Source: Centroscyllium fabricii (lineage: Eukaryota). Taken from it: DNA of 64,000 nt. A program made the position numbers and the translations under genes. Below the pieces are notes generated by a model that was given only the letters and a program-made list of their open reading frames with translations, did no database searches and was not told where the DNA came from. Positions 1 to 64,000 of this stretch are shown here, one piece after another (the stretch's first letter is position 1; the number at the start of each line of letters is the position of its first letter). The stretch is from positions 63,860,001 through 63,924,000 of the forward strand of contig JBNRSN020000024.1 of NCBI GenBank assembly GCA_051313645.2, written 5' to 3'.

Positions 1-71
1 TAGAAGATAATTCCAACACAGAGCAGGACATTCATAATATGCTTCGGACCCCCAGGACACTCAGCGAAGAG

Positions 72-655
72 CATCAAAGAGTTAGGAACTAGAACAAGTT
101 ATTCATCTGTGAGCAGGACCCTTTACAACGACTGCTTCATCAGAGAGTTAGGAACTGGAACAAGTTATTCTTCTGTGAGTAGAACCCTTTACAACGACTA
201 CTTCATCAGAGAGTTAGGAACTGGAACAAGTTATTCTTCTGTGAGTAGAACCCTTTACAACGACTACTTCATCAGAGAGTTAGGAACTGGAACAAGTTAT
301 TCTTCTGTGAGTAGAACCCTTTACAACGACTACTTCATCAGAGAGTTAGGAACTGGAACAAGTTATTCATCTGTGAGTAGAACCCTTTACAACGACTACT
401 TCATCAGAGAGTTAGGAACTGGAACAAGTTATTCTTCTGTGAGTAGAACCCTTTACAATGACTACTTCATCAGAGAGTTAGGAACTGGAACAAGTTATTC
501 TTCTGTGAGTAGAACCCTTTACAACGACTACTTCATCAGAGAGTTAGGAACTGGAACAAGTTATTCTTCTGTGAGTAGAACCCTTTACAATGACTACTTC
601 ATCAGAGAGTTAGGAACTGGAACAAGTTATTTTTCTGTGAGTAGAACCCTTTACA
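72..655. repeat. 63-bp minisatellite, about 9 near-identical copies
   Basis: The unit CATCAGAGAGTTAGGAACTGGAACAAGTTATTCTTCTGTGAGTAGAACCCTTTACAACGACTACTT is repeated head to tail. It produces the 21-aa periodic ORF 109..702. Confidence 0.95.
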
Positions 656-924
656 CAATTCGACTGGCCCAGCCAGCCAGGAACCGAACACCTACATCAT
701 AGTAATCAGCATCAACGATCCGGCCCCTTCCTGGTGCCAGCTCCAAGCTTATAAGCAGCTCAAGCTAACTTGATTGATTAGGGCTATCCAATCAAGTGAA
801 TATAATAGTAAACGAGGTACACTCAGGTATGTGCACTAGTAAACGAGGTACATTCAATCCTTAAGAGAGAAAAGGCCACAGAATTTAAAGAGAAATCCTT
901 AAAGAGGAATCCCACCTATGACAG

Positions 925-1857
925 ATTCCAGTGGGATGAGAACGGATCTGGCCCAGGTAAATTGGAATCAAAGATTGGCAGGCAAAACTGTAATGGAACA
1001 ATGGGCTGTCTTTAAAGAGGAAATAGTTTGGGTACAGTCAAGGTACATTCCTACTAGGGGGAAAGGTAGGGCAACTGAAGTCAGAGCCCTTTGGATGATG
1101 AAAGAGATAGACAGTAGGATGAAGCAGAAAAAGAATGCATATGTCAGATGTCAGGTTGAGAATACATCTGAGAATTAGGCTAAATATAGAAAGTTCAGAG
1201 GAGAAATGAAAAAGAAAATAAGAGGGACAAAGAGAGGGTATGAGAATAGAATGACAGCTAATATAAAAGGTAATCCAAAAGTCTATTATTGGCATATAAA
1301 TAGTAAATGGGTAGTAAGAGGAGGGGTGGGGCCAATTAGGGTCCAAAAAGCAGATCTATGCATGGAGACAGAGGAGAGGGTATGGCTGAGGTGCTAAATG
1401 AGTACTTTGCATCTATCTTCACTGTGGAAGAAGATGCTGCCATAGACATAGTGAAGGAGGAGGTAGAGGAGATACTGGATGGGATAAGAATTGATAAAGA
1501 GAAGGTACTGGAAAGGCTGACTGTACTTAAAGTAGATAAGTCACCAGGGCCAGATGGGATGCATCCGAGGACGCTGAGGGAAGTGAAGGAAGAAATCGCG
1601 GAGTTACTGGCCATAATCTTCCAATCCTCCTTAGAAATGGGGGTGGTGCCAGAGGACTGGAGAATTGCAAATGTTACACCTTTGTTCAAAAAAGTGTGTA
1701 AAGATCTCCCAGCAACTACAGGCCAGTCAGTTTAACCTTGTTAGTGGGGAAGCTTTTAGAAACAATAATCAGGGACAAAATTAACAGTCACTTGGATAAG
1801 TGTGGAATAATTAAGGAAAGCCAGCACGGATTTGTTAACAGCAAATCGTGTTTAACG
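925..1857 (+). mobile_element. CR1 LINE ORF2 fragment (degenerate)
   Basis: Broken ORFs contain the CR1 motifs LNEYFASIFT, KSPGPDGMHPR and WRIANVTPLFKK. Confidence 0.9.
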
Positions 1858-2045
1858 ATTTTGGGCTAGTTTTCAGTTTAATCCAATTTTTTAAGCTTAT
1901 TCTTATGTATCTACATATCATTTTGGAGTACCAGCTCCCTCTGCATAGGATGGGGATTCTTTTTAGAATTCCTCTTGCCCACAGGCAGCTAGAGAACAAG
2001 GAGAGGATCCAGAGGATTGATCAGAGGGAGGTCTACCTTTAACTG

Positions 2046-2373
2046 TAAGGAAATTCCCTTTTTTTAAATCATTCTGTGTGTTTTGCAGCATTTGACCCCT
2101 CTTGCGACTGTGCCTCATTGCTCGCAGACTGAGGTGTTAAAATATGTTAATATGCCTTTGTGTGCTCTCTGTCTCTAGGGTGAGATGTGGAAGAGATCGG
2201 ATTTCTCCCTTCCTCCGATATGTGATCTTTAAGTCAGTCTCTCTCTGTCCACCTGAGGAAGGAGCAGCGCTCTGAAAGCTTGTGATTTAAAATAAAACCG
2301 TTGGACTATAATCTGGTGTTGTGTGACTTCTTGCATTTGTCCACCCCAGTCCAACACCGGCACCTCCACATTA
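2046..2373 (+). mobile_element. Penelope-like element 3' terminus (pLTR) with hammerhead motif
   Basis: Homologous to 49073-49525, which carries the GIY-YIG C-terminus. Flanked by a 12-bp TSD TACCTTTAACTG (2034-2045 and 2374-2385). Hammerhead core at 2249-2285. Confidence 0.85.
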
Positions 2374-2847
2374 TACCTTTAACTGAGGTGAGTTGCACAG
2401 ACTCTGTCAGAACTACTTGGGCATATCAGAGAAGATGTGCCTTTGCCACCTACAATTGGCCAGGCAGATCATTCTTCAGGCTGCGAAATGTGTCCTCAAG
2501 TTTCCATCTTGCTTTACAAGCAGAACGGTAGTCTTAGGATGCTGGAACTTGAAGGCACACATGCTTATTCTTGACAGGCGTGCAAACCTGGGTGTCAGTA
2601 ATGTTTATTTCAGATGTCCAGCATCCACAGCATTTTGCTTTTGTCAGTAAGTGACTGTGCAACATACAGTTAGGTTGTTTTACAAAGGCGAGGTGTTACG
2701 GCCTTAGAAGATGTGAGTGTGGCAAAGTTTTCAATTGCATGTTGCATCTGGAAGGTGTGTCATACTGATATATGGGTATGCAAGAGATGCAGTTAAAGAA
2801 TTGTAAGGCTGTACAAGGATTTGGTAGAAGTGAGCAGTAAATGTGGA

Positions 2848-3549
2848 ACAGCTTTACACAATGAATGGCAAGACCCTAGGAAAGACAGAGGATCAGAGGG
2901 ACCTTGGTGTGCATGTACATAGATCCCTGAAGGCAGCAATACAGCTAGATAAGGTGGTTAAAAAGGCATATGGGATACTTGCCTTCATTAGCCGAGGCAT
3001 AGAATATAAGAGCAGGGAGGTTATGATGGAGCTGTACAAAACGCTGGTAAGGCCACAGCTGGAGTACTGTGTGCAGTTCTGGTCGCCACACTATAGGAAG
3101 GATGTGATTGCTTTGGAGAGGGTGCAGAGGAGATTCACCAGGATGTTACCTGGGCAGGAGCGCTTCAGCTATGAAGAAAGACTGGACAGGCTGGGGTTGT
3201 TTTCCTTGGAGCAGTGAAGGCTATGGGGGGACCTGATTGAGGTGCACAAAATTATGAGGGGCATAGATAGGGTAGATAGAAAGGAACTTTTTCCCTTGGT
3301 AGAGGGGCCAATAACCAGGGGGCATAGTTTCAAGGTGGGGGGCAGGAGGTTTAGAGGAGATTTGAGGAAGAACTTTTTCACCCAGAGGGTGGTTGGAATC
3401 TGGAACTCACTGCCTGAAAGGGTGGTAGAGTCAGGAACCCTCACAACATTCAAGACGCATTTAGATGAGCACTTGAAATGCCACAGCATACAAGGCTACG
3501 GACCAAATGCTGGAAAATGGGATTAGAATAGACTGGGCTTGATGGCCGG
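2848..3549 (+). mobile_element. CR1 LINE 3' fragment, interrupted by the Gypsy insertion (3' UTR resumes at about 8165-8212)
   Basis: The RT C-terminal motifs [15 protein letters not shown] and NFFTQRVVGIWNSLP are present. The 3' UTR is split at GCCGG. Confidence 0.9.
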
Positions 3550-6500
3550 TGTTATGGTATTGAGACTTCCGGCAGGAAGTCGGATGAACTCTGCTTATGA
3601 ACTTCCAGTGACATCACTTCCTGTACATGTCACTTCCTGTGTAGTAGTATAAATTCTGCTACTATTCAGTCTGAGATAATGCTTCTCTATGTAAATATGT
3701 TAAAACTCTCAACTCTGTAAATAGTTGATTAAAGCTTTGCTTAAAGTATTTGATGTGTAAGTTGCTTTTGTCACATCAATTTAATCAGCTACTACACTCA
3801 AAATTTTTGAAACCTTCGGACAAAAAGGAACTGAGGACCCCAGGGAATCACCCATCATGGAGAGCCTCTTCAAACCCAGAACTCTTGACCTGGATCCGAA
3901 CTCACCATCAGCCGCAAAGGTATGGAAGCACTGGTACCATACTTTTGAAAATTTCCTGGAAGAATGTGGTGCGAGTGATACTGCTAAACTCCGGCTACTG
4001 GTAAACTATGTATCCCCTAACGTGTATGAATATCTGGACAATTGGGATAACTTTAATGAAGCAATCCGAGCTCTTAAAGAACTGTATACAAAGCCACCCA
4101 ACGAGATTTATGCTAGACATTTACTGGCCACGGCCCGGCAAGGGCCGGAGGAATCTATCGGTGAATTCCTGCAGACACTGCGCAGGCTCAGTACGAACTG
4201 GAACTTTCAGGCAGCCTCGGCCGCGCTTTACCGTGAGGAAATGATCCGCGATGCCTTCATCAGCGGGATTTCCTCCCCACTGATACGCCAGCGTCTACTG
4301 GAGAGTAAGGCCCTAGAGTTGCAAAAAGCTTTCGAACTGGCTTGCTCTCTTGATCTAGCAAAAAGAAACTCAGATCTTTATCAGTGGCCCAGAGCTCGAA
4401 GTGCTGCTGTAACTTCAAACAGACCTTTCAAGGGGCCACAGGTGAACCCAATCATAGACGACTCTAGCCCTGATGAGCTTAGTTATGAGGAGGAGGATGA
4501 CCCTACACTAGCAGCCTCTTGGCAGTCCAGGAAAAACTGCTTCTTTTGTGGAGATATCTTCCACCCAAGAAAATTCTGCCCAGCCCGTAATGCAATCTGC
4601 AGCTACTGCAGCAAAAAAGGGCACTTTGCAAAGGTGTGCCAATCCAGAACTTCTGCACGAGCTAATCAAGCTAGGCCCTACAGAGCTGCTCCAATTAGGG
4701 CCTACCAGGGTGCATCAATTAGGCCCTATCAAGACGCACCAGCCAGGACCTATCAGGCTCCCACTCGAAGGAGCTCGTCTAGAATCACTGCTGCACTCTG
4801 TGCTATCATGCCAATAACAGCTGCATGCCCTCAGAATCTGGTCCAGGCAGCCACAAGGGTCACAATTAATGGACATGCTGTTGATGCCCTAATTGACTCT
4901 GGTAGCACTGACAGCTTTATTAAGGGGCAAATCGTTAAAAAATTGAAACTGCACACTTATCCATCAGACCAGGCAATTGCAATGGCCCAATCTTCTCTTA
5001 ATACTAGAATCTCGGGCTTCTGTATTGTGGACTTAACCCTTAATGGGCGCCTGTATCCCTCCACCCGTCTATCAGTCCTTAAGGATCTATGTAGTGATCT
5101 CATTCTGGGACAAGATTTCCAAAGACAACATAACAAGCTGACCATTGAGTTCGGGGGTTCTAAACCCGGACTCATTATCTCTAAATCATCATCCAAAACG
5201 CCATTTTGTGCACTGTCAGCAGCCTCTCTGGACGAACCATCGTTATTTACCAGTGTTACGCCTCAGTGCAAGCCGATAATAACTAAGTCTCGGCGCTTTA
5301 GTCAGGAGGATCGATCCTTCATTAATACAGAAATCTCTCGACTCCTGGCCAAGGACATCATTGAACCTTGTTCATCGCCTTGGCGGGCTCAGATCGTCAT
5401 TGTTAAAAACTCTTTGAAACCTCAGAAGAAACGCCTATGTATCGATTACTCTCAGACCGTTAATCTATATACAGATTTGAATGCTTACCCACTGCCACGT
5501 ATCGATGACATGGTGAATAAACTGGCTGAATATTCTGTGTTTTCAACTTATGACCTGAAGAGTGCTTACCATCAGGTACCCCTATGGGCCTCGGATAAGA
5601 AATATACAGCCTTTGAGGCTAACGGACGATTGTATCAATTTTGCCATCTCCCATTCGGAGTCAACAACGGAGTAGCTGTCTTTCAACGAGCCATGGATGG
5701 CTTGGTGAAGCAAGAAGACTTGAGGGACACTTTCCCTTATCTCGACAATATTACGGTTGCTGGCCATGACCAACAAGAACATGACGACAACCTTCGAAGA
5801 TTTCGGGATGCACTTTATCGTCGCAACCTGACTTTAAATGAAACCAAATCCGTGGAATCACAGCCAACCATTAATATTCTCAGCTACTGTGTGGGTAATG
5901 GCATCATCAAGCCTGATCCTGAAAGACTTCGGCCCCTCCAGGAGCTTCCTCCACCTAACAGTCCTGCTTCCTTGCGTCGGGCCCTCGGCCTATTTGCCTA
6001 CTATGCGAAGTGGATTCCGGATTTTTCTGACAAAATTCAACCTTTGTTGAATGCCAGGACATTTCCATTAGGAACAACGGCCATTACAGCCTTTACTACC
6101 CTTAAACAACATTTGAAGACAGCAACCCTCCACTCCATCGATGAGAACCTCCCATTCGTGGTCGAATGTGACGCTTCAGAGGTGGCGATCTCAGCTACCC
6201 TCAATCAGGAAGGTCGCCCTGTAGCTTTCATGTCTAGGACCCTACAGGGTGCCGAAGTGCACTATCCACCGGTGGAAAAAGAAGCCACGGCCATCATTGA
6301 GGCTGTACGAAAATGGAACCATTTTGTAGCTCGCCGACACTTCACGCTGATAACGGACCAGCGATCAGTAGCGTTCATGCTGGACAACCGCAAGAGAACC
6401 AAAGTCAAGAACAATAAAATACAACTGTGGAGGATGGAATTGGCCTCTTTTGGCTATACTATTCACTATCGCCCTGGTAAAGATAATGTGGCCGCGGACA

Positions 6501-8164
6501 CGCTTACTCGAGCATTCTGCGCTGCTACATCACCCTCCACTCTGGCAGATATTCATGATGGATTATGTCATCCTGGTGTGACACGTATGTTACGTTTTGT
6601 AAGGTCACGAAATCTCCCATTCTCAACCGGAGACATCAAGAAAATGTGTTCAGAATGCAAAACCTGTGCTGAGCTAAAACCCCACTTTTTCCGGCCCCCG
6701 GATGGTGTACTTATACATGCGACACAACCAATGCAACGACTGAGCATTGATTTTAAGGGCCCAGTACCCTCGTCCACTAGGAACATATATCTGCTTACGA
6801 TGGTTGACGAATATTCACGTTTCCCATTCGCCTTCCCCTGCTCTAATATGCTGTCTTCCACAGTAATCAATTGTCTCGAGCAGGTATTCATGCTCTGTGG
6901 CATGCCAGCTTACATCCATTCAGATCGGGGTCCATCTTTCATGTCCACTGAACTTAAGGACTACCTCTCGGAAAGAGGTATCGCAACAAGCAAAACAACA
7001 CCATACCACCCCATCGGTAACGGCCAGGTAGAAAGATATAATGGCATCATATGGAACTCTGTACGCCTTGCCCTGAAATCCCAGGGTCTACCCAACCAGC
7101 AATGGGAGATGGTGTTACCAGATGCATTGCACTCCATATGGTCCTTGCTTTCCACAGCCACGAACACGACGCCTCATGAACGGTTCTTCAGTTTCCAGCG
7201 TCGCTCATCATATGGAGCATCACTCCCTTCATGGCTGACCACTCCAGGGCCCGTATTGCTCCGGAGATATGTCCGAACCTCCAAGCATGACCCTCTTGTG
7301 GATGAGGTAGAACTAACGGAGGTCAACCCCACCTACGCTCACATACGACACCCTGACGGACGAGAGTCTACAGTATCATTGCGGGACCTGGCACCCTGCC
7401 CATCAGGACCTAGAGGGTCATCTAGGGATAATACCCTACCGGGAACCTCCAGAGAACCACTGGGTACCACTCTTCAGGACCCCGATCAGGCACCAATGAC
7501 CTTTGAGCCGGTAGGATCCCGCACTCGGAGCTTCGACTCACCTGGTACCTCATTCCAGGATGCTGCTCAATCCTCGACTGACACGGAGCCCATAGGGGCT
7601 CGTACGCGGAGTCATGATCCTCCCAGTGCCCCACGCCAAAATGCCAATGGGCCATCGACAAGCTTGGTACCTTCTCCCGACCAAGGGCAGATCAACTCTG
7701 AACCTGTTGGATCTCGCACACGGAACCATGATTTCCACAACCCATCGCCGGGTAATCCAGGCCATGTTGGATTTGACCCAGATTCGAAGACCCGCAAACG
7801 GCCCAGTAACTCAGACATTGACCATCAAGACAGTCTACCAACCCAAGAGAGCGAACTTAAACGTATGCGGCTCCTCCTCATACATCTACTTCAGAATATT
7901 TGATTTCTGCCTCATAATCTTCTAGGAGGGAAGAATGTAATGATATTGAGACTTCCGGCAGGAAGTCGGATGAACTCTGCTTATGAACTTCCAGTGACAT
8001 CACTTCCTGTACATGTCACTTCCTGTGTAGTAGTATAAATTCTGCTACTATTCAGTCTGAGATAATGCTTCTCTATGTAAATATGTTAAAACTCTCAACT
8101 CTGTAAATAGCTGATTAAAGCTTTGCTTAAAGTATTTGATGTGTAAGTTGCTTTTGTCACATCA
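3550..8164 (+). mobile_element. Full-length Ty3/Gypsy LTR retrotransposon
   Basis: Two 229-bp TG..CA LTRs (3550-3778 and 7936-8164) show 3 differences by eye. There is a 5-bp TSD GCCGG, a polypurine tract AGGAGGGAAGAA at 7924-7935, and a single gag-pol ORF. Confidence 0.97.
3857..7903 (+). CDS. Gypsy gag-pol polyprotein (1348 aa)
   Basis: Domains in PR-RT-RH-IN order: two CCHC-type knuckles (CFFCGDIFHPRKFC, CSYCSKKGHFAKVC), protease LIDSGS, RT (YDLKSAYHQ, LPFGV, YLDN), RNase H (ECDAS, TDQRS), and integrase HHCC plus D,D,E (SIDFKG, HSDRG, GQVER). Confidence 0.95.
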   Translation: MESLFKPRTLDLDPNSPSAAKVWKHWYHTFENFLEECGASDTAKLRLLVNYVSPNVYEYLDNWDNFNEAIRALKELYTKPPNEIYARHLLATARQGPEESIGEFLQTLRRLSTNWNFQAASAALYREEMIRDAFISGISSPLIRQRLLESKALELQKAFELACSLDLAKRNSDLYQWPRARSAAVTSNRPFKGPQVNPIIDDSSPDELSYEEEDDPTLAASWQSRKNCFFCGDIFHPRKFCPARNAICSYCSKKGHFAKVCQSRTSARANQARPYRAAPIRAYQGASIRPYQDAPARTYQAPTRRSSSRITAALCAIMPITAACPQNLVQAATRVTINGHAVDALIDSGSTDSFIKGQIVKKLKLHTYPSDQAIAMAQSSLNTRISGFCIVDLTLNGRLYPSTRLSVLKDLCSDLILGQDFQRQHNKLTIEFGGSKPGLIISKSSSKTPFCALSAASLDEPSLFTSVTPQCKPIITKSRRFSQEDRSFINTEISRLLAKDIIEPCSSPWRAQIVIVKNSLKPQKKRLCIDYSQTVNLYTDLNAYPLPRIDDMVNKLAEYSVFSTYDLKSAYHQVPLWASDKKYTAFEANGRLYQFCHLPFGVNNGVAVFQRAMDGLVKQEDLRDTFPYLDNITVAGHDQQEHDDNLRRFRDALYRRNLTLNETKSVESQPTINILSYCVGNGIIKPDPERLRPLQELPPPNSPASLRRALGLFAYYAKWIPDFSDKIQPLLNARTFPLGTTAITAFTTLKQHLKTATLHSIDENLPFVVECDASEVAISATLNQEGRPVAFMSRTLQGAEVHYPPVEKEATAIIEAVRKWNHFVARRHFTLITDQRSVAFMLDNRKRTKVKNNKIQLWRMELASFGYTIHYRPGKDNVAADTLTRAFCAATSPSTLADIHDGLCHPGVTRMLRFVRSRNLPFSTGDIKKMCSECKTCAELKPHFFRPPDGVLIHATQPMQRLSIDFKGPVPSSTRNIYLLTMVDEYSRFPFAFPCSNMLSSTVINCLEQVFMLCGMPAYIHSDRGPSFMSTELKDYLSERGIATSKTTPYHPIGNGQVERYNGIIWNSVRLALKSQGLPNQQWEMVLPDALHSIWSLLSTATNTTPHERFFSFQRRSSYGASLPSWLTTPGPVLLRRYVRTSKHDPLVDEVELTEVNPTYAHIRHPDGRESTVSLRDLAPCPSGPRGSSRDNTLPGTSREPLGTTLQDPDQAPMTFEPVGSRTRSFDSPGTSFQDAAQSSTDTEPIGARTRSHDPPSAPRQNANGPSTSLVPSPDQGQINSEPVGSRTRNHDFHNPSPGNPGHVGFDPDSKTRKRPSNSDIDHQDSLPTQESELKRMRLLLIHLLQNI

Positions 8165-9010
8165 GCCGGCGTGGGTGCAATGGGCCTCTTTCTGTGCTGT
8201 ATAACTCCATGAGCTTGGCATTTAGTCTTGGGCCAACTGTCAGATACACAATACTGTTGTGTAGTCTTTCCTTTCAGATTCCTTTAAGTGTGCCATTTTC
8301 TTATATATCTGTTCCCAGGTGCTGCAGGTAGTGTACACAGCATTGAGCCTGCCACCATGGATTGGTGCACTGAAGTACCAAACAAGTCCACCCTTCATTC
8401 ACCAGCTCCTCTGCAGGTCCAGTTGGCTATCCAAGGAGTTAGATGCTGTGCCACTCCATCATTTTCCCACTGTGCCTCCACACTGGGTTTCCTTTCACTT
8501 ACACTTCATTTATGTTTTGTTACATCTCTGTTCTCCTTCGGCATTGGCCAAAGCTGAGAAATATCTAAAATGAATGTTGATCCTTGATAAAGGCTGAATC
8601 AATATTCACCTCCCACGTGCAGCCATTTACCTTTAAGTGTACACATTCCTTTAAATTGAAAGTGATTGCCATATTTTCCACTTCCCCCTTAGGCTTGCTC
8701 CTGGCACAAGGCCAGAGGAGAGGCAGTTATGATAAATTATTGAAATGAGCTGACAGCAGAAAATTGATGCAGTCAGTTCACTTTGCTGCTGGTTGGCTGC
8801 GCTCCAGCAATGTAGAGGCCGATTTTCCCACTGGAGGCGAGATGGAGGCAGGTTTCAGTTTGGGTGGGTTTGAAAAATTAGCGATTTTTTCATGATTAGC
8901 CACTTGATTTCAGAGGTGTGGGCTGCCCTTGCTCAATTAGTGTTTTGAGACTGAAAGTCGCCTCTGTTGACAGCAACCCCAAGAAGGGGCGGTGTGCTGA
9001 TCCTGCCAAA

Positions 9011-9950
9011 GTGTATAACCTCATATTTTCCCACATTATACTAAATCTGTCAAATGTTTGCCCACTCACTTAGCCTGTCTATATCCCTTTGCAGGTTCTT
9101 TGAGTCTTCTGCACAATTTGCTTTCCCACCCATCTTTGTATCATCCCCAAACTTGGCTACATTACACTCGGTCCCTTCATCCAAGTCATTAATATAGATT
9201 GTAAATAGTTGAGGCCCCAGCAGTGATCCATGCTAATATATTACCCCCAATTCCGTGAGCTCTTATCTTATGCAGTAACCTATTATGTGGCACCTTTTCG
9301 AATGCCTCCTGGAAATCCAAATACACCACATCCACTGGTTCACCTTTGTCCACCCTGCTCATTACATCCTCAAAGAACTCCAGCAAATTTGTTAAACATT
9401 ATTTCCCTTTCCTAAAACCATGCTGACTCTGCTTGAATGCATTATGATTTTCTAAATGACCTGCTACTGCTTCCTTAATGAAGGACTCCAGCATTTTCCC
9501 AACAACAGATGTTAGGCTAACTGGTCTATAGTTTCCTGCTTTCTGTCTCCCTCCTTTCTTAAATAGGGGTGTTACATTTGCGGTTTTCCAATCCACTGGG
9601 ACCTCTCCAGAGTCTAGGGAATGTTGGTATATTGCAACCAATGCATCCGCTATCTCTGCAGCCATTTCTTTTAAGACCCTGGGATACAGGCCATCTGGCC
9701 CAGGTGACTTGTTGTCTTTAGTCCCATTATTTTACCGAGTACTATTTCCTTAGCGATAGTGATTGTCTTTAGTTCCCCACTCCCTGTGGTCCCTTGATTA
9801 TCTATTATTGGGATGTTGTTAGTGTCTCCTACCGTGAAGACAGATACTAAATATTTGTTCAGAGTCTCTGCCATTTCCCCATTCCCCATTATTAATTCCC
9901 CAGTCTCATCCTCTTAAGGGACCAATGCTTACTTTAGCTACCCTCTTCCT
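9011..9950 (-). mobile_element. CR1 LINE ORF2 fragment with internal deletions
   Basis: Minus-strand ORF fragments NYRPVSLTSVVGK, QHGF and VDVVYLDFQ. Confidence 0.9.
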
Positions 9951-10282
9951 ACATTTTTACAGTCTAACATTTGTATCACATTTACAATGACTGCATCTTT
10001 TTAGATGTGAAAGTGCAATTATACTGTAACAAAATGAGCCAATCCTACCAAATTAAACATAAGCAGTGTTGTAATTCTTTTAACATTTTTCTGCCCCCAT
10101 ACCCTGCCAGCCCCTCAACCCCAAAAAAGCAGAAAGAAAAGCAATCATTGGAAAATACAAGTGGCAATTAACATGATGCTGAAATATAACATATGTTGGT
10201 AGAATATTTTACCAATTTTAAGGGACTTCCAATCTGTGGTTCTCAGATTATACTAATTTGAAAGGAACTTTATTCTTGTTCT

Positions 10283-10855
10283 GTCAGCTGTGGCTCAGTG
10301 GTCGCTCTCTCACCTCTGAGTCAGATGGTTGTGGGTTTCAAGCTCCACTTTAGAAATTTGAGCACATAATCTATACTAACACACCAGTTCAATACTGGGC
10401 AATGTTCCCTGTAAGCCGCGCTTTGTTCTGCGTGGCCTGTTTCTTTTAGTGCACGGTCCCTGTAAATTTCCGTGCAAGTGCGGTACTTACAATGGAGATG
10501 CTGGTGAGCAGCCGCGAAGCTTAGAGGGTATATTGGCACCGAGAGAGTGCGGCACTGTCGGAGATGCCGTCTTTCAGATAAAATGTTAAACCAAGGCTGT
10601 GTGTCTACCCTCTCAGCTGGATGTAAAAGATCCCATGGCACTATTTGAACTTGTCCTGGCCAAATGTTATCCCTCACCAACATCAGTAAAACAGATTTTC
10701 TGGTCATTTACCTCATTGCTGTTTGTAGGGAAATTGGATGCTGCATTTACCGATGTTACAACAGTGACTACACATCAAATCTATTTAATTAGCTATGCAA
10801 TGCTTCAGGACGTCCTAAGGTTATGAAAGGCACCATATAAATGTAAGTTGCTTCT
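10283..10855 (+). mobile_element. tRNA-derived Deu-domain SINE (SacSINE1/AmnSINE1-like) with L2-type tail
   Basis: It has a tRNA-like head (TGGCTCAGTGG..GGTTTCAAG), the core GCCGTCTTTCAGAT..AAAGATCCCATGGCACTATT, and the tail ..ATATAAATGTAAGT. Homologous to 33517, 53320 and 60060. Confidence 0.75.
10400..10535. mobile_element. Small MITE inserted in the SINE
   Basis: Imperfect terminal inverted repeats CAATGTTCCCTGTAAG / CTTAGAGGGTATATTG. The segment is absent from the other copies of the host SINE. Confidence 0.65.
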
Positions 10856-11773
10856 TTCTTTATCATCGGTGATAGTCACTGGACTGAGAGGTTTAGAAAT
10901 GTTAAACCAAGCCAGGTCCCATTGCTCTTTCTTACACGAACTGAATATTAGATCAATCAATCTGCCTAACCGCACTTGAAATTCTGATGTCAAGGTTCAA
11001 ATCCCAGTGGACTTGATAATGAGTTACTGACGTCTGCTGGCCACAAGCTTCCTCAATACTCTGCCAGGCCTTAAATGGCAAACGATTCCCAAATGGGGAG
11101 CAGTTGGCTTCTGTCGCCGCCCCTTCCATTCTGCTACCATCTGCTTATATATAAAAGAGACCCTCGTGTCAATTGAATCGCATTGTTAGAAAGTGCAAGA
11201 GTCTGTTCTCTTGGACATATTTACACTTCTGGAGTGCAGCTGACTGCAGACGTACAATTCTTCCTCCATAGTGCAAATCAGCCTACCTGGAGTAAACCAA
11301 CAGCAGTGTAAACACACGAACATGTGGATCTGCAAAGGTACCATTGGGTTAGCTGCCCAAAAAGGGAGTGATTAAAAAAAGAAAACGTCACATAGAGGTT
11401 GTTCTTCTGAAGTGGATCAAAGGTCGTGTAAAATATAAATTATGAACAGCTTGTGCGTTAAATTTTTTTTTTTTAAAGCAACACTTATTTGCATGCAACG
11501 CTATCTTCAAGAATGCATGCAACCTGAAGAATTTACTGCCTGCAAACTAAAAATTGTTCTTTGCAGACAAAATGCCTGCTGCTATAAATTTGATTGTGGG
11601 AATGCAGCAAAAAAATTGCAAGATACTAACAGCTGCACTGGCACAACATTGACAGCAAGTCACATGTCTAGTGGCCAGCTATAAATGTTTGGGGAAGTCT
11701 ACAAAGCAGGAAGGGGAAAAATCAGATATAGGATTCAAATAAAATTTTTACAAAAATTTCTATTTTGCAGATA

Positions 11774-14700
11774 CAGGAAACTCTTTGGTTTCCGGCACCG
11801 ACGGGTCTGGCGTGTTGCCGGTTGATCAAAAATTCCAGATGATAGAGAGGGTTCTCTACCGAGGCTATTTTTGATAAAGAAAAATTTAAAATCAAGAAAT
11901 GTGCAGTATACAGTAATTGGGTACTCACCTACAGAATGTTGTGTTAAATGGATGGTGGTAGATGCTTGATTAAGTACAGTACTGCCAGTTGAGGTTAATG
12001 CAATGCAATGTCTACCAGCAGCGTGGGAGACACAGTGTATTGTTTTCTATGTGCGTTCAACTACGACACATTAATGAAGGAGAATGTTTTTTAATGCAAC
12101 GAGGAAAAGGGGGGAGAACCAAGGACACAGGGAAGGGAAAGGGGTCTGAAATGCGCCTACTTCAATGCAAGAAGTATAAGGAACAAGGCAGGGGAGTTAG
12201 GGGCATGGATGGCGGCATGGGACTACGATGTGGTGGCCATTACAGAGACATGGCTGGAGCAGGGACAGGACTGGATGCTTGGGGTCCCGGGATACAGAAG
12301 CTTCTGGAGGAGCAGGGAGGGAGGAAAGCGCGGGGGGGGGAGTAGCACTGCTGGTCAAGGACAACGTGACGGCTACAGAAAAAAACTTTGAGGGGGACAC
12401 ACGAACGGAGGTAGTATGGGCGGAGCTTAGGAATAGGAAGGGGGCGGTAACGTTAGTGGGAGTCTTCTATAGACCACCAAATAGTAGCAGGGAGGTGGAG
12501 GAGGAAATTGCGCGACAAATAAAGGAAAGATGTGGGGGACAGAGGGTAGTTATAATGGGAGATTTCAATTTCCCTAATATAGACTGGAATCTAGGTAGGT
12601 CAAGGAGTGCAGAGGGTGAGATTTTCCTACAATGCATACAGGAAGGTTTCCTGACACAATACGTGGAGGAACCAACAAGGGGGAAGGCAACGTTGGACCT
12701 GGTTCTGGGAAATGAACCAGGCCAAGTGGTAGAACTGGGGGTAAGGGAGCACTTTGGGGACAGTGACCACAATTCGGTGACGTTCACAATAGTAATGGAG
12801 AAGGGTAGGAGCAGGAGGCAGGGTAAGGTATACAGCTGGGGGAGGGGAAATTACGCCAGGGTTAGGCACAATTTAGCTAACACCAATTGGGAACGGGAAC
12901 TTGCGGGGAGAGGAACGGAAGAAAAATGGAGAGTGTTCAGGGAGAAAATTTTGAAAGCCCTGGATAAGCATGTCCCGAGTAGGATGGGAAAAAAGGGTAA
13001 GATGAGAGAACCATGGATCACGAAAGAGGTAGAACAATTAGTAAAAAAGAAGAAGGAAGCATATGATAAAATGAGAAAACAGAGTACAGAAGGGGCGGGA
13101 AGGGAGTACAAAGAAGCAAGGAAAAATCTGAAAAATGGGCTAAGGAAGGCAAAGGGAGGGCACGAGAAGGCATTAGCGAGAAGGATAAAGGAGAACCCTA
13201 AGGCTTTCTATGCGTACGTAAGAAACAAAAGGATGACTAGGGTAAGAGTAGGGCCGATCAAAGACAGCAAGGGAGAAACGTGCACGGAGCCAGAGGAAAT
13301 TGGGGAAGCACTAAACGAATATTTTGCATCCGTGTTCACAAGGGAGAGGGAACAAAAAGTAGAGGGGGAGTTCAAGATACAAGAGGAAACGATGGGGGAA
13401 GTAAATATCCAGAGGGGGGAGGTATTAGATATTTTGGAGAAACTAAAGGTAGACAAATCTCCTGGGCCAGACGGGATATATCCAAGGATTCTCTGGGAGG
13501 CGAGGAACGAAATCGCAGAGCCACTGACCTCTATCTTTAGATCATCGCTATCCTCGGGGATAGTCCCTGAGGACTGGAGAGAGGCGAATGTGGCTCCCAT
13601 ATTTAAAAAGGGGAAAAGGGACGTGCCAGGGAACTACAGACCAGTCAGCCTCACCTCAGTGGTTGGAAAGATGATGGAAAGGGTCCTGAGGGACAAGATC
13701 TACGACCATCTAGAAAGGGGCAAATTAATCAGAAGCAGTCAGCACGGTTTTGTTAAGGGTAAATCGTGTCTGACCAACCTGATAGAATTCTTTGAAGAGT
13801 GTGGACGAGGGAAAGGCGGTTGATGTCATATATATGGACTTCAGCAAGGCGTTTGACAAGGTCCCGCACGGTCGGCTCATGAAGAAAGTAAGGAGTTGCA
13901 GGGTAAGCAACAAAGTGGTGGGATGGATTGAGAACTGGCTGGCTCAGAGGAAGCAGAGGGTAGTGGTAGAAGGCCAATACTCGAGCTGGAGACCGGTCAC
14001 CAGCGGGGTACCACAGGGGTCGGTGTTGGGGCCACTACTGTTTGTAATCTTCATCAATGACTTGGAGGAGGGGGCTGAGGGGTGGGTCAGCAAATTTGCA
14101 GATGACACAAAGATTGGGGGAGTAGTGGATGAGGAGGAAGGGAGTAGAACGATTCAGAGGGATATAGACAGGATGCAGAGCTGGGCTGAAGAATGGCAAA
14201 TGGAGTTCAACACGGGGAAATGCGAGGTGATGCACTTCGGCAGGGCAAATAGGAAGAGGGAATATAGGGTCAACGGCAGGATCCTGAGTGAAGCAGAGGA
14301 GCAAAGGGATCTGGGAGTATATGTACACAGATCACTGAAGGCTGCCACCCAGGTGGACAAAGCAGTAAAAAAGGCCTATGGTGTATTGGCCTTCATCAAC
14401 AGGGGAATAGAGTTTAAGAACCGGGAGGTCATGCTGCAGTTGTACAGGTCACTGGTGAGACCACATGTGGAGTACTGTGTGCAGTTCTGGGCACCGTACT
14501 ACAGGAGGGATGTGGAGGCACTGGAAAGAGTGCAGAGGAGATTCACCAGGATGCTGCCGGGAATGGGGGGAAAGTCATACGAGGAACGGTTAAGGGAACT
14601 GGGACTCTTCTCCCTGGAACGAAGAAGGAAGAGGGGGGACCTGATAGAGATGTATAAAATGATGAAGGGGATCGACAGAGTAAATGTGCAAAGACTGTTT

Positions 14701-15453
14701 CCCCGGGCGGGAAGAACGACAACAAGAGGACACGAGCACAAGATTCAAGGAGGAAGATTCAGACGGGATGGCAGGGGCAAGTTCTTCACACAAAGAGTGG
14801 TCGGGGAATGGAATAGGCTACCATCTGAAATAGTGGATGCGGACAGTCTGGGTGCTTTTAAAAGGATGATAGACAGGTACATGGAAGGGAAGGAACAGTA
14901 GGGGGGACAGGAAAAATCAGAGACGGAATAAGGGTGGCACTACATTGAGGGCCCAAGAGCCTGTACAGTGCTGTATGTTCTATGTTCTATGTTCTATGTA
15001 TGTTCAAGTAACTTACTGATTTACATGAGGCTTACAGAGAGACTCCATCTTGGAGATCAATCCTATATTGCAACTCAGCTAACTTGCTTCTTGTCACATG
15101 CCCTCTGCTGGTAAGGCATAGATAATCAAACAGGCAAATATGATCACCATTTGCTGATATCATTACACACAGTACCCCTGTAAAATGGCAGATCAGAAGA
15201 GACTACCAATGGGGCAGGAGAGTCAGGCCTCTGTTACAGGGGTATTGAGGTGTTCCGACTTCCGACTTCCGACAGCGCCAAGAAGCTGAGTAGTGGCAGT
15301 TTGGAGAACTACCCCCACTGACTACCCGGCCATCGCAGGAGACTCGGACTCGGCAACATTGCCGGTTATTGAGGTGTTGTTTTCGGAGTGAGAATTTTGC
15401 CGGTTAATAGAGAATTCCAGACATTTAGGTGCTGTTTAAACAAGAGTTTCCTG
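11774..15453. mobile_element. Tc1/pogo(Tigger)-like non-autonomous element split by a CR1 insertion
   Basis: Terminal inverted repeats TA|CAGGAAACTCTT at 11774 and AAGAGTTTCCTG|TA at 15453, each flanked by TA. Confidence 0.6.
12097..14998 (+). mobile_element. CR1 LINE with near-complete ORF2 (APE endonuclease + RT) and two frameshifts
   Basis: ORFs 12209-12391, 12228-13823 and 13792-14901 contain ITETWL, MGDFN, SDH, GVPQGSVLGP and FADD. The tail is (ATGTTCT)n. Confidence 0.96.
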
Positions 15454-15569
15454 TAGTTGGAATCTTTCTTCAGATTTTACATGTTTTGCATCTAATTTTA
15501 ACAGCGACTGATGAATAGCTTTCATGTCAAATAGTCAAGGGTATTGAAATTGGTTAAGTTGACATGCTC

Positions 15570-15870
15570 CCCACATTGGTCTAGTGGGTTAAAGCACTGC
15601 CTGCTGTAACACTATGGGATACAGATCAGGATATCCCAGGATAGATTCACTGAGTCAGCAGGTCTCAGCACCCCTGGGATAAAGAGAGGGACAGCATTCT
15701 CACTGCTAATTGCTATCCAGGAAATCCTGCAGGAGAGTCAGACGGGTGTAGGTTTGGTCTCAGCTGTAATGCCCTCTATGGTGAAATAATCACATATCGA
15801 TGACTGGACAGGTAAAGTACAAGAGGGCCGCTGCCAAGTATGAGTCAGCACCTACAGGGGAGGAACGTAC
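15570..15870 (+). mobile_element. Old tRNA-SINE-like remnant
   Basis: A-box-like TGGTCTAGTGG, with patchy similarity to 54420-54640. Confidence 0.3.
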
Positions 15871-15944
15871 AGAAGATTGGGGCGAGTGGATGATAAAATA
15901 AAAAGAAAGTCACACTATTTTTTGTCACTGCGTGAAGGCCTTAC

Positions 15945-16008
15945 CTTCAAATGTTTCAAAAAGGTAATCAGCAAAAGCCTCCGAAAAGGAAACCAGAACA
16001 CTTTGAGC
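15945..16008 (-). CDS. EFCAB5: EFCAB5 coding exon (AQSVLVSFSEAFADYLFETFE)
   Basis: Boundaries TTGTAG|GCT..GAAG|GTAAGG. The phase-0 start fits the preceding exon. The peptide resembles my recollection of the EFCAB5 segment that follows the QF-EW motif. Confidence 0.7.
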
Positions 16009-16185
16009 CTACAATGGAAGCACACACGTTTGTAATTATTTATGGAGTTCTTACCAACAACCATATCACATTTGTCTCTGTCGAAAACACCTGAATAATG
16101 AAGCAGTGTTTAAAACTAAAATAAAGGGATCGATTTTTGCTCATGGGTAGGAACACAGCTGAGCGAGAGAGCGAGCGAGCAGACA

Positions 16186-16400
16186 CAGAAACACAGAAGA
16201 TAGAAGCAGGAGTAGGCCGTTCGGCCCTTCGAGCCTGCTCCGCCATTTTGATGCGATCATGGCTGATCATCCAAACCCAGCACCCCCCCCTCCTACCCTC
16301 TCCCCATATCCCCCGACACCCCCGACTCCAAGAACGATATCTCACACACATACTCATGGGCAATTATTAATATCTCCAATTCACCTAACCTGCATGTCTT
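16186..16400 (-). mobile_element. 5'-truncated V-SINE variant with CR1 tail
   Basis: Nearly identical to 53796-54010. Confidence 0.85.
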
Positions 16401-16653
16401 ACGGCACGTATAGAAGCAGCAGCAGGGTGGCTTGGCTGATTTTAAGGGCCTGGCCTCATTAAAATGCCGCTTGCCGACTTTCTGACCAGACTAGCTGCTT
16501 CGGCATTACAATCGGGCAGATTGGAGGCTGCCTGCAGGGACCCATGGAAACGCTACCCAGCACGAGGTAAGTGGACCGGAGGGGCACGGCAGGGGAATCG
16601 TGTTTGCGGGAGAGTTGGGGGAAAGCCCAAAGCAGGGGGCAGCCCAAGGTTTC

Positions 16654-18138
16654 TGACGTATCTGTAAGGGAATGGTAATGGATCTGGTGAGCGGGGCCCA
16701 AATGCAGAAACACTGAGAAACCGTCTTGATACAAAACCCCTTTAATCTAACAAAACATGTTTTGAATAAGACATAATTCTAGACACAAGTCTTTGGCTAA
16801 AGACAGGCACTTACTTTAGCGTTATTATGAAAACCCTAGAGGCAGAATATTAACAAGTCCTCCTCCGAACCAGACAGGCTTTCTACTGGGCGTGGAACCC
16901 TTTAAACCGACCACAACCCCAGAGAGGATCAAGCCTTAGTGGAACATGTTATCATGACCACTTCCATCAGAGAGGAACAAGTTCTACGCAGCCAAGTAAT
17001 AGAGTAGCTAACATACAACAGGGTCTAATAACAACAGATAATGAACAGTCCAATTATGAAGGTAGAATGCAATGATGTCCAGCTCCTCTGTTCCACCACA
17101 GAGACTTAACCCCATGGTAACAAACAGGAAAGAGAATTCCTGATCTTCCTAACAGATGTCCAAACCTCGGTTCGGGTGAATTAAGCCAATGTCCAAGGAG
17201 TAGAAATGAGTCCGTCCTACTTCTTCTGCTCCACCACGGAGACTTAACCCCATGGCATCAGGCAGTAGCGCACCAGATCCACTGGCCCAACAGATGAGTG
17301 TCCATGTCTGAGTCCCAGATAGCAGGGTACTATGTCAAGACGGAGTGATGTGGGCTCGGTCCCATAGTCCCTCTTAAGTCCACTCAGAGAAGCAGAGCAA
17401 TCCCTTCTGCTTCTTTTCTATCCAGTGAAGTGTGATATAGTAGAAACTCCTGCAATGATCCCACAACCTGTCTGGTCAAACCATGAGCTAATAAACCCAA
17501 ACCAGCCTAATCAGATGATTGATGTTGACCAATCAGGGTGCAGGCAAATACAAACAGAAAACACCTGGTTGTGAACAACCCAATTGATACACTAACCCAC
17601 ACATAGAACAACACTTAGAACCAAAATGGGAACCCAAACCATGGGCTAATAAACCCAAACCAGCCTAATCAGATGATTGATGTTGACCAATCAGGGTGCA
17701 GGCATATACAAACAGAAAACACCTGGTTGTGAACAACCCAATTGATACACTTAACCCACATAGAACAACACTTAGAACCAAAATGGGAACATTAAAGGGA
17801 TATGCCCAAATAAAACATGGATGCCTTTAAAGGGGCATGCCAAACTGTGACAGTATCGTCTATCAAAACACGAAAGACGAGTAGTTACCCAAACTACAGG
17901 CTTTTATTCACTTATAATGGAGCTAGTCTCCTGTCGAGTTCAAGGCGAGAATGAGCGGGGGCAGGGCGGCCCTCACCTATAACCTCCCACCTGAGGGGAG
18001 GAGTTAGAGGTGTGGCTGACCTGGCCTTGCACACAATGTACAGAGTTGGAGGTGGATACATCCATATATATACACACAATGTACAGAGCTGCCGGTGAAC
18101 ACATTCATATATACACACTGGTAATTACGGTTACCACA
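16654..18138 (-). mobile_element. Solo LTR (about 290 bp net) hosting a second LTR
   Basis: Minus-strand termini TGTGGTAA..GTCA with a TSD GTTTC (16649-16653 and 18139-18143). TATA and AATAAA signals are present. Similar to 27443-27720 and 38800-39065. Confidence 0.85.
16663..17852 (-). mobile_element. Long solo LTR (1190 bp) nested in the shorter LTR
   Basis: TG..CA termini with a TSD GTATC (16658-16662 and 17853-17857). It contains an internal 158-bp tandem duplication. The strand is inferred. Confidence 0.8.
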
Positions 18139-18366
18139 GTTTCCTTGTGTGGCCCGGAGGAGCACTCCTGCGCTTCTTGGCCCATTTAAGAAATTTCAAA
18201 TACATTTTTTAAAAGTTACCTCAACAGTCCTTTCTGCAGCTCTCGACAGCCTTGGTCTGCTGGGGGCTCCGAGCCATCACTGCTCTCCTTGCTCAGGCCT
18301 CAGGTAAAAATGACATTCGGGCCCCGATGACGTAATTGGAGGCTCATCTGCATATTTAAAGAAGGA

Positions 18367-18622
18367 ATAACAACAGAAAATGCCGGAAAAACTCAGCAGG
18401 CCGGGCCGCATCCATGGAGAGAGAAACAGAGTCAACGTTTCGGGTTCTGGACCCTTCCTCGGAACCGGAATAAATTGAGTTTCTTCCAGTTCCGTTGAAG
18501 GGTCCAGAACCCGAAACGTTGACTCAGTTTCTCTCTCCACGGATGCGGCCCTGGCCTGCTGAGTTTTTCCAGCATTTTCTGTGGTTATTTCAGATTTCCA
18601 GCATCCGCTGTGTTTTGCCATT
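18367..18622. mobile_element. Second Penelope-like family terminus in inverted arrangement, with degenerate hammerhead
   Basis: Inverted arms of about 100 bp (about 18369-18468 and 18489-18587) contain GAAGGGTCC..ACCCGAAACGTT. The 15-bp TSD is ATATTTAAAG(A/G)AGGA. Related tails occur at about 2605-2645 and 46305-46400. Confidence 0.7.
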
Positions 18623-18940
18623 ATATTTAAAGGAGGACTTCGCCAGTTTCCGACACATGCCTTTGCCGGCGGCAATTTAAAGCCGGCCAATCCATTTTAA
18701 CCGCCAGCTCTTTCTCATTAGCATGTTGCTTGTTGACTTCCCGACTCAAATGGCTGGGAAGCAGCTGGCCCGACCGTCAAAATCGGGTGTCTCAGAGGCC
18801 ACTGCTGGGGACCCGAGGGAATTGATTCCAAAGTGTTTCGTCCTCCAGCTCAAACTTGCCTTCATTTCAACAATGTTCTTTGAGAAGCAGATAGTTTGTG
18901 CTTTACAATCAAGTGTGTTCTATAATGAACATCTGATAAC

Positions 18941-21745
18941 ATCTGACTCATGGGAATATGATATAGTAGCTATCACGGAGACGTGGCTGAAGGAGGGGCA
19001 GGAATGGCAGCTAAATATTCCGGGGTATAGAAGTTTCAGGCGGGACAGAGACGAGGGAAAAAGGGGAGGGGGGGTAGCGATACTGATTAAGGATTCAATC
19101 ACAGCCATCAGGCGGGTCGACCTAATGGATGATTCCTCAAACGAGGCACTATGGGTGGAGGTAAAAAATAAAAAGGGGGGGGGCACCTTACTGGGAGTAT
19201 ACTATAGACCACCAAACAGTAAAGGGGAGATGGAGGATAAGATATGTGAGCAAATCACGAAGATAAGCGAAAAAAACAAAGTAATAATATTAGGGGACTT
19301 TAATTTCCCCAACATCAACTGGGATTGTCAGAGTGTGAGGGGCACGGAAGGTTCAGCATTCTTAAAATGCAGCCAAGAGAGTTTTTTGAAGCAATATGTA
19401 GGGTCACCTACAAGGGGGGGGGGCGGTACTAGACCTAATACTTGGGAACGAAGACGGGCAGATAGAGGAGGTAACAGTGGGGGAGCACTTCGGGGATAGC
19501 GACCACAATTCAGTTAGTTTCAAGATTGTAATGGAGAAGGATAAAAATGGACCAGGGGTAAAAGTACTAAACTGGGGGAAGGCGGATTTCAATAAAATTA
19601 GGCGCGATGTAGCCGCAGTGGATTGGGGCCATCTTCTCAGAGGAAGATCTGCATCAGAGCAGTGGGAGGCCTTCAGAGGGAAGGTCGGGAAGATACAGGA
19701 GGAACATGTTCCTGCAAAAATTAAGGGCGGGGGAGGTAAACAAAAGGAACCTTGGATGTCTAGAGATATATGTAAATTAATGAAGAAAAAAAGGGGGGCT
19801 TTCAATGAATATAAACGGCTAAAAACTGAGGAGGCACTAGGGGAGTATAAGAAGGATAGGGGGGAATTAAAGAAGGAGATAAGAAAAGCCAGGAGGGGTC
19901 ATGAGATTGCAATGGCCGGCAAAATCAAGGATAACCCTAAGGCATTTTACAGTTATATAAAAAACAAAAGGATCACGAGGGAAAGGGTGGGGCCCATTAA
20001 GGACGATAGCGGAAAGTTGTGCGTCGAGCCCGAGGCGGTGGGGGAGGTACTAAATGAATTTTTCTCTTCAGTATTCACAAGAGAGAGGGACGTAACCGAC
20101 ATCGTAATCGGACAGAGTGCAGGGGGGGTAATTGAGGATAGTACCATTACAGGGGAAGAAGTACTAGAAATCTTGGGAAGCTTAAAGGTAGACAAATCAC
20201 CAGGGCCGGACGCGATGTTCCCCAGGCTGCTGTTCGAGGCCAGGGAAGAGCTTGCGGGCCCCCTGTCTCAAATTTTCAGGTCCTCTCTCGCGTCAGGGGA
20301 TGTACCTGAGGACTGGAGAACGGCTAATGTAGTACCCCTGTTTAAAAAGGGTAGTAGGGACAAACCGGGTAACTACAGGCCAATCAGTCTTACATCTGTA
20401 GTGGGGAAAGTAATGGAAAAAATTCTGAGGGACAAAATCAGTTTGCATTTGGAAAAGCAGGGTTTGATAAGGGATAGTCAGCATGGCTTCGTCAAAGGTA
20501 AGTCGTGCCTAACTAATCTGTTGGAATTCTTTGAAGAGGTAACAAAGAGGGTGGATGAAGGGAGTACTGTTGACGTGGTGTATATGGACTTTAGCAAGGC
20601 TTTTGATAAAGTCCCACATAGGAGACTAATAACAAAGGTTAAAGCACATGGGATACAGGGCAACTTGGCACAGTGGATTCAAAATTGGCTGGGGGATAGG
20701 AGACAAAGGGTAATGGTAGAGGGCTGCTTCTGTGACTGGAAACCAGTAACCAGTGGTGTCCCCCAAGGATCGGTTTTGGGACCCTTACTGTTTCTAGTAT
20801 ACATCAATGATTTGGACATGGGAGTAGGGGGTACGATCAGCAAATTTGCTGATGATACGAAAATTGGAAGGGTGGTAAATAACGATGAAGATAGTAAAAG
20901 GCTTCAGGAAGATATAAATGTAATGGTTAGTTGGGCAGAAAAATGGCAAATGGAGTTCAACCCAGAGAAATGCGAGGTCATACAATTCGGCAGACCAAAT
21001 GGGGTAAGGGAATATACCATGAACAAAAAAACGTTAGGTAGGACCGAGGAACAGAGGGACCTTGGGGTACAGGTGCACAGCTCCCTGAAGGTTGCTGGAC
21101 ACGTAAACAAGGTGGTTAAGAAGGCATACGGAATTCTGGCCTTTATTAACCAGGGCATAGTATACAAAAGTAGGGAGGTAATGTTAAACTTGTATAACAC
21201 GCTGGTGAGACCTCAGCTAGAGTACTGTGTGCAATTCTGGTCACCGCACTTCAGGAAGGATGTGGTTGCCCTGGAGAGGGTGCAGAGAAGGTTTACCAGG
21301 ATGATACCTGGTCTGGGGGACTTATGCTACGAGGAAAGGCTGGACAGGCTGGGGTTGTTTGCCTTGGAGAAGAGAAGATTGAGGGGTGACATGATTGAGG
21401 TGTACAGGATCATGAGAGGACACGATAGGGTGGATAAAGGGGCATTGTTTCCCTTGGTGGGAGAGTCAAATACTAGGGGACATAGATTCAAGATTAGGGG
21501 GTGGAGGTTTAGGGGGGAGGTAAGGAAAAATGTCTTTACTCAGAGGGTGGTGGAAGTGTGGAACTCCCTGCCTGTAAGGGTGGTGGAGGCAGAAACCATC
21601 GCAACATTAAAAAAATATTTGGACCAGCACATGAAGGACCGTAACATACAGGGTTATGGGCTAGGTGCGGGCAAATGGGGTTAGTATAGTGAGGAGTTTC
21701 CTGGGCCGGTGCGGACTGTAAAGTTTCTATGATTCTATGATTCTA
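18941..21745 (+). mobile_element. Young CR1 LINE; ORF2 is open except for one frameshift in a G run
   Basis: ORFs 18723-19499 and 19477-21684 encode APE and RT (FADD). The tail is (ATTCTATG)n and the candidate TSD is TGATAAC (18934-18940 and 21746-21752). Confidence 0.96.
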
Positions 21746-22260
21746 TGATAACCTATGCACATAACCAGGAATCATTTCCCAATTTCTTCATCTGTTCGTT
21801 AGTTTGAACAAACTCGCATGCTCAATCCTTATACAGCGTACAAACATTTCTAAATCTGTAAAACTGAATGCAAAGAAAAAATATTGGGGCTATCTTGCTG
21901 AGTTTCTTTCTATATTTACAGCTAGTAAGTTATTTTTGTTTCAGTCCTTTTTATCAGAGTTATGAAGGAGCAGAATGAGCCTTTGGAGTTTGGGCTCTAG
22001 TGCTTCCTCCTGCTGATTTGACATAAATCAAAAAATAGCAGGTCTGTCAGACAATCAGAGCGACTTGTCTGTTTTTCTCTTGTTCCACTTTTTAAAAAAC
22101 CGCTTGGTAAAATGAGTAGAGTCACCAGTATGTGCTTTTTAATAGACAAACAATTCTGGGAAATTACGAAATTTTAATAACCTTTTGTTTAAATCTTTCA
22201 CTCCAGATTTTTTTTTTAATATCTCTGTTTAAACAGTGAGGGCTGATACCATAAAATAAT

Positions 22261-23900
22261 GGGCCAGAAATTGCAGTCTGCCCATATCGGGTTTGGTGCG
22301 CGCGCACCAGAGCTTAAACCCGCAGGAAGCAGCCGTTAGCGCAGCTTCGGGTTTTCCCATGCCGGCCAGCCGGGGGGGTTGGAGTTCCTGCGAGGTCCAA
22401 CGCAGGAAGCAGCGAACTACGGGTGCGTCCAGACATTCCGACTTTAAAAAAAAGTTTTTCTACGGACCAAGGCCAGGATTTTCTACGCTGGGAAAAAGCA
22501 GTCGTAAGTAGCCGTTTTTATCTGGTAAGTGTGTATTTTATTGATTTTAATTGTTGTTTTTTCAGGTTTTTAATTGTTGATAACTTTAAAGACAGGTAAG
22601 TGTTTTTTTAGACCTGTTGGAAGTTGAAAAAAATTTCTGCAAATTTTTATTTTTTCTTTAAAATAGGTTATTTGTGTTAGTTGGGGTAATGTTAAAAAAA
22701 TGTGGGGCCAGAAATTAGGGTCTCCCGTTTGGTGCGGGTGCTAGGCCCTGCGGACCCCGAACGCACTGCACCATAATCACACCTTTTTAATGTTAAAAAA
22801 TTGCAGTCTTCTCCTTACCATTCCTGGGCTGCGTAGCAATCCAGCCACGCTAGGTGCGCTATATATGCGCTGCCGTCGTGCGTGCATTAGAGTGATGCCC
22901 CGCCCACTAAGGTCTAATTTAAATTGAAACGGCCCCTGCTTCACACACAGACTCGGCAGGGAGCAAGGACGCGAGCACCACATTAGCACCACGCCCACTG
23001 CTGCACACACAGACTCGGCAGTGAGCAATGGCGGCCTCATCAAATTTTCAACGGAGGTAAGTCTCAGCGATTTTTTCACTAACTTATTTAAATTAAGGAA
23101 ACAGTTTAAAATTTCGGAGGTTCAAATTTTAAAATAACCAATTTGGAACAGAAAGCAGTGTGTTAAAAAATTGAAAATCCGATTTTAACATTTAAAAAAA
23201 AAACTCTAACAGCCAATTTAAATGATCTGGCCACATTTCAAAAAAATTGATAAAACTTAAAATTAAAGGTAAAAAAGTCACTTACCTTCTTGAAGAACGC
23301 ACTGTTCTCACCAACGCACAGTTAACGACTGCTTTTTTCCCGTGCTAATTCAGGCCCATTAGTGCACAGATAGCGCACAGAATAACACCCAAAAACATCG
23401 GGATTTTTGCGTGCTATTCTTTTGTGCGTTGGATGCTGAGGCCTCTTCTGCCTCAGCATCGGAAAGCCCGGATCTGTGCGCTATCCCCGTGCGATGGCTA
23501 GCATGGGGAATTCGGCCCCACTCCGTGCGGGTGCTAATGGTGCGAGGGACCCGAATTTCTGGCCCGTGGTATTTGTAAAATTTTATTTTTGTTTTTAGAT
23601 GTCTTTTGGGCAATCTCTCCTTTCAGAACTTGCACAGATTTCTCAGTGGAAGTTTTGAACGGAGAATTGGTTCCACTGATTGGCTCCCTGCCAATCAGGT
23701 GGTCTCAAAAGCCATCTCGCACTAATTACGCCCTTCAGATGCCCATGAAACTCGCACAGAGCTCTGACAGGCTGGGCTAACTGCAATTTCTCAGTGCAAA
23801 AAAGCAAACCTGAATATGGGCAGTCTTCTATGTTTCTATGTTTCAAGTGCGTTAAGCAGGTACTGCACCCGCACGAAGGCTCCACTGCAATTTCTGGGCC
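22261..23900. mobile_element. PIF/Harbinger-type MITE (outer)
   Basis: Terminal inverted repeats GGGCCAGAAATTGCAGT / ACTGCAATTTCTGGGCC with a 3-bp TSD AAT. Confidence 0.85.
22705..23565. mobile_element. PIF/Harbinger-type MITE nested in another MITE
   Basis: Terminal inverted repeats GGGCCAGAAATTAGGGTC / GACCCGAATTTCTGGCCC with a 3-bp TSD GTG. Same family as 39328-40163. Confidence 0.85.
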
Positions 23901-24908
23901 AATAATAATTGAATTGATATAAGGACTTAAAATCCACCAATAGGACCGATATTTAGGCTGGGATCCGTATATGCCAGGTTGGAGTATCCTAATGACTTTG
24001 TAAGGGGTGCAGCCTATGCCCACCCCTTACGAGGTTATCAGTGTAAGAGGGACAGTGATTTCCGATGATGCTTCCTCAGAGGGACTCGGCATAGGATCAG
24101 CAGTGGAATGCTCTGTAAGACCAGGTATACTGTACTGCTGAAGGGCAGAGGTCCTGTGACCCCCTAACAGGTCTGCAATCTACAGCAATGTTTTCAAAGC
24201 TGCCCCTTTATAAAAGGGGCCACTGAGGCCACCTTAACGTTCATCCGGGGGAATGGAGTGGGGGGCGTGGACGTGGAAACCACTGACTCTCCATCTAGCC
24301 ACTCTTCCACTGCAGTTTTTGCCTCTTTGTCGGTGGGCATCGTGTATGCACCCCTCGTGGCACTGGTGCCCACCATTGGAATTCAAATCAAGGGACCTCC
24401 TTCCGACTCCGTGAAATCCAACAAGATTGGTAGCGGATGTCCCAGACTGGCGCATCGCAGCACTTATATCAGGCTGCGCCCCCCTCTCCAGTGGATATCT
24501 GACCCTACAGTCTTCTCTCATCAAAGAAATCTCAAATGCCGCTTTGAAGAGTGAATTACGTTGAAGCGCAGTGATTATTATTATTCTAATAGTTATTCTG
24601 TAGTTATCATCAGGAAACTAGCATGAAGGCTATTTCAGAGTGCAATTAAAAGCGAGCAGTGTGTTGGCGATGGTGCGGTGGGTCAGAGGATCACATCCCT
24701 GCACACTGAGTTCCCAATCTCAGTTGTTCTACCATGAGCTGGGGTTGAGAAGAAGCCAGATGCTCCTCTGTAGAAGCGTTGGGGAAAGAGTCACAAAGCC
24801 CTCTTTGCACACTTCTTCCTCCAGCTGCAGAGTTCAGATAACAGGTTCTTCACCTGCCCTGCTCGCCACTGATGCTGCCTGAACACCAAGCAAGATGAAT
24901 GGAAAAAA

Positions 24909-25508
24909 GGGAAAAATTGGGTTGCGCCCCATTTGGGGTGCTAACCTCGGAAATTAGCGCCCGGAAAAAGTTAGCGGCGTTGCGCCTTAAATTGGGTTTT
25001 AGCGCCCCAAGGAGGAGGCGGGGTGCTACTGCAGGCGCCCCACCTCATTCCATTAGCAGCCCTCTTAGAGCGGCACGGTGGCATAGTGGTTAGCACTGTT
25101 GCCTTACAGCACTGGAGACCCGGGTTCAAATCCAGCCTCGGGTACTATCTGTGTGGAGTTTGCACATTCTCCCCGTGTCTGCGTGGGTTTCCTCCAGGTG
25201 CTCCGGTTTCCTCCCACAGTCCAAAGATGTGAGGGTTAGGTTGTTTGGCCAGGATAAATTGACCCTTAGTGTTTGGGGGATTGAATATGTGGGGTTACGG
25301 GGATAGGGTGGGATGTGTGTCAGTGCAGGCTCGATAGGGATCGAGGGATATGGGGAGAGGGCAGGGGCGGGGTGCTGGGTTTGGATGGTCAGCCATGATC
25401 TCATTGAATGGTGGAGCAGGCTCGAAGGGCCGAATGGCCTACTCCTGCTCCTATCTTCTATGTTTCTATGTTTCCAACGGCTGGCACAAGCAACCCAATT
25501 TTTTCCCC
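24909..25508. mobile_element. Harbinger-type MITE interrupted by a V-SINE
   Basis: Terminal inverted repeats GGGAAAAATTGGGTTG / CAACCCAATTTTTTCCCC. Related to 27157-28183. Confidence 0.7.
25070..25474 (+). mobile_element. V-SINE (HE1-like) with CR1-derived tail
   Basis: tRNA head with A and B boxes (TGGCATAGTGG, GGTTCAAATCC), the V-domain TGTGTGGAGTTTGCACATTCTCCCCGTG, and a (TTTCTATG)n tail. Confidence 0.9.
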
Positions 25509-25890
25509 AAGAACTTCAAATAAGAGTCTCTTCCCTAGCTGTTTCTGAAAATGTAGATCTAAAACTAAACAGCCCAGGCAATCACTGTATCTCCAGTGAT
25601 CTGTGCACAGCTCCGTTACACTGCCAGGCTCACTTGGTAACTTCTCAAAGCCAGCCCCAGTAATGTAATCAGGGAATGATTAAAGATAAAAAGGTGCTAC
25701 AGTTAATTGTAATTTCTTGGAACTGATGTTCAAAAGGTGGAGCTTGATGGTTACATTGGCTGTTTGAAAGAAAAATTCACATCAAATCACATAAGATATT
25801 CCACTAAAATATTTGGTAGCGATTAAACTCATCTGGACTCAAGCTTCTTGCTGACAGACTGGATTTGTTTTATGTGTTTTACCAAACTAA

Positions 25891-26738
25891 TGCAAGAAGT
25901 CACACAACACCAGATTATAGTCCAACAGTTTTATTTTAAATCACTAGCTTTCGGAGCTTTTGCCCCTTCGTCAGGCGAAAGAGAGACTGACTTAAAGAAC
26001 GCACATATGGGACGAAGGGAGAAATCCGATCTCTCCCACATCTCACCTTAGCAGAGACAGACAGAGCACACAAAGGCGCATTAACATATTTTAAGAGTTT
26101 CATTTAAACATAGCATATATAGAGAGAGAGAACAATGTGGTCTCTCCAGCTGTTTCACATAGAAACATAGAAACATAGAAACTAGGAGCAGGAGTAGGCC
26201 ATTCGGCCCTTCGAGCCTGCTCCGCCATTCAATGAGATCATGGCTGATCATCCAAACCCAGTACCCCGTCCCTGCCCTCTCCCCATATCCCTATCGGGCC
26301 TCCATCATCACATATCCCACCCTATCCCCGTAACCCCCACACATTCAATCTCCCTAACACTAAGGGTCAATTTATCCTGGACAATCAACCTGACCCGCAC
26401 ATCTTTGGACTGTGGGAGGAAACCGGAGCACCCGGAGGAAACCCACGCAGACACTGGGAGAATGTGCAAACTCCACACAGATAGTCACCCGAGGCCGGAT
26501 TTGAACCCGGGTCTCCAGTGCTGTGAGACAACAGTGCTAACCACTGTGCCACCGTGCCACCCTGAGGGACATCGTCCCATATGTGCGTTCTTTAAGTCAG
26601 TCTCTCTTTCGCCTGACGAAGGGGCAGAAGCTCCGAAAGCTTGTGATTTAAAATAAAACTGTTGGACTATAACCTGGTGTTGTGTGACTTCTTGCATTTG
26701 TCCACCCCAGTCCAACACCGGCACCTCCACATCATGGC
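25891..26738. mobile_element. Penelope-like insertion (inverted pLTR pair) with an internal V-SINE
   Basis: A minus copy lies at about 25891-26090 and a plus copy at about 26565-26735. The TSD is TTACCAAACTAA (25879-25890 and 26739-26750). Hammerhead motifs are at 25941-25978 (-) and 26609-26646 (+). Confidence 0.85.
26158..26560 (-). mobile_element. V-SINE (HE1-like) with CR1 tail
   Basis: Reverse-complement copy of the 25070/41855 family. Confidence 0.9.
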
Positions 26739-26742
26739 TTAC

Positions 26743-26899
26743 CAAACTAAGCAGCACGTTTCCATTGGTGCTTATCACCCAATCTCTGAACTGCAACCGC
26801 AGCTTTTCTCTTTTCTTCGCCTGATTGTCCAGCTGCATTTCATCCAGTCGTTCCCTCTCTTTTTGCCTCATCAGTGTTTCTGCTTTTAGAGTGGAAAGC
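26743..26899 (-). CDS. EFCAB5: EFCAB5 coding exon (LSTLKAETLMRQKERERLDEMQ..LRLQFRDWVISTNGNVLLSL)
   Basis: Boundaries TCACAG|GCTT..TTTG|GTAAGC, 157 nt, phase 2 to phase 0. It continues the ..DNR of the large exon and has a coiled coil followed by the QF-W motif, as I recall for EFCAB5. Confidence 0.85.
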
Positions 26900-27156
26900 C
26901 TGTGATGTGAAGAAGTCATCATTAATATCGCCAGATAACAATCTTCTGAATATAGTCATTAATTTGAGGCACCATAGTGCCAATTTTAACCCAGCCCGCC
27001 CGGTGCCAATGGGGTGGGCGTGTAGTTAAAATGGTGGATGGGGGGATTGTCCCGCGTTCCTGCCTGACGGCATTTTAGTCAGGAAAATCTCAGGTAAGGG
27101 AGGGCAGCCCGCCCAGCCTGCCCTGCCCGCCCTCGGCAGCTGGGTACATACTCAAT

Positions 27157-28183
27157 GGGGGAAAAATTTGGTTCCTTGCGCCAGCCGTTAGCGCCCTAAG
27201 AGGGCTGCTAATAGCGCCTGGGCTGGCATCTCCCGTCATATTTAGTGTAACGCTGGCGGCGGCAGCAGCTGGTAGCGTCCTGTGGCGCTGCGCCAGCGGC
27301 GATGACGTCATCGCCGTGCGCAGCGCCTCGCTCGCGCCCCAGCCTTGAACTTCAGCCGCGCCCCCTGACGTAGCGCCAGACACTGTCTCTGACAGGGATC
27401 AGTCGACTAGCATGGGCATGCTCATGTCTTAGTGAATAAAATTGATGCCTAATCAATAACTTCAAAGACTAGAAGTTGAGGAGTGAACTATAGGCTTTTA
27501 TTCACTAAGACATGAGCATGCCCATGCTAGTCGACTGATCCCAGAATGATTGGGGGAGGGAGACAGTCACCTTTCTACCTGGGTCCGAGGAGGAGGAGCC
27601 GCAGGCGGGGTCAGCACGGGCATGCCCGGACAAGCTACACATGAAAGGCTATGTACATTACAGCGGAGGTCACACACAATGCATACGGTTACATACATAT
27701 ATATACAGTGGTTTACCACAAGGGGGACACAGTTGCAACCGGGCCAGTGCTATTTAAAGGAGGGGGTGGGTGTGCCGGGCGGCCATTTTTCTTGCTCGCC
27801 GCCTGCCAGCACCTGCCCCCTCTGCCGTCCCCAGCCTTCCCCGATGCCCCCCTGCGGAGTGCTGGCTGTGCTCCGTGAGCCCGGCACTTCCCTCGAGTGC
27901 CGGCTCCTTGGCCGACACTCCAATCCCCAGCAGTCCAGCGGGGCTCCGGGCTGCGCCGCGCTAGGCCACTCCCCTTTAAGAAGGGGAGGGAGGCCTGCAG
28001 TACCGCGGCGCGCCGTGCTGCAGAGCGTGGCGCAGCGACACACAGTGGCCCGAACTTCAGTTGCTACGCCCAAGGAACGAGATGGGGCGCTATACCCAAT
28101 TTAAGGTGCAACGGCGCTAACTTTTTCGGGGCGCTAATTTCTGAGGTTAGCATCCCAAACAGGGCGCAACACAATTTTCCCCC
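27157..28183. mobile_element. Harbinger-type MITE
   Basis: Terminal inverted repeats GGGGGAAAAATTTG / CAATTTTCCCCC with a TSD AAT. Internally similar to 52254-53019. Confidence 0.8.
27398..27720 (-). mobile_element. LTR (27443-27720) followed by a self-complementary extension
   Basis: Minus-strand TGTGGTAAAC..GCATCA, same family as 38800-39065. AGGG flanks both sides (27394-27397 and 27721-27724). Confidence 0.85.
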
Positions 28184-28799
28184 CAATATGTTAAACTCAC
28201 AACTTGATGATGTTTACTGTGCTGCAACATGCCTTTTACCTAAACTAGTGGGAGACCATCACAGCACCAGACCTGATCGGAGGCAGCAGAGTGGCCAGAA
28301 GAGGCCAAGGTAAGTGTTTAAAAAAAATCTTTTGTGAAGATTCCTTGTGGGCCAGTTGACGCAGGCCTGCCCCTCCAGGTGCCGCAAAAAATTGGACCTC
28401 TCCAAACCTGGCCTTCCCTCTCCTTCCCACCATCGATAGACTATTGCAGACCCCCCTCTCCGACTAGCCTTATGCTGCGAGCTGTTCCCTTGGGTCCTTG
28501 GCATTGTCGGCCTCTTGTATGATTTCCTGCTCCTGTCTATGATGTTATTCCGGCTGGCTTTGGGTGCCAGTGTGGCACTATTCAAATGAGGCCCAGGAGT
28601 TAAAATGACCTGGGCCTCATGTTAAACTCTCCATGAGATTTTCCCTATTCCCTCCCCACAACACCTGCAATGAACGGAGTTAGAATCGGGGCTCATGCGC
28701 TTTAATCTTGTATTTAAGACCCAAATATGCTTTAAAGATTCCATTTCTTGCAGACCACAATGTTGATGTATTGTGCTTAATTCTTAGGTCTTAATTTTG

Positions 28800-31700
28800 T
28801 GGTTATAGTTTCTAAGGTCTCTGTTGTGTATCGGGGAGTGCTAGTAACCAAGGGCCCTTGAGTATATCATTTAATTGTAGTGTAATTGGTGGTATTGATT
28901 TGATTTAAGTTAATCTAAATTAATTGAAGGGTAAGTCATGGCAGGACAGCTTGGCCCCGTGGCATGCTGCTCCTGCACTATGTGGAAAACCAGGGACACT
29001 TCCTGTGTCCCTGACAACCATGTTTGCATGAAATGTATCCAGCTGCAGCAACTGGCAAACCGCATTGCCACGCTGGAGCAGCAAATGGATACAACTGTAG
29101 CAGTCGTGATGCTGAGAACGACGTGGATATCATGTTTAATCAGTTGGTCACACCGCAGGTAAAGGCTGCACAGGCAGGAAAAGAATGGGTGACTGCCAGG
29201 CAGAGTAGTAGGCACAGACAGATAGTGCAGGGGTCCACTGTTGCCATCCCCCTCTCAATATTGTTGAGGGAGGTGGCTTATCGGAGGAAGGCAGCAGCAG
29301 TCAACTTCTTGGCATCATGTGTGGTTCTGCTGCACGCGATGGGTGGAAAAAGGGTGGGAGAGCTATAATAATAGGGGATTCTATTGTAAGGGGAATAGAT
29401 AGGCGTTTCTGCGGCCGCAAACGAGACTCCAGGATGGTATGTTGCCTTCCTGGTGCAAGGGTCAAGGATGTCTCAGAGCAGCTGCAGAGCATTCTGGAGG
29501 GGGAAGGTGAACAGCCAGTTGTCATGGTGTAGAAAGGTACTAACAATATAGGTAAAAACCGGGATGAGGTCCTAAAAGCTGAATATAGGGAGTTCGGAGG
29601 TAAATTACAAAATAGAACCTCAAAGGTAGTAATCTCAGGATTGCTACCAGTGCCATGTGCTAGCCAGAGTAGAAATAGAAGGATATTTCAGATGAATATG
29701 TGGCTAGAGGAATGGTGCAAGGGGGAGGGATTAAAATTCTTGGGACATTGGAACCAGTTCTGGGGGAGGTGGAACCAGTACAAACTGGATGGTTTGCATC
29801 TGGGCAGGACTGAGACCAATGTCCTAGGGGGAGTGTTTGCTAGTGTTCTGGAGGAAGGTTTAAACTAAAATGGCAGGGGGTTGGGAACCTGTGCAGGGAT
29901 ACAGAGGAAAGGGAAACAAGGATAGAAGCAAAGGACAGGAAGGAGAAAAGCAAAAGTGGCAGTCAGAGAAATCAAGGGTTTAAATCAAACATGGCCACAG
30001 TAAATAATAATTCTAAAAAGTCTAAGAGTGTTAAAAAAAACAAGCCTTAAGGCTTTGTAGCTTAATGCGAGGAGCATTCGTAATAAGGTGGATGAATTAG
30101 CTGCGCAAGTAGATGTAAACGGATATGATATGATTAGGATGATGGAAACATGGCTCCAGGGTGACTAAGGCTGGGAACTCAACATCCAGGGGTATTCAAT
30201 ATTCAGGAAAGACAGACAAAAAGGAAAAGGAGGTGGGGTAGCATTGCTGGTTAAAGAGGAGATTAACACAATAGTAAGGAACGATATTAGCTCTGATGAT
30301 GTGGAATCTGTATGGGTAGAACTGAGAACTACCAAGGGGCAGAAAACATTAGTGGGAATGGTATACAGACCTCCAAACAGTAATGCGGAGGTTGGGGGTG
30401 GCATTAAAAGGGTAATTAGAGAAGCGTGCAATAAGAGCATAGCAGTTATCATGGGTGACTTTAATCTACATATAGATTGGGCTAACCAAATTAGTAACAA
30501 TACTGTGGAGGAGGAATTCCTGGAGCATATACGGGATGGTTTCCTGGACCAATATGTCTAGGAACCAACTAGAGATCAGGCCATCTTCGACTGGGTATTA
30601 TGTAATGAGAAAGGATTAATTAGCAAACTTGTTGTGCGAGGCTCCTTGGGTCGGAGCGATCATAATATGGAGAGTGAAGTATTTGACTCAGAGGCTAGAG
30701 TCCTGAATTTAAATTAAGGAAACTATGATGGTAGGGTGAGTTGGGTAGGATGGGTTGGGAAACCTTACTTAAAGGGTTGACAGTGGATAGGCAATGGCAA
30801 ACATTTAAAGATCATGTGGATGAACTACAGAATTTGTTCATCCCTGTTTGGCATAAAAATAAAACAGAAAAGGTGACTCATCCGTGGCTAACAAGGGAAA
30901 TTAGGGATAGCATAAGATCCAAGGAGAGGACATATAATTTGGCCAGAAAAAGCAGCAAACCTGAGGATTCGGAGCAGTTTAGGATTCAACAAAGGAGGAC
31001 AAAGGGATTACTTAAGAGGGGGAAAATAGAGTATGAGAGTAAGCTTGCAGGTAACATAAAAACTGACTGTAAGAGCTTTTATAGATATGTGAAGAGAAAA
31101 CGATTGGTGAAGTCAAGCATAGGTCCCTTGCAGTCAGAATCAGGGGAATATATAATGGGTAACAAAGAAATGGCTGACCAATTAAATACATACTTTGGCT
31201 CTGTCTTCACAAAGGAGGACACAAACAACCTCCCATAGTTGTCGGGGAACATAGGGTCTAATGAGAGGGAGAAACTGAATGAAATCAGTATTTGTAGGGA
31301 AATGGTGTTAGGGAAATTGACGGCATTGAAGGCTGATAAATCCCCAGGGCCTGATAATCTACATCCTAGGGTACTTAAGAAATAGTAGATGCATTGCTGG
31401 TCATCTTCCAAAATTAAATAGACTCTGGAACAGTACCCTTGGACTGGAGGGTAGCTGTTACCCCACTACTCAAAAAAGGTGGTAGAGAGAAAATGGGGAA
31501 TTATAGACCGATAAGCCTGACTTCGGTAGTGGGGAAAATGCTAGAGTCCATTATAAAAGATGTAATAGCAGAGCACTTGGAAAACAGTGACAGGGTCGGA
31601 CAAAGTCAACATGGATTTACAAAAGGTAAATCAAGCTTGACTAATCTACTGTAATTGTTTGAGGATGTAACTCATAGAATAGATAAGGGAGAACCAGTGG

Positions 31701-32889
31701 GTGTGGTGTATTTGGACTTTCAGAAGGCTTTAGATAAGGTTCCGCATAAGAGATTAGCGTGTAAAGTTAAGGCACATGGGATTGGGGGGAAGGTACTGAC
31801 TTGGATAGAGAACTGGTTGGCAGACAGGAAGCAAAGAGTTGGAATAAATGAGTCTTTTTCTGAGCGGCAGGCAGTGACTAGTGGGGTACTGCAGGGATCG
31901 GTCCTTGGACCTCAGCTATTCACAATATATATTAATGATCTAGATAAGGGAACTAGATGTAATATCTCCAAGTTTGCAGATGGCACAAAGCTAGGTGGGA
32001 GTGTGTGCTGTGAGGAGGATGCCGAGAAACTCTAGTATGATTTGGACAGGTTGGGTGATTGGGCAGGTGCATGGCAGGTGCAGTATAATGTGGATAAATG
32101 CAAGGTTATCCACTTTGGTGTCAAAAACAGGAAGGCAGATTATTATCTGAATGGCAATAGATTGGGAGAAGGGGAACTGCAATGAGACCTGGGTGTCCTT
32201 GTGCGCCAGTCACTGAAGGTAAGCATGCAGGTGCAGCAGGCGGTTAAGAAGGCAAATGGTATGTTGAACTTCATAGCGAGAGGGTTCAAGTACAGGATCA
32301 AGGACGTCTTGCTGCAGTAGTACGGGGCCTTGGTGAGACCACACCTTGAGTATTGTGTGCAGTTTTGGTCACCTTATCTGAGGAAGGATGTTCTTGCCAT
32401 GGATGGAATGCAGCGAAGATTCACCAGACTGATACCTAGGATGGCAGGAATGACATATGAGGAGAGATTGGGTCAATTGGGCTTATACTTGCTGGAGCTT
32501 AGAGGAATGAAACTTATAAAATTCTAACAGGACTAGACAAGCTAGATGCAGGAAGGATATTCCCGATGGCTGGGGAGTCCAGAACCAGGGGTCACAGTCT
32601 AAAGATAAGGGGTAAGCCATTTAGGACAGAGATGAGGAGGAATTTCTTCACCCAGAGAGTGGTGAACCTGTGGAATTCTCTACCACAGAAGGCAGTTGAG
32701 GCCAATTCAGTAAATATATTCAAGAAGGAGTTGGATATATTTCTTATGGCTAAAGGGATCAAGGGGTATGGGGAGAAGGCAGGGACAGGGTACTGAATTT
32801 GGATGATCAGCCATGATCTCATTGAATGGCGGAGCAGGCGCGAGGGGCTGAATGGCCGACTCCTGCTCCTATCTTCTATGTTTCTATGT
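28800..32889 (+). mobile_element. Near full-length degenerate CR1 LINE (ORF1 zinc finger + SGNH esterase; ORF2 APE-RT)
   Basis: ORF1 motifs CCSCTMW..CMKC, IGDSIVRG, CLPGA and DGLHL. ORF2 has many stops. The tail is TTCTATG. The 5' boundary is approximate. Confidence 0.93.
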
Positions 32890-33516
32890 GTTAAACTGAA
32901 TTTAGATCAAGCAGCCAATTCCCCATTTAAATCTTTATTCTAAATAAAGTCAGATGTGCAGGAGCCAAGATTAATGCACCTCATCACTTCAGGCCCCAGA
33001 TAAAATCCAGTCTAATGACAAGTAATGGAATTTAACTTTTAGCAATGGGCCAGGTGACAGCTAAAGGGTTGATGGTAATCTTGGCTTAGTCTCAATAGAC
33101 ACTTCTTCAGAGCAGATGCTGCATTATAGATATGAAACATTGTCAGATTAGGTGAGAATTCACCATGCCAAGAAGTGAACAGTCTGATTTCCTGGCCGTC
33201 AAAAGGAGGATGAATATCTGAGGGATTTCACGTTTTGAAATGAGATTAAATAAATCACATCCTAAATATCTTCAAGTTATCCAGAATAATGAATAGCTCA
33301 AGTATAAGACTATAAAGAGTCATGCATAATTGCCATCATGTTTATGTAACCACAAAAAATAGGAATGGGGAAGGTTAATGCTCAATGGTTTTTTTTAATA
33401 TTAAACTTTTAGGAGGGGTCACGTAATGACATCTTACCATCGCTGAGAGGACGAGATCGGAGGCGGATCAGCTATGACATTTGAAATGATTGACAGCAGG
33501 TCGGGAACGCTGGAGT

Positions 33517-34270
33517 GTCAACTGTGGCTCAGTGGGTAGCACACTCGCCTCTGAGTCAGAATGTTGTGGGTTCAAGTCCCACTCCAGGGACTTGAGCACA
33601 TGCATCTAGGCTGACACTCTAGTGCAGTGCTGAGGGAGTGCTGCACTGTCAGAGGTGCCATCTTTCGGATGAGACGTCAAACCCGAGGCCTCGTCTGCTC
33701 TCACAGGTGGATGTAAAAGATCACATGGCACTATTTCAAAGAAGAGCAGGTCTAAGGATAAGGGGTAAGCCATTTAGGACAGAGATGAGGAGGAATTTCT
33801 TCACCCAGAGAGTGGTGAACCTGTGGAATTCTCTACCACAGAAGGCAGTTGAGGCCAATTCATTAAATGTATTCAAGAAGGAGTTGGATATATTTCTTAA
33901 GGCTAAAGGAATCAAGGGAAATGGTTAGAAAGCAGGGACAGGGTACTGAATTTGGATGATCAGCCATGATCTCATTGAATGGCGGAGCAGGCTCAAGGGG
34001 CCGAATGGCCTACTCCTGCTCCTATCTTCTATGATTCTATGAGTTATCCCCAGTGTCCTGGCCAATATTTATCCCTCAATGAATATAACAAAACAGATTA
34101 TCCGGCCATTATCACATTACTGTTTGTGGGACCTTGCTGTGCCCAAATTGGCTGCTGCGTTTCCTACATTACAACAGTGACTACACTCTAAAAGTACTTC
34201 AGTGACTGTAAAGCGCTTTGAGACATCCGGTGGTCATGAAGGGTGCTATATAAATGCAAGTATTTCTTTC
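33517..34270 (+). mobile_element. Deu-domain SINE interrupted by a CR1 3' fragment (about 33750-34042)
   Basis: tRNA head, Deu-like core and L2-type tail. The insert matches 32597-32880. Confidence 0.85.
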
Positions 34271-34489
34271 TTTCATTTTAAAACACCCAAGTGCGTTGGT
34301 ATGCTTCCAGTAGGGTGAGGGGTGACTAATGAGATGGGAATGTGAAAATGTAGATAGAGAGGGATGGGTGGAGGTGCAAGGTAAGTTGGTGTGAGTAAGG
34401 ATGTGCAGGAGTAGGGTAGAGAAGGCAGAGTGATGGGGATGTGATGAGTGGCACAGCAGGATGACGTTGAGTGTGGCTTTGCAGTAGCA

Positions 34490-34705
34490 TTTTGTGATCT
34501 ACTGAGATCATTGAAAGGTTTGTGCCACTGCAGCCTGGTCCTCCTGACGACATTCCTGCTTGTGCCCTCCTGTGCAATGTGGTGCAGTGGTGTCCTGGGG
34601 CGGTCTCTTCCGCCCATTGGAAGGGAAGAGAACCTCCCTGTGTGCTAAGCATATGGAGGGAGTCATGGGATAGCCTGGGTGCAGCCGCACCTTTGTGCAG
34701 TGCTT
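34490..34705 (-). pseudogene. Degenerate Myb/SANT-like DNA-binding domain of a Harbinger transposon
   Basis: Frameshifted peptide APRLSHDSLHML/REVLFPSNGRKRPPQDT/IAQEGTSRNVVRRTRLQWHKPFNDL. It resembles the NAIF1/MSANTD-type domain (RF..E..L..LF..W..IA..RT..Q..KK..DL). Confidence 0.7.
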
Positions 34706-35657
34706 GTCAGTGTTTGCAGCACCTCAATGCTGTCGAACACTGATGGCACAAGTGTCGAAGTAAATTTGGGCATGGCCCCTTTAAGGAAACCGGGTGGGCT
34801 TAACAAGCCCAATCATCATCAATCTCTTCAACAGAGTGGGCTGGAGCCAGCAGCGGGGTTGCACCCCGCCATCAACCCCGGTCGCCCCAGACCCACCTTG
34901 GTAGGTGAAATCGCGGGGAGTGTGTTATGCACTCGCATTTCAGTTCTGGAACCTGGGATAAAAACTGACGAAAGGGTCCTTGTAAAGGCTGTATGAGAAA
35001 AGAGTTCAGAGAGTCTCAAACCAGTTCCAGGTGGGTATGTGCCCAAAGCACCAAATTCACTCTAATTTACTACTAATTGCCACTAAATTGCCAGTGCCAC
35101 TCAGAGGGCATACGGATTGTCGGGAATGGAAGTGGAACAATTCACTCAAGGACAGTAAGTTTTCTTTTCTTTGCTTAGAACTCAGGCACATTTTGAGGGA
35201 AGATCAAAAGGAGCTTTACTCTGCAGGTGACCAGAAAAACAAACATTTTTTGGTGCATGGGAATAAGAAAAAGAGTATTCTTTATATTCTCATGAAAAAA
35301 GGCACAACTGTAGAACAGAAGAGTTCAGGTGATGCTGTAGATCATGAGATCAAAGTCTGAGCAGGTTAGACGAATCATCTCAACCCTCAGACCCTGTAAC
35401 TGCCTTTATCGCTCTTTCCTATCTTTCCACTTTTTATATATATGCCACCCTTTATTGGAATGTGGTCTTTGGGAGCAAAGGTTGATGAGCGCACAGACAC
35501 AAGAAGTTTCGTGAATATCTTAGAACTTTGCTTCAGATATAAAATGAAGAAGCTGGCAGCCAAAGTCCTGCAGCCTTATACCAGAGAACTCAATGCAAAT
35601 CCTATATTTCAATGCTCCCGTGATATGCCCAGATTATAGTTGTATCACGCCGCTTTC

Positions 35658-36046
35658 ATAGAAGATAGGAGCAGGAGTAGGCCATTCGGCCCTTTGAGCC
35701 TGCCCCGCCATTCAATGAGATCATGGCTGATCATCCAAACCCAGCACCCTGTCCCTGCCTTGTCCCCATATCCCTCGATCCCTATCGAGCCTGCACCGAC
35801 ACATATCCCACCCTATCCCCATAACCCCACATATTCAATCCCCCTAACACTAGGGTCAATTTATCCTGGCCAATCAACCTAACCCGCACATCTTTGGACT
35901 GTGGGAGGAAACCGGAGCACCCGGAGGAAACCCACGCAGACACGGGGAGAATGTGCAAACTCCACACAGATAGTACCCGAGGCTGGATTTGAACCCGGAT
36001 CTCTAGTGCTGTAAGTCAACAGTGCTAACGACTATGCCACCGTGCC
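35658..36046 (-). mobile_element. V-SINE (HE1-like) with CR1 tail
   Basis: Member of the same family, flanked by a 22-bp direct repeat. Confidence 0.9.
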
Positions 36047-36553
36047 ATAGTTGTATCACGCCTCTTTCCCCCCTATACTCTCCTCATCTTTGCCGTTTTT
36101 TCTTATGCATTTTTTCATATAACTGCGTCACAGTAAAAGACAATGAAGCAACTCCTATGTTTGTCCTATTTTATGTTGTGCAATCAAAACAGCCCACTAA
36201 AACATTATGGTCAATTCCACTGATTGCTGTACTGCATTATCAATAACTTAGATGAAAGAATAAAGAGTCGCACATCCAAGTTTGCTGATGCCACTCGGTA
36301 ATGTAGATGGGAGCAGCACGTTGCACAGGGCCATTGATAGATTAAATAAGTGGGCAAAACTGTGACAGATGGGTTTTAATGTGGCAAAGTGGAAGGTCAT
36401 CCACTTTGGACTTAAGAAAGACAGAACAGAGTATTTTCTAAATTGTAAGAAGCTAGGAACTGTGGAGTAGCAGAGAGATTTAGGAGTGCAGTTACACAAG
36501 TCTTTAAAAACTAGTGGGCAGGTGAAAAAGATATTCAAAAAGCTAATGGAATA

Positions 36554-37091
36554 CAGGTTGAGCACCGAAGATCCATGACCCGAAACGCCGGCAGCTTCAG
36601 TCCTCTGGAACAAATTGCCCCGACTGCACTGCGCAGGCGCAAAATGGCAGCCGCAATCGTTGCTTCGGCGAATGATCTGCGCATGCGCAGATCATTCAAA
36701 ACGGCTGCCGGATGCTTTGAATAATCTGCGCATGCGCCGCCGGACGGCGAGCGCATGCGCAGATCATTCAAAACGGCCGCCGGATGAGCCGGGCCTTCCG
36801 TGGCGTCAGGGCGTGGCGGCTCGCGCCGCGTTTTGAATGTGCGAGTCCCGAGCGCCAGCCATGGTGAAGCGCGCGGTTCCCCGGAGCAGCCTGCTGGCCG
36901 TCATCAGGAAGCACAAACCGCAGCTGAGACTCCACAAAGACGTTCGGTGGCCATTTCCAATGTTGTGCGCATGCACGTGGCCATTTTGAATGCTGCGCGC
37001 ATGCGCACTGACCGGCTTCATTCTGCCGGTTTTTTCACTTTCCCGGCACGGGCGGGACCAGGCCCGTGCCGGATTTCTGGTGCTCAACCTG
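36554..37091. mobile_element. Tc1/pogo(Tigger)-like MITE
   Basis: TA|CAGGTTGAGCACC..GGTGCTCAACCTG|TA. The CR1 reading resumes on both sides. Confidence 0.9.
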
Positions 37092-37645
37092 TATTAGCCT
37101 TTATCTCAAGAGGGCTGGAGTACAAAGGGGTGGAAGTTATGCTGCAGTTGTATAAAGCCCTGATTAGACAGCATCTGGAGCACTGCGTTCAGTTCTAGGC
37201 ACCACACCTCAGGAAGGATGTATTGGCCTTGGAGTGGGTGGAGCGCAGATTCACCAGAATGATACCGGGGCTAAAAGGGTTTAAATATGATGACAGGCTG
37301 CTGAGACTAGGTTTTGTATTCCCTTGAGCATAGAAGATTAAGGGGTGATCTAATTGAGGTGTTTAAGATGATTGAAGGATTTGATAGGGTAGATATAGGG
37401 AAATTGTGTCCTCTGGTGTGGGAGTCCAAAACAAGGGTTTAAAATTAGAGCTTGACCATTCAGGGATGATGTCACGAGGCACTTCCTTACACAAAGGGTA
37501 GTGGAAATCTGGAACTCTCTCCCCCACCCCCACCAAAAGCTGTTGAGGCTGGGGGGCGGGGGGTCAATTGAAAATGTCAAAACTGAGATTGATACATTTC
37601 TGTTAGGTAAGGGTATTAAGGAACATGGAACCAAGGCGAGTAAAT

Positions 37646-37940
37646 TTCCTGGGACTAGGGACAGGGTCACTGGACAAGGCTTGGAAGCTAAGCAAGAGCC
37701 AGGCCTGGTTAGTACTTGGATGGGTGACCACCAGGGAATACCAGGTGCAGAAGGTGCAGGAGCCCCGGGGAGGGGCGGTTGGCTGAAGATTGTCGGAATG
37801 ATGGAAAAGATGGAATGGCGGCGCGCACAGAGGCAGCGGCTTTGCTGGACTCTTGGGAGCTTGCAAGATCACATTTCGTTGTTCATGCACTTGTACATTG
37901 TATAATGACAATAAAAAGTTGAATTAAGTTGAATTGAATT
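37646..37940 (+). mobile_element. 5S rRNA-derived SINE (SINE3-like)
   Basis: 37680-37752 resembles the 3' part of 5S rRNA (GGAAGCTAAGCA..GCCTGGTTAGTACTTGGATGGG..GGGAATACC). The tail is AATAAA plus (TTGAA)n. A partial second copy lies at 44350-44497. Confidence 0.8.
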
Positions 37941-38084
37941 ATAAAAGGAGTCAAGATAGAGATCAGCCATGCTCTAACGGAGTGGTGGAACAGGCTTGAT
38001 GGACTGTATGGCCAACTCCTATTCCTATGTTCCTAGATTATTTACAATAATTCAGGAAAAGGTAAGGAACACAAAAATCCTATT

Positions 38085-39210
38085 AAACAACAACAACAAC
38101 TTGCATTTATAAAGCATTATCAAACAAAATTTGACACTGCACCACATAAAGAGATATTAGAAGAGGTGACCCAAAGTCTGGTCAAAGAGGTAGGTATTAA
38201 GGAGCATCTTAAAGGAAGAGAGAGAGAGGTGGAGAGCTTTAGGGAGGGAATTCCAGAGCTTAACGTCGAGGCAGCTGAAGATATAGAAACATAGAAACAT
38301 GGAAGATAGGAGCAGGAGTAGGCCATTCAGCCCTTCGAGCCTGCTCCGCCATTCAATGAGATCATGGCTGATCATCCGAACCCAGTACCCAATCCCTGCT
38401 TTCTCCCCATATCCCGTGATCGCTATCGAGCCTGCACCGACACATATCCCACCCTATCCCCGTAACCCCACATATTCAATCCCCCCTAACCCTAAGGGTC
38501 AATTTATCCTGGCCAATCAACCTAACCCGCACATCTTTGGCCGCAAATGGTAGGGCGAAGGGAGTCAGGGATGTGCAAGAAGTCAGAATTGGCTGGAGGA
38601 GATTACAGAGATAGGGAGGGGCAAGGCCATGGAGGGATTTGAAAACCAGGATGAGAATTTTAACATCAAGCCGTTGCCAAACCGAGATTCAATGTCGATC
38701 AGCAAGTGCTGGGGTGAGGGGTGAAGGGGACTTGGTGTGAGTTAGGGTACAAGTTTTGGATCAGGTCAAGTTTATGGAGGGTAGAAAACGGGAGACTGGT
38801 GTGGTAAACCACTTTGTACATATATCTGTATCATATCCATGGCCTGTAACATTGTATATAGTTCTGTGTGTACTGCTTGTCTGGGCATGCCCATGCTAAC
38901 CCCGCCTGTGACTCCTCCTCCCAGGACAGGTATAAAGGTGACTGTCTCCCTCCCCCCATTCATTCCGGGAGCAGTCGACTAGCTGGGGCATGCCCAACCT
39001 TTAGCGAATAAAAGCCTTTATTCACCTCGGAACTTCTCGTCTCCGAGGTCATTGATACGGTATCAACCGGCCAGTAGAGCATTGGGACCGTCAAGTCCAG
39101 AGGTAACAAAGGCGTGGATGAGGATTTAAGCTGCAGATGAGCTGAGGCAGGGATGGAGATGGGTGATGTTACGGAGGTAGAAGTAGGTGGTCTTTGTGAT
39201 GGAGCGGATA
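38085..39210 (-). mobile_element. L2 LINE 3' region interrupted by a truncated V-SINE (38281-38540) and a solo LTR
   Basis: The minus strand reads KLWNSLP..SSFKMLLNTYLFDQ and ends ATAAATGCAAG(TTG)n. Confidence 0.75.
38800..39065 (+). mobile_element. Solo LTR
   Basis: TGTGGTAAAC..GTATCA with TATAAA at 38931 and AATAAA at about 39007. The TSD is ACTGG/ACCGG. Confidence 0.85.
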
Positions 39211-39327
39211 AAGAGAAAAGAAGAAAAAAGAGGGAGTAAAGGAGAAATAAGAGTGATGGACTCAGATCTGGAGTGGCAGCCAAAAAACGCAAATCAAACA
39301 CAGGGAAACTCAACTGTCAAAAATAAT

Positions 39328-40163
39328 GCGTCAGAAATTCGGGTTTGCCAGTTGGAGGGCAACTAGGACCATGCGGAGCACTTAAGAAGCCCACCAACAT
39401 CGGACTTTTTTTATGCTCTGAATTTCCGATAGGCTCCGCCCCCTTCGTTTGCAACGTGGCAGTCCAGCCGCGCTAGGTGCGCAGTGTATGCCCCGCCCAC
39501 AGATCCCAAATTTAAATAAAAAACGCCCCCAGATCCCTAATTTAAATAAAAAAATGCGCACAGATCCCGAGTCGGACCTTTGTGAGAGCAGGGACGTGTG
39601 GAGCTGCACTCACAGACTCGGCGGGGAGCAGCGCGGGCACAGCAGCTTCTCAGAGGAAGAAACGCTAGGTAAGTCTGCCATTTTTTCTCTTAGATTTTTT
39701 ATTATAGCTAGATAGTTAAAAATTTCAGAAATTTAACTTTAAAAATTAGCGATTTGAAACAGGTAAATTAACTTAAAATCAGATTTGTAATTTTTTTTTC
39801 AAAACTTTAACTTAAAAATTTAACGCTACCGATCTGGCCACATTACTCCCCAAAACTGTTAAAACTTAAAATTAAAGGTAAAAAAGTAACTTACCTTGTT
39901 TAAGAACGTTTCTCTCTACCTCACCCACGAGTTACTCCAGCTTTTTTCATGTGCATCTGAGGGCTCCGTTGCCCACAGAATCACAGAAAAAAAAGCACCC
40001 TTTTGGAGCCCAATTTCTGGGTGCAACTCACTCGTGCGTTTGATGCTGAGGGCCCTTCTCCCTCAGCATCGGAAATCTCGGATCCGTGGGCATCTCGGAT
40101 CCGTGGGCATTTTTCGTGGGCATCTCCGTGGGCATCTGCTTTAGGCATCGGAATTTCTGGCCC
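39328..40163. mobile_element. Harbinger-type MITE
   Basis: Terminal inverted repeats GCGTCAGAAATTC / GAATTTCTGGCCC. Internal homology to 22705-23565. Confidence 0.8.
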
Positions 40164-40297
40164 AAGATGTTTTGTTAATAGAGATGGATAGAAGAAAGTA
40201 TTTGCATTTATACAGTGCTTTTCAGAACCTTAGGATGTCCCAAACTCCTTCACAGCCAATGAAGCATTTTGAAGTGTAGTCGCTGTTGCACTATAGG

Positions 40298-40706
40298 GAA
40301 ACATAGAAACATAGAAACATGGAAGATAGGAGCAGGAGTAGGCCATTCGGCCCTTCCAGCCTGCTCCGCCATTCACTGAGATCATGGCTGATCATCCAAA
40401 CCCAGCACACCGCCCCTGCCCTCTCCCCTCATCCCTCGATCCCTCTCGAGCCTGCACCGACACATATCCCACCCTATCCCCGTAACCCCACATATTCAAT
40501 CCCCCTAACACTAAGGGTCAATTTATCCTGGCCAATCAACCTAACCCGCACATCTTTGGACTGTGGGAGGAAACCGGAGCACCCGGAGGAAACCCACGCA
40601 GACACGAGGAGAATGTGCAAACTCCACACAGATAGTACCCGAGGCTGGATTTGAACCCAGGCCCCTGGCGCTGTGAGGCAACAGTGCTAACTACCATGCC
40701 ACCATG
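40298..40706 (-). mobile_element. V-SINE (HE1-like) with CR1 tail
   Basis: Member of the same family. Confidence 0.9.
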
Positions 40707-41756
40707 AGGAAACAATACAATTCTACAAATCTGATTTATAACAATAGATCCCAATTCAGCAAATAATCCCCAACCATTCTAAACTTCGGGGATAGAGTGG
40801 GCTATGTGTCGGTGCAGGCTCGATGGGCCGAAATGGCCTCTATCTGCACTGTAGGGATTCTATGATTCTATGATTCCAGTACGTAAACTACAATTGAAAG
40901 CAATGTTTGAGGAATAACAGAAATACATAGATTGCAGTGAGTTCTTGGACTCAAAGAACTATAAAGAAGCATTGGTAAAACCGCAGATTGCCACTACTTT
41001 TGCATTTGACATTGAGGCCCATGAAAATAGTCGCCTCTCTATGAACTGTGTAAAAAATTGTGGGATTGCCATTTAGCTTAACTCTGCCTTTATTTTAGAC
41101 CCCTTCTTATTTTCTTTCAATTTTCGCAATGTTCCAAATAAAATCTGATTTTTACTGATTTTCTATAAATTTACCTAGGATTTTTTAGGGTCAGATTTCC
41201 CCTCCTGATTTTCAGACATTCTTTTGATTCTAAAAACAAACTGAAAAACACCTGGGGAAAAAAATCCAGATTTTGAAATTGGCAATAAAAGCAAATTTAA
41301 TGATCCTTACATATTATGGGTTCAATGTTTACTCACAGCTGAGACAAGACTAACCAGGCTATAATTTCCTTGCTCATCCCTTTCCTCTTTATTGAACAGA
41401 AGTGCACAATTTGCCACTCTTCAGTCCTTTGGACAGTTTCCATTCCCAAAGCATTTTACAAGGTTGTGGCTAGTGCTCCACTATCTCAACATCCTTCCTT
41501 CCTGACCCCCGCTATTCCCGATCCCCCTCTTCCAGACCCCATGACTCCAGATCCCCAACTCCCGAGCCTGACTTGTGGCCCCATGTTGTCTTGTCCCACC
41601 CCCGCCATCCCCATCAACAGACCTACTTACCTGAGGGCCCTGATTAACGACTAGTTCTCTTCATTCTTTGTCGGTGGGATGTAGCACCACGCCTGGTCTA
41701 TTACAGTGTCCAAGGCCCAATATCAGCATACCCTGCACCCCTGAATGCGCCCAGAT

Positions 41757-42635
41757 TTTTTTTATTTTATTCATTGTTGGGATGTGGGTGTCGCTGGCTG
41801 GCTAGGCCTGCATTTAGTGCCCATCCCTAATTGCCTTTTGAGAAGACGGTGGTGGGCGGCACAGTGGCACAGTGGTTAGCACTGTTGTCTCACAGCACTG
41901 GAGACCCGGGTTCAAATCCAGCCTCGGGTACTATCTGTGTGGAGTTTGCACATTCTCCCCGTGTCTGCGTGGGTTTCCTCCGGGTGCTCCGGTTTCCTCC
42001 CACAGTCCAAAGATGTGCGGGTTAGGTTGATTGGCCATGATAAATTGACCCTTAGTGTTAGGGGGATTGAAGATGTGGGGTTACGGGGATAGGGTGGGAT
42101 ATGTGTTGATGCAAGCTCGATAGGGATCGAGGGATATGGGGAGAGGGCAGGGACAGGGTACTGGGTTTGCATGATCAGCCATGATCTCATTGAATGGCGG
42201 AGCAGGCTCGAAGGGCCGAATGGCCTACTCCTGCTCCTAGTTTCTATGTTTCTATGAGCCGCTTTCTTGAACCGCTGCAGTCTTATTGTTTTTCGTAGCG
42301 GTTGTTTACAACTGAGTGGCTCACTAGGCCATTTCAGAGGGCATTAAGAGTCAACTACATTGCTGTGGGTCTGGAGTCACATGTAGGCCAGACCAGGTAA
42401 GGACGGCAGATTTCCTTCCCTAAAGGACATTAGTGAACCAGATGGGTTTTTGCAACCATCGACAATGGTATCATGGTCGCCATTACTAAGACTAACATTT
42501 AATTCTAGAATTAAATTGAATTGAATTTAAATTCCACCAGCTGCCGTGGTGGGATTTGAACCCATATCCTCAGAGCATTTGACTGAGCCTCCGGTTTACT
42601 AGTCTAGTGACATAACTACTACGCCACCACCTCCC
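41757..42635 (-). mobile_element. tRNA-derived SINE sharing its tail with the LINE at 54795; interrupted by a V-SINE
   Basis: Head at 42540-42635 (GGTTCAAATCCC). The body is shared with 44935-45300. The tail is GGGCAATTAGGGATGGGC..CCACATCCC. Confidence 0.75.
41855..42257 (+). mobile_element. V-SINE (HE1-like) with CR1 tail
   Basis: Full-length member of the family. Confidence 0.9.
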
Positions 42636-42833
42636 CTAGGCCATGATGTGTAAAGGTGGTTGGGAGAAATTGAGATAGAGGATCAGCCATGATCATATTG
42701 AATGGTGGAGCAGGCTCGAAGGGCCGAATAGCCGACTCCTGCTCCTATTTTTCTAAGTTTCCAAATGCAACACTATACATCTGCAGCTTAATAATCTACA
42801 GTAAAATAGGGATTTTGAACAGCAATATCCTGC

Positions 42834-43981
42834 CTGTTATCTTTGATGTCAACAACATGATCTTTCAGTTCTTTCACCATAATCTTCAAGCCAAGCGTAT
42901 ATGGATCTTCTTCTGGAAAGTTGCAGTACCGTGGATTATTCTTCATCAGATATTGTGCCAGGAAATTAATGGGGTTAAAGTAAGGGTGTGATGTCCCCAA
43001 CACAGTCAAACCTTTCTTTTCAACTTCCATTAGCAGCTTCTCTAGTCCCGGAATCAGAGTGGGAAACAACTTTTCCAGTAAGTATACACGATTCTGCACT
43101 GTCATTTTATTTTCATTAAACCATTCCTTTGTCAACAAATCCTTTGGGACCTTCTTTTCGAAATGATCTTTTTCATGTTTGTGCTTTTTGCTAGACATTG
43201 ACTTCTGCTCCTGTAACTTCAGCACTCGCTTTGCTACTTTTCGTTCAAACATCCTCTTCCAAAGTAACTTTTCCCCTTCGCTATCATCATCATCCTCTGT
43301 ATAATCTATTGTTAAACCTTCAATTACTGAAGTCTGAAAAGAAGCCCTTTTACCTTCATTTCTATATTTAGGCATAGATGGCTCATGTATGACAGAACTA
43401 AGAGACGTTCTCGTCCTTGAGGTTTTAGTAATGTCGCTATGGTCTACTATATGGTCAATATTGCCATGTTTATCTGTTACATTCTCTGACATTGAGACCC
43501 CTTTCTCCGTAAAATGGTGTAAAGTTTTACTGCTATGTTCATCTGCTACATCTTTAATTGCTTCAGTTGCAAGAGAAACAATTCTCGTTGCAGTTTGATG
43601 AATAATGTTGCCACCTTCATCTGCTGCACCTGCCATTGCGCCGGTTCCAAGAGGAGCGTTTCTCTTTGAAGCTTCATCAAATGTTTGACTCCATTCTTCA
43701 TCTGCTGCACGCTCAATTGCTCCCGCTCCAAGAGATGCACTTCTCTTGGAACCTTGAGGAAACATTTTACTGCCATCTTTAACTGCTGCATCTTCAATTG
43801 TTCCCGGTTTAATAGACACCCTTCCCTTTGCTGCTTCAGGGGTAGCTGTGGTTTGATCTTCTTCATTAACCATTGCTGTATTCGGAGAATTGCTTTGATT
43901 CGCGATGACCCCTTGATCTACATTTGCATCTAACAAAGCTCCAGAAGCTATTTCATCTTCATCTTCAGAATTCGTAGCCAT
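42834..43981 (-). CDS. EFCAB5: EFCAB5 first coding exon (EF-hand calcium-binding domain-containing protein 5, N-terminal region)
   Basis: The peptide EWFN..YLLEKLFPTLIPGLEKLLMEVEKK..FNPINFLAQYLMKNNPRY matches the Dpy-30/RIIa-like segment of EFCAB5. There is an acceptor TTTCAG| at 43997 and the ATG lies in a GTCATGG context. Confidence 0.88.
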
Positions 43982-44097
43982 GACGTACTTAATTTGCTGA
44001 AAGAAGCATTCATTGTGTTAAAATAACATGCATCAATTCTGGTAGCTTACAGTACAGTAAAATCGTAATTGGTTTCAGGTATTATTTGCAATATAAT

Positions 44098-44913
44098 GGG
44101 CCAGAAATTCAAGTCGGAGGCTTCCCGCGAGTGTAAGCCTCCAACCTGCACTTATCTACCGCACCGGCCGTTGAGCTGTGGCCCCTGCATGGAATCACGA
44201 TGCGGGGCCTTCCTGAACTGCCGGCGTGCCGCGCCGCGCTCCCGGATCCTAGCGGCGACCTGTCAAACTTATGAATACTACAAGCCCCAAAACCTCAGTA
44301 AATCTTCAAATCATTTTTTTTTAAACGTCACATTTTTAAAAATAACTATCAATAATAATAATAATAATAATAATAATTCAACTTTATTGTCATTATACAA
44401 TGTACAAGTACATGAACAACAAAATGTGATCTTGCAAGCTCCCAAGAGTCCAGCAAAGCCGCTGCGTCTGTGCGCGCCGCCATTCCATCTTTCCATCAGC
44501 TATTATAAACAAAAATTTAAAATTTGGAAAAAAATAATTGAAGTTTTTAACGGGGCTAAAAATAAACTTACCTTTCTTTAAAGTATTTAAAAATAAAAAA
44601 CCTGTGGAAATGTTTTTTTAAATTGAATTAATTCACTACTTACCTTCTCAGAAGGACTCTTTGCACATGAAAATAGGAGACGTATCTTTCTCCATACTTA
44701 CCCGCACACAGACCTGTGAAAAAAATCGGAAGCCCATTGCGCACGCGCTGCCGTGCACGCGCACGCATTCCAACCCCGGACCCCTTCTGTCAGGGGATCG
44801 GATGTACCGGTTTCACGTGCATGCGCTGTGCATGCTCAAAACCGGCACTTCGGATGGGCCTACGGATGAGTACCCAGTGCATACTCACACGTTGGGAACG
44901 GAATTTCTGGGCC
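44098..44913. mobile_element. Harbinger-type MITE
   Basis: Terminal inverted repeats GGGCCAGAAATTC / GAATTTCTGGGCC with flanks AAT and ATT. Confidence 0.8.
44350..44497 (-). mobile_element. 5'-truncated copy of the 5S-SINE family
   Basis: The reverse complement matches 37801-37927. The tail is (ATT)n. Confidence 0.85.
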
Positions 44914-44934
44914 ATTATGCAGTGGGAACAGCAA

Positions 44935-45300
44935 TATAGTGGTTATGTTACTCAACTAGTAATCCAGTGGGCCTGGGCTGAAGATAGGAGTTCAAATCCC
45001 ACCACAGACGGTAGCTGGGAAATTTAAATTTAATTAAATAAATCTGGAATTTTGAAACAAAGCTAGTACCTGTAACTACCGGATTGCTGCAAAAACCCAT
45101 CTGCTTCCGTAATGTCCTTCAGGGAAGGAAATCTGCCATCCTTACCCGGTCTGGCTTATATGTGACTCCAGACCCACAGTAATGTAGTTGACTCTCAACT
45201 GCCCTCTGAAATGGTCGAGCAAGAAGGCGACTCACCACCACCTTCTCAAGGGCAATTAGGGATGGGCAGTAAATGATGGCTTGACATCCCATAATAAAAC
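44935..45300 (+). mobile_element. tRNA-derived SINE (same family as 41757-42635)
   Basis: B box GTTCAAATCCC, with shared body and tail. Confidence 0.75.
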
Positions 45301-45633
45301 AAACCTAAGCGTTAAGTAATATTATTCGACTTATCTAATAAAGTACTTTATTCAACAAAATAATGCTGTCAATGGTACACTATTACTATGCACTAAACTC
45401 ACAATTCTCGTATATTTTTAATTTGAACTATAGGATTATTTCATACACAATCATCAACAACAATTTGCATTATAGATTCCGGTGTAGCACGTGACAATGT
45501 TATTCGGATAACGCATTTCAATAGGTTCCCAGAATGTTTAATCCATGGATTATACTAAACTACTGTTAATTTAAATCTTATCATGTAGCCATAGCAAACT
45601 GCAGTGATATACCCCATGCGGTGTTTAACTCAA

Positions 45634-46064
45634 GTCGTCTTTGGCTTGTCCTCACTACACAGATGCGGCTGTACCGGCTGCGATTTCAAGCAAGAAAAAT
45701 CTTTTTTTTTTATTGTTCTGTGTTGGTTTTCACACAGACCCCAGACTGTGCAACATTTGACCCTTTGTGACTCCACCACATTGCTCTTCAGGTGGTGCCT
45801 GCCTGACTGATCTGTTTAAACACCATTCACACCTTTGATTGCTATGAATGTTTCTCTGCCGAGGTGTGATGAAGGGCAGTTGGAAAGATTACATTGTTCT
45901 CCGACTATATATGCTGTGTCTTTATGCATCTCTATTACACCTGATGAAGGAGCAACGCTCCGAAAGCTTGTGATTTCAAATAAAACCATTGGACTATATA
46001 TAACCTGGTGTTGTGTGACTTCTTACATTTGTCCACCCCAGTCCAACACCGGCACCTCCACATC
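45634..46064 (+). mobile_element. Penelope-like 3' terminus with hammerhead motif
   Basis: 13-bp TSD GTGTTTAACTCAA (45621-45633 and 46065-46077). Hammerhead motif at 45937-45973. Confidence 0.85.
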
Positions 46065-46505
46065 GTGTTTAACTCAAACGGTGTGAAACTGTCTCCTCCA
46101 CCCTTTCTGAAGCAAAAAGTGGCAGCATAACGATTTACAATCCCAGATCACTTGGTTTCAAGAGCAGAGATTATAACCAAAGAAATATCGGAATGCATCG
46201 AAATTATGGTAAAAGGCTCTCATTGGTTCTAACTGATGAAATCTGTTCCTTCTGCTTCACATAAATTCCGGGGCACAAGAATCAGAAAGGACACGACCTC
46301 ATAATTGTCTCTGTTTCTCTCTCCTGACCTGCCTGAGTGTTTTCAACATTTTTTCTGTTTTTATTTCAGATTTCCAGCATCCGCGGTATTTTGCTACTGT
46401 GTTCATATTTGTCTCTGCCCAACGGGACCTTGTTTTATTAAATTTGATCTGAATTCAAATCGTCAAACCCGATTACGTCGGTCTTTATTTTACTGCAAGA
46501 AGTAC

Positions 46506-46830
46506 CTGCGCCTCTTTGATCAGAACCTCGTCTGACCAACTGCTGGTCCAGTCCAAAAGTTGGGTGTTTGCGTTTAAGAGTTGCTAAGCGACGAGAAAAA
46601 CGCTTTCAGGTGTCCTTCCGGTAGGTTTATGAGTTAGTGGAAGACTTCGGTTTTTTATAGTGCCACTGTAGTTTTGCTCAAACGTCCGCTCAGACCAATA
46701 CGGGTTGCATTTGTGCCGCTGTATTGTGACACTGTTTGCATTCAAGTGTGTCATAAGCGATGGGTGCAGAGTGACAGCATCACCACGTGGTGACAGGGAC
46801 CCCCAGCTAGCCTGTTGCCAGGGAGAGGGT
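46506..46830 (-). promoter_or_regulatory. Candidate EFCAB5 promoter / non-coding first exon with RFX X-box
   Basis: X-box-like GTTGCTAAGCGAC at 46580-46592 in unique, CpG-retaining sequence. A minus-strand donor GCAG|GTACTT lies at 46505. Confidence 0.55.
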
Positions 46831-47102
46831 GGGGAAGTACAAAAAAATCAAACACTTTGTTGCTTGCCAGTAAACAGTCTTTAGAACCTGGACACAAACA
46901 TCTTCTTTATTACTTCAGGGGAAAGTCATGTTTAATTTGAAGCTTCTTCAGTCCAAAATGAGGTCACCTGTCTTAATACTTTTGTGCTCTTGGATAGCTT
47001 TATTGATAAGAACATAAGAAATGGGAGCAGGAGTAGGCCATTTGGCCCTTTGAGCCTGCCCCGCTATTCAATAAGATCATGGCCGATCTTCTACCTCAAC
47101 TC

Positions 47103-48574
47103 AAAGAGTCAGCATGGTTTTACGAAAGGGAAGTCATGTTTGACAAATTTGCTCAAATTCTTTGAGGACGTGACAAACAAGGTGGATACAGGGGAACCAG
47201 TGGATGTGGTGTATTTGGACTTCCAAAAGGCATTTGACAAGGTGCCACACAAAAGATTACCGCACAAGATAAAAATTCACGGGATTGGGGGTAATATACT
47301 GGCATGGGTGGAAGATTGGCTATCTAACAGAAAACAGAGAGTTGGGATTGGCAATCAGTGACTAGTGGTGTTTGGTGTTCCGCAGGGGTCAGTGCTGGGA
47401 CCCCAACTTTTTAAAATCTATATTAACGATTTGGAGGAAGGGACCGAGTGCAACGTATCCAAGTTTGCCGACGATACTAAGATGGGAGGGAAAGCAGTGA
47501 GTGAGGAGAACATAAAAAACCTGCAAAGGGACATAGACAGACTAGGTGAGTGGGCAAAGATTTCGCAGATGGAATATAATATTGGAAAGTGTGAGGTTAT
47601 GCACTTTAGCAAAAAAAATCAAAGAGCAAATTATTATCTGAATGGAGAGAAACTTCAAAGTGCTACAGTACAAAGGGATCTGGGGGTCATGGTGCATGAA
47701 ACACAGAAGGTTAGTATACAGGTACAGCAGGTGATCCGGAAGGCCAATAGAATCTTGGCCTTTATTGCAAGGGGGGTGGAGTATAAAAACAGGGAAGTCC
47801 TGCTGCAGTTATACATCGTGAGGCCACATCTGGAATACTGCGCACAGTTTTGGTTTCCATATTTGAGAAAGGATATACTTGCTCTCAAGGCAGTTCAGAG
47901 AAGATTCACTTGGTTGATTCCGGAGATGAGGGGGTTGACTTATGAGGAAAGGTTGAGTAGGTTGGGCCTCTACTCATTGGAGTTCAGAAGAGTGAGAGGC
48001 GATCTTATCGAAACATATAAGATTGTGAAGGGGCTTGATCAGGTGAATGCGGTGAGGATGTTTCCACTGATGGGTGAGACTAGAGCTAGGGGGCATAATC
48101 TTAGAATAAGGGGCTGCCCTTTCAAAACTGAGATGAGAAGAAACTTCTTCACTCAGAGCGTGGTAGATCTGTGGAATTTGCTGCCCCAGAGAGCTGTGGA
48201 AGCTACTACTTTGAATAAATTTAAAATCGAGATTGACAGTTTCTTGGAAGTAAAGGGAATTAGGGGTTACGGTGAGCGGGCAGGTAAGTGGACGTGAGGC
48301 TAGGTTCAGATCGGCCATGTGATCTCCTGGACAGGTTTCGATCGCCTAGATGGGTCGGAGAGGAATTTCCCAGATTTTTTCTCCCAAATTGGCCACTGGG
48401 TTTTTTATTTGGTTTCTCGCGTCTCCCGGGAGATCACATGGGTTCGGGTGGGATGGAGAGTGAAAGTAGATTTGAGGTTAGGATCAGATCAGCCATGATC
48501 TTGCTGAATGGCGGAGCAGGCTCGAGGGGCCGATTGCCCTACTCCTGCTCCTATTTCTTATGTTCTTATGTTCT
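47103..48574 (+). mobile_element. 5'-truncated CR1 (RT half)
   Basis: ORF 47365-48297 contains FADD. The tail is (TTCTTATG)n and the TSD is AACTC (47098-47102 and 48575-48579). Confidence 0.92.
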
Positions 48575-49072
48575 AACTCCACTTTCCTGCACTATCCCCA
48601 TATCCCTTAATTCCCTTAATATTCAACAATCTATCGATCTCTGTCTTGAATATACCCAATGACTGAGTCTCCACAGCCCTCTGGGGTAGAGAATTCCAAA
48701 GATTCACCACCCTCTGAGTGAAGAGATTTCTCCTCATCTCAGTCCTAAATGGCTGACCCCTTATTCTGAGACTGTGACCCCTGGTTCTAGACTCCCCAGC
48801 CAGGGGAAACATCCTCCCTGCATCTACCCTGTCAGGCCCTGTAAGAATTGTGTATGTTTCAATGCAATCACCTCTCATTCTTCTAAACTCTAGGGAATAT
48901 AGGCCTAGTCTACTCAATCTCTCCTCATAGGACAATTCCCCCATCCCAGAAACCAGTCTAGTGAACCTTCATTGTACTCCCTCTATGGCAAGTATATCCT
49001 TCCTTAGGTAAGGAGACCAAAACTGTACACAATACTCCAGGTGTGGTCTCACCAGGGCCCTATATAATTGCA

Positions 49073-49525
49073 TGATGTGGAGGTGCCGGTGCTGGATTGG
49101 GGTGGACAAATGCAAGAAGTCACACAACACCAGGTTATAGTCCAACAGTTTTATTTGAAATCACAAGCTTTCGGAGCGCTGCTCCTTCCTCAGGTGAAAG
49201 AGAAGTTCATTTAAAGACAGCATATATACAAGCGAGAGAGCAGTCTAATCTCTTCCAACATCACACCTCAGCAGAGACATACAGAGCAGACAAAGGTGTT
49301 TTAACACATTTTAACATATTAATCAGGCACCAGTCTGAGATCAATGAGGTATAGTCACAAAGGGTCAAATGTTGTAGTTTTGTGTCTGTGTGAAACACAC
49401 AGAATGATTTAAAAAAAAGGATTTTCCATACAAGACAAAGACGATTCGAGTCTGGATGACTCTATGTCAGGCGGGGTCACATGTAGCGCGACATAAATCC
49501 AATATCACGGTTGAGGCCGTCCTCA
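49073..49525 (-). mobile_element. Penelope-like element 3' end including the GIY-YIG C-terminus
   Basis: The minus strand reads EDGLNRDIGFMSRYM*. The 12-bp TSD is TATATAATTGCA (49061-49072 and 49526-49537). Confidence 0.9.
49161..49197 (-). ncRNA. Minimal type I hammerhead ribozyme motif (best-preserved copy)
   Basis: UCAC-CUGAGGA-A-GGAGC-AGC-GCUCC-GAAA-GCUU-GUGA. Stem I is UCAC/GUGA, stem II is GGAGC/GCUCC, and a palindromic AAGCUU replaces stem III. Confidence 0.75.
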
Positions 49526-50284
49526 TATATAATTGCAGTAAGATGTCTTTACTCTTATACTCAAATCCTCTTGTAATAAAGGCCAGCATACCGTTTGCTT
49601 TCCTAATTGCTTGCAGTACCTGCATGTTAACTTTCAGTGATTCGTGTACAAAGACACGCAGGTGAATAAGAGATTGGGTGCATATTGACGTGATGACATT
49701 TTCCAAAATTAACATATGAAAAATTGGTGTTGGGAAATTACATTACTGTACTTTATTGGGCATCATCATTGTGAAAAATTGATGGCAAAGAGTTTATTTA
49801 TACTATAAGTTTAGCATCGTTTGCACTAATGTGGGTACTTGAGTTGTGTAAATTGGAGTTAAGGTTTGACCGACTTCAGCTTTGTTTCAGTATCAAGTAG
49901 GGTCCTGGATTTAGACTGCATTTCCACTATAGCTGGTATCAGTGCCAAAGCACAAATGCTTCATACAAACACTATATTTATGGTGTAAATTCACATGAAG
50001 ATTTTCAGCATACACGGTCATGGCGGGAATACTGGCTATCGTAGGCCAGTTCTGCAGTCCAGCCTGCTGGCTGATTCTTTGCCATGTACCTATTGGGGAG
50101 GTGTTCTCTACTTAGCTTTGCTCTGGCCACAAGTGGCTGAGGTAGTTTAGCCAACTTCGTAGGAAGTGGACTGAGCTGGGAACTGGGGAATGCTGACTTA
50201 CATAGTCCGAAGGCCGGGCAAAGAACCACACAGACCTGCAGGCTGAACCAGAAGGCTAAAAATGGATATTAGAGATTCCAGGGA

Positions 50285-50550
50285 GTGAACAGGGAACACC
50301 ACCACCCCCAGGTTCCCCTCCAAGTTACACACTGCTCTGACTTGGAAATATATCAGCGTTCCTTTATCGCCGCTGGGTCAAGATCCTGGAACTCCCTCCC
50401 TAACAGCACTGTGGGAGTACCTTCACCACACAGACTGCAGCAGTTCAAGAAGGCGGCTCACTACCACAATCTCAAGGGCAACTAGGGATGGGCAATAAAT
50501 GCTGGCCTTGCCAGCGATGCCCACATCCCATGAATGAATTTTTAAAAAAG
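50285..50550 (+). mobile_element. 3' end of the LINE family at 54795
   Basis: SWNSLPNSTVG..FKKAAH plus a shared 3' UTR. Confidence 0.8.
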
Positions 50551-50931
50551 GACGTGGTCCTCCAAAACAGCCTGAGCCAACCTCAAAATGATCGGGGAAA
50601 TCATACCCCTCTGACTCCCAGCCACTGCTGATCACATGCTTCAAATGGGAGTAGTTGGTGAAATTAGTCAATATTTTTACAAGTTAATTATATTTTTTTA
50701 AATTGTAAACACATAAAAGATAAGAAATGATTACTTCTGCAGTATTTTCCCAGGCAGAATATCAAGGATTGGAAGAATATTAATAAACTATGACAGCAAA
50801 GCTTGAAGTTTGCCAACATCTCAGCTCTGCAACAACACGTTGCACTTATTAGCTCCTTTAATGTAGTAAAACGTCCTATGGTGCTTGACATGAGCGTTGA
50901 CATGAGCGTTGTCGAGTCACATAAGGAGATA

Positions 50932-51268
50932 GAGGTACACAATCCCTTAACCGCACATCCGAAAACCGAAAACCGAAAAGCTCCGAAAACCCGAGTTGCG
51001 CCAAAACTGACCCGTTTTGAAAGCCAATTCAATATAATCCAGTGATAAAAGTAAAATTAACAAGAAAGTAGAACTTACCAATGTAAAAAAATGGACCCAC
51101 AGGTCCAATTCCTCCCCGAGCCCACAATCTCTTACTGTTTCAGCCTGCGCGCTGGGCCGCCAACACGGCAATGCGCATGTGATCTGGGCACCATTCCGAA
51201 AACCGAAGAAATCCGAAATCCAAGACCCGTCCGGTCCCAAGGGTTTCGGATAACGGATTGTGTACCTG
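50932..51268. mobile_element. Tc1/pogo-like MITE inside an L2 remnant (about 50830-51410, minus strand)
   Basis: TA|GAGGTACACAATCC..GGATTGTGTACCTG|TA. Confidence 0.85.
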
Positions 51269-52253
51269 TACTAGGACAGGTGACCAAGAGCTTGGTCAAA
51301 GAGGTAAGTTTTAAGGAGCATCCTAAAGGAGGAAAGAGAGGCAGAGATGCGGAGAGGTTTGGGGGAATTTCAGAGCTTAGGGTCTAGGCAGCTAAAGGCA
51401 CAGCTGCCTATGGCTTCAGATCACTAGAGCCTTGTAAAATGCTCCAGATTCTGCATGACTCCATATTTTCTTTCGTTAATCTAAGTATCATCCCATCTTC
51501 AGATGGACAAGATTCCAAATAATCAGATTGGGCTCCCACCTGCCTTGCATACTTCTGCAGCTGAGAAAAATGTTTGTATAATATTAAGTTTCATTGAATT
51601 CCAACTTATGGTAACTTTAGTATCTTTCAGCAGAAGGAAGTTAAACCACTGGAGAATGATATGGAGGATATCCTTTGTAAAATGAGCACTTTCCCTGTGC
51701 ATGTTCTGGTGTCATGCAATGCCTCTAATACAGGCTGATATTCAAACAAAATGATGCAGTCTAAAATCAACAGTGTCCAGTACAAGTCAACATTTTTTTT
51801 ACATTTTCCACTCTCCTACTATTAAACATGACATATCCTATTTGCACTTCCAGCTGACAGAATTCACAGGTGGTCAAATAAAAATGGTGCCATTAAGACC
51901 AGCTGGGTTCTGGCTAGAATCGCTGTTGCTCCTGGAGACAAATATAAAATACTTAAATGGATCCCAAGTCATAAAATAATGGTCATAGGAGCCAGCTTTC
52001 TCTGTTAAAGCTACTCGGTGGATTTGTGTTTTTCTTGAGCCTAACAAGCAATAACCATGCATTTGTCAGCAACTAATAATGTGAGTACCTGCGATGGCAA
52101 AGCCAGTCGCTAAGCTGCTCCCATATGGAGATCAAAAAAGTATGACTGGATTCAAAATATCCATGTTATTAATTTAGGGTCAAATCTGCAACTTATTAGG
52201 ATCCAACTAGAGTTCTATTTTCCCATCACAGAAGCAGCTATGAGAAGATTATT

Positions 52254-53019
52254 AGCTAGAAATTAGCTGTCCTGCGCCTGCCCGTTAGCAACCAAAAATG
52301 GCGCTAACAGGGCGCAAGACACTTAGCGCCAGCGCTTGCGCCTACCACGAAATTCAGTGAGGCGCTAAGGTGGGCGGTAACCGGTAGCGCCCTACTGAAT
52401 TTTTCGTGCTGCTGGCTGATGGGAATGATGTCATCAGTGCGCACAGCGCCATTCTGGTGCCCGCGACTGAAATTGGGCCGCGCCCGCTGAGTTTTCAGCG
52501 GGCGCTGACCACGACAGCTTTTTCTGGCCATAAGAACAGCGGGGGAGCACTGCTTAAAGGGGAGGGTGCCGGTCGGCCATTTTTATTGCTGGCCGACTGC
52601 CAGCACCTTCCCCCTCTGCCTCCCCCGGCACCCCCCGCTGCTGCCCCCGCGGTGTCAGGCCTCCGACCACTGAGCCCGGCACTTCCCTCCACTGCCAGGC
52701 TCCTTCTGCTGAATGTCGTCCCACGGCGGCCCCGCGGGGCTCCGGCCGCAGCCGCGCTCGGCCCCTCCACTTTAATCGGGGAGGGAGGCCTGCAGGAAGG
52801 CCGCCACTCTGCACTGCGTGGCGCAGCGACCCCCAGCGCCCGGAACTTTGACTGCAGCGCCCTAAGAACGAGGGTGGGCGCGTGTTTTAGCGCCCGCCCT
52901 CCTACTATGGGTGATACAGGGGAATTTTAGCGCTAACGGCTCCAGCGAATAGCTGCCGCTAAAAATAACGCTGCGCCGAGGTTGGCGCCAGAAAACGTGG
53001 GCGAGCCAATTTTTCCCCC
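52254..53019. mobile_element. GC-rich Harbinger-type MITE
   Basis: Termini CTAGAAATT / AATTTTTCCCCC. Internal homology to 27157-28183. Confidence 0.7.
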
Positions 53020-53319
53020 AGTGAATTTTATTTGTCTTTGATAATGATGTTGATTTGGACATCGTTGAAACGGAATGTTTAAATTCCAGGAGATGGAATT
53101 GAGGTGCTTAGATCTTCATTACTGTGTTTGAGCCATGATTGCAGTAACTGGCCAATTAAAGGGATATTGTGATCCAATATGTTGACGAGAGGTCATTATT
53201 GTAATAGCTTAGAAATAAATTTCTCCCTAACCAACATGGTGGTAGGCAAGGAATCTATTAGAACCAAACAGGGGCAAGAAGAGGGATTATGTCTTGACTT
53301 CTGCCATTTGTTTTACTAC

Positions 53320-53705
53320 CAACTAATAGCGCCTTTCACGATCTCAGTACGTCTCAAAGCATTGGCAGCAAATGAAGTACTTTTGAAGCGCAGTCACTGT
53401 TGTAATGTAGGAAACGCGGCAGTCAATTCATGCACAGCAAGCTCCCACAAACAGCAATGTGATAATGACCAGATAATCTGTTTTAGTGATGTTGGTTGAG
53501 AGATAAATGGTGGCCAGGACACTGCGGAGAACTCCCCTGTTCTTCTTCAAAATACTGCCGTTCAATCTTTTACGTCCACCTGAGAGAGCACTCCCTCAGT
53601 GCTGCGATGCAGTGTCAGCCTGGAGTATGTGCTCACATCTCTGGGACTTGAACCCACAAGCTTCTGACTCAGAGGAGAGTGCTATCACTGAGCCACAGCT
53701 GACAC
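53320..53705 (-). mobile_element. Deu-domain SINE (degenerate)
   Basis: Reverse-complement homology to 10283 and 33517. Confidence 0.75.
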
Positions 53706-53795
53706 CATACTAGGTTTGGAAGGCGGAAATTTCTACATCCAGAGTTTCTTCACAATAATGCCCACAACAACAGTGTCTCACGGATCACTAACTAT

Positions 53796-54168
53796 ACAGA
53801 AACACAGAAGATAGGAGCAGGAGTAGGCCATTCGGCCCTTCGAGCCTGCTCCGCCATTTTGATGAGATCATGGCTGATCATCCAAACCCAGCACCCTCCT
53901 CCTACCCTCTCCCCATATCCCCCGACACCCCCAACTCCAAGAACTATATCTCACACACATACTCATGGGCAATTTTTTTTTAGTATCTCCAATTCACCTA
54001 ACCTGCATGTCTTTGGGTGTTGGGAGGAAACCGGAGTACCCGGAGGAAACCCACACGAACACGGGGAGAACATGCAAACTCCACGCAGAGAGGTCCCGGG
54101 CCAAGCAGGATTCGAACCCAGGAGCTCCTTATTGCGAGGCAGCAGTGCTGACCACTGCGCCACCGTGT
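53796..54168 (-). mobile_element. V-SINE variant with CR1 tail
   Basis: tRNA head (TGGCGCAGTGG, GGTTCGAATCC), V-domain and CR1 tail. Confidence 0.9.
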
Positions 54169-54794
54169 CGTACAGGTTGTGTTTTTTTTGGTAACTTGGA
54201 AACTTATATCTATAATGATCTGTTCGAACTCTGTGGCCACCAATGTGACCTCATTATTGGCATTCTGTTCATTACACACTCTGTACTATTCTGTTCAGGC
54301 TTACACGATGTTATACGTCATTCTTAGCTTATTATTTAAACAGAACATTTAAAACAATTCTGTTAAAGTATTCATTGAACGGCAGCTAAGTGTCTCTCCG
54401 ATGCCTTATCAGTGCAGCATGCTGAGCCATATAGAGCAAGAAGGTTCCAAGTTCAATTGCTAGAATGTATCGAGTTAGCTGTTCTCAAACAGGGGGCAGT
54501 AGGGTTACGAAGAGGAGACTATGCATTGAACCCTATCAGAAGTATGTGTGTGGAGGTTGGGCAAGGATAGGGTCAGACTCAGCAGTGATTCCTGTCATGG
54601 TAAAATAACCTGCCAATGCTCAATGCCTGGGCTCACACATGGAGATTCTCCATTAGAATGGGCAGGCCAACTGCTCCAAAGTCTCATTGCAAATCTCGTT
54701 GCAAGAATATGATTGATGCCCTGGGTGACTTTTTTTCCCTCTTCCTCTTTTTTGATGCCTCTCTCTGGTGATATGACTTTATCAACTACTTTTT

Positions 54795-57700
54795 AAAAAT
54801 TTGTTTATTGGATATGGGCGTCGCTGGCAAGGCTAGCATTTATTACCCATTCTTAATTGCCTTTGGGAAGGTGGTGGTGAGCCACTTTCTCGAACCACTG
54901 CAGTTCGTGTGGTGAAGGTACTCCCACAGTGCTGTTAGGGAGGGAGTTCCAGGATTTTGACCCAGCGACAATGAAGGATCGGTGGTATACTTCTAAGTCT
55001 GGATGGTGTGTGACTTGGAGGGGAACCTGGAGCTGGTGGTGTTCCCGTGTGCCTGCTGCCCTTGTCCTTCTAGGTGGTAGAGGTCGTGGGTTTGGGAGGT
55101 GCTGCCGAAGAAGCCTTGGTGAGTTGCTGCAGTACGTCTTGTAGATGGTACACACTGCAGCCATAGTACACCGGTGGTGGAGGGAGTGAATGTTTAAGGT
55201 AGTGGATTGGTGCCAATCAAGCAGCCTGCTTTGTCCTCGATGGTGTCAAGCTTCTTGAGTGTTGTTGGAGCTGCACTCATCCAGGCAAGTGGAGAGTATT
55301 CCATCACACTCCTTACTTGTAGATGGTAGAAAGGCTTTGGGGAGTCAGGAGGTGAGACACTTGCAACAAACTACGTAGCCTCTGACCTGCTGTTGTTGCC
55401 ACAGTATTTATATGGCTGGTCCAGTTAAGTTTCTGGTCAATGGTGACCCCCAGGATGTTGATGGTGGGGGATTCAGTGATGGTAATGCCGTTGAAAGTCA
55501 TGGGACAGTGGTTATACTCTCGCTTGTTGGAGATAGTCATTGCCTGGCACTTCTGTGGCACGAATGTTACCTGCCACTTATCAGCCTAAGCCTGAACGTC
55601 ATCCAGGTCTTGTTGCATGTGGGCATGGACTGCTTCATTATCTGAGGAGTTGTGAATGGCACTGAACACTGTGCAGTCATCAGCGAACATCCCCATTTCA
55701 TAGAATCATAGAAGAAAGGAGCAGGAGTAGGCCATTCAGCCCTTCGAGCCTGCTCCGCCATTCAATGAGATCATGGCTGATCTTTAGCAAGCTAGTACCC
55801 CGTCCCCGCCTTTTCTCCGTAACCTTTAATCCCTTTAGCTTGAAGAAATATATCCAATTCCCTCTTGAATATGTTTAATGAACTGGCCTCCACCGCCCTC
55901 TGTGGCAAGGAATTCCACAGGCCCACCACTCTCTGAGTGAAGAAATTCTTCCTCATGTCTGTCCTAAATGGTTTACCCCTTATTCTTAGACCGTGGCCCC
56001 TGGTTCTGGACTCCCCCGCCATTGGAAACATTCTCTCTGAATCTAACCTGTCCAGACCTTTCAGAATTTTATACGTCTCAATGAGATCGCCTCTCAATCT
56101 TCTAAACTCCAACGAGTACAAGCCCAGACTACATAATCTCTCCTCGTAGGTCATTCCTGCCATTCCAGGAATCAGCCTGGTGAAACGCCGCTGCACTCCC
56201 TCCATGGCAAGAACATCCTTCCTCAGGCGAGGCGACCAGAACTGTACACAATACTCGAGGTGTGGTCTCACCAGTGCCTTGTACAGCTGTAGTAAGGTAT
56301 CCTTATTCCTATACTTGAACCCTCTTGATATGAAGGCCAACACACCATTTGCCTTCCTAACCGCCTGCTGCACCTGCGTGCTCGCCTTCAGCAACTGGTG
56401 CACAAGAACACCCAGGTCTCTTTGCACCTCCCCATCTCCCAATCTATTGCCATTTAAGTAATAATCTACCCTCCTGTTTTTGCCCCCAAAGTGGATAACC
56501 TCACATTTATCCACATTATAGTGCATCTGCCATCTATCTGCCCAGTCCCCCAACTTATCTAAATCGCCCTGTAACTTCCTGACACCCTCTTCAGAGCCCG
56601 CCCCCCCTCCTAGTTTGGTGTCATCCGCGAATTTGGAGATATTACATTCAATTCCCTGATCCAGATCATTAATATATATTGTAAACAGCTGGGGTCCCAG
56701 GACAGACCCCTGCGGTACCCCACTAGTCACCGGCTGCCACTTAGAAAATGAGCCGTTAATTCCAACTCTCTGTTTTCTATCTGCCAACCAGTTCTCTATC
56801 CACATCAAAACTTTGCCCCCAATCCCATGAGCCTTAATTTTACATGCTAATCTTTTATGTGGAACCTTATCGAAGGCTTTCTGGAAGTCAAGGTACACCA
56901 CATCTACTGGCTCTCCCCCATCTATTTTCCGAGTTACTTCCTCAAAGAATTCCAATAGATTAGTTAAACACGATTTACCTTTTGTAAATCCATGTTGACT
57001 CTGTCCGATCTCATCCCTAATTGTCAAATGCTCCGAGATTACATCCTTGATAATGGACTCGAGCATTTTGCCCATTACTGATGTAAGGCTTACTGGTCTA
57101 TAATTCCCTGCTTTCTCTCTGCCCCCCTTTTTAAATAGTGGGGTAACACTAGCCACCCTCCAATCCGTGGGTACTGATCCAGTGTCTATCGAGTTCTGGA
57201 AAATGATCCTTAAAGCACCCGCTATTTCCAGGGCCACCTCTTTAAGTACCCTAGGATGTAGATTATCAGGCCCTGGGGATTTGTCGGCCTTCAATCCCTT
57301 CAACTTCCCCAAAACCATCTCCCTAGAAATACTGATATCTGTCAGCTCCTCCCTTGCATTAGACCCTATGTTCGCTGCTATCCCTGGGAGGTTGCTTGTG
57401 TCCTCCTTTGTGAAGACAGAACCAAAATATGAATTTAGTTGGTCTGCCATTTCTTTATTCCCCATTATATATTCCCCTGAATCGGTAACATTCGTGCCAA
57501 TCTTTTCCTCTTGATGTACCTATAAAAGCTTTTGCAGTCAGTTTTTATGTTTGCCGCAAGCTTTCATTCGTAATCTATCTTCCCCCTCCTGATTAATCCC
57601 TTTGTCTTCCTTTGCTGTATCCTGAACTGCTCCCAATCTTCCGGCCTGGTACTTTTTTTGGCCAATTGATATGGCCATTTTTTGGATTTAATGTTGTCCC

Positions 57701-59960
57701 TTATTTCCCTTGTTATCCACGGTTGAGTCACCTTTCTAGGTTTATTCTTATGCCAAACCGGTATAAACGAGTTCTGTAATTCTTCCATTCTATACTTGAA
57801 TGCTTGCCATTGTTTATCCACATTCAATCCCCCTAGAAACACTGCCCAATCAATTTTACTTAATTCCCTTCTCATACCTTCATAATTCCCTTTATTTAAA
57901 TTCAGGACCTCAGTCTCTGAGTTGATCTTTTCACTTTCCATCTCAACTGAGAATTCGATCATTTATGATCGCTCCGACCCAAGGGGCCTCGTACAACTAG
58001 ATTGCTAATTAGTCCCTTCTCATTGCACAATACCCAGTCTAAGATGGCCTGATTCCGAGTTGGTTCCTCGACATATTGGTCCAGATACCCGTCCCGTAGA
58101 CATTCTAGGAATTCCTCCTCCCCAGTATTTTTACGAATTTGGCTAGTCCAATCAATATGTAGATTAAAGTCGCTCATGACGACAGCTGTGCCCTTATTGC
58201 AAGCTTCTCTAATTTCCCTTTTTATGCCGTCCCCCACCTCCATATTACTATTTGGAGGCCTGTATATAACTCCCACTAATGTTTCCGCCCTTTACTATTT
58301 CTTAGTTCTACCCATATAGATTCTGTATCATCTGAGTTAATATCCTTCCTTTCAATTGCATTTATCCCCTCTTTCACCAGCAATGCTACCCCACCTCCCT
58401 TTCTTTTGTGCCGATCCTTTCTGAATGTTGTATACCCCGGGATGTTGAGTTCCCAGCCTTGCCCACCCTGCAGCCATGTTTCCGTAATTCCAATCAACTC
58501 ATATTTACTTACCTCTATTTCAACAGCTAGTTCATCCACCTTGTTCCTAATGCTTCTTGCATTATACAAAGCCTTTAGGCTTGTTTTGATCACACTATTA
58601 TGAATTAGTTTGGCCCTTTGTGTTTCTCTCCCTTGCTTATTGCTTCTCACCTTCCTACCATTTATTTCTGGCTTCCTATGACCTCCCTCTTTTCCACTAC
58701 CTAGGTTCCCACCCCCCTGCCATACTAGTTTAAAACCTCCCGAACCGCTTTAGTAAATATTACCCCGAGGACATCTTTTCCATCTCCGTTCAAGTGCAGA
58801 CCGTCCCTTTGGTACAGGTCCGACCTCCCCCAGAACTGGTTCCAATGCCTCAGGAATTTAAATCCCTCCCTCTTGCACCACTGCTTAAGCCACGTATTTA
58901 GCCTAACTATCCTGCTCTCTCTATTCTTATTAGCTCGTGGCACTGGTAGCAATCCAGAGATTACTACATTTGAGGTCCTACTTTTTAATTTATCTCCTAA
59001 CTCCCTAAATTCAGCTTGTAGGACCTCCTCCCTTTTTTTTACCTACATCGTTGGTACCTACATGTACCACGACAACTGGCTGTTCACCCTCCCCCTCCAG
59101 AATGCTCTGCACCCGCTCCGAGACATCCTTGACCCCAGGGAGGCAACACACCATCTTGGTATCTCGGTGACGGCCACAGAAACTCCTGTCTATTCCCCTT
59201 ACAATTGAATCCCCTATCACTGTAGCCCTGCCACTCTCTTTCCCGCCCTTCTGTGCAGCAGAGCCAGTCATGGTGCCATGAACCTGGCTGCTGGTGCCTT
59301 CCCCTGATAAGTCATCTCCCCCAACAGCACCCAAAACGGTAAACCTGTTTTGGAGGGAGATGACCGCAGGGGACCCCTGCACTACCTTCCTGACATTGCT
59401 CTTTCTTTTGGTCACCCATATACTGTCTGAGCTAGCCTTAACCTGTGGTGTGACCAACTCACTGAATGTGCTATCCACAACCTTCTCAGCTTCGTGGATG
59501 CTCCAGAGTGAGTCCATCTGCAGCTCCAGCTCCGACATGTGGACCGTCAGGAGCTGCAGCTGGACACACTTCCTGCACACATAGTTGTCAGGGACACTGA
59601 CCTTATGTTGGAGGGAAGGTCATTGATGAAGCAGCTGAAGATGGTTGGGCCTAGAACACTGTCCTGAGGAACTCCTGCAGCGATGTCCTGGGGCTGTGAT
59701 GATTGACCTACAATCACCACAACCATCTTCCTTTGTGCTAGGTATGACTCCAGCCAGTGGAGAGTTTCCGCCCCCCAGATTTCCATTGACTTCAGTTTTA
59801 CTAGGGCTCCTTGATGCCACACTCAGTCAAATAATGCCTTGATCTCTAGGGAAGTCACTCTCACCTAACCTCTTGAATTCAGCTCCTTTGTCCATGTTTG
59901 GACCAAGGCTGTAATGAGGTCGGGAGCCAAGTGGTCTTGGCGGAACCCAAACTGGGCATC
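54795..59960 (-). mobile_element. Older LINE (RT 3' half; clade uncertain, RTE-X/L2/Crack-like) split by a CR1
   Basis: GVPQDSVLGPTIFSCFINDLPSNIRS at 59597 joins exactly to EMGMFADD at 55698. KCQAMTIS and LGVTIDQKLNW follow. Confidence 0.8.
55699..59596 (-). mobile_element. Near full-length CR1 LINE (esterase ORF1; frameshifted APE; 557-aa open RT)
   Basis: ORF1 motifs VIGDSIVRG, HVGTND and DGLHLN. ORF2 motifs ITETWL, SDH and FADD. Confidence 0.96.
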
Positions 59961-60064
59961 AGTTTGTGTACCAACATCAGCATGCTGATGTGTTCAGGAA
60001 AACTGTTCCAAAGTCTCACTGCAAATCTGGCTGCAAGAATATGATTGACAGGCTAAAACACCGT

Positions 60065-60420
60065 TGCAGTACTGAGGGAATGTGGCGCTGTTGAAGTTGC
60101 CATCTTTCAGACAAGACATTAAACCAAGGTCCATTCTGCCCTCCCAGGCGGACATAAAGGATTCATGGCACTATTTCAAAGAAGAGTAGGGGAGTTATCC
60201 CCAGTGTCCTGGCCACAATTTTTCCCTCAACTAACATCACTAAAAAATAGATTGTCTGGTTATTATCACATTGCTGTTTGTGGGGACTTGCTGTGCACAA
60301 ATTGGCTGCTGCGTTTCCTCCATTACAACAGTGACTACACTTCAAAACGTACTTCATGGGTTGTAAAGCGCTTTGGGACATTCTGAGGTTGTGAAAAGTG
60401 CTATATAAATGCAAGTCTTT
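60065..60420 (+). mobile_element. Headless Deu-domain SINE
   Basis: Core and L2-type tail homologous to 33517-34270. Confidence 0.8.
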
Positions 60421-62059
60421 CTTTTCTTTCTTGAGTTGCAGTAGATAGTGATTCTGAACAATTTTTAAATATGCAAAACCTGTAATCGCCAGTGTGTGTA
60501 GTACAGAGGCTGCTTTTTGTCCTGTTTTTATGGTTTCCTCTTTGAGTTTAATACTTCCGAGCCAGCCACCGTCCTTCAGCTGGGCAGGTGAGGTGGATGC
60601 AGCTGCACTTTTTTTTAACCAGTGCCCAGTTGTACTGGTTCGTTCTGATTCCAGCTGATGTCCCATGCTGGTTCTCATGGGTAACTACAGCATAGAGCAC
60701 AGTTTTGACGTTTAGCTGCTAAGATGGCCTCTATTTAAACTGGCCCACCCAGGCTCTCCATATGGGTAAGTGGTCGAAATCGGTACCCTCTGAGGTCACT
60801 TAGAGGATAATTGTTGGGAGCTTTCTGTCGACGGCAGATTCCTGTACATCCTCAGCACAGCTCCTAAACTTTGGTGAGGTGACTTTATCAAGATCAGAAA
60901 GGCCAGCAAGGCTTTCTTTCTCTTTTTTTGAACGCTGAAACATGACAGGTGGGCACTAAGTGCAATATAAAGATACGAGGTTAGTAAGCCGCTAATTTGT
61001 AATAGGGGTCTTACTGACAAAGTGTGACAGGTAAAATGTTGCAGGAATCAAGTGTGACGCTTACCAGAAGTGCAAGCTACATGCAAGACTTTTAACATTA
61101 TTATATGTACACATAGGGCATCTTGTTGCATAGAAGTCTGAGAACGTTGACCCCCTTGTCCATGACAAAGTTGAAATTATTCCTTTTTTAGGGCTTACCA
61201 GTCAGTAATCTAGGCATAAAATGACAAAACATTCAGGTCAGATAGTCCTGGTATTCACAACCACAATAACCATGTTACAATAATGCCTTAATTTACCGTA
61301 GCAACTTCGTCATTCATCAAACTTTAAAAAAATTGGCACTATTCTCAAGCTGATTGCCTAAATGTTTTGAACATATAAACTATTTGGTTAGGCTTTCATT
61401 GATAAAAAGGCAACAAGCCACAGCCATGTTCCAGTTTATAAAATACATTTAAAGTATGTAACAGTACAGTTTATAATCAGAATAGTTTATAATCGTCCTT
61501 TACAAATCAACAAAGCTCAGACCATGCAGAGGTTTATTGCAGAATACGATAAAAGTAACAGTTCGATAAAGACTGTGACCTAAAATATGAAAGCCATATT
61601 TGAGATGCACAGAATGCTTATGGTTATTTTAATGGGGTTGAGCACTGAGACCAAACATTAAATCATACATATTCCAACTTTTTGACTGTCCACTCCCAGG
61701 ATACTAGTTTTGTATCAGTCACCATCTGGCGCTGAATGGCAACTTCTGAGTCTGGAAGTTTCAGATCTGGAAGGCAGCCAAGATTCTCAACAATGGAGGG
61801 GATGCTTTGGCAGCAGATCACAATGGATCATCTGGAACAGACGTGTCTTTGCGATGCGATTTCTCAAAATTATAACAAAAAGTATTTCCTGGTATTTTAG
61901 TACAATTACAATACCTGAATTCACATTTACTCATTCAGGTATGTTGTGGTGTGCAACCAGTTATGAAAGAAAGGACCATAGAAGCATTTGTTCATATATG
62001 AAATCTCAATTGAGAGGGACCTCAAAATCAGAACTAGCATCACAGTGCTGTTATAAACA

Positions 62060-62261
62060 TGATGTGGAGATGTCGGTGTGGGACTGGGGTGGACAAATGT
62101 AAGAAGTCACACAGCACCAGGTTATAGTCCAACAGCTTTATTTGAAATCACAAGCTTTCGGAGCGCTGCTCCTTCACCTGACGAAGGAGCAGCGCTCTGA
62201 AAGCTTGTGATTTCAAATAAAACTGTTGGACTATAACTGGTGTTGTGTGATGTCTTACATA
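62060..62261. mobile_element. Penelope-like inverted pLTR pair
   Basis: A minus arm and a plus arm meet at the hammerhead motif (62174-62210). The TSD is TGTTA(T/G)AAACA (62049-62059 and 62262-62272). Confidence 0.85.
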
Positions 62262-62461
62262 TGTTAGAAACACATCATGATTTAATTAAAAATTACAACA
62301 TAAACACATTTTTGATTTAGGCTAAATATATCAGCTGCATTGCTTTTTGAACCAAATTACATATTGACATAATACAAAACAATATTCTTGCCCCTCATGA
62401 GCTAGTTGGCAAGCACACAATCTATTATGTCACTGAGTCATGCATATCAGGAAGTTGAGGC

Positions 62462-64000
62462 TTTAAGTTTAAGTTTACTTTATTTGTCACATACATCATT
62501 ATACATGTACAAAGTGCAGTGAAATGCTTAGTCGCAAGCTCCATGTCTGTGTTCTCCAGATAACAATGAATACAAATAGTAATTAATAATTACAGGAAGA
62601 AAAAAGCAGTCATTGGTCAGGGAGCAGTATGCCGACCCTTGGCAGCGTGTTCATTTAGGATCCGGATGGCTTGGGGATAAAAGCTCCTCCTAAGCCTCTC
62701 TGTGTTGGTCTTAATTCGGCGGTAGCGTTTTCCTGACCGCAGCAGTGAGAAGAGGCCGTTGTTCGGGTGACTAGGATTCTTAATGACCTTCTTAGCCTTA
62801 GTCATGCACCGCATGGTGTAGATATCCTGCAGGTTAGGGAGTGCACCCCCGGTGGTACGTTCTGCCTCTGCAGGGCTCTACGGTCTTGTTTAATGCTGTT
62901 ACCATACCAGGCGGAGATGCTCCCCGACAGGATACTCTCAATAGTACATTTATAAAAGTTGTTTAGTATTTGGGGAGACATTCTAAATTTCCTCAGGCTT
63001 CTGAGATGGTAAAGACGCTGCCGCGCCTTCTTCACCAAGGTGTCTATGTGAAGGGACCATGTCAGGTCCTCTGTAAGATGGACCCCGAGGTATCTGAAAT
63101 TACTCACCCTCCCTACTGGGGTCCCATCGATCTTGAGAGAGTTATAGTACCTCTTCTGCTTCCTCCCAAAGTCTACTATCAGCTCCTTTGTCTTGCTGAC
63201 GTTCAGGAAGAGGTTGTTGTCCCGGCACCACAGTGACAGGTTCTCCACTTCCTTCAGGTAGACCTTCTCGTCGTTGTTGATGATCAGGCCCACTACAACT
63301 GTATCGTCAGCAAACTTGACGATAGTGTTGGAGTCATGCGTGGCCACGCAGTCATGTGTGTACAGGGAGTACAGGAGGGGACTCAGGACACAGCCTTGGG
63401 AGGACCCCATATTGAGGATGATGGTCGATGAGGTGCAGTTGCCTACCCTCACCACCTGAGGTCTGCCCGTCAGGAAGTCGAGGATCCAGTTACACAGGGA
63501 GCTGTGCAGTCCCAGGTCCCTGAGCTTGGTGCTGAGCTTGGAGGGGACTATAGTATTGAAAGCTGAACTATAGTCAATGAACAGCATCCTCACATAGTTC
63601 CCCTTTCTGTTGTCCAGGTGGGATAGGGCGGTATGCATGACGTGTGTGATGGCATCGCCCGTGGATCTATTGGGGCGGTAGGCAAACTGCAGTGGATCCA
63701 GGGTGCCGGATAGAGAGGAGCAGATATAATCTTTGATTAGCCTCTCAAAGCACTTCATGGCAACAGAGGTGAGTGCTACAGGGCGATGGTCATTCAGGCA
63801 GGCTGGGTGTGCTTTCTTGGGCACAGGGACTATGGTGGACATTTTAAAACATGTAGGTATAATGGACTGGGTCAAGGATAGATTGAATATCATCGTGAAC
63901 ACTGGCACCAGCTGGTCAGTGCAGGACTTGAGGACACGCCCGGGAATGCCGTCCAGTCCTGCTGCCTTCCGGGTGCTCGCCCTTCTAAAGGTTCTCCTCA
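62462..64000 (-). mobile_element. Rex1/Babar LINE, RT and 3' end (runs off the window)
   Basis: Motifs [55 protein letters not shown] and KFADD. The tail is AATAAA(GTAAACT/TAAACT)n. Confidence 0.93.

Follow-up and report, generated by a model that had tools for sequence, protein, structure and literature searches.

A Gypsy Retrotransposon of Centroscyllium fabricii Predicted to Prime Reverse Transcription with Its Own LTR-derived RNA

The stretch of Centroscyllium fabricii DNA analyzed here, referred to below as the window, is 64,000 nucleotides long and carries near its start a young Gypsy LTR retrotransposon that, to judge from its sequence, is intact and belongs to a clade outside the chromoviruses. 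All features of the element lie on the forward strand. Two LTRs of 229 nt, delimited by comparison of the pair, are located at 3550..3778 (TG...CA, with the terminus CATCA) and 7936..8164; they differ at three positions (3553, 3557, and 3725) and are flanked by a 5-bp target site duplication, GCCGG, which is present on the left at 3545..3549 and recurs on the right at 8165..8169. Between the LTRs lie one open gag-pol frame of 1348 aa (3857..7903), identified as an ORF and through Pfam, and a polypurine tract at 7924..7935.

Pfam analysis of the gag-pol frame revealed the domain arrangement of Gypsy (protease, RT, RNase H, integrase), and the best match of the element protein in the PDB was Ty3 Gag-Pol (E 6e-57). 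Neither a chromodomain nor SH3_Tf2-1 was detected in the window ORF by Pfam, in agreement with the first-pass annotation, which had described the element as lacking a chromodomain. The RT of the window element reads YLDN in place of YxDD. Across the clade, this catalytic motif (window 5342-5956) is YLDN in most members and YLDD in a few. The C terminus carries a low-complexity extension of ∼200 aa (window 7301-7900) with repeated G(S/A)RTR motifs and no Pfam match, which makes the window ORF longer than the 1200-1230 aa usual among its relatives.

The insertion site is apparently the 3′ tail of a LINE-like repeat (window 2834-3549 and 8165-8230), a paralogous stretch of which lies at 14272-14561; Pfam returned nothing useful for this flanking repeat, which we take to resemble CR1-type LINEs. 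Elsewhere in the window, a 66-bp tandem array of ∼9 copies (6-731), open in one frame for 232 aa, gave a weak, repeated Pfam score for SPMIP5 with no passing stretch. On the reverse strand, a 409-aa frame (window 42788-44017) is possibly a host exon; an 81-bp repeat lies in it, as does a Dpy-30 motif (E 2.5e-06).

The mature 3′ end of a tRNA requires a primer-binding site (PBS) containing TGG, and no TGG follows the 5′ LTR of the window element. In its place, one base (A3779) after the CA of the LTR, is a 12-nt PBS (3780..3791), TTTAATCAGCTA, which is the exact reverse complement of 8108-8119 in the 3′ LTR. Both observations bear out the first-pass annotation, which had claimed a PBS without TGG and complementary to the element's own LTR. 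The corresponding arm in the 5′ LTR (3722..3733), defined by folding and alignment, is the predicted 3′ end of a self-primer. Because position 3725 is T in the 5′ LTR and C in the 3′ LTR, the 5′ helix contains one G:U pair. As had also been claimed, the helix covers an ATTAAA hexamer (3728-3733 within the 5′ arm and 8114-8119 in the 3′ LTR), which is the sole AATAAA or ATTAAA of the window LTR.

A 12-nt run was found in 0 of 3000 dinucleotide-shuffled LTRs, the best run being 11 nt, in 3 of 3000. In the predicted fold of the segment 3722-3800, the helix closes a three-way junction (z = −3.39; 0 of 200 shuffles equally stable), and ensemble folding gave the helix a mean pair probability of 0.94-0.95; the folding z of the longer stretch 3675-3820 was just −1.51. 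Within the junction, fold prediction places a small hairpin at 3734..3747, stacked on the primer helix next to a predicted cut at 3733/3734, and a U5 stem at 3750..3779, in which 3750-3757 would pair with 3772-3779 beside the PBS helix. The latter segment is also a GU-rich tract downstream of ATTAAA.

T3725 was absent from all 29 other close copies of the element, and in the three other T:G copies checked (3/3) the T was likewise confined to the 5′ LTR. The wobble is therefore a private mutation of this 5′ LTR copy: the G:U pair that the first-pass annotation had pointed out is present, and G:U as a family feature was rejected, the T being private to single 5′ LTRs. Among 30 close 5′ junctions, chosen by similarity, 26 pair at 12/12 positions, three have one G:U, and one has a mismatch. 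When the variable position was left free, at least 2163 junction matches were found genome-wide, against 0 for the reversed control. The variable pair among the first 100 matches listed was C:G in 84, T:A in 14, T:G in 1, and C:A in 1. Junctions with T in the LTR numbered 348, and the PBS carried A in 97 and G in 3 of the first 100 of these listed; only 8 junctions with C in the LTR had no G in the PBS. That LTR-T goes with PBS-A and LTR-C with PBS-G indicates that a sister subgroup carries a compensatory pair, which may be a single historical event. Some clade copies lie one element length (∼4.4 kb) apart (G000:C711:471119165-471125781 and G000:C1:331995331-331999783), a spacing that suggests tandem arrays with a shared LTR.

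The best 120 protein relatives share 54-89% identity with the element over RT-RH-IN, and those with named hosts come from a catshark, a tunicate (Clavelina), a mussel (Mytilus), two crustaceans, and a nematode; neither a chromodomain nor SH3_Tf2-1 was listed for any of the 120. IMG/VR contained no relative of the element, and the ESM Atlas returned generic Gag clusters. Loci were sampled from 80 metagenome loci and from other families of the C. fabricii genome. From 148 RT matches, 63 with an LTR pair were obtained; one of these was a duplicate and 8 had no clean CA terminus, and their removal gave 40 clade elements (26 from the C. fabricii genome and 14 from metagenomes, 10 of the latter from one record series), 7 chromodomain-type elements, and 7 tRNA-type controls. 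The control classes were assigned in this analysis, and the controls are the genome's own elements rather than named references; the tRNA-type elements are presumably Mag-like.

Among the 40 clade elements, all having both LTRs, 39 contain a perfect run of 10-17 nt between PBS and LTR, mostly as a helix of 12-14 nt, and TGG was found in 0 of 40. By comparison, all seven tRNA-type controls have TGG and self-pair over 4-6 nt. Chromodomain-type elements of the same genome, which served as a positive control, self-pair over 10-11 nt in 6 of 7 cases. A looser scan recovered the pairing in 5 of 7 clade loci dropped earlier; of the 24 extra loci scanned in all, 14 had a run of at least 10 nt and 10, some of which may be truncated or decayed, had none.

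The clade elements provided 22 distinct PBS 12-mers, 14 of them from the C. fabricii genome. In these, 260 of 264 cells (pairs in related variants, and so non-independent events) were Watson-Crick and 0 were G:U, with the better-pairing LTR copy scored for each variant, a choice biased against G:U and mismatches. Changes on both sides of the helix were observed at 8 of 12 positions, and three of the 22 variants have 1-2 mismatches. In contrast with the 260 real cells, permuted partners gave a mean of 186 and a maximum of 214 Watson-Crick cells in 10,000 rounds, and the permutation, together with the LTR shuffles, rules out a chance origin of the pairing. Compensatory LTR/PBS changes, which had been proposed as a check on the first-pass reading, are present both in the family and across the 22 variants. 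On these alignments, self-pairing is clade-wide and conserved by compensatory change.

The register of the helix is equally regular. Its onset is one base after CA in 22/22 variants, the spacer base is A in 22/22, and the register equals that of TGG in the tRNA-type controls (7/7). The start of minus-strand synthesis sets the right end of the LTR; the one-base register is therefore what a primer requires. The helix lies 34-60 nt from the LTR end, and its LTR arm is followed by GCC in 18 of 22 variants. A stem beside the PBS was predicted in some, not all, of the 22. In Tf1 a U5-IR-like stem is reportedly required, to which the stem predicted beside the PBS of the window element may correspond.

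To read the promoter, TATA and initiator consensus sequences were used. A predicted TATA box, TATAAA, lies at 3648..3653, 74 nt upstream of the helix; TATAA(A/G) is present at −71 to −74 from the helix in 10/10 subgroup copies. A YR dinucleotide 30 nt downstream marks the predicted transcription start at 3678; the window has YR alone at +30, with no full initiator. In 12 of the 14 C. fabricii variants, apparently largely one sub-branch, a TATA-like octamer occurs 68-72 nt upstream of the helix and is followed 28-31 nt later by a full initiator; one LTR is truncated. A clear TATA at either place was found in 0 of 8 metagenome variants. The first-pass annotation had placed the start near 3720, and a weaker AT-rich motif at −30 (3690-3699) would fit a start near 3722. 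As a conserved TATA, this motif was rejected, since 8 of 10 subgroup copies depart from it and yet retain the TATA at 3648. With a conserved TATA ∼70 nt upstream of the helix, which predicts a start at ∼3678, a start near 3720 is unsupported. The promoter layout points to a paired stretch that would lie ∼40-44 nt downstream of the predicted start rather than at the very 5′ end of the RNA, and transcription from near 3678 would yield a capped primer of ∼56 nt instead of one made of the first 12 nt.

These observations can be accommodated in the following model, in which the window element primes minus-strand DNA with its own RNA, as a cut capped fragment of ∼56 nt, and not with a tRNA. We consider this model probable, and a primer derived from the LTR in some manner very likely. 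Pol II would start ∼30 nt after the TATA at 3648, near 3678, and 3722-3733 would fold onto 3780-3791, closing a 46-nt loop. ATTAAA would thereby be buried at the 5′ end only; the 3′ end has no second PBS, and the signal in the 3′ LTR would therefore stay free. A cut directly after AAA (3733/3734), by analogy with Tf1 probably made by the element's RNase H, would leave the capped fragment with its 3′-OH on the PBS. RT would then copy U5 and a short stretch of R past the cut before jumping to the 3′ R. Plus-strand synthesis would re-copy the PBS from the primer and so keep PBS and LTR strictly complementary over evolution, which would explain the lack of wobble pairs in the clade. Against a cut at 3733, it would leave only ∼10-30 nt of R for strand transfer. 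A marker-linkage test of the position of strand transfer gave 1 match in one class and 53 in the other, which fits stepwise subfamily evolution.

The alternative that survives best, although we judge it unlikely, is that the LTR-derived primer stems from a different copy of the 12-mer, located at the 3′ end of genomic RNA or in a short, prematurely polyadenylated LTR transcript acting in trans, and is trimmed from the poly(A) tail back to the helix end with no internal cut. Such a primer predicts the same covariation and register, would leave ∼44 nt of R for strand transfer, and accounts for the position of the paired stretch at the poly(A) signal, 34-60 nt from the LTR end and not, as in Tf1, at the predicted start. 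However, only 46 nt separate the 5′ copy from the PBS, to which it is bound in the folded ensemble (at the pair probability of 0.94-0.95 given above), and the known precedent, in passages of PMC7175516, is a cut in cis.

In 20 of the 22 variants, the helix ends on AATAAA or ATTAAA, and those LTRs hold no other hexamer of this kind. These 20 variants would fit a helix that masks the 5′ poly(A) signal, and the masking strand is present at the 5′ end alone. It is nonetheless improbable, in our view, that masking of the poly(A) signal in the 5′ LTR is all that the helix does, with priming provided by some host RNA or another route. A helix that served masking alone need not start one base after CA, as it does in every variant, nor avoid G:U (0/264, with the better LTR copy scored), and no other PBS is evident in clade elements (TGG 0/40). 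Furthermore, helices without the hexamer still pair in register (L035, L038, L039, L040, and L087), so the poly(A) signal is less well conserved than the pairing. In U5, 3′ of the hexamer, 13 of 22 variants have a splice-donor-like motif (window 3757-3762, L114, L163, L206, and L209-L230), which may be a GU-rich downstream element or a U1 site. By eye, CTTACC repeats, the reverse complement of a splice donor, were seen upstream of the helix in the LTRs of L033, L035, L055, and L085.

A search of the PBS against tRNAs, likewise suggested by the first-pass annotation, gave no match within a limited test comprising the 12-mer followed by a B-box and two tRNA types. The B-box search, which covers only primers ending 8-30 nt before the B-box, gave 9 matches in the genome versus 23 for the reversed control, and 0 of the 9 were tRNA genes. 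Rfam, with 17 loci passed through ARAGORN, identified only Lys(TTT) and Cys(GCA) as host tRNA types; these, the sole host tRNA types compared directly, paired with the PBS in 4-nt runs only. Rfam otherwise gave sub-threshold matches only, none near its gathering score. The covariation between PBS and LTR is a stronger argument against a tRNA than this partial tRNA search. Half-tRNA priming exists in Copia lineages, according to parts of PMC6317226 and PMC10886601, and the host tRNA set was screened in part, but priming at 3780-3791 by a tRNA half or other small host RNA, with the LTR match secondary, is very improbable, since the PBS shifts at 8 of 12 positions together with the LTR, which a fixed host RNA cannot explain, and since the B-box, tRNA, and Rfam comparisons also speak against it.

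The first-pass annotation had cited the Tf1/sushi group as a parallel; a link to that group is not upheld by the following comparisons. In a 26-row RT tree (unrooted, RT alone, rows hand-picked), the clade and the chromodomain elements formed separate groups, each with support of 100/100, and union of the two was disfavored (p-AU 0.032; RT alone, unrooted, tested after the first tree had been seen). RT identity between the window element and the chromodomain-type elements is ∼24-33%, and a match to Chromo is also present in 11 of the 12 control frames, which had been selected for SH3_Tf2-1. The Tf1/sushi chromoviruses carry a chromodomain and SH3_Tf2-1, whereas the window element has neither. 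The helices differ as well, that of the chromodomain-type elements being 147-219 nt from the LTR end with no poly(A) hexamer and that of the clade 34-60 nt from it with the hexamer. Given the absent chromodomain, the separate RT branch, and the p-AU value, an origin of the putative self-priming independent of Tf1/sushi is favored, not proven.

Old chromodomain-type (sushi-like) elements of the C. fabricii genome (L156, L160, L161, L165, L168, L169, and L183) are also without TGG. With their pairing (6/7) 147-219 nt from the LTR end, self-pairing occurs in two distinct Gypsy lineages of one genome.

The LTRs of Cigr-1 measure ∼245 bp and its single ORF ∼1210 aa, which resembles the window clade, and we assume Cigr-1 to be a lead for the name of the clade. 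Tunicate and mollusc hosts are shared, as relatives of the window element are present in Clavelina and Mytilus. The Cigr-1 clade of Ciona intestinalis and the MolGy clades of molluscs are likewise non-chromovirus Gypsy, as described in portions of PMC6238403, the main text of which contains 0 occurrences of “PBS” or “primer binding.”

Tf1 and Tf2 of Schizosaccharomyces pombe and Tj1 of S. japonicus have, like the clade, a PBS complementary to their own 5′ LTR RNA. The first 11 bases of Tf1 RNA are cut off and used as the primer (excerpts of PMC7175516); the Tf1 helix, of 11 nt, is similar in length to the 12-14 nt found in most of the clade, and the PBS of Tf1 has also been found copied into the cDNA at its 3′ end (excerpts of PMC11042837). 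Cleavage and priming have been demonstrated for Tf1, whereas for the window element they are deduced from sequence. Vertebrate Tf1/sushi chromoviruses and the Tcn1 clade are likewise Gypsy elements with the order gag-PR-RT-RH-IN and no tRNA PBS, and the TAR lineage of plant Ty1/copia (Houba and Osr-1) provides a self-complementary PBS outside the chromoviruses (both from portions of PMC6317226), although TAR differs in superfamily, domain order, and its plant hosts. A repeated origin of self-priming has thus already been proposed.

In the parts of the literature covered, self-priming is stated for Tf1, Tf2, and Tj1 and for fungal and vertebrate Tf1/sushi elements with predictions for Tcn1 and for the TAR lineage of plant Copia (PMC6317226, PMC4600332, PMC7175516, PMC6934838, PMC5006619, PMC5443660, and PMC2864245). 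No report of self-priming in a non-chromovirus animal Gypsy element was found in the portions covered of PMC3601003, PMC6238403, PMC10886601, and PMC2582038, a scope that lies outside Repbase and GyDB. Self-priming of the window clade would fall outside the group in which it is known, and prior notice elsewhere is possible.

A wider proposal is put forward tentatively, as one that may well prove wrong in part: that priming without a tRNA arose, separately from Tf1/sushi, in a Gypsy clade spread across metazoans, that a single helix conceals the poly(A) signal of the 5′ LTR and at the same time marks where the primer ends, and that the primer is a capped RNA of ∼55 nt ending in AAUAAA or AUUAAA rather than the first 11 nt. 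If this were true, tRNA-free priming would be a solution reached more than once, here in a second and abundant clade of animal Gypsy elements. Its elements would be expected to evade control exerted at the PBS by tRNA fragments, and would probably be overlooked by LTR finders for which a tRNA PBS is mandatory. The prediction specifies the cut site and the length of the primer to the nucleotide, and a primer coupled to the poly(A) signal would account in a simple way for a 5′ LTR escaping premature polyadenylation.

Follow-up and report, generated by a model that had tools for sequence, protein, structure and literature searches.

A fold-back beside a Gypsy LTR in Centroscyllium fabricii: a probable DNA record of a long RNA self-primer

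Introduction

How did a single Gypsy LTR come to be followed, just past its CA end, by an inverted copy of its own interior? This question is raised by one locus of the window, i.e. the whole stretch of 64,000 nucleotides that was analysed. The initial annotation offered two answers: a 47-nt self-priming stem, or a hairpin-extended DNA of the strong-stop type that had inserted alone as a one-LTR unit. The locus is a dead one-LTR Gypsy insertion without sign of function, and such a by-product is of value for what it tells about priming.

Structure of the locus

The locus interrupts a GC-rich host repeat and is composed of the following features.

27157..27394, no strand assigned: GC-rich host repeat, the half lying downstream of the insertion
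27395..27402, minus strand: microhomology CTGATCCC common to the arm end and the host target (CTGACCC), a non-integrase junction
27395..27427, minus strand: abnormal mirror extension of 33 nt (LTR 211 back to 179)
27428..27442, minus strand: spacer A and normal 14-nt self-complementary primer-binding site (PBS) of Gypsy family 1
27443..27720, minus strand: Gypsy LTR of 278 bp, TGTGG...CATCA, U3-R-U5, matching at 98-99% the LTRs of gag-pol-bearing copies
27496..27509, minus strand: 14-nt LTR site pairing with the PBS, containing AATAAA (27502..27497)
27496..27547, minus strand: predicted RNA self-primer, LTR 174-225, 52 nt long from cap to cut or 56 nt if counted from the upstream A, deduced from the arm-length boundary
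27547..27551, minus strand: initiator-like A residues at LTR 170 (TATA+26) and LTR 174 (TATA+30), the predicted transcription start
27572..27577, minus strand: TATA position, LTR 144-149, TAGAAA in the locus copy and TATAAA in its relatives
27721..28090, no strand assigned: GC-rich host repeat, the half lying upstream of the insertion, with a precise TG junction after CCCCT

The geometry initially described is exact. Positions 27395-27441 are the reverse complement of 27496-27542 at 47 of 47 bases, with a spacer of 54 nt, and the arm begins one base (27442) past the CA of the minus-strand LTR 27720..27443. It mirrors LTR 179-225, a stretch beginning 35 nt past the first T of the TATA position and taking in AATAAAA. 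The predicted start was placed with an initiator (Inr) consensus and a TATA spacing that we assume to hold for this element; position 27575, inside the TATA position, deviates in almost all the public contigs compared.

The solo-LTR form, a plain CA end followed by a target site duplication (TSD), is absent here: the arm follows the CA, without TSD. The AGGG flank had been taken for such a duplication, a reading that the empty site contradicts. Both flanks are contiguous in 19 of 19 other host-repeat copies (approximately CCCCT-GACCC-TGTC), with CCCT present twice; AGGG is made up of host sequence and microhomology. The arm ends in 8 nt (CTGATCCC) that overlap the host CTGACCC, leaving 39-47 nt of element-derived arm, and no host sequence was lost at insertion by comparison with the empty copies. 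The host repeat itself is abundant (4,627 candidates), is found in the window at 27157-28090 and 52566-52881, and contains an internal palindrome near 27284-27327.

The normal junction of the Gypsy family

The LTR end of the locus, searched as an exact 17-mer in the 7.2 Gb genome, occurs 6,046 times. Nine of the ten family-1 5' LTRs read with internal sequence carry an A followed by the 14-nt complement of LTR 212-225; in these normal copies (9/10 read) the gag ATG comes 8-9 nt after the mirror, and the exact 14-bp junction was counted 612 times genome-wide. The proposal of a 47-nt self-priming stem has to be abandoned on these data, full-length members having a 14-bp mirror and then gag. The ends TGTGG...CATCA, the polypurine tract (PPT) AAGCAAGGGGTGAA before the 3' LTR and the 5-bp TSDs are those of Ty3/Gypsy elements. 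In one copy, L069, ORFs and Pfam matches display the order gag-protease-RT-RNase H-integrase between two direct LTRs, and no chromodomain was matched by Pfam at E 0.1 in its integrase ORF. The gag read in a family-1 copy has a zinc knuckle and presumably resembles the Mag-like gag.

A sister subfamily, 1b, is represented in the window by the LTR that served as reference for the 1b arm-length test.

38800..39065, plus strand: solo LTR of sister subfamily 1b

The 1b mirror, read in 30 of 2,087 junctions, is again 14 bp long and is perfect in 23 of the 30. Two compensatory changes distinguish it from the family-1 mirror, both sides being altered together. Two solo LTRs of the window had been described as sisters of the locus with 5-bp TSDs. 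The kinship holds for 38800-39065 (76% identical), whose duplication agrees at only 4 of 5 bases (ACTGG/ACCGG); conversely, the element at 16654-18138 does not align to family 1 and its TSD is perfect (GTTTC). The latter is a solo-LTR-like element of 1,485 bp on the minus strand, TGTGGTAACC...GATACGTCA.

The usual sequence criterion for self-priming LTR elements, as given in passages of PMC6317226, is a post-LTR sequence of at least 10 nt complementary to the LTR, together with the absence of a tRNA PBS. In family 1 this complement measures 14 bp, the sequence has no TGG start, and no tRNA was matched by Rfam around the normal 5' LTR. The predicted fold of the 5' RNA combines the 14-bp LTR/PBS duplex with an adjoining U5 helix, at a weak z of -1.9. 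By this criterion family 1 is self-priming, with a stem of 14 bp and not 47.

Recurrence and length of the extended mirrors

A 30-nt pattern spanning the extended-mirror junction, which detects arms of at least 18 nt and, accepting exact matches only, under-counts old copies, was found 41 times genome-wide in family 1; the reversed control gave 0. In 1b, 72 extended mirrors were found. The extended forms represent 41/653 junctions in family 1 and 72/~2087 in 1b, or 3-6%. A few copies are not independent (L050-052; L058/059; L209/210; L163/L186/L191, which jump at one ~10-nt homology). The idea that other LTR and fold-back insertions exist is borne out by these 113 related junctions, which have differing flanks, diverged arms, TSDs and always the same PBS register. 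They likewise support the second initial answer, a one-LTR insertion of strong-stop-like DNA. The opposite possibility, a unique event in a family with an ordinary tRNA PBS, is at odds with both the recurrence and the lack of a tRNA-type PBS.

All the arms were read. In family 1, 19 of 41 reach the U3 start or go beyond and 22 are truncated; among the latter, 17 measure at most 52 nt, none 53-71 nt and five 72-216 nt. The arm ceiling of 1b was forecast from family 1 before the 1b arms were searched. In 1b, 23 of 72 arms are full and 49 truncated, 36 of these at or below 57 nt (15 at 49-53 nt), none at 58-68 nt and 13 at 69-187 nt. When the 1b arms are binned, 20 fall at 44-53 nt, against 4 at 54-63 nt and 4 at 34-43 nt (p = 8e-4 each). 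Long arms with indels were scored by BLAST, since ungapped scoring against the own LTR shortens them; the ungapped scoring left out 16/72 and 10/38 loci with damaged motifs. The 1b arm lengths peak at a boundary and follow neither a decay from the loop nor a uniform deletion. Most truncated arms do not run past the predicted transcription start; the longest ones (13 in 1b and 5 in family 1, for 71 truncated arms in total) require an extension route. The family-1 arms peak at 39-49 nt, below the boundary, and 52 nt is reached by 1 of its 17 short arms. An extra C, the trace that a copied cap might leave, follows 2 of 4 arms of 52 nt and speaks neither for nor against cap copying.

Jumps, target site duplications and palindromes

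Eleven of the 17 short arms of family 1 continue as sequence of the element, joined at scattered points and in either orientation. In eight short-arm units the far end is U5 or the 3' LTR end, and each is bounded by a perfect 5-bp TSD.

Short-arm units with a U5 or 3' LTR end and a perfect 5-bp TSD: L020, L032, L038, L062, L185, L199, L201, L223

Jumps back into the element and terminal perfect 5-bp TSDs, seen in many short arms, mean that these arms were formed before integration; palindrome deletion cannot produce the eight units listed.

A two-base allele at LTR 196-197 provides a further clue. Arm and own LTR carry different versions of it in two short-arm copies (L034, L068) and four long-arm copies (L054, L061, L058, L050), and the same version in 24 copies; in L061 the U3 parts of arm and LTR differ at only one site. 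Such discordance is expected if the arm comes from the 5' end of the RNA, because the R of the LTR would come from its 3' end, and an arm allele absent from the own LTR cannot be explained by a fold-back in cis. In 1b, a discordant R allele was found in 0 of 2 informative copies. The mismatch between arm and LTR is similar for short and full arms (22/928 versus 25/702, p = 0.18) and is no higher in R than in U3.

Palindromes of ~470-505 bp constitute another class. They consist of a whole LTR, an A and an inverted copy of the LTR reaching as far as the U3 start, with TG...CA at both ends, and each has its own perfect 5-bp TSD.

Family-1 palindromes, 11 in a 30-locus set biased to long arms: L002, L006, L007, L009, L013, L014, L015, L017, L021, L023, L026
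1b palindromes, 7: L172, L173, L178, L204, L213, L214, L218

These units have no PPT or second direct R, and derive from several LTR variants. In seven other loci (L046, L058, L059, L179, L187, L189, L195) the arm passes the U3 start into the PPT and then internal sequence; such arms were likely templated by the 3' end of the RNA rather than by their own strand.

Other elements of the window

A Gypsy of another family, family 2, occupies 3550-8164, with a single ORF of 1,348 aa, LTRs of 229 bp and a GCCGG TSD. Its geometry is that of family 1, with a 12-nt mirror over ATTAAA, and no chromodomain was detected in its polyprotein (Pfam, E 0.001). Short arms were found in 0 of 33 matches of this family, in which full arms and other junction products are present. 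A transcription start at the paired site could account for the missing short arms of family 2, or the short-arm class may lack generality.

Several family-2 products deserve description on their own. Seven of 30 loci have in common a structure of ~850 bp, made of an LTR, an inverted LTR/PPT segment and an LTR with identical breakpoints, which suggests a TRIM-like family that arose from a fold-back and is spreading. Other single-LTR units run from U3-R to the cut site, continue with T and an inverted U5, and have 5-bp TSDs; they are the primer/minus-strand junction fixed in DNA. Three full-length copies (L115, L122, L123) have a mirror of 17 nt versus 12. A tandem array with a 66-bp period was also observed at 6-731 of the window.

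Family-2 structures of ~850 bp, one with its middle flipped: L100, L106, L108, L110, L112, L118, L120
Family-2 T and inverted-U5 units of identical structure: L107, L111, L114, L116, L124, L128, L232
Further family-2 T and inverted-U5 units: L099, L103, L105, L109, L117

Proposed mechanism and alternatives

We consider it probable that the arm of the locus was copied into DNA from the RNA primer of the element itself; this primer is predicted to begin at the cap, to end at a cut just after AATAAAA and to measure 52-56 nt. By analogy with Tf1, the element RNA would fold and be cut after LTR 225, and its 5' fragment would prime minus-strand DNA while pairing by its last 14 nt only. With starts at LTR 170 and 174, this cut gives a fragment of 56 or 52 nt. 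The synthesis of plus-strand strong-stop DNA would then pass U5 and continue along the attached primer to the 5' end of the RNA, and without a modified tRNA base nothing would halt this copying. As in Ty3, the plus strand that had copied the primer would be displaced as a by-product. Its over-long 3' end would fit the PBS poorly, with three possible outcomes. Being complementary to R, it may jump to U5 or internal sequence. It may instead anneal to R, either its own or that of the RNA 3' end, and be extended through U3, giving two-U3 palindromes with clean TSDs or arms past the PPT. Finally, the unit may be inserted unchanged, its U3 end by integrase and its primer end by host repair. The locus would fit this last outcome, with host repair at the 8-nt microhomology. 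The observed elements of this scheme are the 14-bp duplex, the arm ceiling, the jumps, the TSDs and the allele discordance. Precedents for its parts can be found in sections of three papers: the 3' end of Tf1 cDNA retains a primer-site copy (PMC11042837), Ty3 yields a displaced, dead-end plus-strand strong-stop DNA (PMC5371799), and insertions with one end joined by integrase and the other by the host are described (PMC5041404).

The initial notion of a hairpin-extended DNA needs to be refined in this respect, a copy of the RNA primer being more likely for the short arms than an extension of the hairpin on its own strand. The extension variant supposes a short primer of 14 nt similar to that of Tf1, whose self-primer is 11 nt long; the displaced strong-stop DNA would snap back at the PBS, extend itself and stall around LTR 170-185. 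The 42 of 113 arms that reach the U3 end, many of them stopping exactly there as palindromes with TSDs, imply that extension through U3 does occur, and a C-run located 5-10 nt beyond the arm-length boundary could pause the reverse transcriptase. At the locus the arm is identical to its own LTR, which speaks for snap-back and, together with the absence of a clean TSD, against a primer copy. The family-1 peak below the boundary, the missing short arms of family 2, the even mismatch of R and U3 and the lack of a discordant R allele in 1b also weigh against a primer copy. The extension variant is nevertheless unlikely: the arms end 5-10 nt short of the C-run, at the Inr, no TATA is present 25-30 nt upstream of LTR 212, and arms with an allele missing from their own LTR are not copyable in cis.

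A little less likely still is a later loss. The insertion would first have been larger, either a complete 504-bp palindrome or a defective element of greater length, flanked by a CCCCT TSD, and most of its right part would have disappeared by microhomology deletion. The 8-nt microhomology of the junction, the lack of a clean TSD and the arm deletions seen in several palindromes agree with this scenario, long inverted repeats being prone to deletion; against it, under random deletion the short class should contain 3.7 of 22 and 10.4 of 49 ends, whereas 17 and 36 were observed, and the host sequence is intact at the locus. It is very improbable that the locus is a one-off repair inversion or an artefact of assembly. 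The public contigs, from four runs, do not bridge the locus, a point in favour of this reading; the same junction is nonetheless found at 41 and 72 places with different flanks, diverged arms, TSDs and a constant PBS register.

Returning to the copied primer, the balance of the evidence tips slightly towards a more general proposal: an animal Gypsy outside the chromoviruses would prime with a long, capped 5' RNA fragment of 52-56 nt cut beside the poly(A) signal. Read-through of this primer would leave several percent of the products as fossils, including two-U3 palindromes inserted by integrase with clean TSDs, and these fossils would map the start and cut sites from genome sequence alone. 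The hairpin locus would then be one of more than 100 copying accidents, through which the genome likely records an unusually long self-primer of ~50 bases. If this is true, the long primer of a Gypsy devoid of chromodomain represents a second self-priming design, and the question is raised of how plus-strand transfer is completed when nothing stops the copying of the primer. The by-products, at 3-6% of the junctions, would offer a genome-only readout of primer ends. They also illustrate a route from an LTR element to palindromes bounded by terminal inverted repeats, which would give hairpin RNA if transcribed.

Comparison with known systems

In the openly accessible literature covered, no long self-primer, self-priming of a non-chromovirus animal Gypsy or two-U3 palindrome was found; the portions of PMC6934838, PMC3601003 and PMC12440569 consulted contain nothing on a long-primer geometry. 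Descriptions of self-priming in Gypsy elements (bioRxiv 2022.12.06.519325, PMC6317226) concern the Tf1/sushi chromoviruses, whose short primer is located at the 5' end of the RNA. Family 1 resembles Tf1/Tf2 and the Tf1/sushi group, as presented in passages of bioRxiv 2022.12.06.519325, by the absence of a tRNA PBS, by a sequence next to the 5' LTR that pairs with the LTR-derived portion of the transcript, and by the neighbouring helix of its predicted fold, which recalls the Tf1 'pretzel'. In the Tf1 type, however, the paired primer is the extreme RNA 5' end according to the same passages, whereas motifs and arm lengths place the 14 paired nt of family 1 over AATAAA, 38-42 nt past the predicted start; a primer paired at this site would therefore have a long unpaired 5' part. 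Judging from its sequence, family 1 would work like the Tf1/sushi self-priming elements, and it is not filed among them in view of the absent chromodomain and the predicted primer position.

The dead-end strong-stop DNA of Ty1/Ty3 offers another parallel, the first plus strand copying the primer and being displaced there too (parts of PMC5371799). The Ty1/Ty3 primer is a tRNA of which 12 nt are copied, and genomic insertion of the product is not reported in section 2.2 of that paper; in families 1 and 1b, by contrast, the copy is self-complementary, reaches ~52 nt and is fixed at 113 genomic places. The one-ended integration of ASLV and HIV-1, in the relevant parts of PMC5041404, likewise combines a normal end with an end joined by the host and often truncated, and the aberrant end may join element sequence in either orientation, as here. 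Those viral cases follow mutation or drug treatment, whereas the present copies belong to a natural germ-line retrotransposon.

Lastly, TRIMs and MITE-like fold-backs are also short non-autonomous units with TSDs, and the 504-bp palindromes share with them terminal inverted repeats. Unlike a MITE-like family, made of near-identical copies of one master, the copies studied here differ from one another in arm lengths, jumps and LTR variants. The palindromes thus look like by-products formed repeatedly, rather than a spreading family.
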